NCBI GenBank assembly: GCA_045652835.1
Contig: JAZOLE010000129.1
Span: forward strand, 933 to 64,932
Direction of reading: 5' to 3'
Source: Eubacteriales bacterium
GTDB taxonomy: Bacteria > Bacillota > Clostridia > Oscillospirales > CAG-272
DNA: 64,000 nucleotides
Shown here: positions 1 to 64,000 of the stretch, piece after piece
How the letters are laid out: each line of letters starts with the position of its first letter
Position numbering within the stretch: position 1 is the first letter of the stretch
Translations under genes and position numbers: made by a program
The notes under the pieces: generated by a model
Databases searched by the model: none
What the model saw: only the letters and a program-made list of their open reading frames with translations
Told to the model about the DNA's origin: nothing

Positions 1-123
1 CGTGCTTTAGGACTTGACCGTAACTGGGTAAAAAAGCAGTTCAAGAGCCACGGCTTATCACCGGACAAGGTGTTCTTTATGACTGCCGATGATGCAGGCA
101 ACGTCCGCATTCAGAAAAAATAA
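1..123 (+). CDS. 3' end of an unidentified CDS (last 40 codons, ...DDAGNVRIQKK*)
   Basis: Frame +1 is open from the window edge to TAA at 121-123. A hairpin plus T-run follows directly. Confidence 0.4.
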   Translation, partial: RALGLDRNWVKKQFKSHGLSPDKVFFMTADDAGNVRIQKK

Positions 124-156
124 CGACCGCCTCTTTCCGAGACGGTCGTTTTCTTC
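122..156. terminator. bidirectional intrinsic terminator between convergent genes
   Basis: Stem AACGACCG (122-129) pairs with CGGTCGTT (143-150). A T-run follows. Confidence 0.7.
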
Positions 157-187
157 CATATTATATGTTGCGCGTACAGAACTGATA

Positions 188-826
188 TCATGCTAAAAAT
201 TCGATCAGCTGATCCAAGCGATCAATGATCGGGCAACCGCAAACCTGCAGCTGCGCGCGGCTTTGGTGACCGCCACAGTACAGCACACAATCCGCATTCG
301 CGGCGCGCGCGACCTCCCAATCGTGCACAGAATCGCCTACAAACAGCGCCTTGGCATGCGGATGCGCCTCTCGCCAAGCAAGCGCCGTGCCGATCTTGCC
401 GCCTGCGTGAATATTATCCAGCCCCCAGATTTCCGCAAAATGGCTTTCAAGTCCGAGATCCTGCACCTGCCCCTTGAGCATTTGCAGCTCCGTAGCGGAC
501 AGCAGTGTTTGCGTATACCCCTGTGCAGCAAGTGCTTGCAGAGTTTGCTTTGCGCTCGGCATCAACGTGCTGTGCTTGTAATTTTCCATGTACAGCGCCA
601 CCCACTCGGGTGCCAGCACGGTGTAATAGTCCTCTTTTTCAAAGTCAAAGCCAACCTTGGCATAATAATCAATGATAGGAAAGCAGAACATTTCCCTATA
701 CGATTCTACGCTGTCGATCGTCGCAAGCCCGCGGCGCGAAAGCATATCGTTCACCGCATCTATGCCTGCGCGGATATCGTCCAGCAGCGTACCGTTAAAA
801 TCCCATACTATATCCGTATATTTCAT
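188..826 (-). CDS. HAD-superfamily hydrolase (phosphoglycolate-phosphatase-like)
   Basis: HAD motifs: N-terminal IVWDFNGTLLDD and C-terminal VGDSVHD. GGAGAAG RBS precedes ATG at 826. The ORF-track start at 877 has no RBS. Confidence 0.8.
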   Translation of the reverse strand: MKYTDIVWDFNGTLLDDIRAGIDAVNDMLSRRGLATIDSVESYREMFCFPIIDYYAKVGFDFEKEDYYTVLAPEWVALYMENYKHSTLMPSAKQTLQALAAQGYTQTLLSATELQMLKGQVQDLGLESHFAEIWGLDNIHAGGKIGTALAWREAHPHAKALFVGDSVHDWEVARAANADCVLYCGGHQSRAQLQVCGCPIIDRLDQLIEFLA

Positions 827-889
827 AGCTTCTCCAAAAGCAGCCCGTTGCGTTTGACGCAACGGGCTTTGCTTCATATATTATATAAA

Positions 890-3121
890 TTAGTTTGCGG
901 GAACGTCGTAGCCGTACTCGGTCAGCCAGTTGACGTAAATGGTGTAGGGAGAATTGCCCTTGGACAGGTCGTCATTGGAGGGATCATCGTCAGCATTGAG
1001 TTCCTCAGCAGCGTCGGGATCGTAAGCAGGATTGTTTGCCTTCTTGATCCACGCGTTGTCCTTAACGGATTCCTTGAGCTCTTCCTTGAGTGCAGTGATC
1101 AGATCCTCAAGCTCGTTGATGTTAGCACAAGCATCCAGTCTTGCCTGGATTTCTGCGCTCTTAACAGTCATCTTGTCGATCAAACCAGCGGGAACGTACT
1201 CAGGATCAGTCTTAGGCTTAACACCGGAATAGAAGGGGTCGATATCCAAGCCGTTTTCATCGCCGTCCAGTACGGTGTTGAAATCAAAGCCAAGCAGCGG
1301 GTCGATCAGAGACTCGTTGTTCTGCTCTCTTGCGCCTTCCCAAGCATCAGCTCTCTTGCCCTCGCCGGGATGTGCCATAAATACGTTACCGGTCTTTTCC
1401 AGCGTCATCTGATAATCATCATTGAGCATGGTCAGCACCTGGCCTTCGCTGGGCTCGCTGAGTTCATAGTTCTTGCCCTCAACGCCATACTGAAGCAGGT
1501 TACGAATGGTAGAGTTAGTGTTCAGATACGTAATGATATCCATGGATCTGCCGACTGCAAAGTGAGAATATGCGCTGACAGCGAACATGTTGCCATACAG
1601 CTCGTTCTCGGTTGCTTCGGGATACTCTGCAATTACAGCATAGTAGGTCTTGCCGTTGTAAGTGCAGTAGCCGTTCTTTTCCATATCCTTCTTGAAGGTG
1701 GAGTCGCCCTTGACAAAGTCAACTGCAACGGTCTGACCCTCGGCAGCTTCACCGAAGTAGCCTTCAAACTTGAAGTTCATCAGTTCACGGAGAATGTCCA
1801 GATAATCAGCCTTGGTGAACAGGTTGCTGAACTGCAGACGGATGCTGCCACGGTTACGGTTTGCAGCGCCGCCGTAAACAGTACCGAACATCGAGAAGGT
1901 GTCACCTTCCTGATCGTAGTAGTAGTTGTACAGCTTAACGGGCTCCTTGTCCTCGCCTTCTGCATCACCGATGTCACCGATATCGCCCTCTTCTTCCTCG
2001 TTGCCTTCCTGCTCCTCATAGGTCATGGACCAGTACCAAACCAGCATGTTCATGCACTCTTCGTAGGTAGCGTTCAAAGGAAGTACGTCAGGCTCAAACT
2101 TTGCGATATCAGCAAGGAAGTACTTGGTGTCAAGCACGTCTTCAACACCGTCAATGGTGTAGTAGTACTTGTCAAACAGCCCCTTGTCGATCATCATGTA
2201 GGTATATTCGCCAATGGAAACGTTATTGGGAACTGCATAAGTAGAACCGTCGATCTGTACACCGCTGAGCAGCGTTGCGGAGATGTAGTCGGTCAGCTTT
2301 CTGGAAGCACCGGTGATCTCCTCGTCCAGAGGCTGGATCCACTCGCTATCGATGAAATCATTGTAGCGCTCAAAGCCGGACAGATAGATGATGTCAACCT
2401 GATTCTTTCTCAGTTCAGGATATACGATCTCTGCGATCTCGTACTCGTTGTAGGAGGTAAGTTCCTCAACAACGCCGGTCTCTTCTTCGTCCTCGTCGTC
2501 ACTTACGTTAGCGAACTCCTGATACTGAGGATATTCTGCATAGAATTCCTTCTTCAGCTTTTCAGTATCGGTTCTGCCATCTTCCTTAGCGTCCTTGAGG
2601 TACTTCTTGAGTGCCTTGGCAGCCTTGTCCTTGAGCAAAATGTACTCTTCGTTCAGGATCATGATCTTAGTCAGCTTACCGCACTTTTCAAGGAATGCGG
2701 AAACTTCCTCTTCGGAAGCGGTTGCCTTCAGATCTTCGTATTTATCGCGGTCAAACTCCTGCACACCGTAGTACTGCTCTTCGGTGTAGTAATACAGGTC
2801 CAAATTAACCTTGAACTTAGACTTGGTGATCTTGGTAATTTCAGCCTCTACCTTATCGTAAGCAGCTCTGGTTGCTTCAGCCTCGGCAACTGCCTTGTTG
2901 TAAGCATCACCCTCGCCGTACTGTGCGAGAAGCTTGGCCTTCAGCTGTGCCATTTCCTCATCGGTATTGGCAACTTCCTTGTCGGAAATGACCCACATGG
3001 TCAGCGTAATACCGGAGATCTGCTCAACGTCTGCCGTGTCCTTCTTTTGGTTACAACCGGTCAGGAGAACAGTCAGCAGCATCAGCATGCTCAGCGTCAG
3101 ACAGATAAATCTGTTTCTCAT
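890..3121 (-). CDS. large extracellular solute-binding lipoprotein (ABC-type SBP-like), orphan
   Basis: Signal peptide with lipobox MRNRFICLTLSMLMLLTVLLTGC. GGAGG RBS before ATG at 3121. SBP-like body with acidic inserts. No permease gene is adjacent. Confidence 0.65.
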   Translation of the reverse strand: MRNRFICLTLSMLMLLTVLLTGCNQKKDTADVEQISGITLTMWVISDKEVANTDEEMAQLKAKLLAQYGEGDAYNKAVAEAEATRAAYDKVEAEITKITKSKFKVNLDLYYYTEEQYYGVQEFDRDKYEDLKATASEEEVSAFLEKCGKLTKIMILNEEYILLKDKAAKALKKYLKDAKEDGRTDTEKLKKEFYAEYPQYQEFANVSDDEDEEETGVVEELTSYNEYEIAEIVYPELRKNQVDIIYLSGFERYNDFIDSEWIQPLDEEITGASRKLTDYISATLLSGVQIDGSTYAVPNNVSIGEYTYMMIDKGLFDKYYYTIDGVEDVLDTKYFLADIAKFEPDVLPLNATYEECMNMLVWYWSMTYEEQEGNEEEEGDIGDIGDAEGEDKEPVKLYNYYYDQEGDTFSMFGTVYGGAANRNRGSIRLQFSNLFTKADYLDILRELMNFKFEGYFGEAAEGQTVAVDFVKGDSTFKKDMEKNGYCTYNGKTYYAVIAEYPEATENELYGNMFAVSAYSHFAVGRSMDIITYLNTNSTIRNLLQYGVEGKNYELSEPSEGQVLTMLNDDYQMTLEKTGNVFMAHPGEGKRADAWEGAREQNNESLIDPLLGFDFNTVLDGDENGLDIDPFYSGVKPKTDPEYVPAGLIDKMTVKSAEIQARLDACANINELEDLITALKEELKESVKDNAWIKKANNPAYDPDAAEELNADDDPSNDDLSKGNSPYTIYVNWLTEYGYDVPAN

Positions 3122-3200
3122 TGGAATTCCTCCTTGCAAATCGTAGCGCCTTATCCCCACCCCTTTTGGGCAGAGTATCAGCTATTATTCATACCAATAT

Positions 3201-3229
3201 ATTTTACACTATAATTGCCGCTATGTCAA
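3201..3229 (-). promoter_or_regulatory. sigma-A type promoter for the SBP gene
   Basis: The reverse complement reads TTGACA-17 nt-TAAAAT. Confidence 0.6.
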
Positions 3230-3431
3230 GGGAAATTTTGGCCTAGTTTGTAAACCTTTTTTGACCTTATATTCCCATACGTTTCGGCAGCTTGAAATCC
3301 CCCGTCATTTCCTACAAATCAGCCTTGTTTTCTTTGTTGGAAATTGCTGATGAAAGGTGGCAAAAGGGACGTTTTTGTGTCGTTTCAGAGGCTTTTGGCT
3401 CTCTGACAATTCACAATTTTTTTACAATAAA

Positions 3432-4550
3432 TCAGTCCAAAAATCCCTTGAGATGGCGTGCGCGGCTGGGGTGACGCAGCTTACGCAGTGCCTTTGCTTC
3501 GATCTGACGGATACGCTCTCTGGTGATTTCAAACTCCTGACCAACCTCTTCCAGCGTTCTGGTTCTGCCGTCATACAGACCGAAACGCAGCTTGATAACG
3601 TGCTCTTCTCTGGGAGTCAGGGTGTGCAGCTCGCGCTCGATGACCTCACGCAGAATGGTAGCGGATGCAGCCTCGGAGGGAGCGGGGGTATCCTCATCGG
3701 GAATAAAGTCGCCAAGGTGGCTGTCTTCCTCTTCACCGATAGGAGTTTCCAGCGAAACGGGGTCCTGCGCGATCTTGAGGATCTCGCGTACCTTGTCCGC
3801 GCTCATACCCATCTTCTCACCGATCTCCTCGGCAGTTGCTTCTCTACCAAGCTCCTGCAGCATTTGTCTGGAGTATCTGGACACCTTATGGATGGTCTCT
3901 ACCATGTGTACGGGAATACGAATGGTTCTTGCCTGATCTGCAATGGCACGGGTGATCGCCTGTCTGATCCACCAGGTTGCATAGGTCGAGAACTTGTAGC
4001 CCTTGGTATAGTCGAACTTGTCAACTGCCTTCATCAGACCCAGGTTACCCTCCTGAATCAGGTCAAGGAAGAACATACCTCTGCCTACGTATCTCTTTGC
4101 AATGCTGACTACCAGACGCAGGTTGGCTTCCACCAGCTCCATCTTGGCATCCTCATCGCCTGCTGCCATTCTCTCGGCAAGCTCGCGCTCCTTGTCTGCG
4201 GTCAGCAGCGGTACGCGGCCGATCTCCTTGAGATACAGACGCACGGGGTCGTCAATGGCAAGACCCTCTTGACCGAGCAGTCTTTCCATATTCTCACCGT
4301 CGCTGTAACGCTCTACTTCACTCTCGATCTCATCCATCTCGGCAGAAGAAATCTCATCGCCAAGCGGAATGCCGCTATCCTCCAATGCCTCATACAGCTT
4401 GTCTATACTGTCAAGGTCGTAATCCATTTCCTCCAGTGCATCGTCAAGATCCTCCGCGGAGAGATCGCCCTTCTTTCCCTTGGCGACCAGTTCCTCCATG
4501 GTGATCTTCTTTTCCTCGTGTTCACCGGTTACGATTTTGGTCTCATTCAT
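3432..4550 (-). CDS. rpoD: RNA polymerase primary sigma factor
   Basis: Sigma-70 regions 2-4 are present ([34 protein letters not shown]). It follows dnaG. ATG at 4550 (MNETK) is preferred over the RBS-less GTG at 4571. Confidence 0.93.
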
Positions 4551-4591
4551 GATTTTTCGGTTTCCTTTCACGTTTTGGGTTCTTTATATTT

Positions 4592-6364
4592 TTATATTTT
4601 TTTCTTCTTTGCGTCAAGCAGCTGCTGAATAGACGCGACAGCGTCACCGGAATCCCGTGCGTCGCTCTTTTGCTTTTGCTCCTTGAGCGTTTGCACACTG
4701 GCGCGCAGCACAGCCGTGCCGTTTTCAGCCAGGGCGCGACGTCTTTGCAGCATGCTTTGCAGCCTACCCATCTCGTCGGGAGAGAAAACCTCACCCAAAA
4801 GCGAGTAGTTAAAGCCGCCCTCACTACGCTCCATTTGCATAATGCTTGCATAGGCGCGCTTACCAAGTCCCGAGAAAAAGTCCTCCTCGCCAAGCGCGAT
4901 TGCGCCCGAGGTGATCTGCTTACGGTGCTCGGGATACAGCATCAAAAGTCCGAGAATGGCTTCCTCTGCCGCCACCGCCTGCACGTTTTTGGCAGTATCG
5001 GGATTGACGCGGTCACCATAGCCTCTTGCCGAAAGGCTTGCTTCCTGCACCTGCTTTTGCTTGGCTGCGCGCAGCTTTTTGTTACGCGTGCGCTCCACGT
5101 CATTTTTCAGGCTCTCTGCGCTGATGCGCAGCTTGTCCGCTACGGTGGAGGCATAGATCTCACGCTCAACCTTGGAGGGCGAGAGCGCGATCAGTGCGCA
5201 CAGCTCCTCGGAGGCTTTAATGCGCTCCTCGGGAATATCCATGCTGTATTTGGCAAATATCTTTTCGGATTTATACGAAAACTCGGTGCGGCTGCCCTCC
5301 ACCAATCGGCGGAAGCGCGCGTCTCCGAATTTGCGCAGATACTCATCGGGGTCCTTTGCGTCATTGACGTGCAGCACGCGCACGTCCATACCAACCTGTC
5401 CAAGCACCTCCATCGCCTTGACAGCGGCACGCTGTCCCGCCTCGTCGGCGTCATAGCAAATGACGACCTGCTTGGTATATTTGGTCATCAGCCTTGCCTG
5501 CTCGGGGGTAATTGCAGTGCCCAGCGTAGCCACTGCATTTTCAAAGCCGTAGGCATGCAGCGAAATGACGTCCATATAGCCCTCGCAAAGGATCAATCTC
5601 TCTGCAGAGTGATTCTTTGCAAAATTGAGTGCAAACAGATTCTTGCGTTTTTGGAACGCAGGGGTATCGGATGAGTTGAGATACTTGGGCTTGGAGTCAT
5701 CCATCACGCGACCGCCAAAGGCGATGACGTTGCCTGCAGTATCGATAATGGGAAACATCACGCGATTGCGGAAATAGTCATAGGCTCTGCCGTTTTTCTG
5801 GCTGATGCCGCACAGAAAGCCTTGCGACAGCTCCTGATCGGTGTATCCCTTTTTGTGCATATAATCGGTCAGCATATTGAACGATCCCGGTGCAAAGCCA
5901 AGACCGAAATGCTTGATCAGTGCCATGCTCAGCCCACGCTTCTCTGTCAGATAGCGCAAGCCCTCTGCTCCGATGGGGTCAAGCAGACACTTGTGAAAAA
6001 ACTTGGCGGCTTCCCTGTTCATATCGTGCACGCGTGCGCGCGTCAGCCCACCCGCATTGTTCTTTTCTTTCTCATGCACAATGCGAATGCCTGCGCGGTT
6101 TGCAAGCACCTCAACCGCCGAGGGGTAATCCAGATTATCGTTTTTCATCACAAACGTGATGGCGTCGCCACCCGCGCCGCAGCCAAAGCAGTAAAAGCTT
6201 TCGCTATCGGGGAACACGGTAAACGACGGTGTTTTTTCGCTGTGGAAGGGGCAAAGACCGCCGAAGTTGGAGCCGGCACGCTTAAGCGTTACGTAGCTGC
6301 CGATCAGCTCCACAATATCCGTGCGGTGGCGTACCTCCTCCACGACTTCTCTTGGTATGCTCAT
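4592..6364 (-). CDS. dnaG: DNA primase
   Basis: Zn-finger CPFHSEKTPSF and Toprim segment EGYMDV...YDADEAG. Position upstream of rpoD fits the classic operon. Confidence 0.93.
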   Translation of the reverse strand: MSIPREVVEEVRHRTDIVELIGSYVTLKRAGSNFGGLCPFHSEKTPSFTVFPDSESFYCFGCGAGGDAITFVMKNDNLDYPSAVEVLANRAGIRIVHEKEKNNAGGLTRARVHDMNREAAKFFHKCLLDPIGAEGLRYLTEKRGLSMALIKHFGLGFAPGSFNMLTDYMHKKGYTDQELSQGFLCGISQKNGRAYDYFRNRVMFPIIDTAGNVIAFGGRVMDDSKPKYLNSSDTPAFQKRKNLFALNFAKNHSAERLILCEGYMDVISLHAYGFENAVATLGTAITPEQARLMTKYTKQVVICYDADEAGQRAAVKAMEVLGQVGMDVRVLHVNDAKDPDEYLRKFGDARFRRLVEGSRTEFSYKSEKIFAKYSMDIPEERIKASEELCALIALSPSKVEREIYASTVADKLRISAESLKNDVERTRNKKLRAAKQKQVQEASLSARGYGDRVNPDTAKNVQAVAAEEAILGLLMLYPEHRKQITSGAIALGEEDFFSGLGKRAYASIMQMERSEGGFNYSLLGEVFSPDEMGRLQSMLQRRRALAENGTAVLRASVQTLKEQKQKSDARDSGDAVASIQQLLDAKKKKI

Positions 6365-7393
6365 TTATCTGCCCCTCCAAACCTGCGGAATGAACAGATC
6401 GTTATAAAGCTGAATTGCATATCTGTCAGTCATGCCGGACACGTAGTCACACACGCAACGCTCAATCGATTCGTTGTCTATATTACGGCGATAGGATTCG
6501 GGCAGCTTTTCGGGGTGCCCCACAAAGTACTCGTAAAGCTTGATCAGCATATCCTCGGCTTTTCCCTCTTCGCCCTTGGCAACGGGATTGAGATACACGT
6601 TCTCAAACAGGAAATCGCGCAGCTCGTCGGTCGCCTGCTTTACCTCGGGGGTCATGCAGATATGATCCTGATCGGTAGAGGCACGAATAACCGAGGTCAC
6701 CATAGTGTTGATGCGCTGGGAATGCTTTTGACCAAGACACTCGCGCAGGTGCGCGGGAATATCCTGGATGGTAAGTATTCCTGCACGGCAAGCGTCGTCT
6801 ATATCGTGATTGATGTACGCAATTTTATCGGCGTATTTGACCAGTGCACCCTCAAGAGTGCTTGCGCCGCAATAGTCGATTGAGCCGGAATGGTGCTCAA
6901 TACCATCTCTGACCTCCCAAGTCAGGTTTAGACCTTGCCCGCTATTTTCCAACACCTCGACAACGCGAACGCTTTGCATATAGTGCGAAAAATCGGGAGA
7001 AAAGCATTTTTGCAAAGCACGCTCACCTGCATGACCAAAGGGGGTATGGCCAAGGTCATGACCAAGCGCAGCGGCTTCGGTCAAGTCCTCGTTCAGACGC
7101 AGGGCGCGCGCCATGATACGTGCGATCTGCGTAACCTCAAGGGTATGGGTCAGACGGGTACGGTAGTGGTCGCCCTCGGGAGCGAGAAAGACCTGCGTTT
7201 TGTTCATCAGACGGCGGAAGGACTGGCAATGCGTGATCTTATCGCGGTCACGCTGGAACTCGGTACGCAAGCGACAGGGTTCCTGATAGCGCTCGCGTCC
7301 TTTGGTTTGCGAGGTACGGAAAGCGTAGGGAGAGAGAGAAGATTCTTCCCTTTCCAAGAAAATGTTTACTAAGTTATCCTGTGTATGATCCAT
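6365..7393 (-). CDS. dGTPase-like HD-domain triphosphohydrolase
   Basis: HD motif RLTHTLEVTQIAR...GHDLGHTPFGHAGE. Abuts the dnaG start. Confidence 0.85.
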   Translation of the reverse strand: MDHTQDNLVNIFLEREESSLSPYAFRTSQTKGRERYQEPCRLRTEFQRDRDKITHCQSFRRLMNKTQVFLAPEGDHYRTRLTHTLEVTQIARIMARALRLNEDLTEAAALGHDLGHTPFGHAGERALQKCFSPDFSHYMQSVRVVEVLENSGQGLNLTWEVRDGIEHHSGSIDYCGASTLEGALVKYADKIAYINHDIDDACRAGILTIQDIPAHLRECLGQKHSQRINTMVTSVIRASTDQDHICMTPEVKQATDELRDFLFENVYLNPVAKGEEGKAEDMLIKLYEYFVGHPEKLPESYRRNIDNESIERCVCDYVSGMTDRYAIQLYNDLFIPQVWRGR

Positions 7394-7540
7394 GGTAAAA
7401 CCTCACTTTCCTTTGCAATACTTCGTTCAATATATAATATACGCACAAATTTGCGATTTTCCTTTTTTTCTTGCGAAATTTTTATAAACTTTTGCAAAAA
7501 ACATATGGAAGCCCCCCCCCACCCGGACACCCTCATGACG

Positions 7541-7692
7541 AAAAGTTTTGGTCGAGCTTTTCCAAAAGCCCGCGGGGTCTTGGGGCAGCGCCCCGAGTCG
7601 CCGCTGCAGCGGCGAAACCCCTACTCGCCGTTTAAATTCGCGAAGCGAATGAATGGTTCATTTTTTGCGGCTACTCCGTCAAAAAGAACGGA
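7541..7692 (+). repeat. family-A four-hairpin intergenic repeat, copy A1
   Basis: AAAAGTTTT lead. hp1 7556-7569, hp2 7579-7597, hp3 7598-7615, hp4 7656-7689. Confidence 0.85.
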
Positions 7693-7733
7693 GAGAGTCT
7701 TCTCAATGTGATGCGTCTTAAACCCATTACCCA

Positions 7734-7877
7734 CTTTTTTCTTTGACACCGCTGGCGCAAAGAAAAAAGTTCACAAAAAAGAAACGCCGAGAAGTTTCGC
7801 CCTCTGCGGAGGGCGACTTGGGGCGCTGCCCCAAGAGCCCCGGTCGCTTTTTGCAAAAAGCGACGCAAAAACTCTCG
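7734..7877 (-). repeat. family-A repeat, copy A2 (inverted, tail-to-tail with A1)
   Basis: hp4 7734-7769, hp3 7797-7816, hp2 7817-7835, hp1 7845-7862. Confidence 0.85.
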
Positions 7878-7905
7878 TGAGTGGGTTGTCCGTGGGGGGA
7901 GAAAA

Positions 7906-7937
7906 ATCGGAGGGTGACCGCACGGTCACCCTCCGAT
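7906..7937. terminator. bidirectional terminator downstream of yigZ
   Basis: TCGGAGGGTGACC-gcac-GGTCACCCTCCGA stem flanked by an A-run and a T-run. Confidence 0.75.
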
Positions 7938-7944
7938 TTTTCGG

Positions 7945-8586
7945 TTACTCTCCGATTTCATGATAGTCGTATCTCTCGCCCGTCTTTTCAGGCTCGCATT
8001 TTCCGTTGCTGATCTCCGAGATGCGTCGCCAAAGCGGTTCGCGATGCTCGTCCCTGACCGCAAAGCGTATGGTCACGCAATCCGCGTAATCCACCTCGTC
8101 CACCAAAGCGCCCATCTTGGGCAGCAGCAGATTGAACTTCTGGTAATCCGAGTACGAGCATACCATGCTGTACTCACCATACTTAAAATACGTAATAATA
8201 TGCGCAGCATCCAGCGCAATACGCGCTGCGTGCGAATACGCGCGCACAAGTCCTCCTGCACCAAGCAAAACACCGCCAAAATAGCGCGTGACCACCACAA
8301 CCATGTCGGTAGCCCCCGATTTGCGCATGCATTCCAGCACAGGCACGCCTGCAGTTCCCTGCGGCTCACCGTCATCGCTGTATCTTGCCACAATGCCGCC
8401 ACTCAGCAAATACGCCCATACGTTATGCGTGGCATCCGAATACTCGCGCTGCTTTTGCTTGACAAAGGCAGTCGCCTCTTCCTCGGACCTGATGGGCGCG
8501 GCATGCCCGATAAAGATCGAGCCGCGCTCTTCAAATTCTGCCGACGCCACCTTTTCCAGCGTCATGTAAAGCTGCTCGTTTGCCAT
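7945..8586 (-). CDS. YigZ/IMPACT-family protein
   Basis: Family-typical SIFIGHAAP...DDGEPQGTAGVPVL...VVTRYFGGVLLGAGGL. Confidence 0.8.
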   Translation of the reverse strand: MANEQLYMTLEKVASAEFEERGSIFIGHAAPIRSEEEATAFVKQKQREYSDATHNVWAYLLSGGIVARYSDDGEPQGTAGVPVLECMRKSGATDMVVVVTRYFGGVLLGAGGLVRAYSHAARIALDAAHIITYFKYGEYSMVCSYSDYQKFNLLLPKMGALVDEVDYADCVTIRFAVRDEHREPLWRRISEISNGKCEPEKTGERYDYHEIGE

Positions 8587-8588
8587 GC

Positions 8589-9107
8589 TTATCCCCTATC
8601 CAGACCTAACGCATCATAGATCGCGTCACGCACTACACCGTAGCGGAATGCCACGGGCTGCGCAATGCCGTCGGTGTGCATCAGTTCCTCAAAACGCTTG
8701 ATGGTGGTAAATCTCGCAGCTACCGTCTCGCCCTGTTGCAGCACAACCGCAGAGGCAGGCAATCCCGTTCTGTACAGATAGCACTCCACAAACGCAGACG
8801 GCTCACGGATCACGCGCAACAGCTGCAGATCCTCTTTTTTGGCTTTCAGCCCTGTTTCTTCCTTTAATTCACGTACCGCAGCCTCAATACCGCACTCGCC
8901 AGCAAGTGCGCCGCCTGCCGTGATCTCCCAAACGTTCGGGAAATTGGGTTTCTCGGGTGCACGCAGGGTCAAAAGGATCTCGCCCTTATCATTGACTGTA
9001 AAAATACTGACAGACAACACGTAGCAGCCCTCGGGAATGCTCTCACCACGCACGATGGGCGTGGCGAGATTATTGCCTTTAGCGTCAAAAATATCTCTTT
9101 TTTCCAT
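8589..9107 (-). CDS. NUDIX hydrolase
   Basis: Nudix box GGALAGECGIEAAVRELKEETGL. Confidence 0.85.
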   Translation of the reverse strand: MEKRDIFDAKGNNLATPIVRGESIPEGCYVLSVSIFTVNDKGEILLTLRAPEKPNFPNVWEITAGGALAGECGIEAAVRELKEETGLKAKKEDLQLLRVIREPSAFVECYLYRTGLPASAVVLQQGETVAARFTTIKRFEELMHTDGIAQPVAFRYGVVRDAIYDALGLDRG

Positions 9108-9110
9108 AGA

Positions 9111-10424
9111 TCAAATCTCCCAATCAGGCTTTTTGACCTTGCTTGCATCGGGATCAAACTCGCGCAGCATACCGCGCACCTTGGCGTCCACAACCGCGGT
9201 CACTCGGACAGCATCCGCGCCGTACTCCACGTCCTCCACCGTTGCCATACGGTAAAGCGTGTTGAGCGCCCCCTGCTTGGCATTGGGAATCACAAAGGTC
9301 ACGCGTGCCTTGCCTGCGTGGATCATGCTCTCCAGCATTTCGGCAAACTGCTCGTATCCCTGACCCGTCAGCGCAGAAATGTGCGTCTGATGCTCGGCAT
9401 CTCTGCCGCTTACGCGAGGCAGCGTACCCATGACCAGATCGCACTTATTGAACACGTAAAGCGTAGGCTTGCCTGCAGCACCCAGCTCACAAAGCACCTG
9501 CTCGGTCACCTCAAGCTTTTGCTCGTGCTCGGGGTCGGACGCGTCAATGACAATAACCAGAATATCCGCATACACCGCCTCGTCCAGCGTGGAACGGAAT
9601 GCCTTGATCAGATGGTGGGGCAGCTTACGGATAAAGCCGACCGTATCGGTCAGGAGAATACTCTCGCCGCCGGGCAGCTCGAATTTTCTTGTGGTAGGGT
9701 CAAGCGTGGCAAACAGCTTGTCCTCGGCTAAGATACCTGCATCGGTCATGCGGTTGAGCAGCGTAGACTTGCCTGCGTTGGTATATCCCACAATGGCAAC
9801 CTTGGGCAGACCGCTCTTATCGCGCGAGGCGCGCATGGTCATGCGGTTCTTTTCCATTTCGCTTAGCTGCGCCTCCAGCGCGGTAATACGGCGCTGAATG
9901 TGTCGGCGGGCGCTTTCCAGCTTGGACTCACCCGGTCCGCGCGTACCGATACCACCGCCCAGTCGCGAGAGCTGCGTGCCCTTACCGATCAATCTCGGTG
10001 CGGTATAGCGCAGCTGCGCCAGCTCGACCTGCAGCTTTCCCTCACCCGTCACAGCATGGCGGGCAAAAATATCCAAAATCAACATCGAACGGTCAATAAC
10101 GCGCACGTCATGACCGATATCGTCCTCTAAATTTCTGATCTGCGCAGGCGAGAGATCCTCGTCCGTGATGACCAGGTCAATATCGTTATTTTCGCACAGC
10201 TCCGAGATCTCGCGCACCTTACCCGAGCCAATCAGCGTACGGGGGTCGGGCGTATCCTTGCTTTGCACCACGCGCACGATCGCCACGCCGCCTGCGGTAT
10301 CCAGCAGTCTCTCCAGCTCGTCAAGTCCGGACTCAACGGTCTGCGCATCAGCCTCGCGCGTCACAATGCCCACAAGCAATGCGCGCGTTTTAGCCTCAAT
10401 TTCCTTGTTTTGCAAGCTTTGCAT
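9111..10424 (-). CDS. hflX: GTPase HflX
   Basis: HflX N-domain plus G-domain (GYTNAGKST, DTVGF, NKCD). GAAGGAG RBS. Confidence 0.9.
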   Translation of the reverse strand: MQSLQNKEIEAKTRALLVGIVTREADAQTVESGLDELERLLDTAGGVAIVRVVQSKDTPDPRTLIGSGKVREISELCENNDIDLVITDEDLSPAQIRNLEDDIGHDVRVIDRSMLILDIFARHAVTGEGKLQVELAQLRYTAPRLIGKGTQLSRLGGGIGTRGPGESKLESARRHIQRRITALEAQLSEMEKNRMTMRASRDKSGLPKVAIVGYTNAGKSTLLNRMTDAGILAEDKLFATLDPTTRKFELPGGESILLTDTVGFIRKLPHHLIKAFRSTLDEAVYADILVIVIDASDPEHEQKLEVTEQVLCELGAAGKPTLYVFNKCDLVMGTLPRVSGRDAEHQTHISALTGQGYEQFAEMLESMIHAGKARVTFVIPNAKQGALNTLYRMATVEDVEYGADAVRVTAVVDAKVRGMLREFDPDASKVKKPDWEI

Positions 10425-10959
10425 TCTGTCTTCTTCTCCTTCTTTTGGCAGCCTTGTTGGTCACGTGCACGTAACGCTGCATGCAGGAAAGATACTCCTC
10501 GTTGACCTTGGAGTTTCTTCCGCCAAAGCGTGAAAGCACCTCTCTGCCGCTGATCCAGCAAACCTGCTCCACCTCTTCGGTCTGCAGCACCATGTCCTCG
10601 ATCTCGGTGTCGGTATACACCAGATACACGTCCACGATCTTATGGCCGTTATAGGTACGCACGCAGCTGCGGATCTGCTCCTGTGTCAGCTCCAGCCCCA
10701 GCTCCTCACGCACCTCGCGACGCATGCCGCCCTCGCTATCCTCGCCTGCCTGCACCACGCCCATGGTCACACACCAAGCGCCCGGCAGCACCCTTTTGGT
10801 TGCGGCGCGCTTTTGAATGAGAAAGCCGTGATCTCTGTGATAAATAAAGGCATGCACCACCATAGTGTACTCATCGTCGGCAAGGCGATAACGGCGGCCT
10901 CGCTCCACGAGCTTGCCTGTCTTTTGCCCATCGTGGGTATAAACGTCCAGCATTTCCAT
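10396..10959 (-). CDS. NUDIX hydrolase
   Basis: Nudix box GVVQAGEDSEGGMRREVREELGL. AGAAGGA RBS before ATG at 10959. The 3' end overlaps the hflX start by 29 nt. Confidence 0.8.
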   Translation of the reverse strand: MEMLDVYTHDGQKTGKLVERGRRYRLADDEYTMVVHAFIYHRDHGFLIQKRAATKRVLPGAWCVTMGVVQAGEDSEGGMRREVREELGLELTQEQIRSCVRTYNGHKIVDVYLVYTDTEIEDMVLQTEEVEQVCWISGREVLSRFGGRNSKVNEEYLSCMQRYVHVTNKAAKRRRRRQNAKLAKQGN

Positions 10960-11011
10960 ATCTGTCCTTCTTTCTCCTCGGCTCCGAAACATATCGTGCC
11001 TTGGCGCGAGA

Positions 11012-11055
11012 TAAATGAAAACAGGCAGACTCCGCCATAACGCGTAGAGTCTGCC
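11012..11055 (-). terminator. rpmE terminator
   Basis: GGCAGACTC (11024-11032) pairs with GAGTCTGCC (11047-11055). A T-rich run follows on the minus strand. Confidence 0.7.
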
Positions 11056-11079
11056 CGTTTATCATCAATTGTCGTAAGA

Positions 11080-11289
11080 TTACTTTCTGGAAGCTTCCAG
11101 TCTCTTCTTGAACTTGTCAAGACGGCCGCCAGCATCAACGAACTTCTGCTTACCGGTGAAGAAGGGGTGGCACTTGGAGCAAATTTCAACTCTCATTTCG
11201 CTGCCCTTGGTGGAACGGGTAACAACAGTTTCGCCGCAAGCGCACTTAACGACACACTCTACGTAATTGGGATGGATTCCGCTTTTCAT
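11080..11289 (-). CDS. rpmE: 50S ribosomal protein L31
   Basis: MKSGIHPNY...CxC...[10 protein letters not shown] signature, 69 aa. Confidence 0.95.
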
Positions 11290-11350
11290 TTTTCAATACC
11301 TCGCATAAATTTTCTCGATGTTCTTTGACATCGGATTCACAAGCGGAGAT

Positions 11351-11379
11351 ATTATAACATATATTATGCCCATTGTCAA
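11351..11379 (-). promoter_or_regulatory. consensus sigma-A promoter of rpmE
   Basis: The reverse complement reads TTGACA-17-TATAAT. Confidence 0.7.
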
Positions 11380-11407
11380 GGACTTTTTGAAATTTTTTTG
11401 AATTACT

Positions 11408-11480
11408 TGATTTTTCAAAATTTTTGAAACTATTTTTGGGAAATGCGAAACCTTTTTGCAAAAAAACCGACTATATTTTT
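11408..11480 (+). promoter_or_regulatory. copy M3 of a shared upstream module (T/A tracts + TTTTTGCAAAAAAA + CTATAT)
   Basis: Partial match to the modules at 36525 and 40753. Ends about 30 nt before ATG at 11506. Confidence 0.4.
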
Positions 11481-11505
11481 GAAGAACAAAAAACGGAGGC
11501 ATTTT

Positions 11506-11898
11506 ATGAAAAAGATTTTTGGATTGATCGCAACCCTGACAGCCCTGATCCTGGAGATTCTGCCGTACGGCGCAGTATGTAACTTTATGACCCCTCCGGG
11601 TGAGCCGCCCTTACGCCTGACCTACTCGTATTTTTCGCTCACGCCCTTCGGCTACGCCAATTTTGCACCCTTTATCGTGGCACTTCTGACCTGTGTACTA
11701 TTGGTATTGATCATCGTGTACGCCTTTGTCGGGCAGCGTATGCGTATGCCCGTGTTATGCGTCTCGGCTGCTGCCACGCTGCTCTCACTTGCTCCGTTGC
11801 TTTTGGGAATTTCGTATTTCTCGCTCGTCGGGCTTTTGATCACGCTGAGCTTACTCTGCACGACTGCTTTGACGGTATTGCTTCGGGAAAGCGCATGA
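11506..11898 (+). CDS. small polytopic membrane protein, unknown function
   Basis: GGAGG RBS before ATG at 11506. Four hydrophobic segments. Confidence 0.65.
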   Translation: MKKIFGLIATLTALILEILPYGAVCNFMTPPGEPPLRLTYSYFSLTPFGYANFAPFIVALLTCVLLVLIIVYAFVGQRMRMPVLCVSAAATLLSLAPLLLGISYFSLVGLLITLSLLCTTALTVLLRESA

Positions 11899-11983
11899 AA
11901 ACCGAAGCTTCCGTTCACGGTTGACATACATGACAGATATTGTAAGCGCGGAATTTTAGCAAGATAAATCAATACAACAAGGC

Positions 11984-12010
11984 GATACCCGATCGGGTAT
12001 CCCCTTTTGG
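11984..12010 (+). terminator. terminator-like palindrome after the membrane-protein gene
   Basis: Perfect palindrome GATACCCGATCGGGTATC followed by CCCTTTTGGGG. Confidence 0.5.
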
Positions 12011-12042
12011 GGTGACGTGGTTTACGTTGAGGTAATTCGCTC

Positions 12043-12190
12043 CGTTCTTTTTGGCACCGCGGGCGCAAAGAAGAACGTATTTGCTGCGCAAATCAAACGC
12101 CGAGATATTTCGCTCGTTGCGACGAGCGAGGAGGGCTGCGCGCCCTCCACTGCGCCGCCTTTTGAAAAAGGCGGGCGAAAACTTTTCATC
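12043..12190 (-). repeat. family-A repeat, copy A3 (starts 5 nt after the sigE stop)
   Basis: hp4 12043-12077, hp3 12110-12129, hp2 12130-12148, hp1 12155-12174. Confidence 0.85.
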
Positions 12191-12194
12191 AGAT

Positions 12195-12896
12195 TTACGC
12201 GTGCGTCATTTGTTCTCGCAATTCGTTGATGATCTTTTTCTCGAGTCTTGAAATGTACGATTGTGAAATTCCCAGATAGGTTGCGACCTCCTTTTGCGTC
12301 ATTTCCTGTCTGCCCGAAAGTCCGTAGCGCAGCTCGATAATCAGCCGCTCGCGCTCGTCCAACGACGCCACCGCACGCCGCACCGCCTCGCGCTCCTCGC
12401 GCTGTTCGATTTCATACAGCACGCCCTCCTCTTCGCTGCCCAAAATATCCGAAAGCAGCAGCTCGTTACCGTCAAAGTCCACGTTGAGCGGCTCATCCAA
12501 GGAGACCTCACCGCCCTTGCCCGATTGCTTACGCAAATGCATCAAAATCTCGTTTTCGATGCAGCGCGAGGCGTATGTGGCAAGCTTGATATTCTTATCC
12601 GAGCGAAACGTGCCCACTGCCTTGCATAGCCCGATGGTACCGATCGAGATCAAATCCTCAATCCCCGTACCCGTACCCTCAAACTTCTTGGCAATATACA
12701 CCACCAAGCGCAAATTGTGCTCGATCAGCGCCACGCGCGCGTCCGCATCCCCTGCCTCCAGCGCTTCGATCATCTCAGCCTCACGCTCGGGCGTATAGGG
12801 AGCAGGCAGCAGCTCGGGTCCGTTTATGTAGAATACGCCGTTCTTTTTTGCCAGCTTTTGCTTCATACGAAGAAGCAGAGCCTTGATTTTGTTCAT
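12195..12896 (-). CDS. sigE: sporulation sigma factor E (pro-sigma-E)
   Basis: Close to SigE along its length (YINGPELLPAPYT, NLRLVVYIAKKFEGTG, KLATYASRCIENEILM, ISQSYISRLEKKII). Sits downstream of spoIIGA. GGAGG RBS before ATG at 12896. The ORF-track N-terminal extension is spurious. Confidence 0.9.
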   Translation of the reverse strand: MNKIKALLLRMKQKLAKKNGVFYINGPELLPAPYTPEREAEMIEALEAGDADARVALIEHNLRLVVYIAKKFEGTGTGIEDLISIGTIGLCKAVGTFRSDKNIKLATYASRCIENEILMHLRKQSGKGGEVSLDEPLNVDFDGNELLLSDILGSEEEGVLYEIEQREEREAVRRAVASLDERERLIIELRYGLSGRQEMTQKEVATYLGISQSYISRLEKKIINELREQMTHA

Positions 12897-12907
12897 ATTA
12901 ACCTCCA

Positions 12908-13765
12908 TTATTGTAACAGTGCTGCGGGCACGATTGCACGGTACTCCCCTGCCAGCGGTTGCCCCGAGGGCGCGATCAGCGCATGCACCGCGCGGCGCTT
13001 TCCGTCCTGCCCCGCAAGCAGCACCTCGTCCGGCATAAGCGCGACCGCCAAAGCGCTCCCCTGCGCGGTGTGCATGGGCACGATGCGCACGCGTTTTCCC
13101 TCGGGCAGCGCATCCAATCCTCTGCCATCGCTCTCCACCGCACGTCGCAGCGCATCGGGTAGCGCGGCAAGCCAAGTCTGCCTATCCGCCACAATGACGG
13201 GCGTGCCGCTGATCGGGTCACACAAAAGGTTTCCGCTGTCGCAAAGTCCATCCAGCTTACACGTCACTCCCTCCATGCGCACGTGCACGGTACAGGTGCG
13301 TACCGCGCTCTGCTTTGAAAACAATCGACCGCCAAACGCCGCTACCAGTGCAGCTGCAGCGGCAAGCGCCAAAAACATCCAAGCCGAAATGCCGTCACCG
13401 GGCATGTCGCCAAGCGGCAAATCCGCCCTGCCAAGCAAGTTGTACAGTGCGGTCATACCACCGCCCATCAGCGCCGAAACGCCAAAATACGTGCCGCTCA
13501 GCAACAGTACCCTGCCCATGCGCACGCCCTTACCCGCTGCGCATAGCGCACACATGCCAAGGCACACGCCGATATCCACCGCCAAAGCAAGCCAAGCTTC
13601 CACCGAGAAAAACAGCGAGGCAACGCTATACACCCCTCCCACAGCGGCTGCAAGCAGCATGCGCCACCGAACGCGCGGCAGATGCAGCAGCTTGACACTC
13701 AGATACAGGCACAAAAAATCCATGCTGAAATTGACCAAAAACAACAAGTCCGCATATACGTCCAA
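12908..13765 (-). CDS. spoIIGA: sigma-E processing peptidase SpoIIGA
   Basis: Polytopic N-domain, MDVYADLLFLVNFSMDFL start, position upstream of sigE. TTG start preceded by GGAGGTGA. Confidence 0.85.
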   Translation of the reverse strand: MDVYADLLFLVNFSMDFLCLYLSVKLLHLPRVRWRMLLAAAVGGVYSVASLFFSVEAWLALAVDIGVCLGMCALCAAGKGVRMGRVLLLSGTYFGVSALMGGGMTALYNLLGRADLPLGDMPGDGISAWMFLALAAAAALVAAFGGRLFSKQSAVRTCTVHVRMEGVTCKLDGLCDSGNLLCDPISGTPVIVADRQTWLAALPDALRRAVESDGRGLDALPEGKRVRIVPMHTAQGSALAVALMPDEVLLAGQDGKRRAVHALIAPSGQPLAGEYRAIVPAALLQ

Positions 13766-13863
13766 ATCCTCTCACCTCCGCCCCTATTATACGCCCCCGT
13801 CTGTGACGGATAAGGTCACATCGGGGAAAGTGCGCGAAAAAATAATAAATTTACAAAAAATGC

Positions 13864-13892
13864 GTGACAGACGCACGCGTATATGATATAAT
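13864..13892 (+). promoter_or_regulatory. sigma-A type promoter (extended -10)
   Basis: GTGACA-17-TATAAT with TG at -15/-14. Confidence 0.5.
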
Positions 13893-13927
13893 GGTAAAAA
13901 AGATGGCAAGAAACAGGAGAACGCTCT

Positions 13928-14497
13928 ATGAAATATACCGGATTGTTAGCAGCCGCCTTGGCGCTATTTTGCACACTGTGTGCCTGCGAAACACAAGACC
14001 CCAACACTCCCCAAGAAACCACCCAAGAATACAGCTCGACCGCAACGCAAAGCGGCTCGCAATATAACAGCAGCTGGATAATCGGCATTTCCAAGACCGA
14101 TGCTTGCAAGAACAAAGCAGTTGCGGATTGGATCGCACGCTGCTCCCAGCCCGAGCGAGATGACATTGGACATTACGTGCTGCATAACAAGGTAGAAAAC
14201 AGCGACGGCACAACCACGCATCACCTGTTGCTTTACCGCTCTGCAACAGAAAAGGACGCAAAGGATTTTACGGTAGACTTTGCCATGAACGGCGAGATGC
14301 TGACCGTGACCCCCACCTACGCCTCCTCTGACACCTCGGTCTATGGCTATGACCTGATCTATTTGACGATGACCACGCAAGGCAACCCTGAAATTTCGGT
14401 TGAGATGCTGGTGGACGGTGACTATCCCGGTGCGATCCAAACTACCACCGCCTCTGCCATCACCCCCGACACCTTCGGAGCGCAAGCCAATGAGTAA
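13928..14497 (+). CDS. lipoprotein, unknown function
   Basis: Signal peptide with lipobox MKYTGLLAAALALFCTLCAC. The stop overlaps the next start (ATGAGTAA). Confidence 0.7.
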   Translation: MKYTGLLAAALALFCTLCACETQDPNTPQETTQEYSSTATQSGSQYNSSWIIGISKTDACKNKAVADWIARCSQPERDDIGHYVLHNKVENSDGTTTHHLLLYRSATEKDAKDFTVDFAMNGEMLTVTPTYASSDTSVYGYDLIYLTMTTQGNPEISVEMLVDGDYPGAIQTTTASAITPDTFGAQANE

Positions 14498-15701
14498 GCA
14501 GGTCGCTTCCCCCGAAAAAAGCACGCATTGCCTTGCAAAGCACAGCTTTACCTTTGGCGTCTATCGCCTGCTTGGCAAGCTTTACGCGCGCGCGTATCTC
14601 GGCTACCGCTCCAAAAGCGTACCGAGCACAGACAAAGCACCACAGCTCATTCTTTGCAACAGCCAGACCCTGCAGGACGCGCTGCTTGTGCGCCTTGCAT
14701 TCGATCATCCCGTATATTGCGTACAAACGCGCGCACAGCGTCGCGGACCGATCAGCATGCTGACCGATCTGCTCACCGCTCCCATTTGGCAAAAGCCCTG
14801 CCTTGGCACTTGGTCAACTGCTGCCGTGCAGAAAATTAAGCAAGTACTGGGCGAGGGAGGCAGCGTATGCCTGTTCCCCTGCGGTGATCCCGCATACAGC
14901 CATACGCCCAACCCCGTAAGCAAGCAGACAGTACCGCTCATTCGTGCGCTTGGCGTGCCCGTTGTGCTGTACACGCTGCACGGCGGCGTGGGTGCATTGC
15001 CCCGTTGGGGTGACGGCAGACGCAAAGGTCCCTTTATCGGTCGCCTTGAGCGCACGCTGACCCCCGAGGAATATGCAGGGATGAGTGATACCGAGCTGTA
15101 CGCGCTGATCAATCGCACGCTTTCTGTCAATGACAAGCCCTTGGGGCTGACCTACGGTGGCAACCACCGCGCCGAGCGATTGGAAAGAGTGCTGTACGTT
15201 TGCCCGCGCTGCCGCGAGCATTCGGTGCTGTACTCCCAAGGCAATCACGTCAGCTGCCGCGGCTGCGGCATGACCGCCAATTATACGGAGGCGGGAAATC
15301 TGGTCTTTCTCAACTGCGAAACACCCATTTCCACGGTGGATGCGTGGATGGACTATCAGGTCTCCTGGCTGCAAAACCGCATTGACGGCTTTGCGGGCGA
15401 GATCTATACCGACGGCGGCGTGACCATTCACTCGCTTGACCGCACCCCTGCGGACGAGCCCTTGTTCGGCACGCTGATTATGACCCGCGAAAAGCTGCTT
15501 TTGCGCTTTGAGGACGGTGAGAGAGGCACGCGAACGGTTGGCTTTGCGCTGGATTCGGTTGCCGTGCTCAAGCCCTGCGGTAAAACCAAGCTTTCGCTTA
15601 CCACGGCACAGGGCACTTGGGAAATTGCGGGAGCAGGCGGCTTTTGCGCCTACAAATACGCGCAGCTGTTCTCTGCTCTGCGCGGTCAATTCAAAAAATA
15701 A
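14490..15701 (+). CDS. PlsC-like acyltransferase-fold protein with degenerate HX4D (NSQTLQD) and internal CxxC...CxxC
   Basis: LILCNSQTLQDALLV sits where NHxSxxD is expected. Also CPRCREH...CRGCGM. The ATG overlaps the upstream stop. Confidence 0.55.
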   Translation: MSKQVASPEKSTHCLAKHSFTFGVYRLLGKLYARAYLGYRSKSVPSTDKAPQLILCNSQTLQDALLVRLAFDHPVYCVQTRAQRRGPISMLTDLLTAPIWQKPCLGTWSTAAVQKIKQVLGEGGSVCLFPCGDPAYSHTPNPVSKQTVPLIRALGVPVVLYTLHGGVGALPRWGDGRRKGPFIGRLERTLTPEEYAGMSDTELYALINRTLSVNDKPLGLTYGGNHRAERLERVLYVCPRCREHSVLYSQGNHVSCRGCGMTANYTEAGNLVFLNCETPISTVDAWMDYQVSWLQNRIDGFAGEIYTDGGVTIHSLDRTPADEPLFGTLIMTREKLLLRFEDGERGTRTVGFALDSVAVLKPCGKTKLSLTTAQGTWEIAGAGGFCAYKYAQLFSALRGQFKK

Positions 15702-15737
15702 GCACCCCACGAAACTAAAAAACGCGAGGTATTGATT

Positions 15738-18290
15738 ATGAAAAAGTCACTGTTTGTCACCATGACGGCTATGCTGCTTTTGCTTGCCATGCTGCTCGGT
15801 GCCTGCACAGGCAACGGCGGCACAGATACCGAAAGCACCGATGCCACCACGCAAGACACCACAGCGCAGGAAACGACCGAACAGACGACCGAGCAGGTAA
15901 CCGAGCAGCCCTCAAGCGAGGAAAGCACCACCGAGCCGGAGCCTGAGCCGCTGCCTGCCAATGCAACGCTGGATTTTGACCTGATTGAGCAAAAGGAGCT
16001 GAACAAGTGCTTTGTCTCGCCCAACCAAACCGACATCACGGTTGAAAAGGACGAGGGCGGTGAAACTTACGTAACGCTGACCGTCAATCAGAACAACGCC
16101 AACGATCCTCATGCCACGTTCGATTGCACCAAATTCTACAGATACGCGGAAATGGATGCAACCAACATTGATGACTATCCCTTCGTCATGCTCAAGGTGC
16201 GCAGCATAGGCTGTTCCTCGGGCACGATGGAAATGTTCTACCAAGCCAAGGGCATGGGCGGCATTCAAGGTGATTCTTACGTGTCCGCCTCGTATGACCC
16301 TGCGGGAACAGATTGGCAGTACGTGCTGTTTGATCTTTCCGCAAAGGCAAACTGGAAGCAAAAGGTCAACCTTTTGCGCTTTGACTACATGATCAGCGCC
16401 ACCTCGGCAGGCGAGGCTTTGCAGATTGCGGAAATCCGCTTTTTGCCCAATGCTGACGCCTACTATGAAAATCTCAACCTTGACATGAATGCCATTGGTA
16501 TTCCGATCTCGGATCAGGCAAAAGAGGAGGCTGCACAGCTGCTTGGCTCTGTGACCATGCCCACCACCGCATTCAATTCCTACAAGCCGCTGACCGCTGC
16601 ACACGAGGATGCTTCTCTTTCCATGTGGTTCAACCACATGTTCAGCCGCACCCCGCAGGACGACACCACCCATTCGGGCATGGATACCTATCAGATCCTG
16701 CTTGCAGGCAACGAGACCGAGGGCTGTCAGGTACTGCTTGCACCCACGCAGAGCGTTGAGGGCTTGCGCGTATACCTGACCGACTTTACAAACGCGGCGG
16801 GTGATACCTTGGCAAGTGAGCTGCGCTGGGGCTACTACTTCAAAAACATTGCAGGCAAGGATATGTACGAGCCGCTGCCCAAGGTCACCTACGAGAAGGA
16901 TCAGGAAATGATCGACCGCCAAAACGGCGCCAACTCAACCGGTGACATTCTTCCCAACTTCCAAACCTATGACGGCTTTGATATTGAAGCCGGTAAGAGC
17001 CAGATGTTCGTCATCAAGGCAAGCGCACCCTACGGTGCAGCTCCCGGTGAATACACCGCAACCTTTACCGTGACCGATGCACAGGGCAACGAGATCAAGA
17101 AGGCAACCGTATTTGCATACGTTTGGGATTTCTCCCTGCCCTTGACTCCCTCCTGCAAGACGCTGATGGATCTGGATTCCTACAGCATCTATTATACCTA
17201 CAGAGACTTCCCCGGTGAAGTCACAGACTACCAAGGAAGAACCCTGATCCAAAACTATTACGAATTCGCTCTTGACTACCGCATCAATCCCTATTCCCTG
17301 CCCATCAAGAATGAGGACGGCAGATTTGACTCCGAGATCCTGATGCAATACTTGGACGATCCGCGCGTACAGTGCTTCCAGACCCTGGGTTGGAAAGCGG
17401 ATCTCAATGCCACCAACGTATCCAACGCCTACGCTGTGCTCTCGCAAAAGCCCGAATGGCTTGCCAAGGCGTACTTCTATCCGGTTGACGAGCCTATGAA
17501 CCTCAACGATCTTGACAGAATCAAGAACGCTGCAAATCTGCTCAAGGAGCATTTCCCCGGTTATAAACTGATCACCCCCATGCACCTCAACAACATGGTC
17601 ACAGGCGGTGACTTCTTCTCCTACCTTGCAGATGCTGTGACCGCATGGTGTCCGCACAATTTCTTCTTTACCACCTATGCAGAGTGGAAGCAAAATCCCG
17701 ACCTTTACTACCGCATGCCCGTGATCGCAGAATCCTCGTTCGGCACGCTCCGTGACCGCATGAAGGCAGAGGCAGAGGGTGGTGACGAGGTTTGGTGGTA
17801 CATCACCCGTATCCCGAACAAGCCCGAGATCACCTTTGATATCAACAGCGAGGCTGTCAACTGCCGCACACTGTTCTGGCAGCAAAAGCTTTACGACGTG
17901 GACGGTTTCCTGTACTATTCCATGAACGACTGGACCGGCTCTCCCGAGATCATTCAGGACACCGGTAACGTATGGCTGCAGGGTATGAACCCCGTTTACG
18001 AAAAGCGTGACTCGGACGGCATTGACATTTACGGAAACGGCATTCTGATCTACAGCGGCATTTACTTTGCTGACCGCGATCCCATCCCGGCTCTGCGCCT
18101 GGAGTGCGTACGCGACGGTCTTGAGGACTACGATTACCTGACCTTACTGCAGGAGATCTACGGAGAGGACACCGTGGACGGCATGATCTCTCAGTGGACC
18201 ACAAGCATGTACGAATACAGCACCGATCAAGAGCAGTTCTACGCGCTTCGCGCAAAGCTGGCTCTGCTGATCGAACAAAATCAAGACTAA
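15738..18290 (+). CDS. secreted lipoprotein, DUF4091/GH123-like domain
   Basis: Lipobox LLGAC. Thr/Glu/Pro linker. C-terminal CVRDGLEDYDYL-type segment typical of DUF4091. GAGG RBS before ATG at 15738. Confidence 0.6.
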   Translation: MKKSLFVTMTAMLLLLAMLLGACTGNGGTDTESTDATTQDTTAQETTEQTTEQVTEQPSSEESTTEPEPEPLPANATLDFDLIEQKELNKCFVSPNQTDITVEKDEGGETYVTLTVNQNNANDPHATFDCTKFYRYAEMDATNIDDYPFVMLKVRSIGCSSGTMEMFYQAKGMGGIQGDSYVSASYDPAGTDWQYVLFDLSAKANWKQKVNLLRFDYMISATSAGEALQIAEIRFLPNADAYYENLNLDMNAIGIPISDQAKEEAAQLLGSVTMPTTAFNSYKPLTAAHEDASLSMWFNHMFSRTPQDDTTHSGMDTYQILLAGNETEGCQVLLAPTQSVEGLRVYLTDFTNAAGDTLASELRWGYYFKNIAGKDMYEPLPKVTYEKDQEMIDRQNGANSTGDILPNFQTYDGFDIEAGKSQMFVIKASAPYGAAPGEYTATFTVTDAQGNEIKKATVFAYVWDFSLPLTPSCKTLMDLDSYSIYYTYRDFPGEVTDYQGRTLIQNYYEFALDYRINPYSLPIKNEDGRFDSEILMQYLDDPRVQCFQTLGWKADLNATNVSNAYAVLSQKPEWLAKAYFYPVDEPMNLNDLDRIKNAANLLKEHFPGYKLITPMHLNNMVTGGDFFSYLADAVTAWCPHNFFFTTYAEWKQNPDLYYRMPVIAESSFGTLRDRMKAEAEGGDEVWWYITRIPNKPEITFDINSEAVNCRTLFWQQKLYDVDGFLYYSMNDWTGSPEIIQDTGNVWLQGMNPVYEKRDSDGIDIYGNGILIYSGIYFADRDPIPALRLECVRDGLEDYDYLTLLQEIYGEDTVDGMISQWTTSMYEYSTDQEQFYALRAKLALLIEQNQD

Positions 18291-18302
18291 ACAATAAAAT
18301 AA

Positions 18303-18326
18303 GGGCTGCCTTGCGGCAGCCCTTTT
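18303..18326. terminator. bidirectional terminator
   Basis: GGGCTGCC-ttgc-GGCAGCCC followed by TTTT. Confidence 0.75.
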
Positions 18327-18347
18327 GTTATGTCATATTCACGCGCA

Positions 18348-18518
18348 TTATTCTGCGATAGATTCGGTCTCGAACTGTTGGAAGAACGCTTCGATTTTTG
18401 CCTGTGCCTCGTCAGATATAACCCTTCCCTCGCTGCGGTATACCGAAAACAGCCCCGCAAATACTGCAGAGAAAAGGCATATTAAAACAATGACATAGCT
18501 GATCAATTTGATCTTCAT
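18348..18518 (-). CDS. 56-aa single-pass membrane protein (below the ORF-track cutoff)
   Basis: GGAGG RBS, ATG at 18518, product MKIKLISYVIVLICLFSAVFAGLFSVY...IAE*. Confidence 0.5.
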   Translation of the reverse strand: MKIKLISYVIVLICLFSAVFAGLFSVYRSEGRVISDEAQAKIEAFFQQFETESIAE

Positions 18519-18545
18519 GACGATTCGCCTCCAACAAAAATAGTC

Positions 18546-19082
18546 TTAATACTCTCTTTTCTTGACCGCTGCCCGAACAACAGCAAATGCCTCGCGCTCG
18601 CCTTTCTCGGCAAGCGTTCGCAGCCAGCTCTCCAAAAGTGCCGCGGTCTCGGGATGCATACGCGAGCGTGCCTGCCCGCGCATAAAGTACGCAAGCGCAC
18701 TTTCATCGGTATATTTTTCCTTTTGATAGGTCTTGCAAGCAGCCATTCTGTCGCAAAACATCTCGGCTACGTAGCGCACAGGCATTTTGACAGCAGAGTA
18801 CGCCCGTGCGGCGGGTACGTAATCAAACCAATACTCATAATGATGCTTGTTACGCCCCTGATGATGCAGCCACATGGCAGAATAGCCCTCACTCTCGCGC
18901 TGCGCCTCGCCCGGGCTGCGCGTGCCTTGGTAGTACTTTGCCCCCGGTATAAACTCAGCAGGCGAATACTTGGAAAGGTCATGCCCAAGTCCCTGTAAGC
19001 CGATGCCGACGCGAAAGCAATGCGCGATCACCTGATGGCGGTGGTGCGTGATGGTGATAAAATGCTTAACGGGATGTGCCAT
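18546..19082 (-). CDS. His-rich hypothetical protein (possibly DUF5662/HD-like)
   Basis: HHRHQVIAH...GHDLSKYSPAEF...WLHHQGRNKHHYEYW. The family assignment is from memory only. Confidence 0.35.
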   Translation of the reverse strand: MAHPVKHFITITHHRHQVIAHCFRVGIGLQGLGHDLSKYSPAEFIPGAKYYQGTRSPGEAQRESEGYSAMWLHHQGRNKHHYEYWFDYVPAARAYSAVKMPVRYVAEMFCDRMAACKTYQKEKYTDESALAYFMRGQARSRMHPETAALLESWLRTLAEKGEREAFAVVRAAVKKREY

Positions 19083-19083
19083 A

Positions 19084-20007
19084 TCAGCGCAAGAATCCGT
19101 TGATGATCTGTTCCTCTGCCTCTTTTTCGGTAAGTCCCAGCGTCATCAGCTTGATCAGCTGCTCGCCTGCGATCTTACCAATGGCAGCCTCGTGGATCAG
19201 CGAAGCCTGCACGTGATTTGCCGCTACCTTCGGAATAGCATCCACGCGTGCGCTGTCCATGATAATGGCATCGCACTCGGTATGACCCGAGCAGCAGTTA
19301 TTGCCGTTGATGCAGGAAAGGAAGGTCTGACGAGACTCATCCTTGGCAACCGAACGGGATACGACGTGTGCGCCGCAATTCTCACCGTCCAGATCGACCG
19401 TAAAGTCGGTCACAGCCACCTGCTTGCCGTGCGTCATGATCTTCTCACCGATCACCAGCGTTGCGTGATCGCCAAGCTTTGCACGCGTAACGCGGACAGT
19501 AGAATCCACGCCACCCAGCTGTGCGGACTCGATCTCCATGTAGCCGCCCTCGGCAATATCGATCTCGGTGGTGGGGTTAAGCACCTTTTCGCCCGTTCCC
19601 TCGCCCTGTCCGTAGTGCTTTTCCACGTACTTGAGCTTTGCGTTCTTGCCTACGTGGAAGCTGTGGATACCGTCATGTGCAGTTTCCTCGTCGCCTGCGT
19701 TGTGAATGCCGCAGCCCGCAACGATCAGCACGTCAGCGTCCTCGCCAATGTAAAAGTCATTGTAAACCAAATCCTTCAAACCGGTCTTGGTCAGCAGCAC
19801 GGGAATATCCACGCGCTCATTCTTGGTACCGGGCTTGATGATGATATCGATACCGGGCTTATCCGTCTTGGTCACGATATCAATATTTGCGGTGGTGTGT
19901 CTTGCCGCGCCCTCACCGTTTGCGCGGATATTGAACGCACCCTCGGGTACGATCTCCAGATCCATGATCTGATCAAGCAAGCTTTTCTGAATGCTGTCAA
20001 GTGCCAT
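19084..20007 (-). CDS. short SufB/SufD-family Fe-S assembly protein
   Basis: 307 aa. SufBD beta-helix-like repeats. C-terminal HEAAIGKIAGEQL..LMTLGLTEKEAE. Confidence 0.8.
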   Translation of the reverse strand: MALDSIQKSLLDQIMDLEIVPEGAFNIRANGEGAARHTTANIDIVTKTDKPGIDIIIKPGTKNERVDIPVLLTKTGLKDLVYNDFYIGEDADVLIVAGCGIHNAGDEETAHDGIHSFHVGKNAKLKYVEKHYGQGEGTGEKVLNPTTEIDIAEGGYMEIESAQLGGVDSTVRVTRAKLGDHATLVIGEKIMTHGKQVAVTDFTVDLDGENCGAHVVSRSVAKDESRQTFLSCINGNNCCSGHTECDAIIMDSARVDAIPKVAANHVQASLIHEAAIGKIAGEQLIKLMTLGLTEKEAEEQIINGFLR

Positions 20008-20738
20008 TACGCTTCACCTCCTACGATTACTCTGCAGGGCTTTTGCGTACCGAACAGTCCGGGCAAAATCTCGTCCTTGGTGCCCTGTGCGCTCACAGTA
20101 CCCTCGGAAAGCACAATGATGGTATCCGCAATATCCAGAATACGCTCCTGGTGGGTAATGATCAGAATGCTGCCCTTGTTCTTTTCGTACATACGCTCAA
20201 AAACGGTGATCAGCGAGCCAAAGCTCCACAGGTCAATACCTGCCTCAGGCTCATCAAACACAGCAAAGGGGGTGTTTCTTGCGTTGATCATAGCGATCTC
20301 TATTCTCTTGAGCTCACCGCCCGACAACGAGCCGTTGACCTCACGGTTCACGTATTCCTTTGCGCAAAGTCCTACCTCGGAAAGGTACGCGCATGCCTGC
20401 GCAACCGAGATATCCTTGCCTGCTGCGATCGAGATCAGATCCTTGACCGTGATGCCCTTGAAGCGGACAGGCTGCTGGAACGCATAGCTGATGCCCAGCT
20501 TTGCGCGCTCGGTGATACCGAGATTTGTAATGTCCTCACCCTGGAACAGAATTTTGCCCGAGGTGGGGGTAATGATGCCGGCAATCACCTTGGCAAGGGT
20601 GGATTTACCCGAGCCGTTGGGGCCGGTGATGGCGACGAATCTGTCATCAATGGTCAGATTGACGTCGCGCAGTATATCGGTTGTCTTACCGGTGACCTCA
20701 TCGGTTACCGAGTAAGAGATGTGTTGCAGTTCTAACAT
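20007..20738 (-). CDS. sufC: Fe-S cluster assembly ATPase SufC
   Basis: Walker A GPNGSGKST, signature LSGGELKR, Walker B FAVFDEPEAGID. The start/stop overlaps the SufBD gene. Confidence 0.88.
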   Translation of the reverse strand: MLELQHISYSVTDEVTGKTTDILRDVNLTIDDRFVAITGPNGSGKSTLAKVIAGIITPTSGKILFQGEDITNLGITERAKLGISYAFQQPVRFKGITVKDLISIAAGKDISVAQACAYLSEVGLCAKEYVNREVNGSLSGGELKRIEIAMINARNTPFAVFDEPEAGIDLWSFGSLITVFERMYEKNKGSILIITHQERILDIADTIIVLSEGTVSAQGTKDEILPGLFGTQKPCRVIVGGEA

Positions 20739-20776
20739 ATCAGGTCTCCTATGCCGCCAAAGCGGCGCATTACAAT

Positions 20777-21640
20777 TTAGTTATTGCCGTACTTAAACGT
20801 GCGGCGGACTTCAGGCACAGAGGGCAAGCCTTCAGCGGCAGCCATGCGCTCTCTGACCATTTCGGAAAGCTCGTGCGATCTTGTTGCCTTGACCGTTTCA
20901 GCGTCAATAACATCTACAAAATCCACGTAAACGCGTGTTTTTCTCCAAGGGGAACGGTGCTTGACCTTGTCGGTATCGGTCACGCGCACGATCACGATGG
21001 GCACGCCTGCCTTTTTTGCCATGAGGAACACGCCCTCACGGAAAGGCAGCAAGCCTTCAATCTGTCGGTTTCTGGTTCCCTCGGGGAACACGCCGTAAGA
21101 AATGGGCAGGGTCTTCATGCGCTCGGCAACCTCGCGAATGGTGGTCAGCGCTTCACGCGCTTCCTCGCGGTTGATGGGCAAAAAGCCACCCTTGTGCAAG
21201 TATTTGCCTGCAATGGGATAATTAAAATTCTCGGGCTTGGATACGAACGCCACGCTTCTGCCGCGCAAAACGGTCAGCATGGACATAAAATCGTGATCGG
21301 AAAGGTGGTTGGAAACCAGCAGGAAATTCCCCTTGGCAGGCACCTTTTCCTTGCCGCGAACGCGGATCTCCACGCGCGCAAGGCGCAGATACAGCGCAAT
21401 GGTTTCAACCAACAGCGCAAGGTAAAAGCGGTTAGGGCTTGTCTGCGGCTTGGACTTGTCCACAAACAGGGACAGCGAAATAAAACCAAGCACGTACAAT
21501 GCAAAAAATCCTACCGAATAGCCGATCCACATAACAATCGGAATCCAGATATCAAAGATCGAGGTAACCAACGTTGCGTTGAGGAACACGGTCAGCACAG
21601 AACAAAGCGCACCCAGCGTCAAAAACAATTCAAGAAGCAT
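20777..21640 (-). CDS. 1-acyl-sn-glycerol-3-phosphate acyltransferase family
   Basis: N-terminal TM helices, SNHLSDHD (HX4D) and FPEGTR motifs. Confidence 0.8.
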   Translation of the reverse strand: MLLELFLTLGALCSVLTVFLNATLVTSIFDIWIPIVMWIGYSVGFFALYVLGFISLSLFVDKSKPQTSPNRFYLALLVETIALYLRLARVEIRVRGKEKVPAKGNFLLVSNHLSDHDFMSMLTVLRGRSVAFVSKPENFNYPIAGKYLHKGGFLPINREEAREALTTIREVAERMKTLPISYGVFPEGTRNRQIEGLLPFREGVFLMAKKAGVPIVIVRVTDTDKVKHRSPWRKTRVYVDFVDVIDAETVKATRSHELSEMVRERMAAAEGLPSVPEVRRTFKYGNN

Positions 21641-21669
21641 TTTTCAAAAATCCTCCGTAAAATTTTGGT

Positions 21670-22311
21670 TTACTTGGCAAGCTCCATCAGCTCTGCCGTA
21701 ATCTCGCGGAAGCGATCCGCCTCGCTCTGCAGATGTGCAGAGCTTCGCTGTCCGCTCTCAGCCTGCGAGAGCGGCTGAGGCTCACCCACTACCACGCGCA
21801 GTCTTTTGCCAAACAGGAAATGATAATTGCCGTCGATCGCGATCGGCACGACCTCGCTGTTCGCCATGGTGGCAAGCAGCGCAAAGCCGGGACGGAACTT
21901 ATCCATCTCGCCGGTCTTGGAGGTGTGACCCTCGGGGAAAATGATCATACTGTTCCCCTCTTTCATCACGCGCATGCTTTCCTTGATCCAGCCTGTATCC
22001 AATCCAAAGCGATTGACAGGAATGGCGCGGTTGTTAGAGAGCACTTGGCCGACGATCCAGCTTTTTTCCATCTGGTCCTTCGCGGAGAGTATGTGTATAC
22101 GGTATTTCCAAAGCAGTGTTGCGATCACGATGCCGTCCTTATGCGAAAGGTGGTTGCAGGTAAACACCACCGGCTTATCAAAGCCTTTCTTTTTCCGCTC
22201 GGGGTTGGCATAGATCACCTTGGGTCGAAACCCGATATATACAAGCAAAACGCAAAGTCCTCTGAAAATCAGCCCGGCAATCTTGCCAAGCAATTTCTCC
22301 AAACGCTTCAT
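21670..22311 (-). CDS. lysophospholipid acyltransferase family protein
   Basis: CNHLSHKDG and FPEGHTS motifs. ATG at 22311 (MKRLEK) has AAAGG about 9 nt upstream. The ORF-track ATG at 22320 abuts the RBS. Confidence 0.75.
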   Translation of the reverse strand: MKRLEKLLGKIAGLIFRGLCVLLVYIGFRPKVIYANPERKKKGFDKPVVFTCNHLSHKDGIVIATLLWKYRIHILSAKDQMEKSWIVGQVLSNNRAIPVNRFGLDTGWIKESMRVMKEGNSMIIFPEGHTSKTGEMDKFRPGFALLATMANSEVVPIAIDGNYHFLFGKRLRVVVGEPQPLSQAESGQRSSAHLQSEADRFREITAELMELAK

Positions 22312-22353
22312 AACGCCCATCCTTTATCTCATTGCATTAAAATACATTATAGT

Positions 22354-22382
22354 ATTATATCATAAAAGAACCATAATTGCAA
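22354..22382 (-). promoter_or_regulatory. sigma-A promoter of the acyltransferase genes
   Basis: The reverse complement reads TTGCAA-17-TATAAT. Confidence 0.6.
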
Positions 22383-22450
22383 TAGTTTTCATTTAATTTC
22401 GGCAATTTGAAAAGCAAAATTCTTCGTAGAAAGGCTGCAAGAGCAAGTAT

Positions 22451-22484
22451 GAGACCGCTGGGCAATTCCCTGTGGTCTTTTTTT
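22451..22484 (+). terminator. orphan plus-strand hairpin + T7 (no plus-strand CDS upstream)
   Basis: GAGACC..GGG-caatt-CCC..GGTCT followed by TTTTTTT. Confidence 0.4.
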
Positions 22485-22493
22485 CACGCAAAC

Positions 22494-22517
22494 GTAGGGG
22501 CGATGCACGAATCGCCC
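22494..22517 (+). repeat. GTAG-headed REP-like hairpin
   Basis: GTAG-GGGCGAT-gcacga-ATCGCCC. Confidence 0.6.
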
Positions 22518-22557
22518 GCAAACAACCGTTGGGGTTTTATGTGTGGAAACCGTTTCC

Positions 22558-22693
22558 GTTCTTTTTGAGCAAGGAGCTGCAAAAAGAACCAAAAACAGCG
22601 TAAAGAGTGTTTCGCGCTTTGCGAAGCGCGACTTGGGACGCTGTCCCAAGACCCTGCGCCCTTTTTGAAAAAAGGGCGATCAAAAACTTTCAT
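22558..22693 (-). repeat. family-A repeat, copy A4
   Basis: hp4 22558-22589, hp3 22612-22631, hp2 22632-22650, hp1 22658-22677. Confidence 0.85.
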
Positions 22694-22741
22694 CAATCAA
22701 GTCCAAGCCGCGCGCCTCTCGCAAAAATTGCCCAAAAGCAC

Positions 22742-22770
22742 TTGCAATTATACGAAAAACGTGATATAAT
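22742..22770 (+). promoter_or_regulatory. sigma-A promoter of metY-metA
   Basis: TTGCAA-17-TATAAT with an extended TG. About 45 nt of leader before ATG at 22818. Confidence 0.65.
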
Positions 22771-22817
22771 GTGATATTAGTAACAAAAAATGAAATCTTC
22801 CCAAGGAGGGATTTTCC

Positions 22818-24098
22818 ATGTCTTCTTACAAGATCGATACAAAATGCGTACAGTCGGGCTATGAGCCTGCAAACGGCGAGCCTCGCGTGCTGCCTATCGT
22901 ACAAAGCACCACCTATAAATACTCCGACGTTGACCACGTTGGTGACCTGTTCGACCTCAAGGCTGACGGTCACATGTACTCCCGTATCTCCAACCCCACT
23001 TTAGCTTGCGTGGAGGCAAAGATCGCGGATATGGAGGGCGGCGTTGGTGCTATGCTTGTGTCCTCGGGTCAGTCCGCAAGCCTGCTTTCCATTCTCAATA
23101 TCACCAAGGCAGGTCAGAACTTTATCTCCATGTCCTCCATCTACGGCGGTACCATCAATCTGTTTGCCGTCACGCTGCAGCGCATGGGCATTGAGGTGCG
23201 CTTTGCAACGCCCGATATGACCGATCAAGAGATTGAGGCAATGATCGATGAAAACACCCGACTCTTCTTTGGCGAGACCGTGGCAAACCCTGCCCTGATC
23301 GTTTTTGACATTGAAAGATACGCAAACCTTGCCCACAAGCACGGCATTCCGCTGATCGTGGACAACACCTTTGCCACCCCCATTTTGTGCCGTCCCTTTG
23401 AGCACGGCGCGGATATCGTTGTGCACTCCACCACCAAGTACATGGACGGTCATGCAACCGTTGTGGGCGGTGTGATCGTTGACAGCGGTAAGTTTGACTG
23501 GGAAGGTTCGGACAAGTTCCCCGAAATGAACGAGCCGGACGAATCCTATCACGGCGTCATCTACACCAAGCAGTTTGGCAACGCGAATGCCTACATTACC
23601 AAGGTGCGCGTGCAGCTGCTGCGTGACCTTGGCTGCACCATGGCAGCGCTCCCCGCGTTCATTCTCAATCTGGGTCTTGAAACGCTGGCAGTACGTATGG
23701 AAAAGCACTGCTCCAACGCGCTCAAGGTTGCCACCTACCTGCAGAATCACCCCAAGATCGATTGGGTATCCTACCCCTCCCTGCCCGGAGATGCGCAGTA
23801 TGAAATGGCACAGAAATACCTGCCCGACGGCTGCTGCGGCGTCATTTCCTTTGGCGTCAAGGGCGGTCGCGAGGCATCCGTCAGACTCATGGATAGCCTG
23901 AAACTGGCTGCTATCGTAGTCCACGTGGCAGACGCGCGCACCAGCGCCCTGCACCCCGCAAGTGCAACGCACAGACAGCTGACAGACGAGCAGCTGATTG
24001 CCGCAGGCGTACGTCCCGAGCTGGTACGCTTCTCTGTCGGCATTGAAAATCCCGCTGATATTATCGCAGACCTGGAGCAGGCGCTCGAGCAGGTCTAA
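22818..24098 (+). CDS. metY: O-acetylhomoserine aminocarboxypropyltransferase/sulfhydrylase
   Basis: Cys/Met-metabolism PLP fold. HSTTKYMDGH contains the PLP lysine. 426 aa. GGAGG RBS. Confidence 0.88.
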   Translation: MSSYKIDTKCVQSGYEPANGEPRVLPIVQSTTYKYSDVDHVGDLFDLKADGHMYSRISNPTLACVEAKIADMEGGVGAMLVSSGQSASLLSILNITKAGQNFISMSSIYGGTINLFAVTLQRMGIEVRFATPDMTDQEIEAMIDENTRLFFGETVANPALIVFDIERYANLAHKHGIPLIVDNTFATPILCRPFEHGADIVVHSTTKYMDGHATVVGGVIVDSGKFDWEGSDKFPEMNEPDESYHGVIYTKQFGNANAYITKVRVQLLRDLGCTMAALPAFILNLGLETLAVRMEKHCSNALKVATYLQNHPKIDWVSYPSLPGDAQYEMAQKYLPDGCCGVISFGVKGGREASVRLMDSLKLAAIVVHVADARTSALHPASATHRQLTDEQLIAAGVRPELVRFSVGIENPADIIADLEQALEQV

Positions 24099-24138
24099 TC
24101 TATACCAATTACTAATCTACGTATAAGGAGCATCGCAA

Positions 24139-25056
24139 ATGCCCATTAAGATTCCCAACAGACTTCCTGCCACCACCACGCTGCTGGAGGAAAACATCTT
24201 TGTCATGACCGAAACGCGCGCTATCACGCAGGACATTCGTCCTCTGCGCGTGCTCATGCTCAATCTCATGCCGCAAAAGATCGTGACCGAGACGCAGATT
24301 GCAAGACTGATCGGCAACACGCCCTTGCAGGTAGAGCTGGAGCTTTTGCAAACCGCCACGCACAAGGCAACCCACACCTCGGGCGATCACATGCTGGCGT
24401 TTTATAAGACGTTTGCCGAGGTCAAGGACAAGCGCTATGACGGCATGATCATCACGGGCGCACCCGTGGAGCAAATGCCCTTTGAAGAGGTGGACTACTG
24501 GCCCGAGCTTTGCGAGATCATGGAATGGAGCAAGACGCACGTCACCAGCACCTTCCATATTTGCTGGGGCGCGCAGGCAGGTCTTTACTACCATTACGGC
24601 GTACCCAAATATCCTCTTGACAAAAAGCTTTTCGGTGTTTACGAGCACTCGCTTGACTACAAGCGTTCGATTCTGTTCCGCGGCTTTGATGACACCTTTA
24701 AGGTACCCCATTCGCGCCACACCACCTGCCACCGCGAGGACATTGAAAAGGTGCCCGAGATCCGCATTCTGGCAAGCTCTCCCGAGGCGGGCGTGTTTGC
24801 CTGCATGACCGAGAGAGGCAGACAGGTCTTTATCACGGGTCACTCGGAATATGACGCGGACACGCTCAAGAAGGAATACCTGCGCGACAAGAACGCAGGG
24901 CTCCCCATTGATCTGCCCAAGAATTATTTCCCCGAGGATGACGATAGCCGCGATCCCGTGGTTTCCTGGCGCTCCTGCGCGAACCTGCTTTACTCCAACT
25001 GGCTCAATTATTTCGTTTATCAGACCACACCTTACAACATTGAGGAGATTCAATAA
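24139..25056 (+). CDS. metA: homoserine O-acyltransferase, MetA family
   Basis: [11 protein letters not shown]...LNLMPQK...ICWGAQAG are typical of MetA. Confidence 0.9.
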
Positions 25057-25094
25057 AAGCAGAAACGATACACGGATTGAAGGAATCCGTTACC

Positions 25095-25224
25095 CGGATG
25101 ACTGATCAAGCAGGATGCGCGCTGCAAAGGCGTCCCCGTAGGGGAAGAGGACCCGCAGCGAGTGGAGCGCGGCGGAATGAGCGACCACGGGAAAAGGGGC
25201 CGTGGATTGAATTTGGGACAGTAT
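25095..25224 (+). repeat. family-B repeat, left inverted copy
   Basis: The core 25117-25224 is about 93% identical by eye to the reverse complement of 25697-25804. Confidence 0.85.
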
Positions 25225-25255
25225 TATTCAGAATAAACAGTAAAAGGAGGTGCTT

Positions 25256-25627
25256 TCAAGCACCTCCTAATATACTTTTTACGGTTTGATCTATATAATC
25301 GCACACCCTGCAAAACTCCTTATCAATACACCGATTCGGAATTCTGATCACCAGAAGCCCGTATGCTTCTAATTTTTCGGTTCTCAATTCGTCCTTTTGC
25401 ATACCTTGTTCCGTTTCGTGTTGGCTACCGTCCACCTCGATAATCTATTTTGCTCGGCAACAATAGAAATCTGCGATAAAGTTGTCGATCATGGCCTGTC
25501 TGCGAAATTTCACGGGATAATTACTAAGAAAATCATACCACAAGTGGTTTTCTTGTCTCGTGGCATGAGCATGATTGCGCATATGTTGGGCAGATGGTTT
25601 GTTTTTCTTGTTATATGGCAATGACAT
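25256..25627 (-). pseudogene. DUF559 (Vsr-like) endonuclease-domain gene interrupted by an in-frame TAG
   Basis: AAGGAG RBS and ATG at 25627. Reads ..HLWYDFL..KFRRQAMIDNFIADFYCCRAK-TAG(25445-25447)-IIEVDGSQH...VIRIPN. The stop replaces the conserved Leu of K-L-I-I-E-x-D-G. The frame continues to TGA at 25256-25258. Confidence 0.75.
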
Positions 25628-25696
25628 GGTAGACTCCTTGAATGGTTTTTCAGTATGACACGAGTTATCGAATCTTTTTAAAGGTCGGCAAACGTG

Positions 25697-25826
25697 ATAC
25701 TGTCCCAACATCATCACACGGCCCCTTTTCCCGCGGTCGCTCATTCCGCCGTGCTCCACTCGCTGCGGGTCCTCTTCCCCTACGGGGACGCCTTTGCAGC
25801 GCGCGTCCGCTTCGGTTGCTCATCCT
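25697..25826 (-). repeat. family-B repeat, right inverted copy
   Basis: Inverted partner of 25095-25224. Confidence 0.85.
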
Positions 25827-25866
25827 TCGAAATGCAGCATACGGAGCTTGAAAAAACAAATGCAAG

Positions 25867-26388
25867 TCACTCCGTCTTGCTGACCTTCAGCGTCATCTTG
25901 CAACGCTCGGCTTGCGCGCCGCGGATTTCGATCAGGTAATCAAGCACGATCACGCCTTCGCTCTCCAGGCGATTATCCACGCAAAGCGCCAGCACACCGA
26001 TCTGAAAAGGCATATACGGCGTTTCGTAGGTGCAAAGATGGCGCACACCGCGCTCAAACACCAATGCGGTACTGACCGCGCCCGTGCGGATCATGCTGAC
26101 CGTTTGTGGCTCGTTTTTTGCATAGGACACCATCGTGCGGGAGCCTTCCATGCCGCTCAGCTCGCCCTCATCATATACGATCTCAACTCGACCGCCACGC
26201 ACGCGGACAAGTCCCTCGGTAATCATTTCCAAGGTTTCGCCATCCTGCTCGCCCTCGATTTCCTCGGGCACCATGATGCTGATATCCTCACTCAGCTCTG
26301 CAATCTGCTTTTCATACACTGCGTCAAACAAATTTGCCTTGACCGCGCTGCGCTCGGACACGATACTGACACTCACGTACTCTTTCAT
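25867..26388 (-). CDS. DUF1934-like (YwiB-like) protein
   Basis: 173 aa, acidic. VRVRGGRVEIVYDE...MIRTGAVSTALVFERG..Y.TPY pattern recalled for DUF1934. Confidence 0.5.
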   Translation of the reverse strand: MKEYVSVSIVSERSAVKANLFDAVYEKQIAELSEDISIMVPEEIEGEQDGETLEMITEGLVRVRGGRVEIVYDEGELSGMEGSRTMVSYAKNEPQTVSMIRTGAVSTALVFERGVRHLCTYETPYMPFQIGVLALCVDNRLESEGVIVLDYLIEIRGAQAERCKMTLKVSKTE

Positions 26389-26518
26389 ATTTCAAAACAC
26401 CTCGATTTTTTGCTCATTGCTACTATTATAGTACATTCCGCTCTCTCTGTCAAGCACAAATACGCGAGATCAATATTGTGTAGGTTTCACAAAACTGGAG
26501 TGACACCGCTTTTTTGGC

Positions 26519-26547
26519 TTGACATTTGTTATGTAAAGCGGTATAAT
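26519..26547 (+). promoter_or_regulatory. consensus sigma-A promoter of the SBP gene
   Basis: TTGACA-17-TATAAT. Confidence 0.7.
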
Positions 26548-26591
26548 AAAATGAATGTATATCCCCATTAAAATTTTTTACGGAGGTTATA

Positions 26592-28040
26592 ATGAAAAAG
26601 ATTTTAACATTGCTTCTTGCATTGCTGATGCTTGGCGCTCTGCTTGCCGGCTGTGCAGAGAGTAGCGACACGCAGACCGAGAACACCACCGCTGCGGACG
26701 AAGAGACCAACGTTCTGGATTTCTTGGATGTTCCCGAAAAGAAATATGACGGCAAGGAATTCATGTTCCTGACCAGAGATGCTTCCGAGTGGACCACGGT
26801 TGACATTTTTGCAGCAGAGCTGACGTCCGACCCCATCAATGACGCAGTTTACCGCAGAAATGACGCCATTCAGACCAAATACGACCTTGTCATCCTTGAG
26901 ACACAAGTACAGGATCCGCTCGCTGCTGTGGAAAAGGACGTTAAGGGTGGCGCGAGCGAGTATGATGCAATCGTGCAAAAGCTGGGCTCTTGCGCAACCA
27001 TTGCTACCAAGGGCTATTTGCAGAACCTGATGGAAGTACCCCATATGAACTTTGACCAGTCTTGGTGGGACCAGAAGGCACTGGAAGGTCTTTCGATCGG
27101 TAACAAGGTTTATTTTGCAACCGGTGACCTGTTGACCAGTGACAACGACGGTACGTTTATCGTTATGTTCAACAAGAGCATTGCAGAGGACAACGGACTT
27201 GAGGATATTTACGAGCTTGTCAACAACAAGCAGTGGACCTTCCAGAAGATGTACGATATGTCCAAGGTTGCGGTCAAGGACCTCAACGGTAATGGCAAGA
27301 TGGAGCACGACCAGGACATTTTGGGTACTGCTACCACCGGTAACTCCGGCTTCTGTATGATGTATGCTGCCGGTGTTGTGATCACCGCAAAGAACGAAAA
27401 TGACGTTCCCGAATACGTATTGGATATTGAGCGTGCAGTTGAGACCATTCCGCTTTCCTACTCTATCATCGGTGACAAGAACATGGCTCTGAGCATGAAC
27501 TCTGCAGGCGGCAGCACCGACGTTGTGGAAAACGGTAAGACCTGCTTTGGTAACGGACATGCGCTGTTCTTCCAGGAGTGCATGCAGTGCGTAATCCGTC
27601 TGCGTAGCTATGACGTAGAGTTCGGCGTTGTTCCCTTCCCGATGTACAACGAGGAGCAGGGCGAATATTATTCGCACATGAACGAGGTAGGCGGTATGGT
27701 ATCCGTTCCCACCAGCATTGTTGGCCAAGATCTGGAGGACATCGGTGCTCTGATCGAGACCATGGCTGCTTACTCGGTTGACACCCTGACCCCTGCTTAC
27801 TATGACATTTCCCTGATCTCCAAGTCCACCAGAGACGAGGAGTCCAGACCTATGATCGATCTGATTCTCGCAAACCGTATTTACGACATTGGTTACGTAT
27901 TTGACGCATCCTGGGGCGGCTACGTCGGCCAGATCGCAAACAAGTACATGGACGGCAAGACCAACGTTGCATCCACCAAGCCCAACAGCTTCAAGAAGCA
28001 GATGGGCAAGACGCTTGCAAAGTTTGATATTGATACCTAA
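26592..28040 (+). CDS. ABC-type extracellular solute-binding lipoprotein (sugar-type), orphan
   Basis: Lipobox LLAGC. GGAGG RBS. 482 aa, SBP-like. Appears monocistronic between a promoter and a terminator. Confidence 0.7.
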   Translation: MKKILTLLLALLMLGALLAGCAESSDTQTENTTAADEETNVLDFLDVPEKKYDGKEFMFLTRDASEWTTVDIFAAELTSDPINDAVYRRNDAIQTKYDLVILETQVQDPLAAVEKDVKGGASEYDAIVQKLGSCATIATKGYLQNLMEVPHMNFDQSWWDQKALEGLSIGNKVYFATGDLLTSDNDGTFIVMFNKSIAEDNGLEDIYELVNNKQWTFQKMYDMSKVAVKDLNGNGKMEHDQDILGTATTGNSGFCMMYAAGVVITAKNENDVPEYVLDIERAVETIPLSYSIIGDKNMALSMNSAGGSTDVVENGKTCFGNGHALFFQECMQCVIRLRSYDVEFGVVPFPMYNEEQGEYYSHMNEVGGMVSVPTSIVGQDLEDIGALIETMAAYSVDTLTPAYYDISLISKSTRDEESRPMIDLILANRIYDIGYVFDASWGGYVGQIANKYMDGKTNVASTKPNSFKKQMGKTLAKFDIDT

Positions 28041-28055
28041 TAAAATCAAAAATAT

Positions 28056-28085
28056 GGGAGCTGCTTTTATGGCAGCTCCCTTTTT
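28056..28085. terminator. bidirectional terminator (SBP gene / recG)
   Basis: GGGAGCTGC-ttttatg-GCAGCTCCC followed by TTTTT. Confidence 0.8.
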
Positions 28086-28086
28086 G

Positions 28087-30225
28087 TTAATTCAAAATAT
28101 CGTGATTGTCCGCATCCGAGAACATTCTGACCACGGCGTCTTTGAGTGCGTCATGCTGCTCTGCAAGTCCCTTGGCAATCACCTCGTCGGCTGCCTCAAA
28201 TGCGCTTGTCAGCAAATCACCGTCCGAGCATTGCGATGCAAGCCTGAACTCCACACCGCCGCTTTGCCTGATCGCGCCTCCCGAGTTTTTGGCAAAGAAG
28301 TCGCCCGGTCCGCGTTGTGCCAGATCCTGCTCGGCAATGGCAAAGCCATCGTAAGTGGTTTTCATGGTATTGAGTCTGCGTTTTGCAGTCTCGCCGATCT
28401 CATGGTCACTCATAGCACCGGCAACCAGCACGCAATATGACTTGCGCTGTCCGCGTCCTACGCGTCCGCGCAGCTGATGCAGCTGGGAAAGTCCAAACCG
28501 CTCGGCATTCTCTACGATCATCAACGTAGCACGCGGCACGTTGACACCAACCTCGATGACCGTGGTTGACACCAGCACGTCGATCTCGCCTGCCGCAAAG
28601 CGATTCATCACCTCATCCTTTTCACGGGGCTTAAGCTTTCCGTGCACAAACGCTACCGAATATCCCTGCAAGCGCTCTGAGAGCTGCTCGGCATACTGCA
28701 CCGCAGCCAAAAGCGGCGGCTTGCTTTCGCGCTCCATGCCAATCTCCTCAAGCAGCAGATCCTCTTCGCTCTCCTGCTCCTCGACCGCGGGGCAAACCAC
28801 ATACACCTGTCCGCCTTGGTCCACGTTTTTGCGAATAAAGGCGTCCAATCTCTCGCGATAGCCTTGATTGACCGCAAAGGTATCCACCCTTTGTCTGCCG
28901 GGCGGCATGGTATCAATACGCGAAACGGCAAGATCACCGTACATCACCAACGCAAGCGAACGCGGAATTGGCGTTGCGCTCATGCAAAGCAGGTGCGCGT
29001 GTGCGTTTTTATCCGAAAGCTTGGCGCGCTGTGCAACGCCAAAGCGGTGCTGCTCATCGGTAATGACAAGTCCCGGAGCGGCAAACTCCACGCCCTCGGA
29101 AAGCAGCGCTTGCGTGCCAATGACCACCTGCACGCGCTTTTCCTCATCCGCCTGGGCAAGAGAGGCATGCACCTTTTTCTTTTGCGCGGGCGTCATTGCT
29201 CCCACTAAAAGTGCGCAGCGTATGCCCATTTTTTCAAACAGCGGTGCAAGATCGGCGTAATGCTGTCTTGCAAGTATTTCGGTAGGCACCATGATCGCTG
29301 CCTGTCTGCCGCTTTGCACGGCAATGACGGCTGCAGCCGCAGCACAAACCGTTTTACCGCAGCCCACGTCACCCACCACCATGCGCGTCATGGCGTACGG
29401 CTTTGCCATATCCTCTTTGATCTCTGCCACCGTGCGCTTTTGCGCGTCTGTCAGCTCGTAAGGCAGCAGCGAAAGAAAGGCGGTCAGATCATTCTTGGTG
29501 CACGCGGGTGCACTGATCAATTCCTTGGTATGCTTTGCGCTGCGCAAGCCCACACCAAACAGGAAAAGCTCCTCGAACATCAGCCTGCGCTTGGCAATCT
29601 CCACGCTTGCAAGATCGGTGGGGGTATGCATGGCACGCAAGGCAAAAATCAGCGTGCACAGCCCTTGGCGAATACGGATCTGCTCGGGAATGGGATCCTC
29701 CAATCCTTTTGCGGCAAGAGAGAGCGCCATTTCCATGTGCTGCCCGATCTGCTTGGAGGAAAGCCCCTCGGTCAGAGGGTAAACGGGATGCAAGGGAGGC
29801 AGCGGCTTTCCCTCTACCACCGGCTCTGCCACGGGCGAGGACATATGATAACGCTTGCCGTCAAATTCCACCTTGCCATAAAAGCGGAATTGGCTGCCCA
29901 CCGGGAACATGCTTTGCACGTAATCCTGATTGATATACACAATCTCGCAATCTCCGCTATCGTCAAAGGCGCGGAACTTGATCAGCGTCATGCCCCTGCG
30001 GATCATAGCGCGACGCGGTTGCGTGGCGACTGTCATGACCACCGCCATTTTGCTCTGTCCGTCGCTCTCGCAAAGTCTTTTGATATTGCCGCGATTTTCA
30101 TACGCACGCGGAAAATGATATAAAAGGTCTCCCACCGTAAGCACGCCAAGCCTTGCGTATGCTGCTTGCTTGGCAGGGCCTATACCGCGCAGCGCCGTGA
30201 TCGGCATATCTCTGACGTCCTGCAT
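28087..30225 (-). CDS. recG: ATP-dependent DNA helicase RecG
   Basis: Wedge domain plus SF2 helicase motifs (GDVGCGKT, DEQHRFG, TATPIPR-like SATPIPR, QLRGRVGRG). Confidence 0.92.
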   Translation of the reverse strand: MQDVRDMPITALRGIGPAKQAAYARLGVLTVGDLLYHFPRAYENRGNIKRLCESDGQSKMAVVMTVATQPRRAMIRRGMTLIKFRAFDDSGDCEIVYINQDYVQSMFPVGSQFRFYGKVEFDGKRYHMSSPVAEPVVEGKPLPPLHPVYPLTEGLSSKQIGQHMEMALSLAAKGLEDPIPEQIRIRQGLCTLIFALRAMHTPTDLASVEIAKRRLMFEELFLFGVGLRSAKHTKELISAPACTKNDLTAFLSLLPYELTDAQKRTVAEIKEDMAKPYAMTRMVVGDVGCGKTVCAAAAAVIAVQSGRQAAIMVPTEILARQHYADLAPLFEKMGIRCALLVGAMTPAQKKKVHASLAQADEEKRVQVVIGTQALLSEGVEFAAPGLVITDEQHRFGVAQRAKLSDKNAHAHLLCMSATPIPRSLALVMYGDLAVSRIDTMPPGRQRVDTFAVNQGYRERLDAFIRKNVDQGGQVYVVCPAVEEQESEEDLLLEEIGMERESKPPLLAAVQYAEQLSERLQGYSVAFVHGKLKPREKDEVMNRFAAGEIDVLVSTTVIEVGVNVPRATLMIVENAERFGLSQLHQLRGRVGRGQRKSYCVLVAGAMSDHEIGETAKRRLNTMKTTYDGFAIAEQDLAQRGPGDFFAKNSGGAIRQSGGVEFRLASQCSDGDLLTSAFEAADEVIAKGLAEQHDALKDAVVRMFSDADNHDILN

Positions 30226-30373
30226 ATCGTTCCCCCTTCCTTTGAATCGTTATCTATATTATAACAGATAAAACACGTACAGTCAAAAAAAAGTTGGTTT
30301 CACCGTGTTCGGGGCGTCGAGGCGTCCCATCTAGAAAAAACCGGAAATCGCCCTGGCGGTTTACGGTAAAGTT

Positions 30374-30628
30374 TTATATATCGTCGCAAAGTCTGTAGCC
30401 TGCGCTCTTGACCTTGCAGATCAGGCGTCTGCCGCCGATCGTCTGCGCCTTTTTATTGATGGCACACACGTGCACCGATACAGTTGCTGCGTTGCCAACG
30501 CCAAGCGTCATCACGTCACAGCTTCTGTTCTCTGTCAAAGCGCGCACAATACGCAGCTCTGTAGGAGTCAGGTGCATGGGATATCCGAGATACGAATAAT
30601 CCTTTTCCAAGGGTTGCAGCGCTTGCAT
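30374..30628 (-). CDS. stand-alone OmpR/PhoB-type winged-helix DNA-binding domain protein (no receiver domain)
   Basis: LTPTELRIVRAL...VSVHVCAINKK...SAGYRL. The ATG at 30626-30628 shares one base with the TGA of the upstream 979-aa gene. Confidence 0.65.
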   Translation of the reverse strand: MQALQPLEKDYSYLGYPMHLTPTELRIVRALTENRSCDVMTLGVGNAATVSVHVCAINKKAQTIGGRRLICKVKSAGYRLCDDI

Positions 30629-33567
30629 CAATCCTTCTTCTTACCAAGCATGATCGCGCCCAGACAAATCATAGCCATCAGCACTGCGCTACTCGCAATT
30701 GCCTTACAGCCTGCCACCTGCTCGGGTTCGGTGGTGATCTCCTCTTCGGATTCGGGTTCGGTTTCAGCATCGGTATCGGGAGTGCTTTCGGGCTCGGTTT
30801 CGGACTCAGCCTCGGTATTATCGGGGGTGTAGTTCTCCTCGCCTGCTGCCTTTTCTGCCAGCGTAATAACGCTTTCGGGCAGAATGTCGGTGCTCACGCC
30901 GGGAATGTAGTTCTGATATACGTAGTTGAGTCTGCCAAGAGGTGCCATATCACCGTCGATATACAGATCAGACATGGAATCCAGCAGCGTGTCACTGTCA
31001 GCCCACTTGAACTGCATGCAAACCTGATTGTAATAGGTCACGCCAATCAGCTCCATGGGAACTGCGATCATCATTTGGTTGCCCTTTACGCGGTAAGAAA
31101 CAGTGCCGCAATCGGTAAAGCCGTATGCGCCGTCCTTGCCCGAATACTTGGCAACGGTGGTGGTGAAGTCCTCGCTTGCATTGTAGTTGACGATGTAATC
31201 GTAGCCGTACCAGCCGGTCTCGGTGCTACCGTCCACGTCAAGGAACAGCTGCATCCAGGAGGTGCCTGCAACGGGCTTGGAAATATCGCTTGCGGTCTGC
31301 ACGTAGAAGTACATGTAGGTGGTATCCTGGGTTACCTTTGCGGAAACGATGTCGTTTCTGCCGGTGGTGTTGGTCATGGTCTGATGACCGAATGCCTTGC
31401 CGTTACGGTCAACGGTATCACCCTCTACGTCATAGTAGGTTACAGCAACGTTATCCCACTGTGCAAAGTCACCGGTGACGTTGATAGGCGTACGGCCGTC
31501 CTGCACGATAATGGGAGCTGCGCCCTTGAGTGCCTGGATGTTGTAAATCATCTGCATGTAGTAGTTATCGAAGTAGTAGTCTGCAATGGTCATTTCCACG
31601 TCGCGGGAGAACTCCAGCGAGGAGGTGTCAACAAACACAATCGAGCCATCATTGGAGGGCTGACGCTGTGCTACCCATTCGTTCCAGCCCGTGACAAGCA
31701 CGTACTTGACGTCCTTGCTCAGTGCTCTGTCAAACTGATACTGGAAGTTAATACCCAGCTTGTAGGAATCGGGAGTCAGCAGGTCGTAGCTGCCGTTGTA
31801 GGATCTGCCGCGGTTGGAGCGGTCACCGTAGAAAGCGGAGTCACTAAAGCGAACCGTGCCTGCATGCTGCGCCATGGATACGCTGATCGCCTCGCCCTTG
31901 CCGTTGTGCTTGAACACGCGCTGCGGCCACTGGAAGTCCATCCAAGGCCAGGAGTTGGACTTGGTAGCCTCATTGGGCCACTGGGGCAGACGGATGCTGA
32001 AGAAATCATCAATGTTGTCGCTTTCCTCTGCAATGATCAAAGGCTTACCGTCTACGTACAGCCAAGTATCGGAATACTCATTCTTGGAGTAGATCTTATT
32101 GTACAGTCTCTTAACCACGTCTTTGCTGCTGGAGTGCGTGTAGAATACGATCTGCGGTGCATCATAGCCCTGCTGGTTCATTTCGTGGCAAACCTGCATG
32201 AGCTTGATAGCGTTATCATAATACTCGTAGCCGTTGGTGACGTCGATATACAGGAAGTCAACGTTTGCATTGGAGAGCAGCTCCATATGCTTACGCATAA
32301 CCCACTGGTCGCTGGAATAGTAGTAGCCGTACAAAGGCTCTGCAAAGTAGTGCATCTGACCCACGGGGCCCCATGCGTTACAGGTCTTGGTATTAAACGC
32401 CTTATCGCCGTACTTTTCCACGATATGCGTCATATCCCATACACCGCTATCCTGGTGCTCACCCATCCACAGGAAGTAGAAGATACCAACGTAGTGCTCG
32501 CCATTCTGACCGTACACGCCAACCGTCTTGGGATCGGAAACGATCTGCTTGTTATTGGTGGTGGTGTACTGCGAATACTGGGTGTAAAGGCTTCTGCCAA
32601 GGTCATCGGTGCCTGCATAGCCACCGAATACGTAGTTGACGTTATTGGGCACGGTGTAGCTGACAGTTTCACCGTTGAGCAGATAGGAGATGGTAACCTC
32701 CTTGCCATCAGCGGATACCGCATACTGTACGCTGCTTGCCTGTGTGTCTACCGAGAAAACAGGGTTTTCGGAGGGAGTGGGGTCTGCCCATTCCACCTGC
32801 TTATTTGCCTCTTCCTCCTCTTGGCGCTTGGATTCTTCCTCAGCCTTGAGCTGCTCCTCGTAAGCAAGGAACTTCTTGTACTCCTCCATATTGAAGGCGT
32901 TTGCATCCTCTTCGGTTGCAAAGAAAGCAATGTAAGCAATATCAATGGTGGTCTTGCCATTTTCAAACGCGCCGTTTGCCATGGGGTCAAGGCGCAGGAT
33001 GTTCAGGTTTGCATTGGAATCGCCCCAAGCGTTGCAATGCACAACAATGGTTTCCCACGCACCGGTTGCATTCCATTCCCAGCTCATGTGCGAGCCGCCA
33101 TGGCCCATTTCCACGCCATCGTTTCTCTGCACGAAAAACTCGCCCTGCGCGGCAAGATCGGTGCGATAAGAGATTACCGCATACTTAGCCTGTACGCCCT
33201 TGATGCCGGGCTTGCCAAGCCAAACGTAGGGGTCGCCACCGTCAATACGGAAGGTATAGTAGCCCTCGTTTTCAATGTGCACGGTATCGTGGCCGTTCTG
33301 AAAATCACTTGCAGCGTCAGAGGAGCTGAAGTCATACAAAAGATTGGGCTTAGAGGTGTTAAAGGTAGGAGCGCCGGATGCCGCATCCGACAGCCAATCA
33401 AAGCTGAGCTTGTTGCCCGTGGTGGCGGTAGAATCAGCGTTTGCCAGATTGGTCAGAGAGGTGATCACGCTCTCGCCACCCGCACTTGCGCGTCCCATTG
33501 CCGCAACGCCTGCCACACAGGCAATACACAGCAACAGTGCCGCTACCAAAAGTACTCTTTTTTTCAT
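30628..33567 (-). CDS. 979-aa secreted protein, putative glycan-active enzyme, with acidic T/E/P linker and C-terminal GC+TM+KKKD tail
   Basis: Signal peptide MKKRVLLVAALLLCIACVAGVAA. FYFLWMGEH..PLYGYYYSSDQW..DFLYIDVTNG core. C-terminus ends ..VAGCKAIASSAVLMAMICLGAIMLGKKKD. The enzyme family is not identified. Confidence 0.6.
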   Translation of the reverse strand: MKKRVLLVAALLLCIACVAGVAAMGRASAGGESVITSLTNLANADSTATTGNKLSFDWLSDAASGAPTFNTSKPNLLYDFSSSDAASDFQNGHDTVHIENEGYYTFRIDGGDPYVWLGKPGIKGVQAKYAVISYRTDLAAQGEFFVQRNDGVEMGHGGSHMSWEWNATGAWETIVVHCNAWGDSNANLNILRLDPMANGAFENGKTTIDIAYIAFFATEEDANAFNMEEYKKFLAYEEQLKAEEESKRQEEEEANKQVEWADPTPSENPVFSVDTQASSVQYAVSADGKEVTISYLLNGETVSYTVPNNVNYVFGGYAGTDDLGRSLYTQYSQYTTTNNKQIVSDPKTVGVYGQNGEHYVGIFYFLWMGEHQDSGVWDMTHIVEKYGDKAFNTKTCNAWGPVGQMHYFAEPLYGYYYSSDQWVMRKHMELLSNANVDFLYIDVTNGYEYYDNAIKLMQVCHEMNQQGYDAPQIVFYTHSSSKDVVKRLYNKIYSKNEYSDTWLYVDGKPLIIAEESDNIDDFFSIRLPQWPNEATKSNSWPWMDFQWPQRVFKHNGKGEAISVSMAQHAGTVRFSDSAFYGDRSNRGRSYNGSYDLLTPDSYKLGINFQYQFDRALSKDVKYVLVTGWNEWVAQRQPSNDGSIVFVDTSSLEFSRDVEMTIADYYFDNYYMQMIYNIQALKGAAPIIVQDGRTPINVTGDFAQWDNVAVTYYDVEGDTVDRNGKAFGHQTMTNTTGRNDIVSAKVTQDTTYMYFYVQTASDISKPVAGTSWMQLFLDVDGSTETGWYGYDYIVNYNASEDFTTTVAKYSGKDGAYGFTDCGTVSYRVKGNQMMIAVPMELIGVTYYNQVCMQFKWADSDTLLDSMSDLYIDGDMAPLGRLNYVYQNYIPGVSTDILPESVITLAEKAAGEENYTPDNTEAESETEPESTPDTDAETEPESEEEITTEPEQVAGCKAIASSAVLMAMICLGAIMLGKKKD

Positions 33568-33627
33568 GTTTCGTTCCTTTCCGAGATATGAAATTCCGAT
33601 GCCGTGGACACCGATATCTTACTTTAT

Positions 33628-33656
33628 ATTATAACAAAACAAACGCCGAAATGCAA
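33628..33656 (-). promoter_or_regulatory. sigma-A promoter of the 979-aa gene
   Basis: The reverse complement reads TTGCAT-17-TATAAT. Overlaps the ATPase terminator hairpin. Confidence 0.55.
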
Positions 33657-33670
33657 TAGCACCTCGGCGT
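33643..33670. terminator. terminator downstream of the P-type ATPase gene
   Basis: ACGCCGA-loop-TCGGCGT with flanking A and T runs. Confidence 0.65.
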
Positions 33671-33696
33671 TTTTGGATACTTGTACAAATTCGCAC

Positions 33697-35646
33697 TTAT
33701 TTTTTTGGAACATATAACGCACGCATGGCGTTAAGCACTGCCAGGATCATGACGCCCACGTCTGCAAAAATGGCAACAATGGGAGGCAGCGTGCCCACAA
33801 AGGGCAAGAGGCTGAGAAGTAACACCACAGCCTTGACGCCAATGGCAAACACAATGTTCTGTCGCACGATGCGCAGCGTTCTGCGTGCAATATCAATGGC
33901 GGTTGCCACCTTGGCAGGGTTATCGTCCATGAGCACCACGTCGGCTGCCTCGATTGCGGCATCCGAGCCAAGCGCACCCATGGCAATGCCCACGTCACCT
34001 CTTGCGAGCACGGGCGCATCATTGATGCCGTCACCCACGTACACGACCTTGCCCTTGGCAGACTTCTCTGCAAGCAGCTGCTCCAGCTTTTCCACCTTGC
34101 CGTCGGGCAGCAGCTCGCTGTACACCTCGTCAATACCTAATGCCGTACCGATCGCCTTGCCAGTGGCAGAGGCGTCACCAGTCAGCATGACCGTCTTTTT
34201 AATGCCCAGCTTACGCAGACGCGCAATGCCACGCGCTGCATCGGGCTTGATCTCGTCGGATACGATGATGTGCCCCTCGTATTCGCCGTCCACCGCCACG
34301 TGCACCACCGTGCCCACCGCGTCACACTCGTGCCACTGTGCACCAATGCTGCGCATGAACTTGCGGTTGCCTACGCAGACCTGCTTGCCGTCGATCATTG
34401 CCTTGATGCCATGCCCTGCGATCTCGCGCACCTCACCAACGCGGCTGTTGTCCACCTCTTTGGCGTACGCTTGCTTGAGCGAGCGCGAAATGGGGTGATC
34501 CGAATAGCTCTCGGCAGTGGCTGCCAAGTCAAGCAGCGCGTGCTCGTCAATCGTTTCGGGATGAATGGCAGTGACCTTGAAGTTACCCTTGGTCAGCGTG
34601 CCTGTCTTGTCATATACAACGGTTTCTGCCTTGGCAAGCGTTTCAAGATAGCTTGAGCCCTTGATCAGAATACCGTGGCGCGACGCACCGCCAATGCCAC
34701 CGAAAAACGACATGGGCACAGAAATGACCAGCGCACAAGGACAGGAAATGATTAAGAAATTGATGGCGCGTAAGATCCACTCGCTCCAAGGGGCGGTATC
34801 AAAGCCGCTGATCAGTCCGATGATCACGGGCGGCAGCACCGCCAAAGCGGCAGCCGAGCACACCACCACGGGGGTATACCAGCGCGCAAAGCGAGTGATA
34901 TACGCCTCGCTCTTGGATTTTTTATCGCCCGAGGTCTCCACCAGCTCCAAAATCTTGGATACCGTGGACTCGCCAAACTCTTTGTCCACACGCACGCGCA
35001 AAACACCGTTCATGTTGATGCAGCCGCTGATGACCGCGTCACCCACCGAAACGTCGCGCGGATTGGACTCGCCCGTCAGCGCAACCGTGTTCAAACTGCT
35101 CGAGCCGTCCACCACAGTGCCGTCCAAGGGCACTTTTTCGCCCGGCTTTACCACGATAATATCGCCAACTGCAACCTCGTCGGGATACACCTCGACAATC
35201 TCACCGTCACGCTCCACGTTTGCGGTGTCGGGGCAAATCTCCATAAGCGAAGCGATTGCGCTGCGGCTCTTGCCGACAGCGATGCTTTGGAACAGCTCAC
35301 CCGTCTGGTACAGCAGCATGACCATGACCGCCTCGAGGTATTCCGGCTCCTGATCGGGGAAAAGACCGATCGAAAGCACGCCCACCGTAGCGATTGCCAT
35401 GAGAAAATTCTCGTCAAACACCTGCCCGTGCAAAATGCCGCGCAGGGCTTTGTACAAAATGTCGTAACCGATGATGAAATACGGTACTAAGTAGCACAAG
35501 GCAGCCGCCCACTCGGGCAAGTGCACGTGTCCGTGGTTTTCCCCGAAATGGCTGTGTCCGCCGATCAATACATGGCAAAGCACAAGCAAAGCAGCCGACA
35601 GGACAATGCGCAAAAGTACCTTTTTTTGACTTTTTTTGAGCTTCAT
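33697..35646 (-). CDS. heavy-metal translocating P1B-type ATPase (Cd/Zn/Co-like)
   Basis: CPC motif (SCPCALVISVP), DKTGTLT, GDGINDAP, His-rich N-terminus. ATG at 35646 is in a TAATG overlap with the upstream HMA gene. Confidence 0.88.
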   Translation of the reverse strand: MKLKKSQKKVLLRIVLSAALLVLCHVLIGGHSHFGENHGHVHLPEWAAALCYLVPYFIIGYDILYKALRGILHGQVFDENFLMAIATVGVLSIGLFPDQEPEYLEAVMVMLLYQTGELFQSIAVGKSRSAIASLMEICPDTANVERDGEIVEVYPDEVAVGDIIVVKPGEKVPLDGTVVDGSSSLNTVALTGESNPRDVSVGDAVISGCINMNGVLRVRVDKEFGESTVSKILELVETSGDKKSKSEAYITRFARWYTPVVVCSAAALAVLPPVIIGLISGFDTAPWSEWILRAINFLIISCPCALVISVPMSFFGGIGGASRHGILIKGSSYLETLAKAETVVYDKTGTLTKGNFKVTAIHPETIDEHALLDLAATAESYSDHPISRSLKQAYAKEVDNSRVGEVREIAGHGIKAMIDGKQVCVGNRKFMRSIGAQWHECDAVGTVVHVAVDGEYEGHIIVSDEIKPDAARGIARLRKLGIKKTVMLTGDASATGKAIGTALGIDEVYSELLPDGKVEKLEQLLAEKSAKGKVVYVGDGINDAPVLARGDVGIAMGALGSDAAIEAADVVLMDDNPAKVATAIDIARRTLRIVRQNIVFAIGVKAVVLLLSLLPFVGTLPPIVAIFADVGVMILAVLNAMRALYVPKK

Positions 35647-35867
35647 TACTTGATAATCACCTTGCAATCGGAATCGACCTTTTTGACAGCCTTGACGATC
35701 TGGGGAATGATCTCCTCAAACTTATCCTCGTCTGCCTCCACGGTCAGTCTCTGCGCCATAAAGCTGACGCTTGCGTAGGTCACGCCCTCGATCTTCTTGA
35801 TTCCCTCTTCCATCTTTGCAGCGCAATGTGCGCAATCGAGGTCTTCCATTTTGAATACTTTTTTCAT
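35646..35867 (-). CDS. heavy-metal-associated (HMA) domain metallochaperone
   Basis: 73 aa with MEDLDCAHCAAKME (CxxC). GGAG RBS before ATG at 35867. The ORF-track extension runs through a repeat. Confidence 0.8.
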   Translation of the reverse strand: MKKVFKMEDLDCAHCAAKMEEGIKKIEGVTYASVSFMAQRLTVEADEDKFEEIIPQIVKAVKKVDSDCKVIIK

Positions 35868-35906
35868 ATCATATCTCCTTTCAAAAGGCATATTTCTCTG
35901 TTTAGC

Positions 35907-35935
35907 ATTATACTCCAAACGGGTGATTTTGTCAA
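35907..35935 (-). promoter_or_regulatory. consensus sigma-A promoter of the HMA/ATPase operon
   Basis: The reverse complement reads TTGACA-17-TATAAT. Confidence 0.7.
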
Positions 35936-35956
35936 GAGAATACCAAAAAACAAATA

Positions 35957-36140
35957 CTCCGAGCGTCATCCTGAGCGAGTGCTGCGAAGCAGCCGAGTCG
36001 AAGTTTTGCGGAATGGAGTTGCAACGCAACGGAATGAAGCAAAACCGCAAGCCATGATACCGGGGACTGTCCCCTGTGTCGTGTCCGCAGGACATGATAC
36101 AGCGGGACTGTCCACCGTGTCGTGGCGTAGCGGGATCTGC
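35957..36140 (+). repeat. family-C repeat, left arm
   Basis: Inverted partner of 36253-36452. Includes a 52-nt block identical in both arms (GGGGACTGTCCCCTGTGTCGTGTCCGCAGGACATGATACAGCGGGACTGTCC). Confidence 0.85.
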
Positions 36141-36182
36141 GATGGATTTTCTCAATGTCTGCTTAGCCTTGGTTACATTTTT

Positions 36183-36213
36183 GTAGCGGACAGTCGAGGA
36201 CGCCTGTCCCTAC
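36183..36213. repeat. REP-like palindrome with GTAG/CTAC at both ends (centre of the family-C palindrome)
   Basis: GTAGCGGACAG-tcgaggacgc-CTGTCCCTAC. Confidence 0.6.
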
Positions 36214-36252
36214 AAGATGTTGTTTGTGCAGGCGGCGTGTCATAAAACGTCA

Positions 36253-36452
36253 GGAGATCCCGCATCAGCGCAACACAGGGGACAGTCCCGCTGTATCATG
36301 TCCTGCGGACACGACACAGGGGACAGTCCCCGAGTGTCGCGCCTCGCGCTTTTGCTCCACTCCGTTGCGTTGCAACTCCATTCCGCAAAAGTTCGACTCC
36401 GTCATTTCGCAACTCGTTGCGAAATTCCTCCGCTCAGGATGACACTCGAGGG
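36253..36452 (-). repeat. family-C repeat, right arm
   Basis: The reverse complement aligns to 35957-36140. One internal hairpin is replaced by a different hairpin. Confidence 0.85.
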
Positions 36453-36524
36453 AAGGTACCGTCTAAAACGACACCTTGGTGTCCCTTGACACCCCGCGAA
36501 AAATATGATAAAATGAAATTACTA

Positions 36525-36590
36525 AAATATTTTCAACTTTTTTCAAAAAAACGTACACATTTGCATCAAAAATGCGTCTATATAGGTAGA
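36525..36590 (+). promoter_or_regulatory. copy M1 of the shared upstream module
   Basis: ..CAACTTTTTTCAAAAA..TTTGCATCAAAAATGCGTCTATATAGGT. Ends 33 nt before ATG at 36623. Confidence 0.45.
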
Positions 36591-36622
36591 GGAACAAAAC
36601 CAAAGCATAGGAGGGGCTACAG

Positions 36623-36952
36623 ATGAAAGAAAAAAAGTACGTCCAATCATACAGAGAACTCTGCAAATCATCGATCCTATTATCCTTGATCATGGTCGCT
36701 CTGCATCTGATGGCGGCATTGACGTTAGATCACGTATTGGGCAGCGGTGCTGTCGGAAAGATGATCTCCTGTGAGATCTTTCTGCACCTGTCCTATATCG
36801 CACTCATTCGATTCTACTCTGAAAACTACAAGCATTTAGTCAAAACCCAAATCATTGAAAAATCCAAAAAGCTGTTTTGGGGCGGCATGATTCCTTTCAT
36901 TGTCAGCGAGTTGATCAATATCGCCGTTCTTGTTTTTTTGATGTTTACTTAA
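36623..36952 (+). CDS. small membrane protein, unknown function (AT-richer)
   Basis: AGGAGG RBS, 109 aa, three hydrophobic segments. Confidence 0.6.
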   Translation: MKEKKYVQSYRELCKSSILLSLIMVALHLMAALTLDHVLGSGAVGKMISCEIFLHLSYIALIRFYSENYKHLVKTQIIEKSKKLFWGGMIPFIVSELINIAVLVFLMFT

Positions 36953-36964
36953 CCGTATATGCGC

Positions 36965-36988
36965 GGACGATTCGTGAATCGTCCCTAT
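36965..36988 (-). repeat. REP-like hairpin (ATAG head)
   Basis: The reverse complement reads ATAG-GGACGATTC-ac-GAATCGTCC. Same design as 22494-22517. Confidence 0.5.
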
Positions 36989-37004
36989 GAATATATATGA
37001 CAAG

Positions 37005-37030
37005 AGAGCGACCGCGCGGTCGCTCTTTTT
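37005..37030 (+). terminator. intrinsic terminator
   Basis: AGAGCGACC-gcgc-GGTCGCTCT followed by TTTT. Confidence 0.75.
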
Positions 37031-37042
37031 GTATCTTTCCCC

Positions 37043-37071
37043 TTTACATTTTTCCATAATTATGATATACT
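37043..37071 (+). promoter_or_regulatory. sigma-A promoter of the GH127-like/GH73-like genes
   Basis: TTTACA-17-TATACT. Confidence 0.55.
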
Positions 37072-37101
37072 GGAAGCATCAAACAAACGGAGGACACTAT
37101 C

Positions 37102-38916
37102 ATGCCCGTTATCGTTTCCGACAAGCTTTGCGCGATTGACGTCAAAGACGTGAAAATGCATGGCATCATAGACGACAAGCTGCGCCTTGTATGCGAGCAA
37201 ACGCTCAAGAAAATTGATATGCATGCCCTCGCGGATTATTTCCGCTATCGCACAGACGCCTTTGCCACGGGTGAATTCTGGGGCAAGCTGATGCGCGCTG
37301 CCTGTATGACATACGCTTACACACATGACGAGCAGCTCTCTTGCGTGATCAAGACCGCTGTGGACGATCTGCTTAGCCTGCAGGATGCCGAGGGCGACCT
37401 GAGCACCTGCCAAAAGGCAACCCAACCCAAGGGCGCATGCGGCAGCGATTTATGGGAGCGCAAGTACGCGCTGATGGGGCTTTTGGAGTATTATCGTGTG
37501 TTTGGTGATCAGCGTGCGCTTGACGCTTGCCGCCGCGTGGTGAAATACACCAACGATCAGGTAGGTGCTGCGCCCAAGACTCCCATCACCGAGACAGGCT
37601 GGGCGTTTTGCGGCATTGAATCCTCGTCCATTCTTGATCCGCTCATGCAGCTTTACGCCATTTGCGGCGAAGAAGCGGCATTGGAGCTTGCAAAGCACAT
37701 CATAGAAGTGGGCTGCTGCGCACGCGAGCATATGTTTGACGCCATCAGAGGCGGCAAAGATCCTTGGGAGATCGGGGGCAACGGTGTACCCAAAGAATCG
37801 ATTGCCAAGGCTTACGAGATGATGTCCTGCTTTGAGGGTCTGCTTGGCTACTACGCAAATACCGGCGACCAAGTTGCTTACGATACGGCTATCATCTTTT
37901 GGAACAAGGTGTATGATCAAGAGATCACGCTGCTTGGCTCGGGCGGTGCGGATGCACCGCGCAATCTCGGCCCCGGCACGGGTGAGCAATGGAATCTGAC
38001 GCGCCAAAACCAAACCAACCCCGACATTGACCTGATGATGGAGACCTGCGTGACCGTCTACTGGATGCGCCTTTGCTATCGTCTGCTTGCCCTGACGGGT
38101 GAGGTCAAGTACGCGGACGCACTTGAGGTCAGCCTGTATAACGCCATTGTGGGCGCGATCCGCCCCGACGGACAGTTCTTTGAATACTTCCCCAAATTCA
38201 ACGGCAAGCGCAATCCGCGCGTCAATTTCTCCTTTAATATAGAGGGCTTTGACCTTTCCTGCTGCACGGCAAACGGTCCTACAGGTCTTGCCATGGCACC
38301 CTATCTTTACGCCATGAAGACAAAGACGGGCTGCGTGCTCAACCTCTACGAAAACGGCAGCTTTACCGTTGGCGGCGTGAGATTTGAGGTTTCCTCGCGC
38401 TATCCCCTGCTCGGCTCTGCTGTACTGACCGTAACCGACTCGGACGCAGACGCTCCTATGGTGCTTGGTCTGCGCGTGCCCACGTTTGCAAAGGATTTTT
38501 ACGCCATTTGTGACGGCAAGTTACTGCCCGGTCAACCCGGCACGTATCTTGAGATCGAGCGCACGTGGCGCAAGGGCGACACAATCACGGTTGCCTTTGA
38601 CATTCCGCTTGTGTGCCACCCCGCACCCAAGGGCGACAACCGCGCAGGCGACAATTTCTGTGCCTTTACGTATGGCGCGATCTTGCTCTCGCGCGACAGC
38701 CGCGATCATGCAGATCCGCTTGCACCGATCGGCAGCACGCAAGTGACCGACTACCGCATCATGCCCTCGGATCGCGGCGGCTATTTGAAAGCAGAAATAC
38801 AGACCGAGTGCGAGATCTTGACGCTGATCGACTACGCATCTGCGGGAAATTCCTGGGCAGAGGACGCAAGCTTTGCCTCCTGGATTCCCACAACCGAGGC
38901 AGAGAACGCGATATGA
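37102..38916 (+). CDS. DUF1680/GH127-like glycoside hydrolase (beta-L-arabinofuranosidase family)
   Basis: 604 aa. (alpha/alpha)6-like N-part. The LSCCTANGP motif resembles the Cys-rich CCxxN site of GH127. Confidence 0.65.
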   Translation: MPVIVSDKLCAIDVKDVKMHGIIDDKLRLVCEQTLKKIDMHALADYFRYRTDAFATGEFWGKLMRAACMTYAYTHDEQLSCVIKTAVDDLLSLQDAEGDLSTCQKATQPKGACGSDLWERKYALMGLLEYYRVFGDQRALDACRRVVKYTNDQVGAAPKTPITETGWAFCGIESSSILDPLMQLYAICGEEAALELAKHIIEVGCCAREHMFDAIRGGKDPWEIGGNGVPKESIAKAYEMMSCFEGLLGYYANTGDQVAYDTAIIFWNKVYDQEITLLGSGGADAPRNLGPGTGEQWNLTRQNQTNPDIDLMMETCVTVYWMRLCYRLLALTGEVKYADALEVSLYNAIVGAIRPDGQFFEYFPKFNGKRNPRVNFSFNIEGFDLSCCTANGPTGLAMAPYLYAMKTKTGCVLNLYENGSFTVGGVRFEVSSRYPLLGSAVLTVTDSDADAPMVLGLRVPTFAKDFYAICDGKLLPGQPGTYLEIERTWRKGDTITVAFDIPLVCHPAPKGDNRAGDNFCAFTYGAILLSRDSRDHADPLAPIGSTQVTDYRIMPSDRGGYLKAEIQTECEILTLIDYASAGNSWAEDASFASWIPTTEAENAI

Positions 38917-40688
38917 AAACATTAGGACGCTTTCTCTTAGCCGTTTTAGGCGCTTCCCTGCTTTGCACGGGGCTTGCCTTGCCCATTTCTGCCACATCCG
39001 AGCAAGCAGACCCCTATACCCAATCGCTGATCGACAAGGGCTTTCCCGCCTCCTATGCCGAAAAGCTGACCGCTCTGCACGCGCTGCACCCCACGTGGGA
39101 ATTTGAGCCGCTGCTTGTGAGCGAGATGAAGGAGCAATATACTTGGGAATACGTGCTTTTGCAGGAAACCGACAATCCCAAGCGAAACCTGATCAACAAG
39201 GGCAACGCCTACATTCCCTACCGCCACGCTACCAATACCGAGCTTTACGATTCGGGATGGTATCAGGCATCCTACGAGGCGGTCTCCTACTTTATGGATC
39301 CCGAAAATTTCCTTAACGAAAAAGACATTTTCATGTTTCAGGACCTTTGCTACTCGGACGCCATTACCCCTGAAATTGTGGAAAGCGCACTTTCGGGTAC
39401 GTTTATGGCAAACGCGGTCCTTTACGATGACGTGACCTATGCCGCTTATCTGGTCAAGGTGGGGAAAGCGCTCAACGTTGACCCCTTGCACCTTGCTGCA
39501 AGACTGCGCCAGGAGCAGGGCGTGAGCGGTAACAGCCCCTTGATTAAGGGCGAGTGCGGCGACAAGCTTTGGTATTATTACTCCAACAAGGTACAATCCG
39601 AAGACGGCAAGCAGGTGCTTGCCCCCGATTCGGGGCATTCCGAGTCCTCGCTGACGGCTTACAACGGACTTTACAACTACTTTAACATTGGTGCTGCGGG
39701 CACGGGATATTTTGCCATTTATCTTGGTGCTATGAAGGAAGCGCAAAAGGGCACCGAGGAAATGGCAGAGATTTGGGGTGGCAGCAGCGCGTGGGATACC
39801 CCCGAAAAGGCAATTTACGGCGGCGCTTACAAGCTGACAAACAAGTACGTAAGCGACTACCAGAACACACTGTACCTGCAAAAATTCAACGTTGATCCCC
39901 GTTCCTCGCGTAATTTCTGGGGGCAGTACATGCAAAACGTGGGCGCTTCGGTCAGCGAGGCACGTACCATCTTCAATTCTCTGTACACCTCCGAGTGCCT
40001 GGAGCTGCCCTATCACTTCTTGATTCCCGTGTACGAGGGCAAACCCGCGGTCAATCCCGACCCAGCAAACGGTGCATGCGACACCTATGCAGCAGCCAAT
40101 ACCATGGTGCACGTGGAAACCGTCCTGCGCACGCCTATGTCCACCCAGTCCGTGCTTGACGCCATTACCACCAAGTCCTTGACCATGGTGGAGGGCGAGC
40201 CCATCACGCTGACACTGAACGCACACGCCTCGCGCGGCTTTGGACGCTATTTCGTGCGTGTAAACGGCGGTGAGCTGCAAGAGCTGACAAGCGAATACGA
40301 TAAAGCAGCCAAGCCTGTGCTACTTGAAAAAAACGGTGCGGGCAGATACCCCAACACCGTGTATTTCGATTGCTCCACCTTGACCACGGGCGAATACGAT
40401 CTGCTGATCATCGGACAGCTGGAAAGTCCCGACAAGGCTTGTCCGCATTACGTTCTGGCAAGCATACACATGACCGTTGTGCAAGCACCCGAAACCTATG
40501 AACCCACCACAACGCAGGAGGAAACATCGTCTATTCAAACGCAATCCCCCACCACAAGCGAAATCGAAACCGATTTAAGCACGCAATCCCCCACCGATTC
40601 GGATGACGGCTGCCAAGGCACGCTCTGCGGCGCAGCAATTATCGTCATCGCACTCGGTGCATTGGTGATCGCCAAGAGAAAGGATTGA
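38913..40688 (+). CDS. secreted GH73-type N-acetylglucosaminidase-like cell-wall hydrolase with C-terminal GC+TM+KRKD tail
   Basis: ATGA overlap with the upstream stop. Signal peptide ..LALPISA. DKGFPASYAEKLTALHALHPTWEF and YNYFNIGAAG motifs. Ends ..DDGCQGTLCGAAIIVIALGALVIAKRKD. Confidence 0.65.
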   Translation: MKTLGRFLLAVLGASLLCTGLALPISATSEQADPYTQSLIDKGFPASYAEKLTALHALHPTWEFEPLLVSEMKEQYTWEYVLLQETDNPKRNLINKGNAYIPYRHATNTELYDSGWYQASYEAVSYFMDPENFLNEKDIFMFQDLCYSDAITPEIVESALSGTFMANAVLYDDVTYAAYLVKVGKALNVDPLHLAARLRQEQGVSGNSPLIKGECGDKLWYYYSNKVQSEDGKQVLAPDSGHSESSLTAYNGLYNYFNIGAAGTGYFAIYLGAMKEAQKGTEEMAEIWGGSSAWDTPEKAIYGGAYKLTNKYVSDYQNTLYLQKFNVDPRSSRNFWGQYMQNVGASVSEARTIFNSLYTSECLELPYHFLIPVYEGKPAVNPDPANGACDTYAAANTMVHVETVLRTPMSTQSVLDAITTKSLTMVEGEPITLTLNAHASRGFGRYFVRVNGGELQELTSEYDKAAKPVLLEKNGAGRYPNTVYFDCSTLTTGEYDLLIIGQLESPDKACPHYVLASIHMTVVQAPETYEPTTTQEETSSIQTQSPTTSEIETDLSTQSPTDSDDGCQGTLCGAAIIVIALGALVIAKRKD

Positions 40689-40703
40689 TTTCCCCTATAT
40701 AAA

Positions 40704-40740
40704 AACCGTTGCTCCCGTCAAGGGGGCAACGGTTTTTTCA
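40704..40740 (+). terminator. intrinsic terminator
   Basis: AACCGTTGCTCCC-gtcaa-GGGGGCAACGGTT followed by TTTTTT. Confidence 0.8.
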
Positions 40741-40752
40741 TCTTCCCTTTTC

Positions 40753-40820
40753 TCAAATTTTTTAACTTTTTTTCAAAAATAGCAGAACTTTTTGCAAAAA
40801 AATGCGTCTATATAGGTGAG
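40753..40820 (+). promoter_or_regulatory. copy M2 of the shared upstream module
   Basis: About 80% identical by eye to 36525-36590. A 20-nt core AAAAATGCGTCTATATAGGT is identical. Confidence 0.45.
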
Positions 40821-40843
40821 CGACATTTTTTGGTGCAAACCTA

Positions 40844-40885
40844 TTGACAAACAGAGAAAAATGTTGTATGATTGTATTAGTACAA
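40844..40885 (+). promoter_or_regulatory. sigma-A promoter plus probable GntR operator
   Basis: TTGACA-17-TATGAT (40844-40872). Inverted repeat TTGTA-ttag-TACAA at 40872-40885 overlaps the -10/+1 region. Confidence 0.6.
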
Positions 40886-40919
40886 TGGTACAACAAACAA
40901 GAAAGGAAGGGATGCAACC

Positions 40920-41285
40920 GTGACAATGCTCACCCCACAGGCATCTGTATCGCAGCAGCTGCTGCACAAATACCGCCTGGACATCATTAGCGGCAAATAC
41001 CCCACAGGCAGCCAGTTCCCCACCGTGCGTGCCTTGGCATACGAGGAATCGGTCAACCCCAACACCATGCAAAGGGTGCTGACGCTGCTGGAGCAGGACG
41101 GGCTTTTGATCAGCCACAGCACACGCGGCAGATTCGTTACCGAGGATGATGCCGTGATTTCACACGTGCGACTGCTCTTGCAGACCGAATACCTGAAAAG
41201 CGCAAGAGAGCAAGCCGCAAAGCTTGGCATTACCAAGCAGCAATTCATGCAATTTTTACAGGAAAGCGAGGAAACAGACACATGA
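40920..41285 (+). CDS. GntR-family (YtrA-like, short) transcriptional regulator
   Basis: wHTH segment FPTVRALAYEESVNPNTMQRVLTLLEQDGLL. 121 aa. Starts at GTG 40920 or ATG 40926. Confidence 0.8.
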   Translation: MTMLTPQASVSQQLLHKYRLDIISGKYPTGSQFPTVRALAYEESVNPNTMQRVLTLLEQDGLLISHSTRGRFVTEDDAVISHVRLLLQTEYLKSAREQAAKLGITKQQFMQFLQESEETDT

Positions 41286-41998
41286 GCCAACCTATCTTAG
41301 TTTGCGAAAAGCTTTGCAAAAGCTATAAAAAGAACGTGCCCGTGCTGAATGAACTCGACTTCACGGTCGAACCCGGCAGGATCGTGGGTCTGCTTGGTCC
41401 CAACGGCTGTGGCAAGTCTACCCTGCTTAAGCTGGTCTCGGGTCTTCTGACCCCCAACAGCGGCACGATCTTGATTTGCGGCGAGCAAAGAAGCGAGAAA
41501 AGCAACGCGCTGATCTCGTTCTTGCCCGAAAGACCCTATTTTTCGTCTTCCATGACAGTCAACGCCATGATGGACTATTTTGAAGATTTTTACGAGGACT
41601 TTGACCGCTCACTTTGCGAGGTGATGCTCAAGGATCTTTCGATTGACCCCAAGGCGCGTATGCGTACACTGTCCAAGGGTACCAAGGAAAAGGTACAGCT
41701 TGTGCTTGTCATGGCACGCCGCGCAAAGCTTTACCTGCTCGACGAGCCGATCGGCGGCGTTGACCCCGCGGCACGTGATTACATTCTCAAAACCATCATA
41801 GGCAACTACAATCCCGAGGCATCGGTCATTATCACCACGCACCTGATCGCAGACGTGGAGGGCGTGCTGGACGACTTCGCCTTTGTGGACAACGGCAAAA
41901 TTGCCATGTCGGGCAACGCCGACGAAGCGCGTGAGCAGCACGGCAAGAGCCTTGATGAGCTTTTCAGGGAGGTGTTCAGATGTTCAAGAAATGCTTAA
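41282..41998 (+). CDS. ABC transporter ATP-binding protein
   Basis: Walker A GPNGCGKST, signature LSKGTKEK, Walker B LYLLDEP. 4-nt overlap with the regulator gene. Confidence 0.88.
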   Translation: MSQPILVCEKLCKSYKKNVPVLNELDFTVEPGRIVGLLGPNGCGKSTLLKLVSGLLTPNSGTILICGEQRSEKSNALISFLPERPYFSSSMTVNAMMDYFEDFYEDFDRSLCEVMLKDLSIDPKARMRTLSKGTKEKVQLVLVMARRAKLYLLDEPIGGVDPAARDYILKTIIGNYNPEASVIITTHLIADVEGVLDDFAFVDNGKIAMSGNADEAREQHGKSLDELFREVFRCSRNA

Positions 41999-42966
41999 AA
42001 TACGATCTTCGCGCCTTTGGCAAGATCTGGCTGATCGCGGCAGCCGTGGTACTGGCGGTTGCGATTCTGGGCGGTATCGGCATGGGCAACTTCGTTTATG
42101 CTTGTAGCGACTTTGATACCGTTCCCCAATCCGCCAATCCTGATACCACATCCGATTTATGGTTCTTTACACAGCTGTTCGTTGGTTTGATCTCGATCTT
42201 TGCCGTCTTTTCTGCCGTGACCATTTTCATGCTCGGCACCGAGATCGCGATCTGCCTGCGTTACTACAATCACCTGTTCACCGATCAAGGGTATCTGACC
42301 TTTACCCTGCCCGTCAAGCGTTCCACGCTGTTTTGGTCGAAAACGGTCAGCGGTTACATGTTTATGGCAGGCTCGTTTATCATGTACGTCATTGCGCTTA
42401 CCGTAAGCATGATCGGCGTTGGTGGCGGTGTGATTGCCATTGCGTTCAAGCAAATGATCCTGGAGCATGGCATTACGCTTGGGCAGCTGCTGCGTAATCT
42501 TTGGACAGAGCTGTGGACCGAACTGACCTTGCGCATGCTGTGGGACGGCATTGTGTACGTTCTCTCGCAGATCGGCGCACTCAATATCCTGCGCGTTTTC
42601 ATTTGCGCGTCGCTTTTGTTGATACTGGGACTTGTCTCTCTGTTCACTTCTCTCATGCTCAGCTATGCCTGCATTACGCTGGGTGCCACCATGTTCCGCA
42701 AGCGCAAGCTGCTCAGCGTGCTGGTCACCTATTACATCATCAATAACGTGCTGGCAGTGCCCGCATTGTATTTTTCCTCCTATTACGGCATGTTTGCAGC
42801 TGCAATCGGCGCTGTGGCATTGCCCAAGCTGTTTGAAAATATGCATATCGGCATGAGCGTGATCTATCTCGGCTTAACCATTGCCATTCTTGCTTCGCTT
42901 TGCGTAGGCGTTTCCCTTGCCATCTTTAACCTGACAAGAATTGAGCACAAGCTCAATCTTGCCTGA
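41980..42966 (+). CDS. ABC-2-like polytopic permease partner
   Basis: 328 aa with about 6-7 TM helices. Overlaps the ATPase gene by 19 nt. Confidence 0.65.
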   Translation: MFKKCLKYDLRAFGKIWLIAAAVVLAVAILGGIGMGNFVYACSDFDTVPQSANPDTTSDLWFFTQLFVGLISIFAVFSAVTIFMLGTEIAICLRYYNHLFTDQGYLTFTLPVKRSTLFWSKTVSGYMFMAGSFIMYVIALTVSMIGVGGGVIAIAFKQMILEHGITLGQLLRNLWTELWTELTLRMLWDGIVYVLSQIGALNILRVFICASLLLILGLVSLFTSLMLSYACITLGATMFRKRKLLSVLVTYYIINNVLAVPALYFSSYYGMFAAAIGAVALPKLFENMHIGMSVIYLGLTIAILASLCVGVSLAIFNLTRIEHKLNLA

Positions 42967-42979
42967 TCGGAGGTGCACT

Positions 42980-44011
42980 ATGAAAAACTTGACTAAGATT
43001 TTCGCAACGCTGCTTGCGCTTTGCGCTCTCACTTCCCTTTTGGCGCTTGGAGCACACGCGTTCGGGGAAACCGAACCCATCGACGAGGTCGAGGGTGAAA
43101 AGGTAGACTGGACGTACGATTATACCCAAAACGTGCTTGTGCACGGCGACACCGTGTATGAGGAATACTTCATGCCTGCGGGCTTTGATATCTTTGCATG
43201 CGAATATACCTACGCGGGCAGCATCACCATGGGTGAATACAGCAGTAGAACCGGTTATGTCAGACAGTTTATGCCCGACCCCAATATCCCCGAGGTCTAC
43301 CGTGATATTGCGATCTTGTTTGACCCCAACGTTTCCGAGGACCGCGTTTTTGTCACCGAAAACGGCAAGGCGATCGTGGACTCTTTTGTTCGCGGTGAAT
43401 ACAGCCATTACCAGTTTGCCAAGGATTACAATACAAGAGCAGTCATTCCCGACGACTATCTCATCGATCTGGCAGACAAGCAGCCCAATCTCACCATAGA
43501 CGTCAGAACCCTGCGCAGCGCAGAGGAATACTTGATCTACGGCATTGACCAAACCGGGCACTTCGCGCATATCGTCGGTGCTATTTATGAAACCTTGAAC
43601 GGAAACGGCTACGTATACGTACACTTCGATGGATTGGAAAGCAACTATCTGGATGCAGACGGCATGCTTTCGTTCAGACAAGGCGAGGTGCCTGCCTATA
43701 CGGTCAGCACAAGCAAAGTCACCGATCTGCTCGTTAGCTCGGTGTATACGCCCAACCGATATATAAGCCAAAACACCTTTAAAGATGATATCAATATGGA
43801 TCAGACCCCTGCGCTGATCATTTTCGCGATCATGATGTCACCTTATCTGTTCATCGCGCCGATTCTGCTGCTGGCTTTGGGCATCGTGCTGCGCTCGATC
43901 AAAAAGATCCCCGGCAGAAAGCGTTGGAATGCACTCATCCTGCTCTCCTCTCTGTGGCTGCTCTGCTCGCTTGCCATCACAGTGCTTTGCATTGTGGCGA
44001 TACTCATTTAA
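42980..44011 (+). CDS. secreted protein with two C-terminal TM helices, unknown function
   Basis: GGAGG RBS. Signal peptide MKNLTKIFATLLALCALTSLLALGAHA. Confidence 0.6.
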   Translation: MKNLTKIFATLLALCALTSLLALGAHAFGETEPIDEVEGEKVDWTYDYTQNVLVHGDTVYEEYFMPAGFDIFACEYTYAGSITMGEYSSRTGYVRQFMPDPNIPEVYRDIAILFDPNVSEDRVFVTENGKAIVDSFVRGEYSHYQFAKDYNTRAVIPDDYLIDLADKQPNLTIDVRTLRSAEEYLIYGIDQTGHFAHIVGAIYETLNGNGYVYVHFDGLESNYLDADGMLSFRQGEVPAYTVSTSKVTDLLVSSVYTPNRYISQNTFKDDINMDQTPALIIFAIMMSPYLFIAPILLLALGIVLRSIKKIPGRKRWNALILLSSLWLLCSLAITVLCIVAILI

Positions 44012-44015
44012 GCGT

Positions 44016-44597
44016 ATGAAGCAAGACAAAATTTGTAAGGGGTACGTCATACCCTATAATGCGTTTTGTTATTTTGCAATTTCCTTGATATTCATGGTAT
44101 GCTTTGTCAGCTGTGCAATATTTTTCGCATCTTATACAATAATTGCAGTCATCAGCGTTGCTCTTGCACTGCTGTGCTGCCTGATCCCCCTTGTGGGATT
44201 GGCATTTGACAAAACCGCCATGCGGTATAGCATCACCGATGCATACGTGCAAAGCCGCAACTTGTTTTGCACACGCTGTCGGCTGGAGGATAGCGAGGTC
44301 AGGCAAATTGAGCTACAGTGGGCAAGAGAGATTTGGAAGGATTTCGTCACTCAGGACGCCATTTATCTTGTCTGCTCGGATAAATATTATGCGCAAGTCA
44401 AGTACATTGCATTGAAATATCACCGCAAAAACCAAGTAGTTGTGCACATTACACGCAAGAACTTCCCTGCCGTGCAGGAGTATTTGCAGCGTATGGGAAT
44501 TTTCGAACATGATGTTAACTATGACGCACTGGTGCAAATATTGCAATGCGCACCCCAAGTCTACCGCCGCACTGACGGTGAGTGGAAACAAAAATAA
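44016..44597 (+). CDS. membrane protein (2-3 N-terminal TM helices + cytoplasmic domain), unknown function
   Basis: ATG at 44016, 5 nt after the upstream stop. AT-richer than its flanks by eye. Confidence 0.5.
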   Translation: MKQDKICKGYVIPYNAFCYFAISLIFMVCFVSCAIFFASYTIIAVISVALALLCCLIPLVGLAFDKTAMRYSITDAYVQSRNLFCTRCRLEDSEVRQIELQWAREIWKDFVTQDAIYLVCSDKYYAQVKYIALKYHRKNQVVVHITRKNFPAVQEYLQRMGIFEHDVNYDALVQILQCAPQVYRRTDGEWKQK

Positions 44598-44615
44598 GAT
44601 TTTTTGGAGAAACGA

Positions 44616-45075
44616 TATGAAACGTTATTTATGTATTGGTTTGTTGTTCGTTCTATGCCTTGGTATGGTTGCCTGCGGACAGATCGAGGACACCAACGGC
44701 GCGGATGATTTTTCGCTGGTTACCATTACGCAAAAAGATCTGGTCGGCAGCGGCTTCTCATCCAAAACCATGTCCGCCCGTTTGGACATCAACGGCAAGA
44801 TCGAATACTCGGTCGGCAAGTTCTCGGGCGTTGAGGTAGTCGAAGAGGTGCGCGTCAAGCAAGGCGCAAGCAGCGTCACCTTTGCCGTCAATACCACGTT
44901 GGAGTCGGGCAATCTGTACGTGTACGTGCGTCATGACGGTCAGATCGTGGGCGAGCTTGCCATCGGGCAGAACGACACGGTAACGCTGGAAAACCCGCCC
45001 GCAGGCAAATATGAGCTTTGCACCGCAGGTGAGAGCGCGAAATTCAAGCTGGTCATTGAGATCACGCAGAATTAA
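44616..45075 (+). CDS. lipoprotein, paralogue of 45632-46162
   Basis: GGAG RBS. Lipobox LGMVAC. Shares DTNG..F.L.TIT... and ..SGN......DG......I.Q......AGESA with the paralogue. Confidence 0.6.
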
Positions 45076-45085
45076 AGGAGATAGC

Positions 45086-45310
45086 ATGAAAAACACCAAC
45101 ACCTGCCCCAAGTGCGGCAAACACGATATCGTGCGCTTTGACGGCTTTGCAGGTCCTTACGGCTCGGGCAACCATATCATGTTGGGCGCCACAGTGTTTT
45201 CGGCGGTCAACGTTAACCGCTACGTTTGCCTGAATTGCGGCTTTAGCGAGGAATGGATCGACACCTGCGACCTTGATAAGCTGGAAAAGAGTAAAAAGGC
45301 GAAGAGATAA
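45086..45310 (+). CDS. 74-aa zinc-ribbon protein
   Basis: AGGAG RBS. CPKCG...CLNCG. Confidence 0.6.
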   Translation: MKNTNTCPKCGKHDIVRFDGFAGPYGSGNHIMLGATVFSAVNVNRYVCLNCGFSEEWIDTCDLDKLEKSKKAKR

Positions 45311-45314
45311 ATAC

Positions 45315-45611
45315 ATGAACAAATTTCAAAAAATCGAATTATGGTTATGTCTGATTCCAGGACTTTCCACACTCTTTATTGCGTTTGCGACCATGTTTAT
45401 CATCAAAAAGCATCCGCATCGATTTCTGCATTGGGCATTGTTCGCACTCATATTCTTCGGTGGCGGCTTTGTTGCTTTCGCACTTCCTCAGGCGATCTTG
45501 TGGAGCGGCATTGCAGCATTGGAATACCTGCTGCAATGGTGCATCTTAACCATTGTCAACGTACTGTTTATTGAGCTGCAAAAAAAATGTATTGCCGCGC
45601 GTAACCAGTAA
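45315..45611 (+). CDS. small 3-TM membrane protein
   Basis: ATG at 45315, just after the upstream stop. Weak RBS. Confidence 0.45.
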   Translation: MNKFQKIELWLCLIPGLSTLFIAFATMFIIKKHPHRFLHWALFALIFFGGGFVAFALPQAILWSGIAALEYLLQWCILTIVNVLFIELQKKCIAARNQ

Positions 45612-45631
45612 GCCCGCGAAAGGAGCTATGT

Positions 45632-46162
45632 ATGAAAAAGCCATTTGTCTTGTTCACTATAATTGCATCTGCGATCATTGCACTGATTATGATTTTCTCC
45701 ACTATTTGGTCAGTTGAGAAAAACACCATACCGGATACCAACGGTACAGAAAATTTTGCACTTGCCACCATAACCATAGAGCAAATTGTCAATAAAGAGC
45801 TCGGGTCTTACCAAAAACTCTCGGGTTGCAAAGGCACGGGAGAGCAAACCAACGTGCGCGACAACAGAAAAGAATACGACTACACGAAAATGAGCGCGTA
45901 TGCCAAGTCATTCTCCGGCGTAGACGAGTTGCAGGTTACCATCACCAAGCATAACGTACTCACGTTGGATATTGAAAGCACGGTCACGTCGGGCAATTAC
46001 GCCATCATCATTCTGATTGACGGTGAGTTGCACAGCGAGGTGCCGATCAATCAAAGCACACAAATCACGCTGACCGACATTGCAAACAAAACCGTGATTG
46101 TTCGTATGGCAGGAGAATCTGCCGAGTATGATGCAGTCGTCACCCGCGTCTTTGGCAAGTAA
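45632..46162 (+). CDS. membrane-anchored paralogue of 44616-45075
   Basis: AGGAG RBS. N-terminal TM anchor. Homologous body. Confidence 0.6.
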   Translation: MKKPFVLFTIIASAIIALIMIFSTIWSVEKNTIPDTNGTENFALATITIEQIVNKELGSYQKLSGCKGTGEQTNVRDNRKEYDYTKMSAYAKSFSGVDELQVTITKHNVLTLDIESTVTSGNYAIIILIDGELHSEVPINQSTQITLTDIANKTVIVRMAGESAEYDAVVTRVFGK

Positions 46163-46193
46163 CAAGTAAAAAGGCGAAGAGATAAAAACAGAT

Positions 46194-46526
46194 ATGGATG
46201 ACTTATTGGAACTCTTATTAGATATTTTCATAGGCATTTTCGCGGATAGTCCAAGTGCAGAAAAGTTGTTCTTGAATTGTTCCCTGTACCCGTTTTTCCC
46301 TAAAAAAGAACGTTCGGAAGAGATGGATGGGTTTCTGCGATTTGTCGGCTACATACCTGCATTTATTGCCCTGCTTGCCATGCTCTCCCCGATCTTTTAC
46401 ATCATTGTAAGCCTTGACCTTGATTTTTCGCGAAACACACTCATCGGTTGTTGCATTGCGGCAGCCATTGGTCTGTTGTATATCATTGCAGTCGTTGTGA
46501 GCAATTTGATTATAAACCGAAAGTGA
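46194..46526 (+). CDS. small membrane protein, unknown function
   Basis: 110 aa, two TM helices. Preceded by a 22-nt copy of the 3' end of the Zn-ribbon gene. Confidence 0.45.
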   Translation: MDDLLELLLDIFIGIFADSPSAEKLFLNCSLYPFFPKKERSEEMDGFLRFVGYIPAFIALLAMLSPIFYIIVSLDLDFSRNTLIGCCIAAAIGLLYIIAVVVSNLIINRK

Positions 46527-46542
46527 CGTCATCCAAAAACAG

Positions 46543-46573
46543 CGCCACCCCATACGGGGTGGCGTTGTTTTTA
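46543..46573 (+). terminator. intrinsic terminator closing the plus-strand cluster
   Basis: CGCCACCCC-atac-GGGGTGGCG followed by a T-run. Confidence 0.8.
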
Positions 46574-46616
46574 TTGAGTTTGCGCCCAACGAGGAGGAGC
46601 AAACTAACTTAAAAAA

Positions 46617-46642
46617 AGAGCCTTCCCTTTCGGGAAAGCTCT
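46617..46642 (-). terminator. terminator of the MarR-DUF368-pssA operon
   Basis: AGAGC.TTCCC-tttc-GGGAA.GCTCT with flanking A and T runs. Confidence 0.7.
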
Positions 46643-46649
46643 TTTACTT

Positions 46650-47261
46650 TTACTCTTGCGTCTTCTTTTTCTTTTCTGCGAGCTTGCGGAACAGCTTGGC
46701 GATATCCAACTTGGGCACGCGCACGTCGGTGATAAACATCAGACCCACGACCACGGGAAGGACGTGATAGATCACGTTCATGACGTTGCCGGGCAGGACA
46801 AGGTCAACCAAAAAGCAGGCAGGCATGATGATGGCAGCCGTGGTGACAGGCAAGCCGCGGTAGGATTTGGCGCAGCCGCCCTCGTTTTGCTGGCGTTTGG
46901 TCTCCAGCACGTTGAAGAACGCCAAGCGAATGACCGCGCACAGCACGTAAAACGCCAGGAACGCAACGCCCCAAACCTCGTCTACGCCGCAAAAATACAG
47001 AATGATTGCGGGTACGACGCCAAAGCACACCACGTCGCAAAGAGAATCCAGCTGAATACCAAAATTCTTCTCGTCCTGCGTTCTGTTCTTCTTGGTACGC
47101 GCCACAACGCCGTCAAACATATCGCAAATGCCCGAAATACCCACGCACAAAATCGCCCACATGATCTCGCCGCTAAAGGCAAGCTTGATGCCGACAATGC
47201 CCGAGATCAGGCTCATGTAGGTTAAAATAACCGTATAATCGTATACACCTATGAATTTCAT
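46650..47261 (-). CDS. pssA: CDP-diacylglycerol--serine O-phosphatidyltransferase (CDP-alcohol phosphatidyltransferase family)
   Basis: DMFDGVVAR...GIQLDSLCD motif. GGAGAAAGG RBS before ATG at 47261. Confidence 0.8.
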   Translation of the reverse strand: MKFIGVYDYTVILTYMSLISGIVGIKLAFSGEIMWAILCVGISGICDMFDGVVARTKKNRTQDEKNFGIQLDSLCDVVCFGVVPAIILYFCGVDEVWGVAFLAFYVLCAVIRLAFFNVLETKRQQNEGGCAKSYRGLPVTTAAIIMPACFLVDLVLPGNVMNVIYHVLPVVVGLMFITDVRVPKLDIAKLFRKLAEKKKKTQE

Positions 47262-47262
47262 G

Positions 47263-48108
47263 TTATTCGCCTTTCTCCGAAATGGATTTTTCTTGCTTGC
47301 GCTGCGCAATATCCATGCCGCGCGCTACGATAAAGCCGAGCACGAAGCAGATAAGGGATATGGCCAGCAGCCAAGCGGAATCAAATTTTGCAGGAACGAT
47401 TTTGATCGAGGATGCCACCACAAAGCCAAGCACAACGCGTGAAGTGACGGCATAATGCTTCTTATACAGCATATTGACCAGCCTTGCAAGCGCAAGCGCG
47501 GTCACAGCGATACCAAGCAGCATGGGGATCAGCACGCGCATATCCAGCGAACCGATGCCCGCGGTCATGGGCTCGTAAAGCCCAAAGCAGATCAGAATCG
47601 AGGACGAGCTAAGTCCGGGCACGATGGTGGAAAGTCCCCACAAAAAGCCGCAGAACAAAAAGCTGCCAAACGAGGGCGGAATGGTAATGCCCGACATATT
47701 CTCAAGCAGATGGAAGAACAAGAACGCCAAGGACAGCGACACCACAAAGGGCGTCCAGCTTTTTTTGGCGTCACTTTGCTCGGAGACCTTGAAAAGCTCG
47801 GGCAGCGTGCCGCAAATCAAGCCGAAAAACAGCATGAGTGCCACGGGTGCGCAAGCGTTAAACAAAATCTCCACGCCCTTTGCAAGCAGCAAAAAGCCTA
47901 CGATCCAGCCGATTCCGAACGGGATAAACATGCGGTAATGCTTTTTGATAGCGGGTACGGGGGTGGTGAGCAGCTCCATCATAGGCTCATACACGCCAAA
48001 AGCCACACTGAGCACGCCGCCGCTGACACCGGGCAGGATTGCACCCACGCCAACGATCGCTCCCTCTATAAAGTCTACGATGCTTTGTAGGATACCGTTA
48101 CGCTTCAT
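47263..48108 (-). CDS. DUF368-family membrane protein (family linked to undecaprenyl-phosphate recycling)
   Basis: GAILPGVSGGVLSVAFGVYEP and a second PGLSSSS half-repeat. GAGGAG RBS before ATG at 48108. Confidence 0.75.
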   Translation of the reverse strand: MKRNGILQSIVDFIEGAIVGVGAILPGVSGGVLSVAFGVYEPMMELLTTPVPAIKKHYRMFIPFGIGWIVGFLLLAKGVEILFNACAPVALMLFFGLICGTLPELFKVSEQSDAKKSWTPFVVSLSLAFLFFHLLENMSGITIPPSFGSFLFCGFLWGLSTIVPGLSSSSILICFGLYEPMTAGIGSLDMRVLIPMLLGIAVTALALARLVNMLYKKHYAVTSRVVLGFVVASSIKIVPAKFDSAWLLAISLICFVLGFIVARGMDIAQRKQEKSISEKGE

Positions 48109-48541
48109 GCAGTTCTCCTCGCATCGCATCAATGTATTTGCCAAAAATCTGCGTCAGCAGCATCAGCTCCTCGGACGGAATTTTTGCAAATGCCTTTTGC
48201 TCTGCCTTGGTGACAGGCCCCACGATCTCCTCACCGCGGCGTCTGCCCTCCTCGGTCAGGCGCACGATCTTATGGTTACGTGTACCCGGAATGACCTCAA
48301 GGTAAGCAAATTTTTTCAGGCGCATGCCCGTAATGACCGTATTGACCGTTTGCTTGGGCAGCGACCACATGGCACAAATGTCCTGCTGCGTGTGCTCCCC
48401 TTGCACGGCAACCAGCGTATACCAAATCCAGAATTCGCTTTCGGATATGGCAAGGTGCTTGATCGCGCCGCGATAAACACCCACCAGCTCCTTGATCTGC
48501 TGGATGATCGGGCTGCCCTGCTCTGTATAGTTTTGATCCAT
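48098..48541 (-). CDS. MarR-family transcriptional regulator
   Basis: wHTH segment QQDICAMWSLPKQTVNTVITGM...RNHKIVRLTEEG. Confidence 0.82.
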   Translation of the reverse strand: MDQNYTEQGSPIIQQIKELVGVYRGAIKHLAISESEFWIWYTLVAVQGEHTQQDICAMWSLPKQTVNTVITGMRLKKFAYLEVIPGTRNHKIVRLTEEGRRRGEEIVGPVTKAEQKAFAKIPSEELMLLTQIFGKYIDAMRGELHEA

Positions 48542-48555
48542 ATTACCTCCAAAGA

Positions 48556-48609
48556 GTCCTATATCGTACTCTACGCTAATATTATAGTCCTATTTCGTAC
48601 TCTTGTCAA
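48556..48609 (-). promoter_or_regulatory. sigma-A promoter with two 17-bp direct-repeat operator candidates
   Basis: The reverse complement reads TTGACA-17-TATAAT (48581-48609). AGAGTACGAAATAGGAC fills the spacer (48587-48603). AGAGTACGATATAGGAC follows the -10 (48556-48572). Confidence 0.6.
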
Positions 48610-48644
48610 TAGATTTTTCGGATTTTTTGGGGAAAATCGCAGGG

Positions 48645-48680
48645 CAAAAAAACGCGACACCCCGTAATGGGATATCGCGT
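48645..48680 (-). terminator. terminator of the MerR-like gene
   Basis: ACGCGA..CCC-gtaa-GGG..TCGCGT with A7 and T7 flanks. Confidence 0.65.
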
Positions 48681-48684
48681 TTTT

Positions 48685-49614
48685 TTAATATTCCAGCGAT
48701 CGCTCGTACAAATAATCCTTAACGCCACAGTCAAACCACAGCATGTACACGCATAAGAGGTCGAGCAGCAGTGCACCGAGCAGCAAAGCCGTGATCAAGA
48801 TGCCTTGCGCAATGGGCATGGTGTGTACGATGGTTTGCGTCGTGCCGTCCATTGCCGTGATGGTCTCGGTGTACAGATACGTATCCGGAAAATACTTAGG
48901 CATCTGCATTGCCCCCACAAAGGCGGCAAGCACGTGACGCACGATGATGACCACTCGCGCCCAAGTCGCACCGCGAAACAAAAATACGGTCAGCAGCACA
49001 AACACGGCAATACCGATCAGCCCGGGAAGGATTGAGCCGGTACTTGCATACGCCAAGGCGAGGTCAATCAGCGAGATCACACTCATAATCACGGTGTAAA
49101 GGATCAAAAACAGCCTGCCCAATCGTTCGCGCCGCTCCTCCTTTAGGCTGATTTTTTGCATCTCCTCACTATATGCAGGGGCGTGATCTTGTCTTTCGCA
49201 AAACTCTGCAAAGGTTTCGCCCTCGTAAGGCGCCGCACCATGCGCGGTCACTCTTGCCCCCAGCAGCTCGGCAATGTGCTCTGCGTTGATCGTATCGTGC
49301 GCGGAAATCTCGGCAAGCTTATCCTTGGCATTTTCCAAGCGTTGATTTTGCTCGGTGATTCTGCCGCGCCAGCCTGCCAGTACGTCACCGCACTGCTCGG
49401 GCGAGGCAAGCATAAGGGAGATCTCGTCCAGCGTAAAATCGGCATGGCGCAGCCGCGATACCACCGCAAGCTCGCGCAAATTGTGATCCGAAAACTCCAA
49501 GTATTCCCTGCCTCGCTCCCAATGCTTTTCGGGATGCACCAATCCTCTATCGCAATACAATCTCACTGCGCGCTCCGTCAGCCCCGAGCGCGCGCAGATT
49601 TCTTTCATCTTCAT
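48685..49614 (-). CDS. MerR-family HTH regulator fused to a C-terminal multi-TM domain
   Basis: MKMKEICARSGLTERAVRLYCDRGLV (MerR HTH). Four hydrophobic helices in the last ~140 aa. Confidence 0.7.
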   Translation of the reverse strand: MKMKEICARSGLTERAVRLYCDRGLVHPEKHWERGREYLEFSDHNLRELAVVSRLRHADFTLDEISLMLASPEQCGDVLAGWRGRITEQNQRLENAKDKLAEISAHDTINAEHIAELLGARVTAHGAAPYEGETFAEFCERQDHAPAYSEEMQKISLKEERRERLGRLFLILYTVIMSVISLIDLALAYASTGSILPGLIGIAVFVLLTVFLFRGATWARVVIIVRHVLAAFVGAMQMPKYFPDTYLYTETITAMDGTTQTIVHTMPIAQGILITALLLGALLLDLLCVYMLWFDCGVKDYLYERSLEY

Positions 49615-49720
49615 AGGTCGTTCCTTTCAAAAACAAAATGTGAGTGATATCCATCACCCACATTTTACATTCTTACCCAAGGAAAGTTTCAAGGGGTTTG
49701 GCGTATTGTTTACAGAAAAT

Positions 49721-50278
49721 TCATCTTCCCGCGCCTTCGGGGTAGTGTGCGCGGCTGCCGCCCACATATTTGGGGCGCGTGCGTGCGCAAAGCACGCTTG
49801 CCGCACCGATGACGTTCTGCGCAATTCTCACGGGCACTGCCACGTGGCACAGGTGCATACCGATCAGCGTGCCGCCGATGTCCATACCCAGATGCGCCTT
49901 GATATACTCAACCGCAACAGGCTCTTGCATAGCCGCCCATGCAGCGGTTGCAAACGAGCCGCCTGCCTTGGGCTGCGGAAGCACGCAGACCTCGCAAAGT
50001 CCGTAACGCTCGGCACACGCGCGCTCTACGATTAACGCGCGGTTGAGGTGCTCACAGCACTGTGCGGCAAGATACACGTCGCGTGCGGCACAAGCAGATG
50101 CGATAGCATCATAAACCTCGACAGCCACCTCGGGCGCAGATGCATGCCCGATCTGTCCACCCGCGATCTCGGACGAGGAGCAGCCCACAACCATGATCTG
50201 CCCTGCCTTAGCCCCTGCGGCGTCCAGCAGCTGCTCTGCTGCCAAAGCAGCTTGCGCTTTGATCTCTTGCGTTGTCAT
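49721..50278 (-). CDS. TIGR01440/UPF0340 (YwlG-like) protein
   Basis: The MVVGCSSSEIAGGQIG motif is typical of the family. Confidence 0.7.
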   Translation of the reverse strand: MTTQEIKAQAALAAEQLLDAAGAKAGQIMVVGCSSSEIAGGQIGHASAPEVAVEVYDAIASACAARDVYLAAQCCEHLNRALIVERACAERYGLCEVCVLPQPKAGGSFATAAWAAMQEPVAVEYIKAHLGMDIGGTLIGMHLCHVAVPVRIAQNVIGAASVLCARTRPKYVGGSRAHYPEGAGR

Positions 50279-50279
50279 A

Positions 50280-51002
50280 TCAGCCCTCGTAAGCCGCGTG
50301 ATCGCAAATCAGTGTCACGTCAGCGTGCAGATTCAGGAAGGATGCGGGGCAAGAGGTGGTCACAAGTCCCTGCAGCATAGCCGAAACAGCCTCATGCTTG
50401 CCCTTGCCGTTTGCCAAAATGATGATCTTCTTGGCGGACAGGATAGTACCCATGCCCATAGTCAGCGCCAGCGTAGGAACTTCGTCAGCACTTGCAAAGA
50501 AGCGCGCGTTAGCATCCACGGTATCAGCGGTCAGGCTGGTCACGTGGGTTGCAGGGTGCAGAGACTCTGCAGGCTCGTTGAACGCGATGTGGCCGTTTCT
50601 GCCAATACCCAGAATCTGAATATCCGCGCCGCCCAAAGAGCGCACGAATGCTTCATATCTTGCAGCCTCGGCTGCTGCGTCCTCCGCGCTGCCGTTTGGC
50701 ACGTAGGTGTTTGCCTTATCCACGTTGATGTGGTCAAACAGCTTGGTATTCATGAAATAGCGGTAGCTCTGCTCGTTCTCGGGCGAGATGGGATAGTATT
50801 CATCCAAATTCACGGTGGTTACACCGGAAAAATCCAGCTCACCGCGCTGGTACTTGGCAATCAGCTCGGCATAAAGGCCCTCGGGGGTAGATCCCGTAGC
50901 AAGACCCAGCACGCAAGACGGCTTTGCCTTGACAACCTCAGCCACCATATCCGCACCTACGCGCGACATTTCTTGATAATCATTGCAACAAATAATTCTC
51001 AT
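50280..51002 (-). CDS. nagB: glucosamine-6-phosphate deaminase
   Basis: LGLATGSTPEGLY...NLDEY...GIGRNGHIAFNEP. AGGAG RBS before ATG at 51002. Confidence 0.9.
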   Translation of the reverse strand: MRIICCNDYQEMSRVGADMVAEVVKAKPSCVLGLATGSTPEGLYAELIAKYQRGELDFSGVTTVNLDEYYPISPENEQSYRYFMNTKLFDHINVDKANTYVPNGSAEDAAAEAARYEAFVRSLGGADIQILGIGRNGHIAFNEPAESLHPATHVTSLTADTVDANARFFASADEVPTLALTMGMGTILSAKKIIILANGKGKHEAVSAMLQGLVTTSCPASFLNLHADVTLICDHAAYEG

Positions 51003-51029
51003 ATCAATTCTCCTTATCAATGTTTCGGC

Positions 51030-52268
51030 TTACCACTGATCGCTCTCGTCCTCGGGAATGACCTCTTTGACGGCAGCAATGGCGCACTCGATCATGCTGT
51101 CGTCCGGCTCAAGCACGGTAATGTGCTGCAGCCAAACGCCGGGCAGCGAGATCAGGCGGGTGATGATGGTATCATATCTGCCTGCGAGCTTGAGCAGCTC
51201 GTAGCCAATGCCCATAACCAAGGGCAGCAATACTAAGGATATGCCGGTACGTACCAGAGTGGGAAGCACGCTATGAATGGGGGTGAGCACGTTTTTCATG
51301 GTGTCGCCGAAAATAGCAACAAAGGTCGGCTCAATAAAGAACGAAACAAACACGTTGACAAGCACCATCAAGATCAGGAAAGAGGTGCCGCAGCGAGGAT
51401 GGAATCTTTTCTGCTTGCGCACGTTCTCAACGGTCAGGGGCAGTCCTGCCTCGTAACAGAAGATGGTCTTGTGCTCTGCACCGTGATACTGGAAGGTGCG
51501 GCGGATCTCCTTCATCAGCGAAACCGCAGCCATGTAGCCGACTACAATGACGATCTTGAGCAGACCCTCGATCAAAGAACGGATAAACGATTCAAGTGCC
51601 ACGTCCTCGGGTTTCAGCGAGGGCACGAGTCCGACCAGCAGATCATACAGCGCGGTGGGCACAAACTTGAACAGCAAAATGGCAAGACCCAAGCCAAGCA
51701 CAACACCCAGCACCATGACAAGCGTGGTAGTCAGCGACGCGCTGTCAGCCTTTTTCTCTTTCTTTTCGGGAGCGGTGGGTGTGGGAGATTCGGTTTCACG
51801 GGCGGATATAGAATCCGCCCCTACAGGCACCTCGGTTACGGGCGCTTCGGTTTCGCAGACGGATATAGACTCCGCCTCTACGGATTCGGTATCAACGGCG
51901 GATATAGACTCCACCGCTACGGGCTCGCCCTTCTTTGCAGCCTTCTTTGCTGCCTTGGCAGCCTTTTTGGCTTCTTTTTCGCGGCGCATCTCCTCCTCTG
52001 CCTCTTCAAGACCCGAAATCTCGGCAGAGCGCATCAGGCACTTATATCCCTGAATCATGGACATAGCAAAGTTATACACACCACGTACCACGGGAATCTT
52101 GGTGATCACAGGCGTTTTGGTGCTGTTGGCAGAAACCTCCAGCACGATCTCCCCATCGGGATTGCGTACCGCCATGGCGGTCTTTTTAGGACCTCGCATC
52201 ATAATGCCTTCCATCAGCGCCTGACCGCCGATAGAAGTCTTTTTGCAAGGACATTTATCTTTTTTCAT
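51030..52268 (-). CDS. DUF1385-family membrane protein with a ~100-aa low-complexity insert
   Basis: IGGQALMEGIMMRGP N-terminus and HGAEHK motif. Insert reads EEAEEEMRREKEAKKAAKAAKK...VGADSISARETES. Confidence 0.75.
   Translation of the reverse strand: MKKDKCPCKKTSIGGQALMEGIMMRGPKKTAMAVRNPDGEIVLEVSANSTKTPVITKIPVVRGVYNFAMSMIQGYKCLMRSAEISGLEEAEEEMRREKEAKKAAKAAKKAAKKGEPVAVESISAVDTESVEAESISVCETEAPVTEVPVGADSISARETESPTPTAPEKKEKKADSASLTTTLVMVLGVVLGLGLAILLFKFVPTALYDLLVGLVPSLKPEDVALESFIRSLIEGLLKIVIVVGYMAAVSLMKEIRRTFQYHGAEHKTIFCYEAGLPLTVENVRKQKRFHPRCGTSFLILMVLVNVFVSFFIEPTFVAIFGDTMKNVLTPIHSVLPTLVRTGISLVLLPLVMGIGYELLKLAGRYDTIITRLISLPGVWLQHITVLEPDDSMIECAIAAVKEVIPEDESDQW
51790..51925 (-). repeat. three tandem ~39-bp REP-like units lying in frame inside the DUF1385 CDS
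   Basis: Intact unit at 51800-51824 = reverse complement of GTAG-GGGCGGAT-tctat-ATCCGCCC. Eroded units at 51855-51881 and 51896-51920. Confidence 0.75.
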
Positions 52269-52363
52269 AGGAATTCCTCCTTACTTGCACAATATATCAC
52301 ACTACATGATAGCACACGATTATTAACATGATATGAATTATTTGCACCTTTTTCAAATTCAAC

Positions 52364-52392
52364 TTGACTTTCGGAAAAATATGGGATATAAT
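52364..52392 (+). promoter_or_regulatory. sigma-A promoter of yajC
   Basis: TTGACT-17-TATAAT. Confidence 0.65.
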
Positions 52393-52430
52393 AGGTACAT
52401 ATGTGAAAAACCAACAACGGAGGATAAACC

Positions 52431-52748
52431 ATGAATCTTTTTGTAGCAACTGCAAACGAGGGCGGCATTGGTTCTTTGATTCTGCCCATCGCAATGGTCG
52501 CTGTATTCGGCGTGTTCTTTTATTTCTTTATGATCCGCCCCCAGAAAAAGCAGGAAAAAGAAATCAACGATATGCGTAACAACCTGTCCGTAGGTGATGA
52601 GATCACCACCATCGGCGGCATTATCGGCAAGGTTGTCAGCATCAGAGACGAAACCGTTCTGATCGAGACCAGCCATGACCGCACCAAGATCCGCCTGCTC
52701 AAGAGCGCGATCAGCAAGGTTGACGTAAAGGCAGAGGACGCAAAGTAA
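52431..52748 (+). CDS. yajC: preprotein translocase subunit YajC
   Basis: FFMIRPQKKQEKE...GDEITTIGGIIGKV signature. GGAGG RBS. Confidence 0.9.
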   Translation: MNLFVATANEGGIGSLILPIAMVAVFGVFFYFFMIRPQKKQEKEINDMRNNLSVGDEITTIGGIIGKVVSIRDETVLIETSHDRTKIRLLKSAISKVDVKAEDAK

Positions 52749-52838
52749 TCATTTTGCTTCCCCCGGCATAAAAACGGCTCCGCATGCATACAGTATTACC
52801 AAAGCACGGTAATCGTATGAATACGGAGGCGTTTTTTT

Positions 52839-53324
52839 ATGAGCAGATCGGTCATGGGGGCACTGCCCGCACGCACACACAGGACAACGGGCAAGAGCGA
52901 GGAAACAGGCGGCTTTGTGCCTGGGTTGATTATGGGGCTATGCCTTTGCGCGGCTGTGGCGGTGCTCTCTCTTTTGATTGGCGCACTGATTGCATATAAA
53001 AGCAGCGATCCTGATGCGCTGATCGCACCGCTGGGGTTTGGCGCGTTGGTACTTGCCGCGCTTGCGGGTGGATTGGGCGTGGGGCTGCGCTGCAATGCGG
53101 CAATGCTTCCCTGCGCGCTGCTCTGCGGCTGCATTTTCGTGGGCGTGGGGCTGTTTGCAAGCTTGTTTTTCGGTGCAGACGCGCGCCAAGCGCTCACGCT
53201 TGGCCTAGGGCTTGGAGCAAGCCTTGGTATTCGCGCAGGCGTCGTGGCAATCATGTGCGCCTCTGCCGCCTTGACAGCACAAATCAAAAGCAAGCTGCAG
53301 GCAAGACCGCGAAGGAGATCATGA
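52839..53324 (+). CDS. 4-TM membrane protein, unknown function
   Basis: GGAGG RBS, 161 aa, Gly/Ala/Leu-rich helices. Confidence 0.6.
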   Translation: MSRSVMGALPARTHRTTGKSEETGGFVPGLIMGLCLCAAVAVLSLLIGALIAYKSSDPDALIAPLGFGALVLAALAGGLGVGLRCNAAMLPCALLCGCIFVGVGLFASLFFGADARQALTLGLGLGASLGIRAGVVAIMCASAALTAQIKSKLQARPRRRS

Positions 53325-53356
53325 TCAACCGCCACCACACAAACACCTCACTCATA

Positions 53357-53483
53357 AAAGGTTTTGGTCGAGCTTTTTCAAAAGGTCGCGAGTCAAGGGC
53401 GGCGCCCTTGTCGCCTCCGCAGAGGCGAAACATTTTTTCGGCGTTTTTGGTTCTTTTTGCGCCAGCGGTGTCAAAAAGAACGG
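53357..53483 (+). repeat. family-A repeat, copy A5
   Basis: hp1 ~53372-53386, hp2 53394-53410, hp3 53411-53428, hp4 53450-53481. Confidence 0.85.
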
Positions 53484-53574
53484 AAAGAACCTCCTCACAT
53501 AATATCCCATCGGACACGATTTTGCCTTTACTCAAATATTCGCCCGACTTTTTAATCAACCACCCAAGTAAAGC

Positions 53575-53607
53575 AAAAGGACTGCGTCACGCGACGCAGT
53601 CCTTTTG
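53575..53607. terminator. bidirectional terminator
   Basis: GGACTGCGTC-acgc-GACGCAGTCC with AAAA and TTTT flanks. Confidence 0.8.
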
Positions 53608-53611
53608 TAAT

Positions 53612-54436
53612 TTAATCAATGATCGGTTCTTCAACATCGGGAACTGCCGTTTCCTCGCTCGCCGTGGTGGTCGAGGAATCGCGGTTGATCACGAACTCGA
53701 ATAGCTGTTCAGTATACTCATACTCCTCGGGATCACCTTGCATGTTGGCATAGCAGGTCACGTTGTAGCTACCTGCATCCAGCTCATACGTGGGTATCAC
53801 GATATCACAGTAGCTAAGATATGCCGTACCGTCAATCGTGATTTCTTGGTGCTGTCTGTTTATAAAGCTTTCATCCCAGATAATCTCTCCGCCATTGATG
53901 GAATAGCCTAAAAGCACGTCCTTCTCGGGGCAGCGCCAGCATCCGCGCACGATCAGCTCGGAAATACTGCCGTCCACGTCGGCTTGGTAATTCCACGTGT
54001 CCTCTTCGCCTGGCTCATAGAAGCAGTTGATCACCTCTTGTCCGTTCAGTACTGCGACAAGGCAGTAGATACTGAATTTCTTTTCAGGAAAAGGCTCTCT
54101 TGGCTCGTCCAAATCACACGAGCCGCAATCACAACCGGTCTCCTCCCCCGTTGTATAAGGTCCCGTATACCCCTCGGTCCCGATCTCGTAAGGCGGCGTG
54201 GTCTCGATCTCGTAAGGCGGCGTGGTCTCGATCTCTACGGGCGGCATAGGCTCAATATCAATGAGAATATCGGTTTCAATCGGGATGTATTCATCCGTGG
54301 GATAGACGTGTTCGCCCACCGTAGCGTCCTTGATGTCTCCAAACAACTCGGCAACCAAACCGTTACCAAGGTCACAGGAGGTAAAGACAGTCACGCAAAG
54401 TGCGGTCAAGAGTAAAATCGAAATCGTTTTTTTCAT
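53612..54436 (-). CDS. lipoprotein paralogue 1 of 3
   Basis: MKKTISILLLTALCVTVFTSC lipobox. GGAGG RBS. C-terminal GYSINGG... domain. Confidence 0.75.
   Translation of the reverse strand: MKKTISILLLTALCVTVFTSCDLGNGLVAELFGDIKDATVGEHVYPTDEYIPIETDILIDIEPMPPVEIETTPPYEIETTPPYEIGTEGYTGPYTTGEETGCDCGSCDLDEPREPFPEKKFSIYCLVAVLNGQEVINCFYEPGEEDTWNYQADVDGSISELIVRGCWRCPEKDVLLGYSINGGEIIWDESFINRQHQEITIDGTAYLSYCDIVIPTYELDAGSYNVTCYANMQGDPEEYEYTEQLFEFVINRDSSTTTASEETAVPDVEEPIID
54181..54236 (-). repeat. 24-bp tandem repeat (~2.3 units) inside lipoprotein 1, encoding (E)IETTPPYEIETTPPYEI
   Basis: CTCGATCTCGTAAGGCGGCGTGGT is repeated directly. Confidence 0.7.
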
Positions 54437-54476
54437 GATAGTTTCCTCCTTAAATCATTTCATATTTGATCTTTCG

Positions 54477-55238
54477 TCAATCCATGATCGGCTGCGCGAT
54501 CTCCAAATTGAAAATACAAACCTGATCCTCCACGTTGGTAGCAAGCAGAGCCTCGTTGTTGTAATTTGCATACCATACCGTGATCTCATAGCTGCCTGCG
54601 GGCAGGTCTGCCAAGGGAATGTAAACCTGATATTCGCTTACGTAATCAGCGCCCTGATTAAAAAGCTGCTCCTTAATCTCGGGATCGGGATCTCTTTGAT
54701 AGGCGTCCGTGTAGTACGGAGTTCCGCCGTTGATGGAATATCCGAATCTTGCATAATGTGCATTTGTCAAGCCAAGGATACCGCTGACGATCAACGATTC
54801 ACAGCCCTGCTCGACAGTCACGTCATTCGGGTCAACCCACTGGTGATTATAGTTGGTAAATAAGGATTCCGTAAATATTTCACAGCCCGAGATATACTCA
54901 CAATCGACCTGATATACAACACTATACATGATCTGCGTCAGAGGCACGGTGGGCTCGATGATCACATCCTCGCTCCAATACTCCTCCACCGTGTACTCCT
55001 CGGTCGTTTCCGGCATGGGCGGTGCGGTTTCAATTTCAACCGTGCCCCAAGGCTCGATTGGATCGATCGCAACGTTTGCAGATTCATATACGTCTGCAGG
55101 CGGTTCGACATAGCCGTAATCATACTCATCCCGAATATCCCCAAACAACTCGGCAACCAGTCCGTTGCCAAGGTCACAGGAGGTAAAGACAGTCACGCAA
55201 AGTGCGGTCAAGAGTAAAATAGTAATCGTTTTTTTCAT
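54477..55238 (-). CDS. lipoprotein paralogue 2 of 3
   Basis: MKKTITILLLTALCVTVFTSC. The 5' ~100 nt are nearly identical to paralogue 1. Confidence 0.75.
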   Translation of the reverse strand: MKKTITILLLTALCVTVFTSCDLGNGLVAELFGDIRDEYDYGYVEPPADVYESANVAIDPIEPWGTVEIETAPPMPETTEEYTVEEYWSEDVIIEPTVPLTQIMYSVVYQVDCEYISGCEIFTESLFTNYNHQWVDPNDVTVEQGCESLIVSGILGLTNAHYARFGYSINGGTPYYTDAYQRDPDPEIKEQLFNQGADYVSEYQVYIPLADLPAGSYEITVWYANYNNEALLATNVEDQVCIFNLEIAQPIMD

Positions 55239-55273
55239 AGTTTTTGCCTCCTATCAATGTATCGTTTGCATAA

Positions 55274-55939
55274 TCAGCCGCACGCTGTATCATCATTGTA
55301 CGGATCTCTGTTCAATCGAAACGTAAAATACTCTCTTTGCACAAGATAATCCGATTCTGCGCCAATTGGATGACCTTCATACCAAACCGTGATCTGGTGT
55401 GTATTCGTAATATCACCCACCGGCACAAGGATGCTGAATGCGCTGACGTAGTCAGCTCCATCTTTGTACAAGCTATCCTTAAGTAATGCCTCGGGATCTT
55501 GCTGAAAGGTGGATGAGAAAACCGGCTCTCCACCATCGATGGAATATCCGAATATGACATAATCGGCTTTTGCAAGACCGATCCAGCCGTTGATCACCAG
55601 TTCTTGCACGGCACCATCTATCCTGATAGTCGAAACGGCCTCGGGAATATTGGCGTGCAATTCTTCGTAATGTCGGAGTTGGCCACCTTGATTGTATCCC
55701 TCTACCGTGGTGATTATAAAATCGGTCAGCCAAGGCGTTTTCACTTCGATCGGTGCGGTTTGATCAACCCAAGGCTCGGGCGGTGTTTGTATGATATGAT
55801 CCACAGACGGCTCGACAAGCACGTCCTCTTCGCCCAGTTCCTCCAACAACTCGGCAACCAAACCGTTGCCGACACTACAGGAGGTAAAGACGGTGATACA
55901 AACTGCGGTCAAGAGTAAAATTGTGATCGTTTTTTTCAT
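55274..55939 (-). CDS. lipoprotein paralogue 3 of 3
   Basis: MKKTITILLLTAVCITVFTSC. GYSIDGG... domain. Confidence 0.75.
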   Translation of the reverse strand: MKKTITILLLTAVCITVFTSCSVGNGLVAELLEELGEEDVLVEPSVDHIIQTPPEPWVDQTAPIEVKTPWLTDFIITTVEGYNQGGQLRHYEELHANIPEAVSTIRIDGAVQELVINGWIGLAKADYVIFGYSIDGGEPVFSSTFQQDPEALLKDSLYKDGADYVSAFSILVPVGDITNTHQITVWYEGHPIGAESDYLVQREYFTFRLNRDPYNDDTACG

Positions 55940-55981
55940 GGTTTTTGCCTCCTTTTCGTTTGATAAATATTATGATTTTAT

Positions 55982-56695
55982 TTAGATCTTTGCCTTTTTG
56001 ATTCTTCTCTTCATCTTGGTCAGATCGCGCAGCATCTTGAGCGTGTCGCGCACCAGGTTGACCGAGGATTCACGGTGGTTGATGATCTTAACGGGGATTT
56101 CGTGAATGGTCATGCCGTACTTGACAGCCCACAGAATTGCCTCGAAGTCAAATGCAAAGCGATCGACCTCGCATCTTGTAAAGATCTTTTTGACCGCATC
56201 CTGCGTAAATGCCTTGCATCCGCACTGGGAGTCGGAAAGCTTAAAGCCGCCTGCTAAGCACAGCACCTTGATATAGGTCTTGCTTGCCAGCTTACGAATG
56301 GGGGTATAGCCCTCATAGCCGTCCTTGGAGAGGTTGCGCGAGCCGATCACCATATCTGCCTCGGGGTGTGCAAGAAATGCATCGCGCACGCGACCGATGA
56401 CGTCGGTGCCGTAAGCAAGGTCAGCGTCGGTGAACATGACGTAATCGCCCTTGGCAGCCAGCATTGCGGTGCGTACAGCATAGCCCTTGCCGCGGTTCTG
56501 CTCGTATCCTACCACGCGCACACAGGGCAAGTGCAAAGCCTCAACCAGCTTATCACAGCCGTCTTTGGAACCGTCGTTGGAGAAAATGATCTCATAGTCC
56601 TCAAAATTTGCCTGCATATACGCGGAAAGCTGACGCGCGGTATCCTCGATGATGCTGGATTCGTTATACATGGGAATGCAAAGTGAAAATTTCAT
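55982..56695 (-). CDS. family-2 glycosyltransferase (polyprenol-phosphate glycosyltransferase-like)
   Basis: IPMYNES...FSNDGSKDG...FTDADL motifs. 237 aa. Confidence 0.82.
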   Translation of the reverse strand: MKFSLCIPMYNESSIIEDTARQLSAYMQANFEDYEIIFSNDGSKDGCDKLVEALHLPCVRVVGYEQNRGKGYAVRTAMLAAKGDYVMFTDADLAYGTDVIGRVRDAFLAHPEADMVIGSRNLSKDGYEGYTPIRKLASKTYIKVLCLAGGFKLSDSQCGCKAFTQDAVKKIFTRCEVDRFAFDFEAILWAVKYGMTIHEIPVKIINHRESSVNLVRDTLKMLRDLTKMKRRIKKAKI

Positions 56696-56716
56696 AGTTT
56701 TATAATCCTTTTTTAT

Positions 56717-57538
56717 TTATTTTCTGTAGATGTAAAGCAGCATGTCCACCTCGGTGGTCAAACGCTCCAGCTGTGCAAGCTTTTGCTTGTCCTGCTCGCT
56801 TGTGCGCCAATAGTAGGGCGTCATGGAGAACAGCGCCTCAATGTCATTCTGCCCTTCCACCGTGATTTCAAAACGCACGCTGCGCGTTTCGATCAGCTGC
56901 AGCGCGGTGGGCAGGTCTGCGCGCTCGGCATTTTCATAGGTGTTTTCGTACATGGCACGCTTCAGCCCCATCAGGTGCTGCGGTCCTGCGCCCAGCAGGA
57001 ACAGATATCCGCCGTCACCCAGCACGCGCGTGTATTCCTGCTCCGCGCAGGGAGCGAACACGTTGAGCACGCCATCCGCACCTGCGTCACACACAGGCAT
57101 GGTGTACACCGATGCAACAGCATAGGCGGCATGATCAATCCCCTGTGCCGCTGCGTCCTTGGCTGCTCTTGCGCAGCCGAATTTGGAAAGGTCAATGCCC
57201 AGCATGCGATACCCCTGCGCGGCTATGCGGTTGGCATAATAGCCCTGTCCGCAGCCTGCGTCAATCAAGGTCGCCCCTGTAGGCAAATAGTCCCGTACCG
57301 CCTGCTCCAGGGCAGCTGCGGCAGGGGCGTAATACCCCTTTTGCAAAAAGCTTGTCCGCGCGGCAATCGCCTGCTTGGAGTCGCCCCCGGGGGCATGCCC
57401 TACGGCTAAATTCACATAGCCCTCGCGCGCTACGTCAAAGCGGTGCTTGCCGCCAAGGCAACAAAGGCTTGTCCCCTCTGTGCGCACGCCGTTTTTACAC
57501 ACGGGGCAAATCAGTATATCGGTCAATGCACTTAACAT
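56717..57538 (-). CDS. RlmA-like SAM-dependent rRNA (guanine-N1) methyltransferase
   Basis: N-terminal Zn-finger CPVC...C..H.FD.AREGYVNL. SAM motif DAGCGQGYY. Confidence 0.7.
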   Translation of the reverse strand: MLSALTDILICPVCKNGVRTEGTSLCCLGGKHRFDVAREGYVNLAVGHAPGGDSKQAIAARTSFLQKGYYAPAAAALEQAVRDYLPTGATLIDAGCGQGYYANRIAAQGYRMLGIDLSKFGCARAAKDAAAQGIDHAAYAVASVYTMPVCDAGADGVLNVFAPCAEQEYTRVLGDGGYLFLLGAGPQHLMGLKRAMYENTYENAERADLPTALQLIETRSVRFEITVEGQNDIEALFSMTPYYWRTSEQDKQKLAQLERLTTEVDMLLYIYRK

Positions 57539-58140
57539 ATCGTTTCCTCTTTCTCTCTGCCCACAAGCGTCAGGTATTCCTCATAGGAGAGCAGCATCCG
57601 CAGCGCGTCAAGCAGCGCGTTTGCGGTCATATCCTCGGGCAATCCGCACGCACGTGCAATTTCTGCACGACGGGCTTTGCTGCCCTCACCGCCCGAAAGA
57701 CCGTCTATAAAGAAATCGGTCTTGGAAAGCGGATTTTCGCCCCTGCGCTGTGCCGCATCGCCCTGTGCATACGGAGCAAGCAGATCGCGCAAAAGCTGCG
57801 CGTCCATGCCCTCCACGCCAAGCAACCCTTGTGCACCGGGCGCTGTTTTGCGGCTTTCCTTACCCTTGATCTGCGGGATGTACAGCTGGATCAGCCGATC
57901 CTTGGGGATCATTCCCGAGATGTGCGAGCGAATGACCTTGCCGCCACCGTCACTGTCGGTCAGCACAATGATCATGCTCTTCTCGGCAAGTTTGCGCAAA
58001 AGCTGCGCCAGCTCCCGATTTTTGAACACCCCAAACCCTGCGGTGGGAATGATCTGCGCCTCGACGATTGAGGATAGCTTGATTTTATCATATTTTCCTT
58101 CCACGATGATGGGATACCCGATCACCAGCTTCTCAGACAT
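57532..58140 (-). CDS. Toprim-domain protein (RNase M5-like / DUF4093)
   Basis: PIIVEGKYDKIKL...VLTDSDGGGKVIR. Confidence 0.65.
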   Translation of the reverse strand: MSEKLVIGYPIIVEGKYDKIKLSSIVEAQIIPTAGFGVFKNRELAQLLRKLAEKSMIIVLTDSDGGGKVIRSHISGMIPKDRLIQLYIPQIKGKESRKTAPGAQGLLGVEGMDAQLLRDLLAPYAQGDAAQRRGENPLSKTDFFIDGLSGGEGSKARRAEIARACGLPEDMTANALLDALRMLLSYEEYLTLVGREKEETIC

Positions 58141-58149
58141 ACAAACTCC

Positions 58150-59031
58150 TTAAAACATAAAGTAACACAGCACCACAGCGCCAAGCAGGATGCGGTACAC
58201 GCCAAAGGGCGCAAAGCCGCGGTGCGATACAAAATCGATCAAAAAGCGAATGGACAGGCGCGAGGTCACATACGCAACCACGCCCGAAGCAAGCAGCACT
58301 ATCATAGCCTCTGCAGGCATACGCAAGCCGTTTTGCAGCATAAAGTGCGTAAATCCCAGCACCTTGATGCCGCACGCGCCCAGCATGACGGGTACAGCCA
58401 TGAAAAACGAAAGCTCCGCAGCCGTCTTGCGCGAAAGCCCCAGCAGCATGCCGCCCAAGATGCAAGATCCCGAGCGCGACGTGCCCGGCACCAGCGAGAG
58501 CACCTGAAAAAGTCCTACGCCAAAAGCCTTGGCATGCGAGATCTGACCAATCTCTTCCGTTCCCGTCTGCTCCCTGCCTTTGCGCATCCGCTCGACAACG
58601 ATGAAAAGCACACCGTAAAGGATCAGCATGGCGGCAACGGTGGCACCGTTATATAAAAGTCCATCCATGTCCTTGCCGCAAATTTTCTCACATACAGCGT
58701 CAGCCGTCACGCCCGCAATGCCTGCAGGAATGCAGCCTACGATCACGCGTGACCAAAGACGCAGCGAGGCGCGGCAAGCCGCTCGGTCCTTGATTGGCGG
58801 AAACAGCCGCCCCCAATACAGAGTCACAACTGCAAAAATCGCACCAAGCTGCACGGCAACCAAAAACAGCTCTCTGAACTCGGACGCAAACTGCGGATGC
58901 ACGTTCGTGCCCACGTTCAGCGTCAAAAACGAGTCAAGCAGGATCAGGTGTCCTGTGGAACTGACGGGCAACCATTCGGTCACGCCCTCGATAATGCCGT
59001 ATAGCAGCGATTTAAGCAGTAAGAATCCCAT
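58150..59031 (-). CDS. uppP: undecaprenyl-diphosphate phosphatase
   Basis: GIIEGVTEWLPVSSTGHL and PGTSRSG motifs. Confidence 0.9.
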   Translation of the reverse strand: MGFLLLKSLLYGIIEGVTEWLPVSSTGHLILLDSFLTLNVGTNVHPQFASEFRELFLVAVQLGAIFAVVTLYWGRLFPPIKDRAACRASLRLWSRVIVGCIPAGIAGVTADAVCEKICGKDMDGLLYNGATVAAMLILYGVLFIVVERMRKGREQTGTEEIGQISHAKAFGVGLFQVLSLVPGTSRSGSCILGGMLLGLSRKTAAELSFFMAVPVMLGACGIKVLGFTHFMLQNGLRMPAEAMIVLLASGVVAYVTSRLSIRFLIDFVSHRGFAPFGVYRILLGAVVLCYFMF

Positions 59032-59039
59032 TTATCTCC

Positions 59040-60341
59040 TTAAAGCGAATCAGGTCTGCGCTTGTCAAAGCCCTTGGGGCTACCCGCGCGCATGATATCA
59101 CCCTCGCGTATCTCAAAGGGCACGCGACACCAGAATGTCATGGAAGGGTGCGGTGCAGACGGGATTGCTGTGCCGTCGGGCGCGTAAAGCTCGCAAACGT
59201 CAAAGCCCACGCCAATCTTGCCGGGAGAGATGACCTCAGCCCCCTCACCCACGCTGACCTTGTTGCGCTGCACAAAGCGGTAAAGCGTTCCCTGCTCGTT
59301 TTGCATGGGCACGCCTGCCGCCTCAATCGCACTTGCTTCCTCTTGATTATACGCAGTTGCGGTAGCAAAATATGCCTTTTCGCGCATATATCCGCATTCG
59401 CCAAGCAGCTGCGGATTGTTCATGGGATCGTCAAGGTAGAAGCCCGTGCCGTAGGTACGGTGCGAAACGCTTTCCAGCTCGGTCAGCCAATCGGGATTAA
59501 ATACGTAATTTTCGGGATCAACCGTATAAGCATCCATCGCCATGCGGTAGGCGTTGGTAACCACGGCGGTATAGTAAGCACTCTTCATTCTTCCCTCAAT
59601 CTTGAAGGAATCAATGCCGCTGTTCATCAGCTGCGGAATGCACTCGATGGTGCACATATCCTTGGAGGACATGATAAACGTGCCGTGCTCGTTCTGCTCG
59701 ATCGGGATAGGCATTTCGGGGCGCTTTTCCTCAACCAGCACGTAATTCCATCTGCAGGGCTGCGAGCAAGTGCCGCGGTTGCCGTCGCGACCGTTGAGCG
59801 CATTGGCTAAGAGGCATCTGCCGCTGTACGACACGCACATAGAGCCGTGCACAAACGCCTCCAGCTCCACGTCCTCGGGAAGTGCTGCGCGAATGGCGGC
59901 AATATCCGAAAAGCTCAGCTCGCGCGCAAGCACCAATCGCTTGGCGCCCAAGGCAGCCCATGCGCAAGCCGCTGCAGGGCTGACAATGCTTGCCTGCGTG
60001 GAGATGTGGATCTCCATATCGGGCAAAATTTCCTTGACTGTGGCAAGCACGCCCATATCGGCAACGATCATGGCATCAATACCGAAATCACGGATCTCGT
60101 GTAAAAACTTGCGCAGCAAGGGATATTCGTTGGTGCGCGGCATGGTGTTAACTGTCAAATAAAGCTTTTTGCCACGCGCGTGGGTGTATTCCACCGCCTC
60201 GCGAAGCTCGTCATTGGTAAAATTATCTGCGGCAGAACGCATACCAAACATCTGTCCTGCGCAATATACGGCATCTGCGCCGTAAAGCAGCGCCGCCTTG
60301 AGTTTTTCAAAATTCCCCGCCGGGGATAAAAGTTCGGGCAT
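59040..60341 (-). CDS. peptidase U32-family protein
   Basis: PELLSPAGN...AVYCAG N-terminus and E.FVHGSMC..YSGRCLLS-like motif. Confidence 0.85.
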   Translation of the reverse strand: MPELLSPAGNFEKLKAALLYGADAVYCAGQMFGMRSAADNFTNDELREAVEYTHARGKKLYLTVNTMPRTNEYPLLRKFLHEIRDFGIDAMIVADMGVLATVKEILPDMEIHISTQASIVSPAAACAWAALGAKRLVLARELSFSDIAAIRAALPEDVELEAFVHGSMCVSYSGRCLLANALNGRDGNRGTCSQPCRWNYVLVEEKRPEMPIPIEQNEHGTFIMSSKDMCTIECIPQLMNSGIDSFKIEGRMKSAYYTAVVTNAYRMAMDAYTVDPENYVFNPDWLTELESVSHRTYGTGFYLDDPMNNPQLLGECGYMREKAYFATATAYNQEEASAIEAAGVPMQNEQGTLYRFVQRNKVSVGEGAEVISPGKIGVGFDVCELYAPDGTAIPSAPHPSMTFWCRVPFEIREGDIMRAGSPKGFDKRRPDSL

Positions 60342-60364
60342 AGTACCCCTCCGTTTCTATGCAG

Positions 60365-60421
60365 CGCCTTCACTTATATAGACGCCAAAATTCTTAAAAT
60401 GTTCCCTGTTTTTGAAAATTA
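60365..60421 (-). promoter_or_regulatory. copy M7 of the shared upstream module, upstream of the U32 operon
   Basis: The reverse complement reads TTTTCAAAAACAGGGAACATTTTAAGAATTTTGGCGTCTATATAAGTGAAGGCG. Confidence 0.4.
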
Positions 60422-60877
60422 TTTTTGATTTTGCTCTTTTTCCTGCATTTTTTTATAGTTGGCAGCCTCGATTGCAGGACGAATGACCTGCGTATACACA
60501 ATCGCACCGACAAGAACGCACAACGTCAGGCAAGGCCAGATAATGTACCCCTCGGGGGTCAGGATCAGCACCAGGATAAAGGTCAAAAGCGAGAGGCAGA
60601 ACAGCGAAACCAAGAAAACGGTGACCAGATTGCGCTTTTTTTGCTGCTTTTCGCGGTATGCCTTGACCTCATCGTTCTCATGGCTGGCACCTGTTGCCGC
60701 CTGCTGTTCCATGCGCGCGATCTCCTTGGCGTATTGCTCGTAAAGCGCGTCCGCATCGCGATATCCGTGGATCTTTTGGAGCAAGCTCAATGCGCGATAA
60801 TACTCGTGCACCGCGCAAGGTGCAGGCTCTGTTGCCTCGGTGTATATTTGCAATTTTTCGTCTTCTGTATAAGCCAT
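60419..60877 (-). CDS. hypothetical protein with two C-terminal TM helices
   Basis: AGGAG RBS before ATG at 60877 (MAYTEDEK). The ORF-track start lies further upstream. Confidence 0.55.
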   Translation of the reverse strand: MAYTEDEKLQIYTEATEPAPCAVHEYYRALSLLQKIHGYRDADALYEQYAKEIARMEQQAATGASHENDEVKAYREKQQKKRNLVTVFLVSLFCLSLLTFILVLILTPEGYIIWPCLTLCVLVGAIVYTQVIRPAIEAANYKKMQEKEQNQK

Positions 60878-61053
60878 TCTACTCTCCTTAAAAATAAGCA
60901 CAGTTTTTTTCATTATAACATATTCTCGGCAAAATCTCAAGAGGATTTTGCAAATATACTTTCAAAATAAGGAAAAATCCAATCCGTGTTGAAGCGGCGC
61001 GGGCTTGCTCCCGTGGCTTTGATCGGGATGTTTTACAAATCTTGGCGGAGATA

Positions 61054-61082
61054 TTGATTTCTCTGCCGCTTGGTGATATAAT
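61054..61082 (+). promoter_or_regulatory. sigma-A promoter (extended -10)
   Basis: TTGATT-17-TATAAT with TG. Confidence 0.55.
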
Positions 61083-61160
61083 GGAGTTAACAAAAGCATT
61101 TCCACACTGCTTTTGTACTGCTAAGGCAAAGCCAACGTAAGTTTTTTAAAGGATTGTCGA

Positions 61161-61682
61161 ATGATGAAAAATATTAAATGCAACGTCAAGCAATCGGTCG
61201 TGATGATTTTCATGGGCATCGCTCTATTGGCAATATGCTTCTTTTTGGGCTTCTGCGATTTTCGTCAATACGTAGAAGTTGCGCTTTTCAACAATAACGT
61301 GGTCTACTATCTTCTCAAAGCCTTTATGGTCTTTGGCTTTGTGTTTTTCGGACTTGGTATATTGGTCGTTCTTCGTAACGTTCTCTTCTTCAGAGATAGG
61401 ACGATAGAATTCGGGGACGATTATTTGGTAGACAGATCCTCGTTAGCCGGCGGTGGTAAAATACACTATGCGGAGATTGAACACGTATATATCAAAGGAC
61501 CGTTTTTGTGTATTGCACTGAACAATGCAGAGCAATACCTGAAAAGGCAAAACTTTTTAAAGCAGATATTTATGCGTGCAAACAAAAAAATGGGATATGA
61601 TTATATCACCGTATCTGATAATTTTTTAGACACCGACGTGTTTGAAATCAAAAAAATCCTCAAAGAAAAATTAAATCGCTGA
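61161..61682 (+). CDS. 2-TM + PH-like-domain membrane protein (STM3941-like architecture), AT-richer
   Basis: 173 aa. Two N-terminal TM helices followed by a soluble domain. The family call is tentative. Confidence 0.5.
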   Translation: MMKNIKCNVKQSVVMIFMGIALLAICFFLGFCDFRQYVEVALFNNNVVYYLLKAFMVFGFVFFGLGILVVLRNVLFFRDRTIEFGDDYLVDRSSLAGGGKIHYAEIEHVYIKGPFLCIALNNAEQYLKRQNFLKQIFMRANKKMGYDYITVSDNFLDTDVFEIKKILKEKLNR

Positions 61683-61710
61683 ATCAAAATCTCCTCCAAG
61701 CTGTATAAAA

Positions 61711-61746
61711 ATCCCCCGACAGACCTAAATCTGTCGGGGATTTTTC
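61711..61746. terminator. bidirectional terminator
   Basis: TCCCCGACAG-acctaaat-CTGTCGGGGA with A and T runs. Confidence 0.8.
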
Positions 61747-61781
61747 ATGCTTGTAAGAAACAGCCCTTTGGGGATACGGAT

Positions 61782-62570
61782 TTATTCGGGAAGTTGCTCT
61801 GCGCTGGGCAGACCCGGCCATTCAAACGCCTCCATGGACTTTTCATAGCCGTAATAAAAATCGCTTTCAACAGGCGCATCGGTGGTGATGAGGTAGCGAC
61901 CGGGCGTCAATCCCTCCAGCTCTGCCAAGACCCACACGTAAGTGCCCTCCAGATTGGAGTACATATCCAGCTCGTAAAGGTCGGAATAGTAAGCGTATCC
62001 GACAACGCCGTTCTGCTCTGTGCAGTCATCGTAGATCGCACCGTAATCCATCACGAAATCCACGTTATGCCAGTTAAAGGCAATGCGGTAGAAATTGCCG
62101 TCCTTGGGGATGTTCAGGTATAGGCAAACGTTGGTGGAGTCGATCATGCTGATTACGCCACCACCCCATTCGGCTAAGTAGTCGATGGCATCCTGCATGC
62201 AGGAAAATTCCTCACCGTCATCGGTCACACAGATCGGATAACCGAAATCGTATCTGCCGTCATAGCAATCGGTCACACCGTCCATAGACGTGCCAACCTT
62301 GATCAGGTTGAGATAGGGGTTATTGGGATCATCGTCCGCAAACTGATCGCGCCCTGCAAGCTGTGTTTCCGGCTCGGTTTGGGCTTGCGTGGTCTGCTCT
62401 TCGGTGATCTCGGACTGTGTGGTCTGCTCCTCGGTGATAGGAGCTTGGGTTTCGGGCTGGGTGGTCGGTTCAGGGGTAGTTTGCTCATTGGTTTTGCCTT
62501 GATCGCACGCAACAAGTGCAAGCATCATAAGCACGCAGAGCACGATGGATAAAACGCGAAGATTTCTCAT
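61782..62570 (-). CDS. lipoprotein with T/Q/E/P-rich linker, unknown function
   Basis: Lipobox LALVAC. GGAGG RBS. Repeated (I)TEEQTTQ(S/A) units. Confidence 0.7.
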   Translation of the reverse strand: MRNLRVLSIVLCVLMMLALVACDQGKTNEQTTPEPTTQPETQAPITEEQTTQSEITEEQTTQAQTEPETQLAGRDQFADDDPNNPYLNLIKVGTSMDGVTDCYDGRYDFGYPICVTDDGEEFSCMQDAIDYLAEWGGGVISMIDSTNVCLYLNIPKDGNFYRIAFNWHNVDFVMDYGAIYDDCTEQNGVVGYAYYSDLYELDMYSNLEGTYVWVLAELEGLTPGRYLITTDAPVESDFYYGYEKSMEAFEWPGLPSAEQLPE

Positions 62571-62683
62571 AATTTCCTCCTTTTCCGGCAGTTTTCTGCC
62601 CTATGCTTGTATTATAGCATACCCGGCGCGCTTTGTCAATCAAAAAAGACTGATTCAAGTCTGCTTGAATCAGTCCTTTGGTA

Positions 62684-63841
62684 TTAAACGATAAACGAAG
62701 CGATCAGGGTCAGCACACCGGCAAAGCCGAAATTGAGTGCTGTAAACTTGGCAAGATACGAGCCTGCCTTGCCGGGGTTATGCGCACAGTATTCGCGGAA
62801 AGTGATCAGCGAAGCCAAAGACGCAATCAGCGTGCCTGCACCGCCGATATTGACGCCAAGCAGCAGCGCGGGATACTCGGTGGTGAACTGCGAGAGCAGG
62901 ATTGCCGAGGGCACGTTACTGATAAACTGGCAGGAGAGCACCGAGAACACCAGCGTGTTTTTCTCTAAAAGTCCGCTCATCAAATTGCTGACAGCGGGAA
63001 TGCGCGCCATGTTGCCCGCAAAGATAAAGAAGCAAACGAAGGTTCCAAGCAGACCGTAATCCACCTGACCGAGCGCCTTGCGATCCATAAACAGCAGCGC
63101 ACCCGTGATCAGGATCAGACCGATCCAATAAGGAATCACGCGGAATACCACCACCAGCGCCAAAGCGAACAGCACAAGATAAATGATCGTGCGTCCTGCA
63201 GGCAGGCGGTCACACCCCTGTTCGGGCATTTCCAGCTTAACGCGGGGCAGGCACAGGCAGCAGACCGTGATCAGCGCGATTGCTGCGACAAACGGAATGA
63301 ACATAATGCCCATAAACTCGCCCGTGGGAATGTTGAAAAAGCTGTACAGGTACAGATTCTGCGGATTTCCGAAAGGCGTGAGCATACCGCCAAGGTTGGC
63401 TGCAATGTTCTGCATGATGAACACAAACGCCATATACTTCTGCATACCCGTAAAGGACAGCACGAAATAGCCAAGCGGCAAAAAGGTCAGAAGCGCCATG
63501 TCGTTGCTGATCAGCATCGAGCCGATAAAGGTCACCCACACAAGCGCCAGCACCGCCATGCGCAACGAACCCGTGCATTGCACGATCTTGCGCGAGAGCA
63601 CCGTGAAAAAGCGTATATTTTTAAGCGCACACACCACAGCCAAAGTGCAGAACAGGCAGGTCAGCGTGCGCAGGTCAAAATACCCGACGTACGCAGCGTC
63701 CGGAGGAACGATAACAGCCGTCACGGCAGCGCATGCAGCTGCGATCAGCAGCACCGCGTTCTTCTTGCCAAACGCACCAACCTTATGCAGTGTTTCTTGT
63801 GGATGTGCAACAAACCGAGGAAGCGTTCTTTGTTGAATCAT
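62684..63841 (-). CDS. ArsB/NhaD (citrate-transporter-like) family anion permease
   Basis: About 10 TM helices. The FGNPQNL motif appears in this superfamily. Confidence 0.6.
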   Translation of the reverse strand: MIQQRTLPRFVAHPQETLHKVGAFGKKNAVLLIAAACAAVTAVIVPPDAAYVGYFDLRTLTCLFCTLAVVCALKNIRFFTVLSRKIVQCTGSLRMAVLALVWVTFIGSMLISNDMALLTFLPLGYFVLSFTGMQKYMAFVFIMQNIAANLGGMLTPFGNPQNLYLYSFFNIPTGEFMGIMFIPFVAAIALITVCCLCLPRVKLEMPEQGCDRLPAGRTIIYLVLFALALVVVFRVIPYWIGLILITGALLFMDRKALGQVDYGLLGTFVCFFIFAGNMARIPAVSNLMSGLLEKNTLVFSVLSCQFISNVPSAILLSQFTTEYPALLLGVNIGGAGTLIASLASLITFREYCAHNPGKAGSYLAKFTALNFGFAGVLTLIASFIV

Positions 63842-63882
63842 AACAAAATCCTTTCACCGGGAAAAATTTCACAACGAGAGAA

Positions 63883-63912
63883 ATTATACTACACATGGTA
63901 TGCACTTGTCAA
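63883..63912 (-). promoter_or_regulatory. sigma-A promoter of the permease gene
   Basis: The reverse complement reads TTGACA-18-TATAAT. Confidence 0.6.
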
Positions 63913-63942
63913 GAGATTTTCCTTAAAAAAATAAAAAAACAC

Positions 63943-63964
63943 CCGTGCACCAAACGGTGCACGG
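63943..63964 (-). terminator. terminator of a gene entering from the right edge
   Basis: CCGTGCACC-aaac-GGTGCACGG with a T-run on the minus strand. Confidence 0.7.
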
Positions 63965-63984
63965 ATGTAGGTGCTTATGTAAGA

Positions 63985-64000
63985 TTACTCAGCGTCGGTA
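63985..64000 (-). CDS. last codons of an unidentified minus-strand CDS (..TDAE*)
   Basis: TAA at 63985-63987 followed by a terminator. Too short to identify. Confidence 0.3.

Follow-up and report, generated by a model that had tools for sequence, protein, structure and literature searches.

A large, undescribed family of multi-hairpin repeats just 3′ of genes in uncultured ruminant-gut Clostridia

The REP sequences of Escherichia coli and other enterobacteria are extragenic, highly repeated units found at the 3′ ends of genes and in the gaps between convergent genes. Each REP unit is one palindrome of ~35 nt (~20-40) with a GTAG head, and a few hairpin types are combined in alternating orientation with defined linkers to form the mosaics known as BIMEs. 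BIMEs are co-transcribed with the upstream gene, and reported effects include stabilisation of the upstream mRNA, attenuation of transcription and reduced translation when the element is near the stop codon. A second set of modular intergenic repeats from Firmicutes and other bacteria, 100-300 nt long with variable internal modules, includes BOX in Streptococcus pneumoniae, bcr1 in the Bacillus cereus group, and the ERIC and Correia elements. These repeats have stable predicted RNA folds and no transposase of their own, and they influence the expression of neighbouring genes. Compensatory changes have been reported in bcr1, and duplications of TTTAT or TA accompany bcr1 and Correia elements.

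The repeats described here, family A, were noticed in a 64,000-nt stretch of clostridial DNA (the window), where an initial annotation made from the letters alone listed five copies of a four-hairpin element. Family A is an undescribed, large family of multi-hairpin repeats of ~160 bases, located just 3′ of genes in Clostridia of the ruminant gut that have not been cultured. In kind it is close to the REP/BIME and BOX elements of model bacteria, but it probably belongs to neither. The best reading is that family A is probably a new, clade-specific mosaic extragenic element of BIME-, BOX- or REPIN-like character, which would be co-transcribed as a 3′-UTR module and would have spread among sites. 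Like BIMEs, it is built as a mosaic of a few hairpin-bearing units, here alpha, beta and gamma arms and a central hairpin. Its units are not REPs, and the likeness is therefore one of organisation and not of membership: an arm is ~160 nt long with four to seven hairpins and a linker-apex pairing, has no GTAG head, and is hosted by an uncultured Clostridia lineage rather than by enterobacteria. Family A shares a modular, intergenic character with BOX, bcr1, ERIC and Correia elements, from which its module set, its rule for combining alpha and beta arms and its central terminator set it apart, as judged from their descriptions.

A covariance model (R1) run with filters off finds exactly five full-length copies in the window, scoring 100-160 bits; no other match exceeds 22 bits. 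Independent motif patterns for hp4 and for hp3 each match the same five sites only, where 0.00 and 0.16 matches, respectively, are expected in shuffled sequence. The five sites and strands are those listed in the initial annotation, although the true ends lie ~10 nt further 5′ and ~20-30 nt further 3′, and the four hairpins counted there understate an element that is a mosaic with optional modules. Outside the window the covariance model finds at least ~160 further copies in 99 loci from MAGs of 15 species of ruminant-gut Clostridia/Oscillospiraceae, for a family total of at least ~165 copies in 99 loci among the matches listed in the genome scan. Weaker, diverged relatives are present in other gut metagenome lineages, including Anaerotruncus, and the arm architecture is kept in lineages in which YigZ is only ~47% identical. 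With regard to nearer relatives, the closest YigZ in a metagenome scan has only 62% identity, and an exact-protein look-up gave no match.

A search of the window with Rfam 15 at gathering thresholds returned 0 matches, and a search of four element-bearing stretches, in short and long form, with E up to 10 returned no credible match, the hits being at chance level only (≤22 bits). Family A is also multi-hairpin, intergenic and supported by covariation, as are the gut-Clostridia RNA motifs in Rfam, none of which matches it. Literature searches found no description of the family. The initial annotation could name no matching family; for Rfam families this is supported, as is membership in the class of structured intergenic repeats. 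Neither phage records nor viral contigs contained a family A match, and the single match among plasmid records, in Anaerotruncus colihominis, covers hp1 only; a phage or plasmid origin was dropped on these grounds.

Read 5′ to 3′, an arm consists of a leader, a AAAGTTTT lead, hp1, hp2, hp3, a linker, an optional hairpin, hp4 and a tail. The leader is CA-rich and ragged, with 0-3 iterated units, and its consensus, CACCACACGGAC, is preceded by CCGC in most full-length copies. The conserved tail follows GAACGGA and is not an inverted copy of the leader. In MFE folds hp1, hp2, hp3 and hp4 are reproduced in every window copy, and the apex of hp4 also pairs with the linker. Three modules are optional: repeated leader units, an extra (fifth) hairpin that A1 and A3 have between linker and hp4, and an insert of 100 nt in the long form. 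Copies that are truncated, iterated or nested also occur. Several unpaired motifs are common to distant lineages, namely AAAGTTTT, a GGCAG(A/C)GCC apex, CGCAG loops and GCGAAAC. Pairing of a U-run with purines could extend hp4; this is compatible with the data, holds on the forward strand only and hardly varies. A fifth helix within the tail is unsupported. No sigma-70-like promoter was found inside the elements. The arms were also considered as intrinsic terminators, an idea that was dropped since no arm hairpin is followed by a T run; by terminator criteria only the central hairpin of pairs qualifies.

In the window, A1 (7534-7713, + strand; R1 121.5 bits, supported by fold and sequence) has a tail of beta type (CTCAATGTGA), includes the optional fifth hairpin (7636-7650) and is the right-hand partner in a tail-to-tail pair with A2. 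A2 (7716-7882, − strand; R1 99.5 bits) was aligned with copies at loci L041 and L068, and its tail was compared with that at L079; its hp4 is degenerate (CTTTTTTCTTTG...CAAAGAAAAAAG) and its tail is gamma-like (CAAAGAAAAAAGTGGGTAATGGG). A2 has the same orientation as yigZ and comes after the intrinsic terminator of that gene (7898-7939, − strand), which was read directly as GGAGGGTGACCGTGCGGTCACCCTCC with flanking A and T runs and lies immediately upstream of the A2 leader; L041 has a matching arrangement. A3 (12020-12193, − strand; R1 112.7 bits) is a single arm; its tail is of beta type (CTCAACGTAAA) and it has the fifth hairpin. It lies in sense and begins within a few nt of the stop codon (TAA, 12197-12195) of a gene for a SigE-like sigma factor, identified by NCBIfam, and a terminator-like hairpin (11984-12001, − strand) sits just downstream of its tail. 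Read along the − strand, the SigE-like gene comes first, then A3, then the terminator.

A4 (22535-22697, − strand; R1 159.6 bits), also a single arm, has an alpha-type tail (CACACATAAAACCCCAACGG) and occupies the divergent region between an acyltransferase gene (−) and a gene for a Cys/Met PLP enzyme (+), as indicated by Pfam and sequence. A classical REP-like unit (22494-22516, + strand; GTAGGGGCGATGCACGAATCGCC) belonging to a separate repeat family abuts the A4 tail, a juxtaposition of REP-like unit and family A tail that recurs in many loci. The last copy, A5 (53350-53504, + strand; R1 153 bits), is a single arm too; its tail is of alpha type (CTCACATAATATCCCATCGG) and its leader, AACCGCCACCACACAAAC, directly follows the stop of the + strand ORF at 52839-53324; locus L040 has an orthologous copy. 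A bidirectional terminator-like hairpin (53575-53610; AAAAGGACTGCGTCACGCGACGCAGTCCTTTT, read directly) follows the A5 tail at a distance of ~70 nt and sits between convergent genes. The context assigned at the outset holds for the neighbouring genes (the dGTPase-dnaG-rpoD operon, YigZ and the SigE-like sigma factor), for A3 close after the sigE stop, and for A1 and A2, which are seen tail to tail between the yigZ terminator and the promoter region of dGTPase in the rpoD operon.

Covariation in the stems is strong. Paired cells amount to 94.6%, against ~84% (83.6%) when shuffled and ~51% when slid, and among 79 copies changes on both sides are found at 19 of the 35 specified pairs, including the linker-apex helix, and at 17 of 29 pairs assigned by RNAalifold. 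The compensatory stem changes first listed for the five window copies are real, and the view drawn from them, that pairing is conserved and not sequence, is supported. The hairpins also exist as discrete alleles that are kept across 15 species. These data bear on the proposal that family A is neutral palindromic debris, in which terminator-like hairpins were copied by slippage or recombination and the fold is not under selection. The position of copies in convergent intergenic "safe havens" and the many degenerate and truncated copies would suit that proposal, but compensated double substitutions at 19 pairs, the discrete alleles in 15 species, the architecture conserved in distant lineages, the preference for the forward strand and the strict alpha/beta pairing rule make it very improbable.

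Covariation extends beyond the local hairpins. In A1 a linker 4-mer, GCCG (S1, 7627-7630, + strand), is complementary to CGGC in the apical part of hp4 (S2, 7668-7671, + strand), with which it would form a pseudoknot or an alternative pairing. The S1/S2 haplotypes are GCTG/CAGC (42 copies), GGCG/CGCC (21), GCCG/CGGC (5) and GGTG/CACC (1), and this helix 4 is 95.3% paired; such linker-apex covariation suggests tertiary or alternative structure. The two strands also differ in their folding, in that 56 of the 79 copies have the better fold on the forward strand, whose MFE structures contain 364 G·U pairs as against 217 on the reverse strand. Stem cells hold 136 G·U and 62 A·C combinations, and 38 distinct alleles have G·U versus 16 with A·C, an excess of G·U that is only ~2:1 and partly derived from a few abundant alleles. 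Together with the position of arms after stop codons, the forward-strand asymmetry leads us to lean towards a constraint at the level of RNA rather than of a DNA hairpin.

The tail-to-tail pair exemplified by A1 and A2 is the usual form of family A, which the initial annotation had overlooked. Among 170 matches, adjacent arms are convergent in 42 cases, divergent in 1 and tandem in 2. With very few exceptions a pair is heterotypic, joining an arm with a beta tail to an arm whose tail is alpha or gamma (alpha+beta 27, gamma+beta 10, alpha+alpha 1, beta+beta 0). Because there is one beta arm per pair, the asymmetric core ACAT has the same orientation in both arms on a given strand. At the centre of many pairs is a conserved hairpin, AAGGGAGTTACC..GGTAACTCCCTT, which resembles a bidirectional terminator, has A and T runs and was scored as a terminator. 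In the complete element the tails of the arms face each other, and the 5′ leaders point outward and border directly on the 3′ ends of the genes on either side; at locus L019 the composite spans the whole gap from stop codon to stop codon.

Gene context was tabulated from gene calls based on a simple codon model, by which at least two genes adjoining elements were missed. On these calls, the upstream gene is co-oriented with the arm in 59 instances and opposed in 20; single arms in tandem gene contexts are co-oriented in 14 and anti in 4, and in convergent contexts the 5′ end is closer to the co-oriented stop in 14 of 16. Arms commonly have their 5′ ends within ~30-45 nt of a co-oriented stop, and 50 arms begin ≤45 nt past one. 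Stop codon usage beside elements is that of the background (TAA 35/50 versus 338/492), so the element does not include the stop codon. A sense terminator comes after rather than before the arm in 24 versus 8 single arms and in 30 versus 8 paired arms. A crude terminator scan places a sense terminator ≤~110 nt upstream in 13 of 47 single and 13 of 61 paired arms, which would be transcribed only by read-through. Antisense arms, for example A1 and A4, and arms in divergent promoter regions are also present. The polarity of single arms could be the leftover geometry of former pairs rather than a product of selection.

This polarity can also be explained if family A is a cis-acting structured RNA domain of the host's 3′ UTRs that is inherited vertically, homogenised by gene conversion, and neither selfish nor mobile, perhaps a protein platform or a pseudoknotted stability or termination element. 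Sense arms after stop codons and before terminators are what such a domain would produce, and the linker-apex covariation, the unpaired motifs conserved in distant lineages, and the persistence of copies at orthologous sites between species point the same way. The domain would nevertheless have to exist in very many copies beside unrelated housekeeping genes, in truncated, iterated and nested forms, in antisense (A1, A4), in divergent promoter regions and in some cases downstream of terminators, with close species differing in its presence or absence and in single versus paired form. A purely host-borne domain is on balance improbable, and the mosaic extragenic element remains the preferred reading.

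Turnover of the copies is fast. Some persist at orthologous sites across species, and orthologous sites elsewhere hold other alleles, other tail types or truncated copies; most comparisons show copies that are replaced, truncated or rearranged, not precise presence or absence. Closely related species differ in whether an element is present and whether it is single or paired. The only clean filled/empty comparison (L031/L091) shows no target duplication, and CCGC stands at the empty-site junction. The usual terminal inverted repeats, target-site duplication (tested at this one clean site) and transposase were not found, and support for mobility is consequently indirect. Across ~660 kb of sequence around the arms, neither an enzyme gene enclosed by or next to arms nor a TnpA/TnpB gene bounded by family A ends turned up; where arms are widely spaced, the DNA between them carries ordinary small genes (HTH, AbrB-like, lipoprotein). 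Family A differs from MITEs in that leader and tail are not inverted copies and, at that single clean comparison, no duplication is seen, a feature that also separates it, at the one filled/empty site compared, from bcr1 and Correia elements.

An association with a RAYT-type Y1 transposase, which the initial annotation had proposed looking for, did not materialise in the ~1.4 Mb searched. One related MAG has a RAYT-like Y1 ORF (L007, 317-880; tblastn E 1.8e-9; Pfam Y1_Tnp 18.1 bits, cut-off 23), and this ORF contains GTAG-REPs and not family A. A separate classical REP family of the GTAG type (GTAGGGGCG..CGCC) coexists in family A genomes, and a GTAG head is absent from every family A hairpin. 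The RAYT-like gene goes with this other REP family, and its link to family A was dropped.

These observations weigh on both sides of a further proposal, that family A is a non-autonomous single-stranded DNA transposon, similar to REPINs or PATEs, whose DNA hairpins are read in trans by an HUH/Y1 enzyme or another recombinase. Inverted doublets predominate as in REPINs (42 convergent pairs), content turns over quickly at orthologous sites, and the clade has a RAYT-like Y1 gene. Exactly one beta arm is present per pair, and the orientation of the ACAT core suits single-strand cut sites. The core, asymmetric on one strand, and the structure-bearing ends recall IS200/IS605 PATEs, which insert 3′ of a fixed tetra- or pentanucleotide. 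A likeness to PATEs in insertion without duplication is suggested by the lone filled/empty case, where the insertion is beside CCGC, the short motif that also precedes most full leaders. Against this, family A pairs differ from REPINs in being heterotypic and tail to tail with a central terminator, hp1 is unlike hp4 whereas the left and right ends of IS200/IS605 resemble each other, the leaders are ragged and iterated rather than precise, and the hairpins have no conserved GTAG-type head. The RAYT-like gene carries the GTAG-REP, no enzyme gene flanked by arms was seen, and architecture kept at ~47% YigZ identity fits a constraint at the level of the host. Such a transposon is unlikely, and equally so its corollary that the stems co-vary since an enzyme reads their shape and that the forward bias marks the strand that is cut and transferred.

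The forward frames of family A are mostly stop-free and the lead contains an ATG, as might be expected of a small protein. The core length modulo 3 is spread 34/25/19 and indels do not come in threes, which means that no frame is conserved, and protein coding was dropped. Integron attC sites follow ORFs in sense orientation and conserve structure over sequence, in both of which they recall family A. The genes flanking family A are housekeeping genes (the rpoD operon, the SigE-like gene) and not cassettes, an arm has several hairpins and not one bulged hairpin, and the GTTC...GAAC of hp4 runs in the opposite order to the RYYYAAC...GTTRRRY of attC. A small protein or an attC-like cassette recombination site is scarcely credible.

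Under the preferred reading, in which family A is a mosaic extragenic element, each arm would form the 3′ UTR of the upstream gene's transcript and would fold as RNA, in which case selection would keep its pairing and not its sequence. One or two convergent genes could then obtain from the composite both a terminator and a 3′ end that is folded and resists nucleases. Copies may spread and be reshuffled among sites by recombination, by gene conversion among copies or by some enzyme, and reshuffling would explain how identical discrete alleles are found in all species and yet differ at orthologous sites.

If the preferred reading is right, one reusable structured module would make up a large share of the gene 3′ ends in these widespread, uncultured ruminant-gut Clostridia. 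Family A would also offer a second, independent system, beyond enterobacterial REP/BIME and pneumococcal BOX, for studying how extragenic repeats affect mRNA 3′ ends, stability and termination, and it is a candidate for a new entry in Rfam or in a repeat library. It causes contig breaks in MAG assemblies and is useful as a lineage marker. The compensated, discrete hairpin alleles constitute a natural mutagenesis series for work on structure and function, and the one-beta-arm rule and the linker-apex pairing are leads to an enzyme or a binding factor. A more speculative and rather unlikely extension is that the arm is a pseudoknotted RNA domain read by a dedicated factor, that the composite of alpha arm, terminator and beta arm is a self-propagating "3′-end cassette", a mobile or recombining element on which the host relies for transcript 3′-end formation and stability, and that the one-beta-arm rule reflects strand-specific cutting or copying. 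If this were true, the element would have installed both 3′ UTRs and their shared bidirectional terminator between convergent genes throughout a clade of gut Oscillospirales.

Family A, an intergenic repeat whose arm of ~160 nt comprises leader, lead, hairpins hp1 to hp3, linker, hp4 and tail, is present in the window as five copies, A1 to A5, at the positions proposed in the initial annotation. A pattern based on hp4 and another based on hp3 returned exactly the same five sites (0.00 and 0.16 expected in shuffled sequence, respectively). The covariance model R1, built from 79 copies and searched against the window without filters, gave five full-length matches of 100-160 bits: A1 at 7534-7713 (+), A2 at 7716-7882 (-), A3 at 12020-12193 (-), A4 at 22535-22697 (-) and A5 at 53350-53504 (+); all other scores in the window, reverse strands included, were ≤22 bits. 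The five-way alignment has a mean column identity of 69% with conserved blocks, and MFE folds recover hp1 to hp4 in every copy, A1 and A3 forming one additional small hairpin. The surrounding genes are as originally described, namely the dGTPase-dnaG-rpoD operon, YigZ and a SigE-like sigma factor with a stop codon a few nucleotides ahead of A3. A3 sits between this stop and a terminator-like hairpin, A5 is flanked by a stop codon on one side and a bidirectional hairpin on the other, and A2 lies downstream of the yigZ terminator; A1 and A4 lie outside any sense 3′ UTR.

The hairpins of family A, together with one long-range pairing, are maintained by compensatory change. The proposal that both stem halves change together between copies was borne out in 79 distinct copies, for which RNAalifold predicts 29 pairs, 17 of them with changes on both sides, and in a specified structure of 35 pairs, 19 of which show double changes. 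Pairing in the latter structure is possible in 94.6% of cells, falling to 83.6% when partners are shuffled (0 of 500 shuffles reach the observed value) and to ~51% when they are displaced by 1-3 columns. Each hairpin occurs in a small set of discrete, compensated alleles, and these are freely reassorted among copies. The long-range pairing joins S1, a four-base linker segment 5′ of hp4, to the complementary S2 on the 5′ side of the hp4 apex, and occurs in four haplotypes (GCTG/CAGC in 42 copies, GGCG/CGCC in 21, GCCG/CGGC in 5 and GGTG/CACC in 1) with six single mismatches. Because S2 is also able to pair within the apex, the interaction would be either a pseudoknot or an alternative pairing. 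A coding function was considered and rejected: core lengths modulo 3 are distributed 34/25/19, and the forward frames are all about equally open.

The tail, the leader and a long form are further modules, which the initial annotation had overlooked. The conserved tail extends ~29 nt past GAACGGA and is of alpha (TTTTCTCACATAAnATCCCAACGG), beta (CTCAATGTAAAA) or, more rarely, gamma type, and the 5′ side carries a CA-rich leader, (A)ACCGCCACCACACGGACGACCCACTCATG, that is often truncated, or iterated in ~42-nt units restarting with ATGAAAGTTTT. In the long form, the 3′ half of the hp1 stem and the 5′ half of the hp2 stem give way to ~100 additional nt with three further hairpins, the extra sequence carrying GGTGGCGTGTGAATG..CATTCGAGTG..GACGCCACC and GATGCTGAATTTCTGCGAAATTCAGCATC; this form occurs in the compared loci L014 (about 4235-4500, -) and L031 (5681-5970, -) and in about 20 others, with no long-form copy in the window. 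Tail modules (..AAAAAGAACGG..CTCACATAA) are also found duplicated, flanking inserted REPIN-like doublets or in direct tandem (L009 about 5628-5835; L070 about 640-804; L001; L052 about 2037-2090), which hints at a copy-and-restart process at the 3′ end.

Family A is an abundant, lineage-wide, non-coding mosaic repeat. Searching a single genome of each species for the exact hp4 pattern retrieved at least 99 stretches. Three of the matches listed are due to chance; the remainder belong to 15 species-level MAGs of yak, sheep and cattle gut origin, whose labels read Eubacteriales, Clostridia or Oscillospiraceae bacterium. These 99 loci (662 kb) hold ~165 matches to R1 and 170 to an HMM. Three metagenome contigs whose YigZ is only ~47% identical to that of the window contain clear relatives with lower scores (50-65 bits); these relatives retain the AAGTTTT lead, hp1, an hp2 whose apex is GGCAGAGCC and an hp3 ending in GCGAAAC, on stems that are new and compensated. 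A plasmid of the cultured Oscillospiraceae member Anaerotruncus colihominis (NZ_CP094683.1 26725-27145; L100 1400-1820) carries an identical 34-nt module of lead (AAAAGTTTT) and hp1, followed by different GC-rich hairpins, as well as two reverse-oriented hp1-like units (GCCTTTTTGAAAAAAGG..AAAAAACTTT), which suggests a wider superfamily. No described family could be named initially, and neither the short nor the long form matches Rfam 15; phage records and viral contigs gave no family A match.

In its standard form, family A consists of two inverted, heterotypic arms that enclose a terminator and are located at the 3′ ends of genes. Adjacent matches form 42 convergent, tail-to-tail pairs like A1/A2, with 1 divergent and 2 tandem arrangements, and the tails combine as alpha with beta (27), gamma with beta (10) or alpha with alpha (1), and never as beta with beta. 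Many pairs are centred on a common hairpin, AAGGGAGTTACC-loop-GGTAACTCCCTT, with an A run on its 5′ side and a T run on its 3′ side, which makes it, by sequence, an intrinsic terminator for both directions. Other pairs have overlapping tails or enclose a GTAG-type REP. At L019 the composite occupies the entire gap between two convergent genes, from stop codon to stop codon. The arrangement is old, since three pairs occur in the distant contig L148.

Counts of arm position and polarity depend on genes called with a simple codon model. By these counts, the gene 5′ of an arm has the arm's orientation in 59 cases and the opposite one in 20. Of the 42 single arms that are full-length and not close to a contig end, 14 are co-oriented and 4 anti in tandem contexts, with 16 arms in convergent and 7 in divergent contexts, and in 14 of the 16 convergent cases it is the 5′ end that lies near a co-oriented stop, at 3-41 nt. 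Fifty arms start ≤45 nt past a co-oriented stop (mode ~17-24 nt). A sense terminator-like site within 150 nt lies downstream only for 24 singles and 30 paired arms, and upstream only for 8 of each. In 56 of 79 copies the forward strand is the better-folding one, with a mean advantage of 1.7 kcal/mol over its complement, and MFE structures contain 364 G·U pairs on the forward strand versus 217 on the complement. A model-based alignment of 129 copies has 136 G·U versus 62 A·C stem cells, and 38 distinct stem alleles with G·U versus 16 with A·C. Only on the forward strand can hp4 be extended by five U-run/purine pairs, of which two are invariant G·U pairs and one toggles between A-U and G·U. The better forward fold, the G·U excess and this extension lean towards the forward single strand as the target of selection, in the simplest case as the sense transcript, and are also compatible with a specific DNA strand.

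At orthologous sites with flanks 75-86% identical between species (the A3 site in the window, L010 and L041; the A1/A2 site in the window, L041 and L068), arms differ in the alleles of every hairpin, tail type, truncation or REP insertion, and single-versus-pair and filled-versus-empty differences occur too. The main rival to an action in RNA is a DNA-level mechanism of single-strand transposition, towards which the one-beta-arm rule of pairs points, as does the one clean filled/empty case (L031 versus L091), where a long-form arm lies between CCGC and TRYATAAACC without duplication; CCGC also precedes most full leaders. However, no enzyme could be linked to family A. The stretches between or beside arms contain no transposase, and tblastn with approximate IS200 TnpA and E. 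coli RAYT sequences found a RAYT-like ORF of the Y1/HUH type, bearing an NHVHLL motif, at L007 317-880 (related MAG JAZRQR010000146.1; E 1.8e-9; Pfam Y1_Tnp 18.1 bits, below cut-off) and a fragment at L096 5885-6211. The suspected RAYT link did not hold: the L007 ORF goes instead with classical REPs (GTAGGGGCGATCAGTGATCGCC), two of which, inverted and GTAG-headed, lie within the reading frame itself (450-478 and 673-703), with no family A. The same separate REP-like family (GTAGGGGCG-loop-CGCC, e.g. GTAGGGGCGGATTCTATATCCGCC) occurs in the window, with three tandem units at 51787-51924, within a predicted - strand ORF (51030-52268), and a single unit at 22494-22516 adjoining the A4 tail; elsewhere this family often adjoins alpha tails.

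Other repeats in the window include a large inverted repeat unrelated to family A (25096-25224/25697-25825; arms 129 nt, 88% complementary, 472 nt apart) and nested inverted repeats at 35983-36411 (arms 78 and 83 nt, 90% and 81% complementary). A 118-nt segment in three direct copies (54333-54450, 55135-55252 and 55836-55953; 90% and 81% identity; ~700-800 nt spacing) falls in three adjacent - strand genes (53612-54436, 54477-55238 and 55274-55939), probably tandem paralogues, that have no Pfam or NCBIfam match. Upstream of genes (7467-7501, 11412-11466, 36519-36587 and 40748-40817) an AT-rich motif recurs, (A)ACTTTTTGCAAAAAA(A), in some cases with TGCGTCTATATAGGT after it; it probably reflects promoter or UP-element architecture that these genes share, outside family A.

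Closest in kind to family A are the BIME/REPIN and BOX repeats. It lacks the short GTAG-headed palindrome that defines REPs and has no Rfam match. Its arms would form transcribed 3′ UTRs and function at the RNA level, having been spread and reshuffled by recombination or by some enzyme. E. coli REPs near stop codons are reported to affect termination-proximal translation, and family A arms may do likewise, may protect transcripts from 3′ exonucleases, or may define or insulate 3′ ends between convergent genes.

Follow-up and report, generated by a model that had tools for sequence, protein, structure and literature searches.

A ~500-bp palindrome beside a metal-efflux promoter in a Clostridia genome is probably a selfish mosaic of nested hairpin repeats

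The locus and the anatomy of the palindrome

The window is a stretch of 64,000 nucleotides from a MAG (83% complete) of a gut Clostridia lineage, and the element studied here occupies positions 35957-36452 of it. With a minus-strand promoter to its left and a plus-strand promoter to its right, it sits between two divergent promoters. The minus-strand flanking genes encode an HMA protein (PF00403) and a P-type ATPase (PF00122, PF00702). Their promoter is a perfect match to the consensus, and the left arm of the palindrome abuts its TTGACA, as an earlier sequence-only reading of this DNA had pointed out. That reading had also remarked that no metal-sensing regulator gene is adjacent, and indeed none was present among the flanking ORFs scanned. 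Inside the element no strong promoter was found; the internal promoter-like sites are weak (9/12 matches). The features are as follows.

35907-35935, minus strand: promoter of the HMA/P-type ATPase operon, TTGACA-17-TATAAT, 12/12 matches, outside the element and 21 nt from its left end
35957-36138, sense plus: left scaffold arm, running from a CGTC tag with ATCC half-stem (GTCATCCTGAGCG, 35965-35977) to a GGAT-CT tail (GGGATCT, 36132-36138)
35981-35993, plus strand: side hairpin hp1 of the left arm (GCTGC-GAA-GCAGC), a position that is variable within the family
35996-36052, plus strand: conserved AGTCGAAGTTTTGC segment, a second variable side hairpin (GGAATGGAGTTGCAACGCAACGGAATGAA) and GCAAAACCGCAAGC
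36053-36124, sense plus: left D module, 72 nt, a cloverleaf repeat associated with a gene of the RAYT/TIRYT type
36139-36254, no strand: polar centre (…TCTCAATGTCTGCTTAGCC… / …GCAGGCGGCGTGTCA…), inverted in the orthologues of four congeners
36183-36213, minus strand: GTAG-tagged REP in the centre (minus-strand sequence GTAGGGACAGGCGTCCTCGACTGTCC), with 29 copies in the MAG
36255-36452, sense minus: right scaffold arm, from tail AGATCCC (36255-36261) to head CGCTCAGGATGAC (36431-36443)
36269-36342, sense minus: second D module; relative to their arms, both D modules point the same way
36404-36425, minus strand: hp1 of the right arm, ATTTCGCAAC-TCG-TTGCGAAAT
36486-36514, plus strand: promoter-like site of the rightward genes, TTGACA-17-TAAAAT, 11/12 matches, outside the element and kept in congeners

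The palindrome is imperfect and about 480-500 bp long. A repeat search paired 36061-36138 with 36255-36332 (78 nt, 90%), 35983-36065 with 36329-36411 (83 nt, 81%), and 35960-35977 with 36431-36448 (18 nt, 94%), and BLAST of the element against its own reverse gave 78% identity over 412 nt (E = 5e-81). Both comparisons bear out the description of the arms as inverted copies around a centre. Three layers are nested in the element: an outer scaffold of two inverted arms, the D modules, and the central GTAG REP. Each scaffold arm follows the plan (T/C)GTC-ATCC...(variable hairpins)...GGAT-CT. The hairpin said to be swapped between the arms was located on both sides, as GCTGCGAAGCAGC at 35981-35993 in the left arm and as ATTTCGCAACTCGTTGCGAAAT at 36404-36425 in the right one, and side hairpins also differ between the orthologous copies of other species; the second side hairpin is unlike in the copies of G009, G003, G013 and G015. 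The hairpin TGTGTCGTGTCC-gca-GGACATGATACA was found at 36075-36101, with a mirror copy at 36292, and proved to be the middle hairpin of the D cloverleaf, which also has an outer stem and two GGGGACNGTCCCC hairpins. The block identical in both arms is real, but it measures 53 nt (36061-36113, 36280-36332) rather than the 52 nt first given. The GTAG...CTAC palindrome of the centre lies at 36183-36213 and corresponds to the GTAG REP, of whose 29 copies 24 are preceded by GTAG; the stem of this repeat covaries (GGACAG/CTGTCC vs GGACCG/CGGTCC).

Folding, the D module and its transposase gene

Folded as RNA, the whole element reached -341.4 kcal/mol on the plus strand (z = -25.7) and -344.4 kcal/mol on the minus strand (z = -24.1), and the plus strand folded as DNA reached -199.1 kcal/mol (z = -24.0). 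Fold stability is therefore far above chance, and neither strand of the whole element is preferred. Isolated arms folded as single-stranded DNA were each closed by their own terminal helix (five arm-type sequences), within which the ATCC/GGAT stem also formed in two of the five. Among 33 distinct copies of the D module, the cloverleaf pairing was better than the alternative local pairing, and the paired positions showed covariation and comprised 894 Watson-Crick, 137 G·T and 4 A·C pairs. The excess of G·T over A·C pairs indicates that D folds on one strand only. The scaffold side hairpins (414 Watson-Crick, 4 G·T and 2 A·C pairs) have near-perfect stems and no such wobble bias. The earlier suggestion that G-U wobbles betray strand-specific folding thus holds for the 72-nt D module, but neither for the side hairpins nor for the element as a whole.

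The MAG contains 16 copies of D, 12 of them within arms of the scaffold family, and the orientation of D relative to the arm is identical in all 12 D-bearing arms. Inverted D repeats flank a single-copy Y1 (HUH) transposase gene in two genomes. In this MAG, D at C83:8366(+) is followed by the Y1 gene at 8527-9276 and by D at 9290(-) and 9398(-); in the congener G001, D at C2:2605(+) is followed by the gene at 2765-3511, a 94% orthologue of the C83 gene, and by D at 3528(-). The C83 protein scored 60.6 bits against PF01797 (Y1_Tnp), above the cut-off, and 77.9 bits against NCBIfam NF047646 (REP_Tyr_transpos), for which the cut-off is 80; the two other Y1 proteins of the MAG scored 83.2 and 81.2 bits against the latter. 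A PDB search with the RAYT-type protein returned no match, and no RAYT homologue was detected in six genomes that have D copies. One insertion of D could be read directly from an empty and a filled site: G009 has the empty sequence (CCGCGAGC/GCGACG; ...GAGC/GCGAC..., with the slash at the junction) and G013 has ...GAGC-D-GCGAC..., so that D was inserted without target duplication. Each D carries two motifs of the GGGGWSAS type (GGGGACAG) and lacks GTAG, which places it with the TIR type rather than with the GTAG-REP type; the terminal inverted repeats around TIRYT genes are reported to carry a GGGGWSAS motif (Di Nocera 2013, PMC3733652).

The D module and its gene thus resemble the REPIN/RAYT and TIRtron/TIRYT systems (Bertels & Rainey 2011, PMC3116915; Di Nocera 2013) in the inverted repeats around a Y1 (HUH) gene in two genomes, in the strand specificity of the repeat and its insertion without target duplication, and, for TIRtrons, in the GGGGWSAS motif; the central hairpin of the element is itself an ordinary GTAG REP. 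The differences are that D, a cloverleaf of 72 nt, contains two GGGGACNGTCCCC hairpins as direct repeats and is not an inverted GTAG REP doublet, that 12 of its 16 copies in the MAG are nested in arms of another family, and that the host belongs to a gut Clostridia lineage and is not a proteobacterium.

The stability of the fold, together with the strand-specific G-U pairs and the covariation of D, would be expected if the element were a structured non-coding RNA, whether small or in the form of a long dsRNA hairpin, serving for example as an RNase III substrate or as a regulator of the neighbouring operons. A 27-nt relative of the scaffold arm, the mini unit described below, combines a GNNA loop with tandem G·A pairs, both frequent in RNA, and transcription is common for REP-type repeats that lie downstream of genes (PMC3733652). 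We nevertheless consider an RNA function quite unlikely. Both strands of the element fold equally well and its scaffold hairpins are near-perfect, with no excess of G-U pairs. The flanking promoters both point away from it, and internal sites are weak. The content of the modules is unlike between orthologous copies, and since the sense strand of one D module is the antisense strand of the other, no single transcript would carry both in a folding-competent orientation. A permissive scan of 34000-38500 with the Rfam 15 covariance models gave no relevant match at E <= 1, only chance hairpin matches, and an Rfam scan of mini-unit dimers from seven genomes of other phyla likewise gave no relevant match. 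Moreover, SsnA, the nuclease to which the outer layer is compared below, is inactive on RNA (PMC11893778). The wobbles had been taken as a weak hint of folding at the RNA level, but because D flanks a RAYT-type gene in two genomes, recognition of D as single-stranded DNA is the simpler account of its strand specificity.

A dispersed family and its turnover at the orthologous site

Counted across the genome, the scaffold family is dispersed, and the palindrome is not a one-off. The MAG has 36 head motifs, at least 15 full copies (14 head-pairs and one with a degenerate left head) of 196-496 bp and three to four solo arms. The family is present in 16/16 genomes of the genus, with 1-58 arms each, and a reversed control pattern gave zero matches; across the order it is patchy, occurring in 3 of the 121 genera in a sample of 201 genomes, namely its own genus and two others. 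All 33 arms extracted from the MAG have the same head, (T/C)GTCAT, with the CGTC tag in the left arm of the palindrome and TGTC in all other arms. A GGAT-C-T tail ends 31-32 of the 33; as for the exceptions, C145R reads GGGTCT, which retains the C behind the stem, and the extraction of C106R ended early at an internal GAATCT. Arm length is 84-216 nt, with an ATCC/GGAT stem of 4-7 bp and a loop of 60-180 nt. The genome is GC-rich, and stop-to-stop ORF calls are noisy around the copies. A literature search for the head sequence found nothing related.

The inner content of the arms is highly variable: 126 arms yielded 69 different hp1 sequences, and unlike arm subtypes are joined in one element. 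The arm is thus a self-contained unit, which is also found alone and is freely recombined with other arm types. In G014, one heterodimer of about 340 bp occurs at six loci or more, in both orientations and each time with a different central REP, and is copied as a whole.

These numbers bear out the earlier proposal of a MITE-like insertion in so far as a repeat family has been inserted. They also come close to an alternative that the same reading had raised, in which both arms stem from one mobile repeat and the locus itself is unaffected. A classical MITE, that is, a deletion derivative of an insertion sequence with a DDE transposase, moved in trans via its terminal inverted repeats, would account for the paired termini GTCATCCTGAGCG / CGCTCAGGATGAC, the variable inner length, the dispersed copies, the differences in presence between species, and the copying of one heterodimer to several loci. 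Such an origin is very unlikely, however, given that each arm is self-contained, occurs alone and recombines with other arm types, and that no target-site duplication was visible at any of the 15 copies of the MAG or at the G014 copies. The MAG contained no longer, ORF-bearing element with these termini. The ends of the element are shared with a hairpin repeat whose range extends from Acidobacteriota to the CPR; small GIY-YIG genes were found beside that repeat, and no insertion sequence was. The flanks of 14 copies were also compared in six congeners for empty and filled scaffold sites; exact junctions were undefinable, because these intergenic regions are crowded with other REPs and turn over too fast, and the comparison was clean for D only.

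At the site orthologous to the metal-efflux locus, the element is present in 8 of 16 species, always at the same junction but with different side hairpins. GTAG-REP dimers take its place in five species and a mini unit in one, and in two the site is nearly empty (~50 bp). D is present there only in this MAG (G000) and in G013. The centre has one orientation in G000, G001 and G013 and the opposite one in G009, G007, G005 and G003, with the left arm the same, and the GTAG REP is missing from the same centre in G001 and G013. The -35 and -10 of the operon are kept in all 15 congeners, whatever lies upstream. That they are the same with the element, with another repeat or with almost nothing beside them argues that the operon promoter is independent of the element.

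One could envisage that the palindrome is a DNA structure (a cruciform, a topological barrier or a protein-binding site) selected to insulate or tune the two divergent promoters, including that of the metal-efflux operon. It lies 21 nt upstream of a consensus -35 between divergent promoters, no metal-sensing regulator gene stands next to the operon, and the junction has kept the element in half of the species. BIMEs of E. coli bind IHF and gyrase, which could also be counted in its favour. We regard this, too, as very unlikely. Congeners with another repeat, a 27-nt unit or ~50 bp at the site have identical promoter elements; the inner content of the element is not conserved among its carriers; elsewhere the family occurs in unrelated surroundings, in several cases just past a terminator; and its retention in eight species is explained by common descent within a sub-clade. 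The earlier idea that the element influences the metal-operon promoter is therefore unsupported, and we infer that at this locus it is a passenger between two divergent promoters, with no dedicated role in metal regulation. A hammerhead-like ribozyme was rejected since its core CUGANGA is not matched by CUGAGCG, and a retron, an integron attC site and a plasmid single-strand origin since copy number and architecture do not fit.

The mini unit, putative Ssn-type nucleases and the proposed origin of the element

Judged by its ends, the scaffold arm resembles a pan-bacterial hairpin repeat of 27 nt with a TGTC/CGTC tag, the loop of which has been expanded. This mini unit was found at no fewer than 120 loci, often as plus/minus dimers, in many phyla that range from Acidobacteriota to candidate phyla radiation (CPR) bacteria. 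Its 9-bp stem, ATYCTGAGC/GCGAAGRAT, includes tandem G·A pairs, and its 4-nt loop is of the GNNA type. The base ahead of GTCAT is T or C in 125 of the 136 copies from other phyla; T follows ...RATC in 105 of the 136, the ...RATC itself being fixed by the search pattern.

Small GIY-YIG genes accompany the repeat. Six congeners have eight such ORFs (92-101 aa; Pfam GIY-YIG, 52-66 bits), whose Tyr5, Tyr16 and Glu63 align, with a one-residue shift, with the mutated residues Tyr6, Tyr17 and Glu64 of SsnA. Units of the family lie within ~130 bp of all eight genes, and on both sides of four. In other phyla, a regex for the GIY-YIG motif found no such ORF next to the mini units at the first 120 loci listed; a homology search found homologues (43-59% identity) elsewhere in 13 of 14 mini-unit genomes, and heads lie at most 400 bp from 8 of 14 GIY-YIG genes. 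A search of the MAG with Pfam and tblastn detected UvrC only and no small GIY-YIG gene, nor was one found in G014 and G010, though arms are many in both. The best PDB match of the GIY-YIG protein was weak (a UPF0213 protein, E = 1e-5).

These features recall the Ssn GIY-YIG single-strand DNA nucleases and their hairpin repeats, the NTS and other Ssn-related motifs (SRMs; Chenal et al. 2025, Nat Commun 16:2388, PMC11893778). The published motifs and the repeat described here are both oriented hairpins with an HGTC(A/T)(C/T) head and a conserved C right after the palindrome, dispersed in tens of copies, and both flank small (~94 aa) single-domain GIY-YIG genes, here 8 of 8 in congeners and, in other phyla, 8 of 14. 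Experiments on Neisseria SsnA have shown that the three bases ahead of the palindrome are important for cleavage and the C behind it for binding, and that the loop is dispensable and can be extended in vitro (PMC11893778). The parts that matter to SsnA are exactly those conserved in the arms, where the ends are conserved and the loop content is free. There are also differences. Published SRMs are 20-50 nt (PMC11893778), a range into which only the 27-nt mini unit falls; the arms are 84-216 nt and are paired into palindromes of 196-496 bp. The stem of the repeat has tandem G·A pairs and a GNNA loop and is not GC-rich. The published pattern HGTCWYN(0-2)YYVSBRHN(0-5)WNVSBRGN(0-2)RNCYNB had 17 matches in the MAG and 17-21 in shuffled sequences; the arm head and both mini units fail it and the NTS positive control matches, and, as noted, the MAG yielded no ssn gene. 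When the palindrome is fully paired into a rod, its heads lie in double-stranded DNA and would not serve as substrates of Ssn.

The repeat also resembles the CGTC-tagged REPs, a superfamily with a CGTC/TGTC tag to which Neisseria dRS3 and Rickettsia RPE-4/6 belong (Di Nocera, De Gregorio & Rocco 2013, PMC3733652). These have an unpaired CGTC (or TGTC/CCTC) tag, an 8-9 bp stem starting A-T, T-A, a 4-5 nt loop and a short tail; no associated enzyme was found, and Firmicutes were not among the phyla listed (PMC3733652). The tag, the A-T start of the stem, the short tail and the predominance of inverted dimers (15 paired elements against three to four solo arms in the MAG) are shared, and the mini unit fits with its 9-bp stem and 4-nt loop; the arms differ in having a 4-7 bp stem and, as loop, 60-180 nt of nested hairpins and foreign repeats.

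In its general plan the element is probably a selfish mosaic repeat of the REP/BIME/Ssn-motif kind. The BIMEs (bacterial interspersed mosaic elements) of E. coli are intergenic mosaics of palindromic units in alternating orientation and other short motifs, and the element studied here is likewise an intergenic cluster of alternating palindromic units and other short motifs. Unlike in BIMEs, the modules are nested, hairpin in hairpin loop, and do not lie side by side; three unrelated repeat systems take part; and no IHF or gyrase site is known here.

Taken together, the data are best accounted for, with a probability that we put at about 0.7, by a non-coding, non-autonomous mobile repeat of three nested hairpin layers, each probably read as single-stranded DNA by an enzyme of its own, that is a passenger at this locus. 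The outermost layer would be a scaffold unit, with its (T/C)GTC tag, ATCC...GGAT closing stem and following C, whose loop may have grown to 60-180 nt of interchangeable hairpins; its enzyme would be an Ssn-type small single-domain GIY-YIG nuclease, of the kind whose genes are flanked by units in the genus and in other phyla. The second layer, the D cloverleaf, would have been inserted at the tip of each arm's last hairpin and is tied to the RAYT-type Y1 transposase gene, and a GTAG REP would have landed in the central loop as the third. Recombination between the inverted arms would flip the centre, and side hairpins would be exchanged wholesale over species-level time. That the side hairpins are perfect yet unrelated between orthologues points to a process of wholesale hairpin replacement and not to compensatory point mutation.

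A further idea, which is speculative and rather unlikely to be right, is that large palindromes act as landing pads and exchange sites through which two or three hairpin systems of single-stranded DNA become coupled. Extruded loops would then be preferred targets of RAYT repeats, and Ssn-like cuts at the two outward heads would drive hairpin replacement and flipping of the centre. If this were so, non-coding DNA would undergo cassette exchange by a mechanism so far undescribed, and the Ssn repeat class would be much broader than its published motif and would take in loop-expanded repeats with G·A-containing stems in Firmicutes and CPR.

For the annotation of such genomes, the palindrome at this locus should not be taken for a metal-responsive control element, and the family matters also because its elements break MAG assemblies and create spurious ORFs. 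For the biology of the family, hairpin repeats tied to Ssn-type GIY-YIG nucleases, which presumably act on them, can become modular palindromes of 200-500 bp, and a pan-bacterial class of such repeats escapes the published SRM search pattern. RAYT repeats and GTAG REPs, which belong to unrelated single-strand-DNA systems, are preferentially found at the tips of the palindromes, as would be expected if hairpin loops were their insertion targets.

The palindrome and its arms

The element adjoining the metal-efflux promoter (window 35957-36452) is an imperfect palindrome, in which a repeat search returned three collinear pairs of inverted arms. BLAST against its own reverse complement gave 78% identity over 412 nt (E = 5e-81), and the longest block identical between the arms is 53 nt (36061-36113 and 36280-36332). 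The palindrome described in the sequence-only reading was borne out by both searches, and every motif quoted there was found in place. When folded as RNA, the plus strand gave -341.4 kcal/mol (z = -25.7) and the minus strand -344.4 kcal/mol (z = -24.1); the plus strand folded as DNA gave -199.1 kcal/mol. The same long rod forms from both strands, and therefore the whole element has no strand preference.

In their common orientation, the arms begin with a short flank (CCCCTCG or CCGCCCG, for example) and a head, T/C-GTC-ATCC-TGAGCG-RAG, after which come hp1, a hairpin that varies between arms, then CG.AGTCGAA and a second domain of which there are four main types; (G)GGAT-CT and a sequence complementary to the opening flank end the arm. 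What all arms keep is the stem ATCC/GGAT, with GTC ahead of it and C behind it; the sequence that the stem encloses is variable. A single element can pair arms of different types, which makes the palindrome a heterodimer as a rule. When isolated arms were folded as single-stranded DNA, each was closed by its own terminal helix, inside which the ATCC/GGAT stem also formed in two of the five arm-type sequences. In one congener, G014, a heterodimer of about 340 bp occurs in both orientations at no fewer than six loci, so an arm pair can be copied whole. These observations support the arm as the unit of the family. At the hp1 position, 69 different sequences were found among 126 arms, with almost perfect stems (414 Watson-Crick pairs, 4 G·T, 2 A·C) and no sign of a preferred strand; such diversity with near-perfect stems therefore looks like wholesale hairpin replacement, rather than drift via compensatory mutations.

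The terminal motif GTCATCCTGAGCG occurs 36 times in the source MAG (2.69 Mb, 191 contigs, 83% complete). A genome-wide census of arms, one of the checks suggested in the sequence-only reading, yielded 15 full elements of 196-496 bp (14 head-pairs and one copy with a degenerate left head) and three to four solo arms. The pattern GTCATCCTGAGCG-N8-60-AGTCGAAC was present in 16/16 genomes of the genus (1-58 arms each) and in none of 15 genomes of other genera, and its reversed control gave zero matches. With the pattern slightly relaxed, a search of 201 genomes from 121 genera of the order found arms in three genera only, one in each of three families, where a genome has up to 62 of them; the distribution in the order is patchy.

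Repeats nested within the arms

Each arm carries a cloverleaf, the D module:

36053-36124, plus strand: D module, left arm, 72 nt
36269-36342, minus strand: D module, right arm, 72-nt module

The hairpin whose G-U wobbles had been taken as a weak hint of strand-specific RNA folding is the middle stem of this module, modelled with an outer stem and two GGGGACNGTCCCC hairpins. In 33 distinct copies from the genus, the cloverleaf pairs comprised 894 Watson-Crick, 137 G·T, 4 A·C and 19 others; several pairs covary, and alternative local pairing fails at the covarying columns. The great excess of G·T over A·C, together with the covariation, therefore indicates that D folds on one strand only. The hint thus held for D and failed for the whole element, both strands of which fold alike; the signal is a property of the D module, which is associated with a RAYT-like (repeat-linked) Y1 transposase gene.

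A Y1 (HUH) transposase gene on another contig of the MAG (C83:8527-9276) has one free-standing D copy upstream and, inverted relative to it, two more downstream, and a 94% identical gene in G001 is flanked likewise. The C83 protein matches Pfam Y1_Tnp, and its best NCBIfam match is the REP-associated tyrosine transposase, at 77.9 bits just under the model's cut-off of 80, which two paralogues exceed with 83.2 and 81.2 bits. An orthologous arm reads ...CCGCGAGC/GCGACG... without D (G009) and ...CCGCGAGC/D/GCGACGCGGGATCT with D (G013), a clean insertion with no target duplication, and insertion without target duplication is expected of HUH transposition (IS200/IS605). The GGGGACAG of D fits the GGGGWSAS motif of TIRYT terminal repeats (PMC3733652). 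D was found in 11/16 genomes of the genus and was not found in G014, G008 and G010 despite many scaffold arms there; the D and scaffold families are therefore independent. Outside the window, two inverted GTAGGGGCGGATTCCATATCCGCCC REPs (about C55:7083-7108 and 7222-7250) lie within a RAYT-like ORF (C55:6865-7404, minus; NCBIfam REP_Tyr_transpos, 81.2 bits), whose frame is still open. A second RAYT paralogue (C171:749-1498, minus), 60% identical to the C83 gene, has its own variant hairpins (GTAACAGGGGACAGGCCCTTGTTAC) on the flanks and adjoins an ArsR-family regulator gene.

The central GTAG...CTAC hairpin (36183-36213) is a GTAG-tagged REP. The MAG contains 29 REPs of this type, of which 24 have GTAG directly before them, and the stem covaries. 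At the same central position, the near-identical G014 heterodimers (L069-L083, at least six loci) each have a different GTAG REP, or none. In several arms a 27-nt mini unit, (T/C)GTCATYCTGAGCG-NNN-GCGAAGRATCT, lies at the hp1 tip. Since mini units and central REPs both lie at tips, hairpin tips recur as insertion sites, and we infer that single-stranded loops are the actual target. Some of the G014 heterodimers have a large extra palindrome at the central position; more conserved modules lie beyond the heads at these loci, so nesting goes on outward.

In a scan of one genome per species, the mini unit was detected at 120 or more loci; those listed include Acidobacteriota, Chloroflexota, Bacteroidota, CPR lineages, Cyanobacteria, Proteobacteria, Firmicutes and others, and the unit is pan-bacterial. 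It often forms plus/minus dimers 20-40 nt apart with tags outward, like the element. With a 9-bp stem starting A-T, tandem G·A pairs and a GNNA loop, the mini unit agrees with the written description of CGTC/TGTC-tagged REPs, for which the study describing them found no enzyme (PMC3733652).

The orthologous site and the metal-efflux promoter

The element is surrounded by the following features:

35935-35907, minus strand: HMA-operon promoter, perfect TTGACA-17-TATAAT (sequence match)
35646-35867, minus strand: HMA-domain gene, driven by this promoter
33697-35667, minus strand: P-type ATPase gene, driven by the same promoter
36486-36514, plus strand: second promoter-like site, pointing the opposite way (sequence match)

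The two promoters point apart, and therefore the element sits between divergent promoters, in the path of neither. The left flank was located in 15/15 congeners, and the intergenic regions there were read. A family element occupies the same junction in eight of 16 species (the source MAG, G000, and G001, G003, G005, G007, G009, G013 and G015), with differing side hairpins; of these, only G000 (both arms) and G013 (left arm) have D, and G000 alone has the central REP. The centre (36139-36254) runs one way in G000, G001 and G013 and the opposite way in G009, G007, G005 and G003. G001 and G009 share the same left arm but the centre is reversed, so it was flipped between the inverted arms; this flip-flop between species is seen at loci L042-L056. 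In five species GTAG-REP dimers take the place of the element, alongside a remnant of the right end of the family in two of the five; at this site G012 carries a nested mini unit, and the spacer in G006 and G004 is about 50 bp or shorter. By contrast, the C142 element is almost identical in G012, so turnover keeps pace with species divergence and does not outrun it.

Truncated heads (TGTCATCCGGCGCACCGTCACCCCG, one to four copies) stand in tandem at the element's left end in G003 (L046), G009 (L042), G007 (L044), G001 (L047) and G015 (L053), and also at C41:7285-7307 of the MAG; stacked partial ends are mirrored at the right end in several species. The stacked heads may have arisen by repeated insertion beside a head or by slippage.

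The sequence-only reading had proposed that the element could influence the efflux promoter, and a comparison of the locus with relatives among its checks. In all cases the HMA -35 and -10 were intact whatever the upstream content, and no evidence supports a role of the palindrome at this promoter. The HMA-gene ribosome-binding site lies inside an imperfect palindrome, ATATCTCCTTTCAAAAGGCATAT (35869-35891), a candidate operator, or candidate translational hairpin, in an operon without an adjacent regulator gene. A 69-nt upstream module ending GCGTCTATATAGGT precedes two plus-strand gene groups (36519-36587 and 40749-40817; copies 74% identical) and is retained at the orthologous place in congeners; the two gene groups may have a promoter or operator in common here.

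Ssn-like genes and the proposed nature of the element

SsnA, a nuclease of 94 aa with GIY-YIG as its single domain, cuts single-stranded DNA beside the NTS hairpin (CGTCATTCCCGCG...GCGGGAATC); cleavage needs three bases before the palindrome, binding needs the C after it, removal or extension of the loop is tolerated, and ssn genes typically have repeats on their flanks (PMC11893778). The scaffold conserves the same parts, bases before the stem and C after it, with the loop free. Six congeners have eight small GIY-YIG ORFs (92-101 aa), in which Tyr5, Tyr16 and Glu63 line up with SsnA residues Tyr6, Tyr17 and Glu64. Family units, including full palindromes of the window element's type, lie within about 130 bp of 8/8 ORFs, on both sides in four. 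In other phyla, 13 of 14 mini-unit genomes have homologues (43-59% identity), with heads within 400 bp of the gene in 8/14. The small gene was not found in G014, G010 or the 83%-complete source MAG, where only UvrC was found. Arms and mini unit alike fall outside the published SRM pattern, which has 17 matches in the MAG, a chance level (17-21 in shuffles). We would therefore describe the scaffold as working like an Ssn-related motif, without counting it among the motifs that the published definition covers.

At congener loci L265, L263, L267, L266 and L268, the GIY-YIG open frames extend upstream into the adjacent repeat, and this read-through gives spurious N-terminal extensions (e.g. ...APLRMT..., a translated head), an annotation trap.

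We read the element as a probable passenger: three hairpin repeat systems, nested into a mosaic that would be kept and reshaped by processes acting on single-stranded or extruded DNA. New relative to known systems are loop-expanded heterodimeric palindromes associated with Ssn-like genes in Clostridia, and also that these palindromes host RAYT repeats and GTAG REPs and fall outside the published SRM motif.

Follow-up and report, generated by a model that had tools for sequence, protein, structure and literature searches.

How does the gene of a membrane protein come to contain, in frame, several copies of a short palindromic hairpin, and are such copies passengers or signals? The question is raised by a stretch of 64,000 nt (the window) from a clostridial genome, in which a gene of the DUF1385/YqhQ family carries three GTAG-headed units in the part that encodes an acidic linker. 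The source genome is a MAG of 2.69 Mb in 191 contigs (51.7% G+C, 83% complete, 5% contamination). By examining the locus itself, the distribution of the hairpin in the genome, and the linkers of orthologous and homologous genes, we arrive at an explanation to which we assign a probability of roughly 0.8: selfish hairpins of the REP type (repetitive extragenic palindromes, as a rule situated between genes) were tolerated in a disordered linker, and were then duplicated, eroded and exchanged between alleles.

The host gene and its linker

A preliminary description of this locus had placed hairpin units in frame inside a DUF1385 coding sequence, and this assignment holds: the reading frame is open over 412 aa, and a Pfam search with CDS 51030-52268 returned PF07136 (DUF1385) at E = 9e-78 (261.1 bits, against a gathering cut-off of 22.1). 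By this match the gene belongs to the DUF1385/YqhQ family. The match covers positions 1-226 of the 227-position profile in one continuous stretch over residues 58-405, and so many residues matched to so short a profile imply a large insert within the protein. Orthologues from 14 congeners align with it over residues 1-412, and the open frames of relatives from other families of the order measure ~316-369 aa, in agreement with the length of about 300 aa that the preliminary description gave as usual for DUF1385 proteins. In one source a homologue bears the name 'uncharacterized protein YqhQ'. The features of the locus are collected in Table 1.

Table 1. Features of the DUF1385 gene and its linker, in window coordinates
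Feature	Position	Strand	Basis
DUF1385/YqhQ-family membrane protein gene, 412 aa, intact	51030..52268	(-)	Open ORF, PF07136 match, orthologues in congeners
Predicted disordered acidic linker core (aa 114-177), host of the REP units	51738..51929	(-)	AlphaFold2, hypervariable alignment block
Flank on the 3' side of unit 1, GTGAAACCGAATC; recurs behind units 2 and 3	51787..51799	(-)	Repeats; also in the P0107 allele
REP unit 1, GTAGGGGCGGATTCTATATCCGCCC: GTAG, perfect 8-bp stem, 5-nt loop; VGADSISA (aa 149-156)	51800..51824	(-)	Repeat, fold and genome search
Ancestral linker block APVTEV, coding strand CCCGTAACCGAGG, between units 2 and 1	51825..51845	(-)	13 nt common to G012 and G007
REP unit 2, GTAGAGGCGGAGTCTATATCCGTCT: VEAESISV (aa 130-137), 7/8 stem pairs on the sense strand	51857..51881	(-)	4 mismatches to unit 1
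REP unit 3, GTAGCGGTGGAGTCTATATCCGCCG: VAVESISA (aa 117-124), 7/8 stem pairs on the sense strand	51896..51920	(-)	4 mismatches to unit 1
Conserved Lys/Ala-rich helix (aa 87-112), ancestral, not REP-derived	51933..52010	(-)	Near-invariant in the genus, predicted helix

AlphaFold2 predicts residues 114-177 to be coil (pLDDT < 50), flanked by a helix at residues 87-112 and a transmembrane helix at residues 179-214; the overall quality of the model is low (mean pLDDT 59, 17 sequences), and it served for the disorder call only. The Lys/Ala-rich helix, an acidic stretch and a KKEKK motif directly before the first membrane helix are common to 14/14 congeners, and a long linker is also found in three other genera of the family, from whose genomes the searched REP subfamilies are absent. 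The presence of the linker in the 14 congeners and in three genera that lack the searched REP subfamilies means that the insert of ~100 aa is ancestral, and that REP-derived sequence is confined to the hypervariable acidic core of ~45 aa. Repeat invasion can thus be kept as the origin of the core; it fails for the insert as a whole, which is found in genera free of these REPs.

Sequence and folding of the three units

The core contains three direct repeats of 42 nt (51787-51828, 51844-51885 and 51883-51924), 79-83% identical, whose starts are 57 and 39 nt apart; both distances are multiples of three, so that all three units share one reading frame. Tandem Repeats Finder did not call the three units, whose spacing is irregular and whose identity is ~80%, and detected only the neighbouring 12-nt KA-coding repeat; a search of Rfam with positions 51000-52400 at E <= 1 gave no match. 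The preliminary description had located and translated the units correctly, and its three tandem units of ~39 bp are indeed three units in frame, but not a strict 39-bp tandem array. It had also called the first unit an intact hairpin and the other two eroded. For unit 1 this is borne out: a perfect 8-bp inverted repeat (GGGCGGAT/ATCCGCCC) with a 5-nt loop lies at 51800-51820, the unit measures 25 nt with its GTAG head and ~39 nt with its 3' flank, and as RNA it folds at -17.1 kcal/mol (z = -3.0). Units 2 and 3 have indeed changed, each differing from unit 1 at 4/25 core positions, but they are less eroded than was claimed.

GTAG stands immediately 5' of the stem in 3/3 units, as it does in the consensus of the family to which they are compared below. 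Stem pair 1 is altered on both sides, from G-C to A-T in unit 2 and from G-C to C-G in unit 3; one C-to-T change in each of the two units creates a G.U wobble that is valid only on the sense strand; and a change common to both opens the loop-closing pair. As sense RNA the two units therefore retain 7/8 stem pairs, but only 6/8 as Watson-Crick DNA, and their folds reach -12.0 kcal/mol (unit 2) and -14.9 kcal/mol (unit 3, z = -2.7).

Such stems bear on an alternative in which the hairpins are retained for a function, whether in the mRNA (ribosome pausing before the first membrane helix, or protection of the upstream message) or in the DNA (sites for RAYT or gyrase), the peptide being the price. 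In a simulation, three private substitutions left all remaining pairs intact in ~4% of cases (p~0.04 per unit), and stem retention in units 2 and 3 accordingly hints at selection on the sense-strand hairpin, which we regard as a lead and not as a result. Descent of the two units from different REP variants would explain the same stems equally well, and kept stems could also mean that the units are young. With the observations from other species and alleles that follow, we consider retention for a function unlikely.

A dispersed REP family and a RAYT gene

Unit 1 agrees with a family consensus (GTAGGGGCGGATTCCATATCCGCCC) at 24/25 positions, the single mismatch being a loop base. A search of the whole assembly found ~25 exact copies of this consensus dispersed over many contigs and 33 copies within 2 mismatches of it, against 0 for a reversed control pattern, and unit 1 itself has an exact 25/25 twin on another contig (C121:7866-7890). 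More generally, the genome has 242 perfect hairpins preceded by GTAG, compared with 29-87 for seven control tetranucleotides; 213 of these 242 are perfect hairpins of the GTAGGG type, and they fall into several subfamilies, among which sister subfamilies with other stems (GGGCGATC, GGGCGATT, GGGAGGAT and GGGAGCAT) are also abundant. Some 20 of the ~213 copies were placed inside verified genes by ORF length and Pfam.

The genome also encodes a REP-associated tyrosine transposase or RAYT, a Y1 HuH enzyme (C55:6868-7374), recognised by NCBIfam NF047646 (81.2 bits, cut-off 80) and by PF01797 (Y1_Tnp; 29.9 bits, cut-off 23). Within this gene lie two exact copies, in inverted orientation, of the REP of the unit-1 family; the 120-nt segment between them, tested as a REPIN-like spacer, is not dispersed, and only the hairpins are. 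A short GC-rich hairpin of 20-40 bp, an unpaired GTAG foot, many dispersed copies and an associated RAYT gene are what characterises GTAG REPs, and by sequence comparison unit 1 belongs to a true family of this kind, with copies scattered over the genome. The RAYT on C55 is expected to recognise the hairpin, and would presumably have mobilised it.

One could instead suppose that the likeness to a REP is a coincidence, produced by an acidic coding repeat of low complexity that is rich in GTAG through its Val-Glu codons. REP-free alleles do abound in the codons GTA GAA and GTA GAG, and short tandem repeats are frequent in them. The genomic copies and the shuffles refute this: beyond the 25/25 twin on another contig and the near-perfect match to a consensus with so many exact copies, 100 shuffles of the window yielded 0 matches to the 25-mer of unit 1, and in other species the resident REP subfamilies, which are different ones, likewise form perfect hairpins at the DUF1385 linker. 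We give coincidence practically no credence.

Hairpin-free relatives and recurrence in the genus

The nearest species (G012, G009 and G007) are 87-89% identical to the window protein over the whole alignment, and in a tree from which the linker was left out their branches are very short. The preliminary description had suggested aligning the gene with orthologues of close relatives, and in that alignment the linker is present in all three species and the units are absent; no hairpin occurs in their linkers, which have an (ETV/ETA)n core instead. Elsewhere in two of these genomes the window REP does occur, with 27 copies in G012 and 19 in G009. The 13-nt CCCGTAACCGAGG is present in the hairpin-free orthologues of G012 and G007 and lies between units 2 and 1 in the window, so that REP-derived sequence stands on both sides of original sequence. 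Taken with the dispersed family, the RAYT gene and the predicted disorder, these hairpin-free species sustain the earlier suggestion that an intergenic repeat settled in a permissive loop and stayed in the reading frame.

They also weigh against the reverse direction, in which the hairpin family would have been born in this or another coding linker and spread from there. Coding linkers do house many copies, and the RAYT gene itself contains two. The closest relatives, though, have no units in the DUF1385 gene and yet 19-27 copies elsewhere, ~90% of the copies in the window genome are outside verified genes, and GTAG REPs and RAYTs form an old and widespread system (PMC3733652, PMC6006769). We find an origin in a coding linker very improbable.

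Other GTAG hairpins are found in the same linker in G008, G010, G011, G013, G015, G003 and G004, in every case with the hairpin on the coding strand and read as GTA GGG. GTAGGGGCGAATCACGATTCGCCC occurs twice in the linker of G008 and, itself or as a close variant, once each in G010, G011, G015 and G013; the linker of G003 has GTAGGGGCGAATCAAGATTCGCCC, and three units, each GTAGGGTCGATTCACGAATCGACC or a sequence close to it, lie in that of G004. Within the genus these linker-hosted REP subfamilies have 1-53 copies per genome, and they are absent from the six genomes searched outside it. The gene tree requires several independent REP events in the DUF1385 linker. At a larger scale, at least one REP-type linker peptide (VGADSISA, VGAIHESP, VGANHDSP/VGANQDSP or VGASNSAEPNCESP) is present in 61/110 genus-level homologue clusters from public metagenomes, with none in the other 49/110. 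Of the single insertion originally envisaged, REP entry stands; its one-off character does not, in view of these 61 clusters and of the other subfamilies in other species.

How the units fare in these alleles bears again on a retained function. Allele P0023 has seven units of three subfamilies, one hairpin being nested within another, and six of the seven are perfect at the DNA level, as would be expected if the hairpins were useful. Against this, the nearest species and the 49 clusters do without any REP-type linker peptide; REP subfamily, copy number and position are all freely variable; and in other alleles a series of tandemly amplified peptides, from VGAIHESP to VADHESP to VADHEAP, records the loss of the stem without loss of the gene.

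The recurrence matters for one further objection, namely that a chimeric linker was made when the MAG assembler joined reads through a repeat. The MAG is fragmented, as its 191 contigs attest, and REPs are frequent near contig ends. But a single gene, in frame throughout and on a contig of 65 kb, supplies both flanks of the units, and independent assemblies from other samples have REP-bearing cores at the same position; an artefact is hardly credible.

Exchange of linker cores between alleles

Two alleles from the metagenomes, P0016 and P0020, encode proteins that are identical outside the core, and their DNA is ~98% identical there; both genes are 1209 nt long. Their 126-nt cores are wholly different, an ETVET-type core standing against one with three perfect REPs. 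Equal length with a swapped core indicates replacement and not simple insertion. This is the sole near-isogenic pair, and no pair of an empty and a filled site differing by a simple insertion was found.

The window allele offers a comparable case. Unit 1 with its flank GTGAAACCGAATC, including a rare TCTAT loop, agrees at 38/39 positions with a unit of P0107, which is the allele of another species and only 72% identical to the window allele in protein. The right-hand boundary CCCACCGCTCCCG is also common to the window allele and P0107, and the sister species are without it; the GTGAAACCGAATC flank is absent beside the other TCTAT-loop copy of the genome (on C121). From these alignments we conclude that linker cassettes appear to move between alleles by recombination, and the non-REP flank shared with P0107 points to recombination, and not transposition, as the proximate event in this lineage. 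For the REPs of the window allele, the odds between a fresh insertion and the import of a ready-made REP cassette are about even.

Orientation and frame of REPs in other genes

In-frame REPs also lie between the Pfam domains of six other proteins: DnaX, MutL, PolA, a TerB_N/TerB_C protein, a DUF4838 lipoprotein and a metallophosphoesterase lipoprotein. Their orientation and frame are identical in all six and in the DUF1385 gene, and every intragenic copy outside the RAYT gene is in sense orientation, an observation that favours a functional hairpin. Because such a hairpin can be read without a stop in four or five of its six frames, the use of one frame in seven Pfam-verified genes is, by our estimate, far from chance (at most ~(1/4)^7). 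The frame in use gives small, polar or acidic residues and has no stop codon. Peptides rich in Arg, Trp, Phe or Tyr come from the other frame of the sense strand and from two of the three on the opposite strand. One opposite-strand frame, ADMESAPT, looks equally benign and occurs only in the RAYT gene; peptide chemistry alone is therefore insufficient to account for the orientation bias. The bias and the retention of stems leave room for selection on the hairpin itself.

Outside the Pfam-checked set, a REP-bearing ORF of 1129 aa reads as DNA polymerase III alpha (probable DnaE), and an ORF of 470 aa on C81 bears a REP as well. Long ORFs that cover REPs on C39, C43 and C85, a 974-aa ORF on C81 and the start of a ligase ORF on C139 were judged by eye to be spurious (antisense or upstream read-through) and were not counted.

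A proposed history of the linker

We propose the following course of events under the reading that the hairpins were tolerated. At least one REP copy would have entered the disordered acidic stretch that links the N-terminal soluble part to the first membrane helix. Its orientation and frame (GTA GGG GCG) would have been those that are translated as V-G-A-D-S-I-S-A and are free of stops. The length and sequence of the linker would be barely constrained, so that the insert could be tolerated, and we infer that it was selectively near-neutral. One unit with its 3' flank would then have been duplicated locally, two of the copies diverging. Finally, the conserved flanks may have allowed homologous recombination to swap whole linker cores from one allele to another.

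A broader formulation is possible, which we offer tentatively and think more doubtful than not: the linkers of DUF1385, DnaX, PolA and MutL may be heritable landing pads that are rewritten by the REP/RAYT system, with REP arrays as a main raw material of these acidic disordered linkers. Such linkers would be entered in the one benign frame, amplified in multiples of three nt, allowed to decay to Pro/Glu/Thr-rich repeats, and swapped as cassettes from strain to strain, under selection on the sense-strand hairpin. That last element would account for the strict orientation and for the kept stems of units 2 and 3.

Comparison with known systems

The bacterial interspersed mosaic elements (BIMEs) of E. 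coli are extragenic clusters of REPs in alternating orientation. The linker array resembles them in having several REPs, of more than one subtype, at short and regular spacing; it differs in that its units lie inside a coding sequence and are translated, are all direct on the coding strand, and are spaced by multiples of three.

Palindromic elements in protein-coding genes were reportedly described from Rickettsia by Ogata and colleagues in 2000. These Rickettsia palindromic elements (RPEs) are selfish palindromes found in frame at structurally permissive sites of many unrelated functional genes; the classic RPE-1 measures ~100-150 bp, and RPEs are CGTC-tagged and belong to an alphaproteobacterial lineage. 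We know of no dedicated transposase for them. The window units share with RPEs the in-frame residence of selfish palindromes at permissive sites of functional genes, but at 25 nt (~39 nt with flank), GTAG-tagged and in a clostridial MAG they lie outside the RPE family and are RPE-like in action only.

RPE-4 and RPE-6 have been equated with CGTC REPs by Di Nocera, De Gregorio and Rocco (2013, BMC Genomics 14:522, PMC3733652), who described GTAG and CGTC REPs situated wholly inside ORFs with the frame unbroken. They proposed flexible linkers and loops as neutral REP sites, noted an excess in genes of DNA synthesis and repair, and in their survey assigned GTAG REPs to Proteobacteria, Cyanobacteria, Chloroflexi and the PVC group but to none of the Firmicutes. 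The window units resemble these intragenic REPs in their GTAG head, short GC-rich hairpin, dispersed family and intact frame, and the repair-gene excess has its counterpart in DnaX, PolA, MutL and the probable DnaE of the window genome. They differ in their host, an uncultured member of the ruminant-gut Clostridia, in the copies all being direct and in one frame, and in that one linker has been struck repeatedly across a genus and is polymorphic between alleles.

In-frame REPs have likewise been reported within TnpA_REP/RAYT genes of subclass 2.4 (Quentin, Siguier, Chandler and Fichant 2018, PMC6006769). The RAYT genes of the window genome are similar in carrying the cognate hairpin in frame, with one copy after the HuH strand; the locus described here differs in being the gene of a housekeeping membrane protein and not that of a transposase. 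Intragenic copies are not mentioned by Nunvar 2010 or by Bertels 2017, the latter having scored extragenic flanks only, and our literature search on RAYT or REP in Firmicutes found nothing useful.

In-frame GTAG REPs are thereby extended to gut Clostridia, a group whose phylum is missing from the GTAG REP list of the 2013 survey, and the hitherto unexplained excess of in-frame REPs in replication and repair proteins is independently reproduced. One practical consequence is that REP-coded peptides such as VGADSISA and VGAIHESP will mislead homology searches and gene calling in MAGs. Intragenic REPs had already been published, and the present case, in which selfish hairpin DNA has been turned into protein sequence, is a clean new example, and an unusually rich one. 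It constitutes a natural series (one linker in one genus, at least four REP subfamilies, 0-7 units in an allele, and near-isogenic alleles that either have REPs or lack them) in which three matters become testable: whether such units are neutral passengers or signals in mRNA or DNA, why they keep a single orientation and frame, and whether disordered linkers can be made from the debris of mobile elements.

Linker length and repeats in DUF1385

Two alleles of the gene for the DUF1385/YqhQ protein, P0020 (locus L128) and P0016 (locus L129), have DNA flanks that are ~98% identical, whereas their 126-nt linker cores are wholly different. The two cores are exactly equal in length, the gene being 1209 nt in both; this could be due to chance, or linker length could be constrained. 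The linker of the DUF1385 orthologue from another genus (L018, genome G022) is made of a different tandem repeat of ~15 aa, SEEPSKPDDGQKDDN, and contains no GTAG hairpin; the DUF1385 linker is therefore prone to repeats even without REPs.

Further in-frame, nested and tandem REPs

Elsewhere in the genome from which the window comes, linkers between domains host REPs in DnaX, a probable DnaE, MutL, PolA, a TerB_N/TerB_C protein and two lipoproteins, where they are read in frame as VGAIHESP, VGSIHEST, VGADSISA and VGANHDSP (see the table). This reproduces the excess of in-frame REPs that has been published for replication and repair genes. Another element read in frame is a nested double hairpin, which gives VGANNSAEPNSESP or VGASNSAEPNCESP; apparently, a GGGCGA.../...TCGCCC REP received a second 8-bp hairpin by insertion into its loop.

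Among the tandem REP arrays, some repeat every 39, 42 or 45 nt, all multiples of three, and may be additional translated arrays; others have a 35-nt period (contig C418 of G003). The array on C25 lies close to a contig end.

Further features (C, contig, of the own genome unless a relative's genome, G, is named; L, fetched locus)
Feature	Location	Strand	Remarks
In-frame REPs in other protein genes	C7, C19, C22, C142, C81, C67, C160		outside the window
Nested double hairpin, GTAGGGGCGAATAATTCGGCAGAGCCGAATAGCGAATCGCCC	L132:500-541		also in L004, L131
RAYT gene with in-frame cognate REPs	C55:6868-7374	-	outside the window
Further RAYT loci of the genus with in-frame REPs	C8:3542-3835; L116-L120; L125
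Longer Y1_Tnp proteins (n=2)	C171:752-1522; C83:8464-9273		PF01797, 63-66 bits
Tandem REP arrays	C25:246-360; G003:C201:540-641; G005:C161:2645-2758
Second GTAG hairpin, GTAGGGGCGATGCACGAATCGCCC	window 22494-22517	+	sister REP subfamily GGGCGAT(T/G)

REPs within RAYT genes

The two longer Y1_Tnp proteins, of about 255-270 aa and with a conserved C-terminal extension, differ in type from the REP-bearing RAYTs, and no REP was found within 2.5 kb of either gene. In RAYT genes of the genus, the cognate REP occurs in frame at two loops flanking the HuH segment, in inverted orientation. In six paralogues each arm is an inverted copy of the other, exactly or nearly so, and the stem is not the same from one paralogue to the next: four types were seen (GGGCGGAT, GGGCGATT, GGGAGGAT and GGACAG), besides a different hairpin, GTAGGGCGGGGGCTTGCTCCCGC, in the RAYT of G012, a genome among the nearest species. 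RAYT genes of subclass 2.4 with in-frame REPs have already been published (PMC6006769); the strictness with which the arms are paired, and the way this covaries with the genome-wide REP subfamilies, may still merit further attention.
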